Origin: Escherichia coli
GTDB lineage: Bacteria > Pseudomonadota > Gammaproteobacteria > Enterobacterales > Enterobacteriaceae
Length of the DNA stretch: 64,000 nt
NCBI RefSeq assembly: GCF_002854065.1
Contig: NZ_CP024147.1
Reading direction: 5' to 3' (one strand)
Each line of letters begins with the position of its first letter. The stretch's first letter is position 1. Position numbers and translations under genes: made by a program. Shown one piece after another: positions 1 through 64,000 of this stretch. Below the pieces are notes generated by a model. It ran no database searches. It was given only the letters and a program-made list of their open reading frames with translations, and was not told the origin of the DNA.

Positions 1-45650: not shown

Positions 45651-46130
45651 TTACCACTGGTTTAATTTACTAAATTTTCTTGCATGTAAAATTTCACGCA
45701 ACGTCTCCCCATCAGGAAACACCAACTCCGGCGCGATTTCAAACAGCGGCCACAGCATAAATCCACGATTTTTCATATCGTAGTGCGGAACGGTCAGTCG
45801 TTCAGTATTTATCACTTCATTACCAAACAGCATGATGTCGAGATCCAGCGTGCGCGGTCCCCAGCGTTCAGCTTTACGGACGCGACCTTGCTGCAATTCA
45901 ATACGCTGTGTGTGATTGAGTAGCTCTTCAGGTGCAAGAGAGGTTTCCAGCGCCACGGCTGCGTTTAAGTAATCGGGTTGATCTTGCGGCCCCAGCGGTG
46001 GAGTGCGGTAAAACGAAGAAACGGCAAGAATGTGGCTTTCAGGGATATCGCCTAATGCTTTCAGGGCAGCATTGACCTGCTCCAGCGGAGAGGCCAGATT
46101 GCTGCCTATGGCAATATACGCCACTGTCAT
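45651..46130 (-). CDS. folK: 6-hydroxymethyl-7,8-dihydropterin pyrophosphokinase
   Basis: 159-aa ORF; stop overlaps pcnB region. Confidence 0.93.
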
Positions 46131-47524
46131 GCGGTACCCTCACGACGTGGTGCGCGTTTGCGTGGACGACGAGTACGACGACGCGGTGACGGTTCTTCAT
46201 CCAGCTCGTTGAGCATCCCTTTTTGGTCTGGTGGCGCGGAAACCTGGAACTCACCCCACCATTTCACCAGACGCTGCAGTTCAGCGTTACGTTCAACTTC
46301 AGCTCGCAAGGCCAACAGGTCATAAGCCGCACGGAACTTAGGATGCTCCAGCAGTTTCCATGCGCGTTTACCCTGACGTCGGGACATACGCAACTGCAAC
46401 TGCCAGATATCGCGGGTTAACGTCGTCAGACGTTTCGGGATTGCCAGTGAACGGCAGGCTTCGTCCAGCACGTCGTTCATCGCCAGCGCGAAAGCGTCGT
46501 GATAGGTCAGGCCGCTTTCCTGGGCGATCTTCTGTGCCGTCTCCAGCAGTGGGTACCAGAACATGGCGGCAAACAGGAACGCCGGGTTCACGCGCATATC
46601 GTTATGGATACGCGTATCGGTATTCTTCAGCACCTGTTCAATGATCCGCTCCATCGGGCTGTCGCCATTTTCCGTGAAGTAGCGGGTAATGGTCGGGAAC
46701 AGCGGCTGGAACAGATGATATTCACACAACAGCTTATAGGTTTCGTAACCGTAGCCCGCTTGTAGCAGTTTAAGCGATTCTTCAAACAGGCGTGCCGGTG
46801 GGATATCGTTCAGCAGGGTAGCGAGGCGAGGGATCGGTTCTGCGGTTTCCGGGCTGATGCGCATACCCAATTTGGCGGCAAAACGTACCGCGCGCAGCAT
46901 ACGTACCGGATCTTCACGGTAGCGCGTTTCCGGGTTACCAATCAGACGGATAACGCCGTCCTTCAGATCCTTCATACCGCCAACGTAATCACGGACGGTA
47001 AAATCCGCTACGCTGTAATACAGGCTGTTGATAGTGAAATCGCGGCGCTGGGCGTCTTCTTCGATGGAGCCGAAAATGTTGTCGCGCAGCAACATGCCGT
47101 TTTGCCCGCGTTGGGAGGTCGTGCGGTCGCTGACGTTACCTTCGTGGTGTCCACGGAAGGTTGCAACTTCGATAATCTCCGGGCCAAACATCACATGAGC
47201 CAGACGGAAACGGCGACCTACCAGGCGGCAGTTACGGAACAGTTTGCGCACCTGCTCAGGCGTGGCGTTAGTGGTTACGTCAAAATCTTTCGGCTTTTTG
47301 CCGAGTAACAGGTCGCGCACGCCGCCGCCAACCAGCCAGGCTTCGTATCCCGCTTTATTGAGCCTGTACATTACCTTCAGGGCATTTTCACTGATATCTT
47401 TGCGGGAAATAGCATGCTGCTCACGCGGGATCACCGTCACCTGTGGACGGGCGACTGCCTGTTCAGCCTCGCTTTCCTCGCGGCTTAGCACCTTGCGGCA
47501 AAAATTAGCGACTCGGGTAAAAAT
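46127..47524 (-). CDS. pcnB: poly(A) polymerase I
   Basis: CCA-adding/poly(A) polymerase family ([10 protein letters not shown]); the conserved N-terminus [12 protein letters not shown]... has no in-frame ATG; start placed at the ATT codon 47524-47522. Confidence 0.88.
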
Positions 47525-47583
47525 AGTACACCTCGGTAGTGTCAAACATCATTCAGGACAAAAAAATAGCGGCTAATCATAGC

Positions 47584-48480
47584 TCAGCATGACGCATTTG
47601 AGAATGTTGAATTTACAATTGCCGACTCAGGCACTGCGGTAAGCCGCCAGTTTTTGACGGCTGACTGAAGGATTTGTTCGACGCTGAAATCCTGCCAGTG
47701 TGCTTCTACCTGCTGACCCAGAAATTGAAGTGCCGCGATTAGTACCGGACGTGGATCGCCTTTCGGCAACGCAGGCGCATGATTCTGCTTGGAAAGTTTA
47801 GCGCCTTGTGGATTAAGCGCCAGCGGCAGATGAATGTAATCTGGCACTTTCCAGCCAAAAAGCTGGTACAGCGAGATTTGCCGCACTGTCGGTTCGATCA
47901 AATCTGCCCCGCGGACAATTTCGCTCACGCCCTGGAAGTGATCATCCACCACCACCGCCAGGTTATAGGCAAACAAACCATCACGGCGATGAATAATAAA
48001 ATCTTCCCGTGCCAGTTTTTCGTCGGCGTGAATAATGCCTCGCAGCAGGTCAGTAAACTGGGTGACCGGATGCTGCTGGCGGATACGCACTGCGGCGTTG
48101 CCTGGTCCATGATGCAATTCCCGGCAATGACCGTCGTAAATACCGCCAATGCTTTGAATACGTGCACGCGTGCAGGTGCAGTAATAACTTAGTCCTTGCT
48201 CATGTAACCAGGCGAGTGCTTCGCGATAGGCGTGGTGACGTTGCGATTGCCAGAGAACATCGCCGTCCCAGTGCAGGCCGTAATGTTCCAGCTGGCGCAG
48301 GATAGTTTCTGCGGCACCGGGAACTTCACGAGGCGGGTCGATATCTTCTATGCGTACCAGCCAGCGACCTTGCCGGGCGCGAGCCTGCAAATAGCTGCCA
48401 AGCGCAGCAATCAGAGAACCAAAATGAAGCTCGCCGGAAGGAGAGGGGGCGAAGCGGCCAATATAGTGTGTGTCTGTCAT
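47584..48480 (-). CDS. gluQ: glutamyl-Q tRNA(Asp) synthetase
   Basis: Start taken at ATG 48480 ([23 protein letters not shown]..., 298 aa); class I aaRS HIGH-like motif. Confidence 0.88.
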
Positions 48481-48546
48481 CTCTTTGAACAAAAAATAAG
48501 GCGGGAGCATTTCCCGCCTGTGGTAAACGTGATGGAACGGCTGTAA

Positions 48547-49002
48547 TTAGCCAGCCATCTGTTTTTCGCGAATTTCAGCCAGCGTTTTGCAGTCGATGCA
48601 CAGATCGGCTGTCGGGCGCGCTTCCAGACGGCGAATACCAATTTCAACACCGCAGGATTCGCAGTAGCCGAAATCTTCGTCTTCCACTTTTTTCAGCGTC
48701 TTCTCGATCTTTTTGATCAGCTTACGCTCGCGATCGCGGTTACGCAGTTCGAGGCTGAACTCTTCTTCCTGGGCTGCACGGTCTACCGGGTCCGGGAAGT
48801 TGGCTGCTTCATCCTGCATATGTGTAACGGTGCGATCGACTTCATCCCTGAGTTGATTACGCCATGCTTCCAGAATACGACGGAAGTGCGCCAGCTGGGC
48901 TTCATTCATATACTCTTCGCCCGGCTTCTCCTGATATGGTTCCACCCCAGCGATGGCGAGAATACTCAGGGACGATGTTTTACGGTTTTGCCCTTCTTGC
49001 AT
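48547..49002 (-). CDS. dksA: RNA polymerase-binding transcription factor DksA
   Basis: Start at ATG 49002 ([19 protein letters not shown]..., 151 aa); C4 zinc finger CESCG...CIDC. Confidence 0.95.
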
Positions 49003-49179
49003 GTTGCTTCTCCTTAACACGCACTATCGATCCCCATGTTCGGGGGAAAAATGAGGCCGCTATAAATAGCAGATGCTTTTCCGGATAGCAATTATCTAAA
49101 CGTAACACTTGACAACTGTGTGAGGAAAAGCGTATTTGCGCACGCGACCAGAATGTAAATTAACCAGTTACTTACTTTA

Positions 49180-50429
<1,250 letters not shown>

Positions 50430-50502
50430 GTGAGGCACTCGGTTATGAATTACCGCGATGCTACAATGTGGCGCGAAGAATGTTAACCCTCTGGAGCGTT
50501 TT

Positions 50503-52932
50503 GTGTCGTCGTTGCCCGTTGCTGCCGTCTTACCTGAATTACTTACCGCTCTCGATTGTGCGCCGCAGGTATTATTAAGTGCGCCGACCGGGGCCGGGAA
50601 ATCAACCTGGCTGCCGCTGCAACTGCTGGCGCATCCCGGCATTAACGGGAAAATTATCCTCCTGGAGCCGCGTCGTCTGGCGGCGCGTAACGTCGCGCAA
50701 CGGCTGGCGGAGCTGCTTAACGAAAAGCCAGGCGATACCGTTGGCTACCGGATGCGTGCGCAAAACTGCGTCGGGCCGAATACCCGCCTGGAAGTAGTTA
50801 CCGAAGGCGTGCTGACGCGGATGATCCAGCGTGACCCTGAGTTGAGCGGTGTTGGATTGGTGATCCTTGATGAATTTCATGAGCGTAGCTTGCAGGCGGA
50901 TTTGGCGTTGGCGCTGTTACTCGATGTGCAACAAGGTCTGCGTGATGACCTTAAACTGCTGATTATGTCGGCTACGCTGGACAACGACCGCTTGCAGCAA
51001 ATGCTGCCAGAAGCGCCCGTCGTCATCTCAGAAGGGCGCTCGTTTCCGGTTGAACACCGTTATTTACCGCTGCCCGCGCATCAGCGTTTTGACGAAGCCG
51101 TCGCGGTTGCCACCGCCGAAATGCTGCGTCAGGAAAGTGGATCATTACTGTTATTTTTACCTGGCGTCGGAGAAATTCAGCGTGTGCAGGAACAACTGGC
51201 TTCGCGCATCGGCAGTGATGTGTTGCTCTGCCCACTGTATGGCGCGTTGTCGCTGAACGATCAGCGAAAAGCGATCCTTCCGGCACCGCAAGGGATGCGC
51301 AAAGTGGTGCTGGCGACCAATATTGCTGAAACCAGTTTAACCATCGAAGGTATTCGTCTGGTGGTGGATTGTGCCCAGGAGCGTGTGGCGCGTTTTGATC
51401 CGCGCACGGGGCTTACGCGACTGATTACTCAACGCGTTAGCCAGGCATCCATGACGCAGCGTGCCGGGCGCGCCGGGCGTCTGGAGCCGGGTATCTGCCT
51501 GCATTTAATCGCCAAGGAACAAGCAGAACGCGCCGCGGCGCAAAGTGAACCGGAAATATTACAAAGCGATCTTTCCGGTTTGCTGATGGAATTACTGCAA
51601 TGGGGATGCAGCGATCCGGCGCAGATGAGCTGGCTGGATCAACCGCCAGCAGTGAATTTACTGGCCGCGAAACGCCTGTTAAAGATGCTGGGGGCGCTGG
51701 ACGGTGAACGGCTTAGTGCGCAGGGGCAAAAAATGGCAGCGCTGGGTAACGATCCGCGTTTAGCGGCAATGCTGGTTAGCGCAAAGAGCGACGACGAAGC
51801 TGCTACCGCGGCAAAAATTGCCGCCATTCTCGAAGAGCCGCCACGGATGGGCAATAGTGACCTGGGCGTGGCGTTTTCGCGCAATCAACCAGCCTGGCAG
51901 CAACGTAGTCAGCAACTGTTAAAACGCTTAAACGTACGCGGCGGTGAGGCAGACAGTTCGCTTATCGCGCCGCTACTTGCCGGGGCGTTTGCCGATCGCA
52001 TTGCTCGCCGCCGTGGGCAAGATGGACGCTATCAACTGGCAAACGGCATGGGGGCGATGCTTGATGCCGACGACGCGCTAAGTCGCCACGAATGGTTGAT
52101 CGCGCCGTTATTATTGCAGGGCAGCGCCTCGCCGGATGCGCGGATTTTACTGGCGTTACCGGTCGATATTGATGAATTAGTACAACGCTGTCCGCAGCTG
52201 GTGCAGCAATCTGACACCGTGGAATGGGATGACGCGCAAGGTACGCTGAAAGCCTGGCGTCGGCTGCAAATCGGTCAGTTGACGGTGAAAGTGCAGCCGT
52301 TGGCGAAACCGTCAGAAGACGAGTTGCATCAGGCGATGCTTAACGGCATCCGTGATAAAGGTTTAAGCGTGCTCAACTGGACGGCGGAAGCGGAACAGCT
52401 ACGCTTGCGTTTGTTATGCGCCGGAAAGTGGTTGCCAGAATATGACTGGCCAGCGGTTGATGATGAAAGTTTGTTGGCGACGCTGGAAACGTGGCTGCTG
52501 CCACATATGGCCGGTGTACATTCACTACGCGGCCTGAAATCACTCGACATTTATCAGGCACTACGCGGATTACTTGATTGGGGAATGCAGCAACGTCTGG
52601 ATAGTGAATTGCCTGCGCATTACACTGTGCCGACGGGAAGCCGGATCGCCATTCGTTATCATGAAGATAACCCGCCCGCGCTGGCGGTGAGAATGCAGGA
52701 GATGTTTGGTGAGGCCACCAATCCGACGATCGCCCAGGGGCGCGTGCCGCTGGTGCTGGAGTTGCTTTCCCCTGCCCAAAGGCCGCTGCAAATCACGCGT
52801 GATTTGGGGGCCTTCTGGAAAGGGGCGTATCGTGAGGTGCAAAAGGAGATGAAAGGGCGTTATCCCAAACACGTCTGGCCGGACGACCCGGCAAACACGG
52901 CACCGACGCGACGGACGAAAAAGTATTCGTAA
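50503..52932 (+). CDS. hrpB: DEAH-box ATP-dependent RNA helicase
   Basis: Start taken at GTG 50503 (VSSLPVAAVLPELL..., 809 aa); Walker A APTGAGKST, DEFH box. Confidence 0.9.
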   Translation: MSSLPVAAVLPELLTALDCAPQVLLSAPTGAGKSTWLPLQLLAHPGINGKIILLEPRRLAARNVAQRLAELLNEKPGDTVGYRMRAQNCVGPNTRLEVVTEGVLTRMIQRDPELSGVGLVILDEFHERSLQADLALALLLDVQQGLRDDLKLLIMSATLDNDRLQQMLPEAPVVISEGRSFPVEHRYLPLPAHQRFDEAVAVATAEMLRQESGSLLLFLPGVGEIQRVQEQLASRIGSDVLLCPLYGALSLNDQRKAILPAPQGMRKVVLATNIAETSLTIEGIRLVVDCAQERVARFDPRTGLTRLITQRVSQASMTQRAGRAGRLEPGICLHLIAKEQAERAAAQSEPEILQSDLSGLLMELLQWGCSDPAQMSWLDQPPAVNLLAAKRLLKMLGALDGERLSAQGQKMAALGNDPRLAAMLVSAKSDDEAATAAKIAAILEEPPRMGNSDLGVAFSRNQPAWQQRSQQLLKRLNVRGGEADSSLIAPLLAGAFADRIARRRGQDGRYQLANGMGAMLDADDALSRHEWLIAPLLLQGSASPDARILLALPVDIDELVQRCPQLVQQSDTVEWDDAQGTLKAWRRLQIGQLTVKVQPLAKPSEDELHQAMLNGIRDKGLSVLNWTAEAEQLRLRLLCAGKWLPEYDWPAVDDESLLATLETWLLPHMAGVHSLRGLKSLDIYQALRGLLDWGMQQRLDSELPAHYTVPTGSRIAIRYHEDNPPALAVRMQEMFGEATNPTIAQGRVPLVLELLSPAQRPLQITRDLGAFWKGAYREVQKEMKGRYPKHVWPDDPANTAPTRRTKKYS

Positions 52933-53063
52933 GGTTGGTTTTCTCCCTCTCCCTGTGGGAGAGGGGACCGATCGAGCACAAATTTTGAGAGATATCTTCT
53001 TCTGTCTTGTAACAGAAGAACAGAAAATCGGGCTTTTGCGCCTGAATATTGCGGAGAAAAAGC

Positions 53064-55598
53064 ATGGCCGGGAATGACCGCGAGCCAATTGGACGCAAAG
53101 GGAAACCGACGCGTCCGGTCAAACAAAAGGTAAGCCGTCGTCGTTACGAAGATGACGATGATTACGACGATTATGATGACTATGAGGATGAAGAACCGAT
53201 GCCGCGCAAAGGTAAGGGCAAAGGCAAAGGGCGTAAGCCTCGTGGCAAACGCGGCTGGCTATGGCTGCTGTTAAAACTGGCTATCGTTTTTGCCGTGCTG
53301 ATCGCCATTTACGGCGTTTATCTCGATCAAAAAATTCGTAGCCGTATTGATGGCAAGGTCTGGCAACTGCCTGCGGCAGTTTATGGTCGAATGGTCAACC
53401 TTGAGCCAGACATGACCATCAGCAAGAACGAGATGGTGAAGCTGCTGGAGGCAACACAGTATCGTCAGGTGTCGAAAATGACCCGTCCTGGCGAATTTAC
53501 TGTGCAGGCTAACAGCATTGAGATGATCCGCCGTCCGTTTGATTTCCCGGACAGCAAAGAAGGGCAGGTGCGTGCGCGTCTGACCTTTGATGGCGATCAT
53601 CTGGCGACCATCGTCAATATGGAGAACAACCGTCAGTTCGGTTTCTTCCGTCTTGATCCGCGCCTGATCACCATGATCTCCTCACCAAACGGTGAGCAAC
53701 GTCTGTTTGTGCCGCGCAGTGGTTTCCCGGATTTGCTGGTGGATACTTTGCTGGCGACAGAAGACCGTCATTTTTACGAGCATGATGGGATCAGTCTCTA
53801 CTCCATCGGACGTGCGGTGCTGGCAAACCTGACAGCCGGACGCACGGTGCAGGGGGCGAGTACGCTGACGCAACAGCTGGTGAAAAACCTGTTCCTCTCC
53901 AGCGAGCGCTCTTATTGGCGTAAAGCGAATGAAGCCTACATGGCGCTGATCATGGACGCGCGTTACAGCAAAGACCGTATTCTTGAGCTGTATATGAACG
54001 AGGTGTATCTCGGTCAGAGCGGCGACAACGAAATCCGCGGCTTCCCGCTGGCGAGCTTGTATTACTTTGGTCGCCCGGTAGAAGAATTGAGCCTCGATCA
54101 GCAGGCGCTGTTAGTCGGTATGGTGAAAGGAGCGTCCATCTACAACCCGTGGCGTAACCCGAAACTGGCGCTGGAGCGACGTAATCTGGTACTGCGTCTG
54201 CTGCAACAGCAACAGATTATTGATCAAGAACTCTATGACATGTTGAGTGCGCGTCCGCTGGGTGTTCAGCCGCGCGGTGGGGTGATCTCTCCTCAGCCAG
54301 CCTTTATGCAACTGGTGCGTCAGGAGCTTCAGGCTAAATTAGGCGATAAGGTAAAAGATCTCTCCGGCGTGAAGATCTTCACTACCTTTGACTCGGTGGC
54401 CCAGGACGCGGCAGAAAAAGCCGCCGTGGAAGGCATTCCTGCACTGAAGAAACAGCGTAAGTTGAGCGATCTGGAAACCGCGATTGTGGTCGTCGACCGC
54501 TTTAGTGGTGAAGTTCGTGCGATGGTCGGAGGTTCTGAGCCGCAGTTTGCGGGCTACAACCGTGCGATGCAGGCGCGGCGTTCGATTGGTTCCCTTGCAA
54601 AACCAGCGACTTATCTGACGGCTTTAAGCCAGCCGAAAATCTATCGTCTGAATACGTGGATTGCGGATGCGCCAATCGCGCTACGTCAGCCGAATGGCCA
54701 GGTCTGGTCACCGCAGAACGATGACCGTCGTTATAGCGAAAGCGGCAGAGTGATGCTGGTGGATGCGTTGACCCGTTCGATGAACGTGCCGACGGTAAAT
54801 CTGGGGATGGCGCTGGGGCTGCCTACGGTTACGGATACCTGGATTAAACTGGGCGTACCGAAAGATCAGTTGCATCCGGTTCCGGCAATGCTGCTGGGGG
54901 CGTTGAACTTAACGCCAATCGAAGTGGCGCAGGCATTCCAGACCATCGCCAGCGGTGGTAACCGTGCACCGCTTTCTGCGCTGCGTTCGGTAATCGCGGA
55001 AGATGGTAAGGTGCTGTATCAGAGCTTCCCGCAGGCAGAACGCGCTGTTCCGGCACAGGCGGCGTATCTGACACTATGGACCATGCAGCAGGTGGTACAA
55101 CGTGGTACGGGTCGTCAGCTTGGGGCGAAATACCCGAACCTGCATCTGGCAGGGAAAACAGGGACTACCAACAATAACGTAGATACATGGTTTGCGGGCA
55201 TTGACGGCAGCACGGTGACCATCACCTGGGTCGGCCGTGATAACAACCAGCCGACCAAACTGTATGGTGCCAGCGGGGCAATGTCGATTTATCAGCGTTA
55301 TCTGGCTAACCAGACGCCAACGCCGCTGAATCTTGTTCCGCCAGAAGATATTGCAGATATGGGCGTGGACTACGACGGCAACTTTGTTTGCAGCGGTGGC
55401 ATGCGTGTCTTGCCGGTCTGGACCAGCGATCCGCAATCGCTGTGCCAGCAGAGTGAGATGCAGCAGCAGCCGTCAGGCAATCCGTTTGATCAGTCTTCTC
55501 AGCCGCAGCAACAGCCGCAACAGCAACCTGCTCAGCAAGAGCAGAAAGACAGCGACGGTGTAGCCGGTTGGATTAAAGATATGTTTGGTAGTAATTAA
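53064..55598 (+). CDS. mrcB: penicillin-binding protein 1B (bifunctional glycosyltransferase/transpeptidase)
   Basis: Start at ATG 53064 ([14 protein letters not shown]..., 844 aa); acidic N-terminal tract, TM helix, glycosyltransferase and transpeptidase motifs. Confidence 0.95.
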
Positions 55599-55763
55599 CG
55601 TCTAAACGTGACATACCGGATGGCGAGTTGCCATCCGGTAAAATAACATCCCACCTAAAGTATTAACCCTTTCTTTTCATCTGGTTGTTTATTAACCCTT
55701 CAGGAACGCTCAGATTGCGTACCGCTTGCGAACCCGCCAGCGTTTCGAATATTATCTTACCTT

Positions 55764-55779
55764 TATAATAATCATTCTC
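55764..55779. promoter_or_regulatory. candidate Fur box upstream of fhuA
   Basis: TATAATAATCATTCTC resembles the Fur consensus GATAATGATAATCATTATC; about 40 bp upstream of the fhuA ATG. Confidence 0.5.
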
Positions 55780-55817
55780 GTTTACGTTATCATTCACTTT
55801 ACATCAGAGATATACCA

Positions 55818-58061
55818 ATGGCGCGTTCCAAAACTGCTCAGCCAAAACACTCACTGCGTAAAATCGCAGTTGTAGTAGCCACAGCGGTTAGCGGCATGTC
55901 TGTTTATGCACAGGCAGCGGTTGAACCGAAAGAAGACACTATCACCGTTACCGCTGCACCTGCGCCGCAAGAAAGCGCATGGGGGCCTGCTGCAACTATT
56001 GCGGCGCGACAGTCAGCTACCGGCACTAAAACCGATACGCCGATTCAAAAAGTGCCACAGTCTATTTCTGTTGTGACCGCTGAAGAGATGGCGCTGCATC
56101 AGCCTAAGTCGGTGAAAGAAGCGCTTAGCTACACGCCGGGTGTCTCTGTTGGTACGCGTGGCGCATCCAACACCTATGACCACCTGATCATTCGCGGTTT
56201 TGCGGCAGAAGGCCAAAGCCAGAATAACTATCTGAATGGCCTGAAGTTGCAGGGCAACTTCTATAACGATGCGGTCATTGATCCGTATATGCTGGAACGC
56301 GCTGAAATTATGCGTGGCCCGGTTTCCGTGCTTTACGGTAAAAGCAGTCCTGGCGGCCTGTTGAATATGGTCAGCAAGCGTCCGACCACCGAACCGCTGA
56401 AAGAAGTTCAGTTTAAAGCCGGTACTGACAGCCTGTTCCAGACTGGTTTTGACTTTAGCGATGCACTGGATGATGACGGCGTTTACTCTTATCGCCTGAC
56501 CGGCCTTGCGCGTTCTGCCAATGCCCAGCAGAAAGGGTCAGAAGAGCAGCGTTATGCTATTGCACCGGCGTTCACTTGGCGTCCGGATGATAAAACCAAT
56601 TTCACCTTCCTTTCTTACTTCCAGAACGAGCCGGAAACCGGTTATTACGGCTGGTTGCCGAAAGAGGGAACCGTTGAGCCGCTGCCGAACGGTAAGCGTC
56701 TGCCGACAGACTTTAATGAAGGGGCGAAGAACAACACCTATTCACGTAATGAGAAGATGGTGGGCTACAGCTTCGATCACGAATTTAACGACACCTTTAC
56801 TGTGCGTCAGAACCTGCGCTTTGCTGAAAACAAAACCTCGCAAAACAGCGTTTATGGTTACGGCGTCTGCTCCGATCCGGCGAATGCTTACAGCAAACAG
56901 TGTGCGGCATTAGCGCCAGCGGATAAAGGCCATTATCTGGCACGTAAATACGTCGTTGATGATGAGAAGCTGCAAAACTTCTCTGTTGATACCCAGTTGC
57001 AGAGCAAGTTTGCCACTGGCGATATCGACCACACCCTGCTGACCGGTGTCGACTTTATGCGTATGCGTAATGACATCAACGCCTGGTTTGGTTACGACGA
57101 CTCTGTGCCACTGCTCAATCTGTACAATCCGGTGAATACCGATTTCGACTTCAATGCCAAAGATCCGGCAAACTCCGGCCCTTACCGCATTCTGAATAAA
57201 CAGAAACAAACGGGCGTTTATGTTCAGGATCAGGCGCAGTGGGATAAAGTGCTGGTCACCCTGGGCGGTCGTTATGACTGGGCAGATCAAGAATCTCTTA
57301 ACCGCGTTGCCGGGACGACCGATAAACGTGATGACAAACAGTTTACCTGGCGTGGTGGTGTTAACTACCTGTTTGATAATGGCGTAACACCTTACTTCAG
57401 CTATAGCGAATCGTTTGAACCTTCTTCGCAAGTTGGGAAGGATGGTAATATTTTCGCACCGTCTAAAGGTAAGCAGTATGAAGTCGGCGTGAAATATGTA
57501 CCGGAAGATCGTCCGATTGTAGTTACTGGTGCCGTGTATAATCTCACTAAAACCAACAACCTGATGGCGGACCCTGAGGGTTCCTTCTTCTCGGTTGAAG
57601 GTGGCGAGATCCGCGCACGTGGCGTAGAAATCGAAGCGAAAGCGGCGCTGTCGGCGAGTGTTAACGTAGTCGGTTCTTATACTTACACCGATGCGGAATA
57701 CACCACCGATACTACCTATAAAGGCAATACGCCGGCACAGGTGCCAAAACACATGGCTTCGCTGTGGGCTGACTATACCTTCTTTGACGGTCCGCTTTCA
57801 GGTCTGACGCTGGGCACCGGTGGTCGTTATACTGGCTCCAGCTATGGTGATCCGGCTAACTCCTTTAAAGTGGGAAGTTATACGGTCGTGGATGCGTTAG
57901 TGCGTTATGATCTGGCGCGAGTCGGCATGGCGGGCTCCAACGTGGCGCTGCATGTTAACAACCTGTTCGATCGTGAATACGTCGCCAGCTGCTTTAACAC
58001 TTATGGCTGCTTCTGGGGCGCAGAACGTCAGGTCGTTGCAACCGCAACCTTCCGTTTCTAA
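55818..58061 (+). CDS. fhuA: ferrichrome outer-membrane TonB-dependent receptor
   Basis: 747-aa ORF with signal peptide, TonB box DTITVTA and C-terminal aromatic residue (ATFRF). Confidence 0.97.
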   Translation: MARSKTAQPKHSLRKIAVVVATAVSGMSVYAQAAVEPKEDTITVTAAPAPQESAWGPAATIAARQSATGTKTDTPIQKVPQSISVVTAEEMALHQPKSVKEALSYTPGVSVGTRGASNTYDHLIIRGFAAEGQSQNNYLNGLKLQGNFYNDAVIDPYMLERAEIMRGPVSVLYGKSSPGGLLNMVSKRPTTEPLKEVQFKAGTDSLFQTGFDFSDALDDDGVYSYRLTGLARSANAQQKGSEEQRYAIAPAFTWRPDDKTNFTFLSYFQNEPETGYYGWLPKEGTVEPLPNGKRLPTDFNEGAKNNTYSRNEKMVGYSFDHEFNDTFTVRQNLRFAENKTSQNSVYGYGVCSDPANAYSKQCAALAPADKGHYLARKYVVDDEKLQNFSVDTQLQSKFATGDIDHTLLTGVDFMRMRNDINAWFGYDDSVPLLNLYNPVNTDFDFNAKDPANSGPYRILNKQKQTGVYVQDQAQWDKVLVTLGGRYDWADQESLNRVAGTTDKRDDKQFTWRGGVNYLFDNGVTPYFSYSESFEPSSQVGKDGNIFAPSKGKQYEVGVKYVPEDRPIVVTGAVYNLTKTNNLMADPEGSFFSVEGGEIRARGVEIEAKAALSASVNVVGSYTYTDAEYTTDTTYKGNTPAQVPKHMASLWADYTFFDGPLSGLTLGTGGRYTGSSYGDPANSFKVGSYTVVDALVRYDLARVGMAGSNVALHVNNLFDREYVASCFNTYGCFWGAERQVVATATFRF

Positions 58062-58111
58062 TTTCTCTTTTGGGGCACGGATTTCCGTGCCCATTTCACA
58101 AGTTGGCTGTT

Positions 58112-58909
58112 ATGCAGGAATACACGAATCATTCCGATACCACTTTTGCACTGCGTAATATCTCCTTTCGTGTGCCCGGGCGCACGCTTTTGCATCCGCT
58201 GTCGTTAACCTTTCCTGCTGGGAAAGTGACCGGTCTGATTGGTCACAACGGTTCTGGTAAATCCACTCTGCTCAAAATGCTTGGCCGTCATCAGCCTCCG
58301 TCAGAAGGGGAGATTCTTCTTGATGCCCAGCCGCTGGAAAACTGGAGCAGCAAAGCGTTCGCCCGCAAAGTGGCTTATTTGCCGCAGCAGCTTCCTCCGG
58401 CAGAAGGGATGACCGTGCGTGAACTGGTGGCGATTGGTCGTTACCCGTGGCATGGCGCGCTGGGGCGCTTTGGGGCGGCAGATCGCGAAAAAGTCGAGGA
58501 AGCTATCTCGCTGGTTGGCTTAAAACCGCTGGCGCATCGGCTGGTCGATAGCCTCTCTGGCGGCGAACGTCAGCGGGCGTGGATCGCCATGCTGGTGGCG
58601 CAGGATAGCCGTTGTCTGTTGCTCGACGAGCCAACCTCGGCGCTGGATATCGCTCACCAGGTTGATGTGCTGGCACTGGTGCATCGTTTAAGTCAGGAAC
58701 GTGGCCTGACGGTCATTGCCGTGCTGCACGATATCAATATGGCTGCGCGTTACTGTGATTATCTGGTCGCCCTGCGCGGCGGTGAAATGATTGCTCAGGG
58801 AACGCCTGCGGAAATTATGCGCGGCGAAACCCTCGAAATGATTTATGGCATCCCGATGGGTATTTTGCCGCATCCGGCGGGTGCTGCACCTGTGAGTTTT
58901 GTTTATTGA
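58112..58909 (+). CDS. fhuC: ferric hydroxamate ABC transporter ATPase
   Basis: Start at ATG 58112 (MQEYTNHSDTTFALRNISF..., 265 aa); Walker A GHNGSGKST. Confidence 0.95.
   Translation: MQEYTNHSDTTFALRNISFRVPGRTLLHPLSLTFPAGKVTGLIGHNGSGKSTLLKMLGRHQPPSEGEILLDAQPLENWSSKAFARKVAYLPQQLPPAEGMTVRELVAIGRYPWHGALGRFGAADREKVEEAISLVGLKPLAHRLVDSLSGGERQRAWIAMLVAQDSRCLLLDEPTSALDIAHQVDVLALVHRLSQERGLTVIAVLHDINMAARYCDYLVALRGGEMIAQGTPAEIMRGETLEMIYGIPMGILPHPAGAAPVSFVY

Positions 58910-64000: not shown

Follow-up and report, generated by a model that had tools for sequence, protein, structure and literature searches.

Comparative evidence for the known AUU start of pcnB, the gene for poly(A) polymerase I, in Escherichia coli

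The window considered here is a 64,000-nt stretch of Escherichia coli contig NZ_CP024147.1. On its minus strand it carries pcnB, the gene for poly(A) polymerase I (PAP I), in a dksA-gluQ-pcnB-folK context that is retained with the order and strand seen in K-12 (Table 1). The 1.7-kb pcnB region is matched in 5424 of 5426 complete E. coli genomes, and NZ_CP182139.1, in which the features are gluQRS, pcnB, and folK, is 100% identical to it. The RefSeq pcnB coding sequence of that genome (WP_010723084.1; positions 1677-3074 of the locus) transfers to window positions 47524..46127, i.e. with ATT as its first codon. ATT is likewise the first codon of pcnB in K-12 MG1655 (b0143, NP_414685.4, complement(157729..159126)). 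The window gene and its K-12 counterpart encode the same protein, share the arrangement GAGGTG-TACT-ATT, and have the same 104 nt 5' of the ATT; they differ by 8 nucleotides in the coding sequence (all synonymous, with 0 amino-acid differences) and by two substitutions farther upstream, at -105 and -111.

The product is a member of the PcnB family, being orthologous to K-12 PcnB and having PolyA_pol head, RNA-binding, and Arg-rich C-terminal domains; the precomputed Pfam matches (PF01743, PF12627, and PF12626) are those of P0002, a cluster representative one residue away from the window PcnB. At the 3' end of the gene, translational coupling to folK is suggested by the overlap of the pcnB stop and the folK start as ATGA, and the same -1 offset recurs in 38 of 41 loci with a located folK. 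On the other side of pcnB, the start of gluQ (47584-48510, -) differs between records: K-12 b0144 has 308 aa, with its ATG at window position 48510, and the PGAP coding sequence in the 100%-identical genome has 298 aa, starting at window position 48480 (MTDTHYIG...).

Table 1. Features of the pcnB locus, in window coordinates
Feature	Position	Strand	Remarks
pcnB CDS, poly(A) polymerase I, 465 aa	46127..47524	-	ATT start to TGA stop; boundaries as in RefSeq WP_010723084.1 and K-12 b0143
ATGA overlap of pcnB stop (TGA) and folK start (ATG)	46127..46130	-	
pcnB codons 2-12	47489..47521	-	translated, with unusually strong synonymous-site constraint
AUU (ATT) initiation codon of pcnB	47522..47524	-	ATT in all 80 species loci; K-12 and RefSeq annotate it as the first codon
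GAGGTG Shine-Dalgarno sequence of pcnB	47529..47534	-	4-nt spacer TACT to ATT
In-frame TTG upstream of pcnB ATT	47543..47545	-	start of mechanical ORF; not the start codon
In-frame TGA closing the pcnB frame upstream	47549..47551	-	
Sigma-70 promoter-like TTCTCA-17-TATGAT	47576..47604	-	consensus scan only; overlaps gluQ 3' end
TAAACT, -10 element of published sigma-S promoter pS2	47795..47800	-	just upstream of pS2 start sites

Read on the minus strand, the pcnB frame runs TGA (47551-47549) TGT TTG ACA CTA CCG AGG TGT ACT ATT (47524-47522) and continues after the ATT with TTT ACC CGA GTC GCT AAT TTT TGC CGC AAG GTG. A preliminary description of this DNA had stated that the conserved N-terminus of PcnB is preceded in frame only by a TTG seven codons upstream, and that an AUU is present at its head. 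The frame bears out both statements: after the in-frame stop, this TTG is the sole ATG, GTG, or TTG before the conserved N-terminus begins, and the AUU is the isoleucine codon that opens it. Past the ATT, the frame first offers a canonical codon at codon 12 (GTG, 47491-47489) and then at codon 52 (ATG, 47371-47369). The gene span of 46127-47545 given in that description is accurate for the mechanical open reading frame, which begins at the upstream TTG and has 472 aa, but not for the gene, whose 5' boundary is 47524. Comparison with the annotated K-12 start, carried out as the description had proposed, returns the same ATT as the first codon of b0143.

Initiation of pcnB at AUU is already known (published in 2002) and is correctly annotated in K-12 and in RefSeq. 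Papers that cite the work of Binns and Masters (2002, Mol Microbiol 44:1287) credit it with AUU initiation and its limiting of PAP I (PMC2939334, PMC3561954, PMC5499595, PMC4447247, bioRxiv 10.1101/063800), and several sources concur on initiation at AUU (PMC5499595, PMC4447247, PMC2830850, PMC9410913). Non-canonical initiation in E. coli has been described as confirmed for infC and pcnB alone, and AUU has been measured at 1-2% of AUG (bioRxiv 10.1101/063800). PAP I is present at 30-50 molecules per cell, and its overexpression is toxic (PMC3561954). A literature search for retapamulin start-site profiling of E. coli pcnB gave only a paper on S. aureus. We draw a distinction between the anatomy of the locus, its identity with K-12, and the invariance of the ATT and its Shine-Dalgarno (SD) sequence, which come from the present analysis, and AUU initiation itself and its limiting effect, which come from the literature.

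Our comparative set was built with one genome per species, and the 80 closest loci were kept, all of them from Enterobacteriaceae and with protein identities of 86-100%; codon-level counts within pcnB (entropy, GTG at codon 12, and ATG at codon 52) were drawn from 78 species. The codon aligned to the pcnB ATT is ATT in all 80 of these loci. In all 80, too, GAGGTG occupies positions -10 to -5 at a fixed spacing, with ten variants of the 4-nt spacer, and the sequence 5' of GAGG is divergent (57 distinct sequences over -45 to -1). In 43 of the 80, the frame has no ATG, GTG, or TTG from the nearest upstream stop to the ATT, and in five loci the nearest in-frame stop is merely 5-7 codons 5' of the ATT. 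The hypothetical codons -9 to -4 are hypervariable, with stops among them, and residues 2-12 of PcnB are 100% conserved as amino acids, all of the nucleotide variation being synonymous third-base change, a pattern typical of a coding boundary, here at the ATT. In short, the AUU opens a conserved protein, has no conserved canonical start upstream and an SD sequence at functional spacing, and is followed by DNA that evolves as coding sequence, whereas the DNA before it does not. Of 100 shuffled versions of the window, 31 contain the motif GAGGTG-N4-ATT one or more times, which makes it not improbable alone, so the case rests on identity and conservation; the absence of an ATG over 8 codons is likewise not significant alone.

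The strength of the SD sequence was assessed as the energy of the duplex with the 3' end of 16S rRNA. Before the ATT, the duplex reaches -7.2 kcal/mol with a 4-nt spacer, which is beyond the 5th percentile of random 20-nt windows (-6.4 kcal/mol; mean -2.2 kcal/mol). The value before the upstream TTG is +0.4 kcal/mol, the best before GTG codon 12 is +0.5 kcal/mol (at zero spacing), and a weak SD-like AAGG gives -3.9 kcal/mol before ATG codon 52, with no spacer. Although the ribosome binding site of pcnB has been termed "poor" (PMC3561954), its SD sequence is good: GAGGUG with a 4-nt spacer, of the energy given above, and invariant in the 80 closest species.

The same arrangement recurs in more distant relatives of PcnB, which were taken from 50%-identity cluster representatives and their contigs. 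Candidatus Erwinia haradaeae (62% identity, 1.08-Mb genome) has TTGAGGTG-TCCT-ATT TTT ACC CGA, and there the annotation begins on the ATT; CP043324.1 (67% identity) has ACGAGGTG-TACC-ATT TTT TCC CAG; and Thorsellia kenyensis (62% identity) has TTGAGGTG-TATT-ATT TTA AAA CGA, located 5' of the GTG at which its annotation begins. In all three, the N-terminal motif is kept with conservative replacements. Two further contigs (55% and 48% identity) have GAGGA, a 7-8-nt spacer, and then ATT ATT at the homologous motif, and one 48% relative begins with GTG instead. This pattern of SD sequence and ATT agrees with the phylogenetic statement credited to Binns and Masters.

On this basis, we propose that translation of pcnB almost certainly starts at the AUU, positioned by its SD sequence, that PAP I is thereby held at a very low level, and that the upstream TTG is accidental. 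What the preliminary description had said from established knowledge thus holds well. Initiation at the rare AUU is supported by the K-12 and RefSeq annotation, by the citing literature, and by the invariance of ATT and SD; the limiting of PAP I synthesis is supported through papers that cite the 2002 work; and the AUU is indeed conserved here, both in a protein identical to that of K-12 b0143 and in 80 of the 80 closest Enterobacteriaceae loci. The comparative evidence from 80 species is new here and agrees with the known AUU start.

Of the other starts that might be considered, the one that fares best is codon 52, an internal AUG from which transcripts of the sigma-S promoter pS1 would be translated into a shorter PAP I besides the AUU product; this would add to the AUU start and not replace it, and we regard it as unlikely. 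Liu and Parkinson reportedly proposed this internal ATG as the start of pcnB in 1989. A short isoform from the same codon was revived as speculation in PMC2939334, on a background of pS1 activity, observed both in vitro and in vivo in special conditions, and of two anti-PAP I bands on western blots, but the authors themselves term it unproven. The AAGG element that precedes the AUG could be taken as a weak SD sequence, but it directly abuts the codon, and ATG stands at codon 52 in just 23 of 78 species, the other 55 having Leu there (CTC, CTT, or CTG).

A start at the upstream TTG, giving a 472-aa protein beginning MTLPRCT..., would use the sole canonical in-frame start 5' of the conserved N-terminus, and PcnB versions of this length have been deposited for Salmonella, Cronobacter, and Kosakonia. 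It also has a trace in print, since the Introduction of PMC3561954 names "UUG"; that paper is inconsistent on the point, its Discussion giving "AUU". Against this, the TTG is without an SD sequence, and a start codon occurs at its position in just 28 of the 80 closest species (TTG in 26 and ATG in 2), 43 of the 80 having no canonical in-frame start at all. In the five loci with a close upstream stop, that stop falls at or downstream of the TTG position, and the seven extra "codons" gather non-synonymous changes and stops. The curators of K-12 and RefSeq also picked ATT over TTG. Taken together, we consider initiation at the TTG very improbable. A start at GTG codon 12, from which automatic gene callers derive a 454-aa protein (MLSREES...), as in many ENA/Logan PcnB predictions, is just as improbable: although this GTG is invariant in 78 of 78 species, it lacks a usable SD sequence, the 11 residues before it behave as translated sequence (amino acids 100% conserved, with only synonymous third-base changes), and the N-terminal motif they form persists in Erwinia haradaeae, CP043324.1, and Thorsellia.

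Salmonella merits separate mention. In the loci of Salmonella enterica subsp. diarizonae and subsp. arizonae (L021 and L022), the position of the E. coli TTG, 21 nt 5' of the ATT at 1201, is occupied by ATG (GTATGACACTACCGAGGTGCGCTATT), without an SD sequence in front of it, and an NCBI Salmonella enterica protein (P0013) is annotated with 472 aa from the upstream ATG (MTLPRCAIFTRV...). Some use of this in-frame ATG in Salmonella may occur. More generally, the deposited length of PcnB varies with the gene caller: 465 aa (from ATT), 472 aa (from the upstream TTG or ATG), 454 aa (from GTG codon 12), or 447 aa (from a later Met), examples being proteins P0002, P0013, P0003, and P0105. This mis-annotation is systematic because the start is non-canonical.

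The sequence just 3' of the AUU is translated and is also unusually constrained at synonymous sites. Over 78 species, codons 2-11 have a mean synonymous codon entropy of 0.20, versus 0.945 gene-wide, and rank 1 of 425 10-codon windows; none of 100000 random codon sets was as low. Codons 2, 4 (CGA, a rare codon), 5, 7, 9, and 12 are invariant, and 5 of the 10 codons from 2 to 11 are without any variation, versus 14 of 417 gene-wide. A generic codon bias at the 5' ends of genes was considered as the cause and is ruled out by folK, which in the same loci has no 5' synonymous constraint (rank 48 of 132). A hairpin sequestering the SD sequence, with GAGGUG paired to codons 2-4 and the AUU in the loop, was also set aside as unsupported, being weak (-3.0 to -5.5 kcal/mol) and, in five species, no better than shuffles; the 105-nt leader and start region are less structured than shuffles (z = +1.1). 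A scan of the whole 64-kb window against Rfam gave no match at the pcnB start. The only match in the window to reach the Rfam gathering score is the sRNA family tp2 (RF02030), at 9921-10034 (-), with 103.4 bits over its full length.

We tentatively suggest that codons 2-12 could be a cis-element acting at the nucleotide level, and not merely coding sequence, which would set the efficiency with which the weak AUU is used or bind a regulator; at present, we find this possible but somewhat doubtful. Such a putative element would be conserved, A/U-rich, unstructured, and downstream of the AUU, with the invariant rare CGA at position 4. To our knowledge, there is no prior description of a downstream cis-element of this kind in pcnB. 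The second most constrained patch of the gene is at codons 35-45 (47390-47422, -), with an entropy of about 0.31-0.36, invariant codons 41-43, and the invariant CGCAAAGATAT at 47394-47404. This patch and pS1, the published sigma-S promoter inside the gene, may be at the same place.

Upstream of the gene, a consensus scan placed only one promoter-like site, TTCTCA-17-TATGAT, and placed none at the constrained patches of pcnB. This site is probably the published pB, the major pcnB promoter, which lies upstream of the ATT (PMC2939334). The start sites of the sigma-S promoter pS2 were given as -263 to -265 from the ATT (PMC2939334), which map to window positions 47787-47789; with TAAACT at 47800-47795, the published numbering therefore fits the window sequence. 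The upstream TTG itself makes up the first three bases of TTGACA (47540-47545, -), a hexamer in full agreement with the sigma-70 -35 consensus, for which there is no convincing -10 element at 16-18 nt and at which the scan reported no promoter.

In light of pcnB starting at AUU, how might its translation proceed? GAGGUG, four bases 5' of the AUU, would position the 30S subunit, and the initiator tRNA would read the AUU as Met, yielding the 465-aa protein. As a near-cognate start with about 1-2% of the efficiency of AUG (about 50-100-fold weaker), the AUU would keep PAP I very low, which is important given the toxicity of PAP I in excess; the TTG before it would be an accident of the 5' UTR sequence. 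We infer that discrimination by IF3 against AUU is the molecular cause of the low efficiency of pcnB. The closest parallel is infC, which encodes IF3 and whose non-canonical AUU also limits expression, the two genes being cited together as the only two confirmed cases in E. coli. The difference is that the infC AUU serves as sensor in an autoregulatory loop, with IF3 discriminating against its own start codon, whereas in pcnB the AUU appears simply to cap a toxic enzyme. We know of no feedback loop for pcnB. A further parallel is ebpA of Enterococcus faecalis, where a rare ATT attenuates expression and the start was first mis-annotated at a canonical codon elsewhere (PMC4447247). Unlike pcnB, ebpA encodes an unrelated pilus-tip protein in an unrelated organism, and its annotated ATG lay downstream of the ATT.

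The confirmation of the AUU in this window is no biological advance. AUU initiation in E. coli has pcnB and infC as its two textbook cases, and the weak codon holds each cell to a few dozen PAP I molecules. The AUU start of pcnB has consequences for annotation, since automatic callers still give the gene wrong starts (at 472, 454, or 447 aa). For the biology of the family, the invariance of the ATT and its SD sequence over 80 species, and their persistence in Erwinia haradaeae and Thorsellia, show that the low-expression setting of PAP I is under strong selection.
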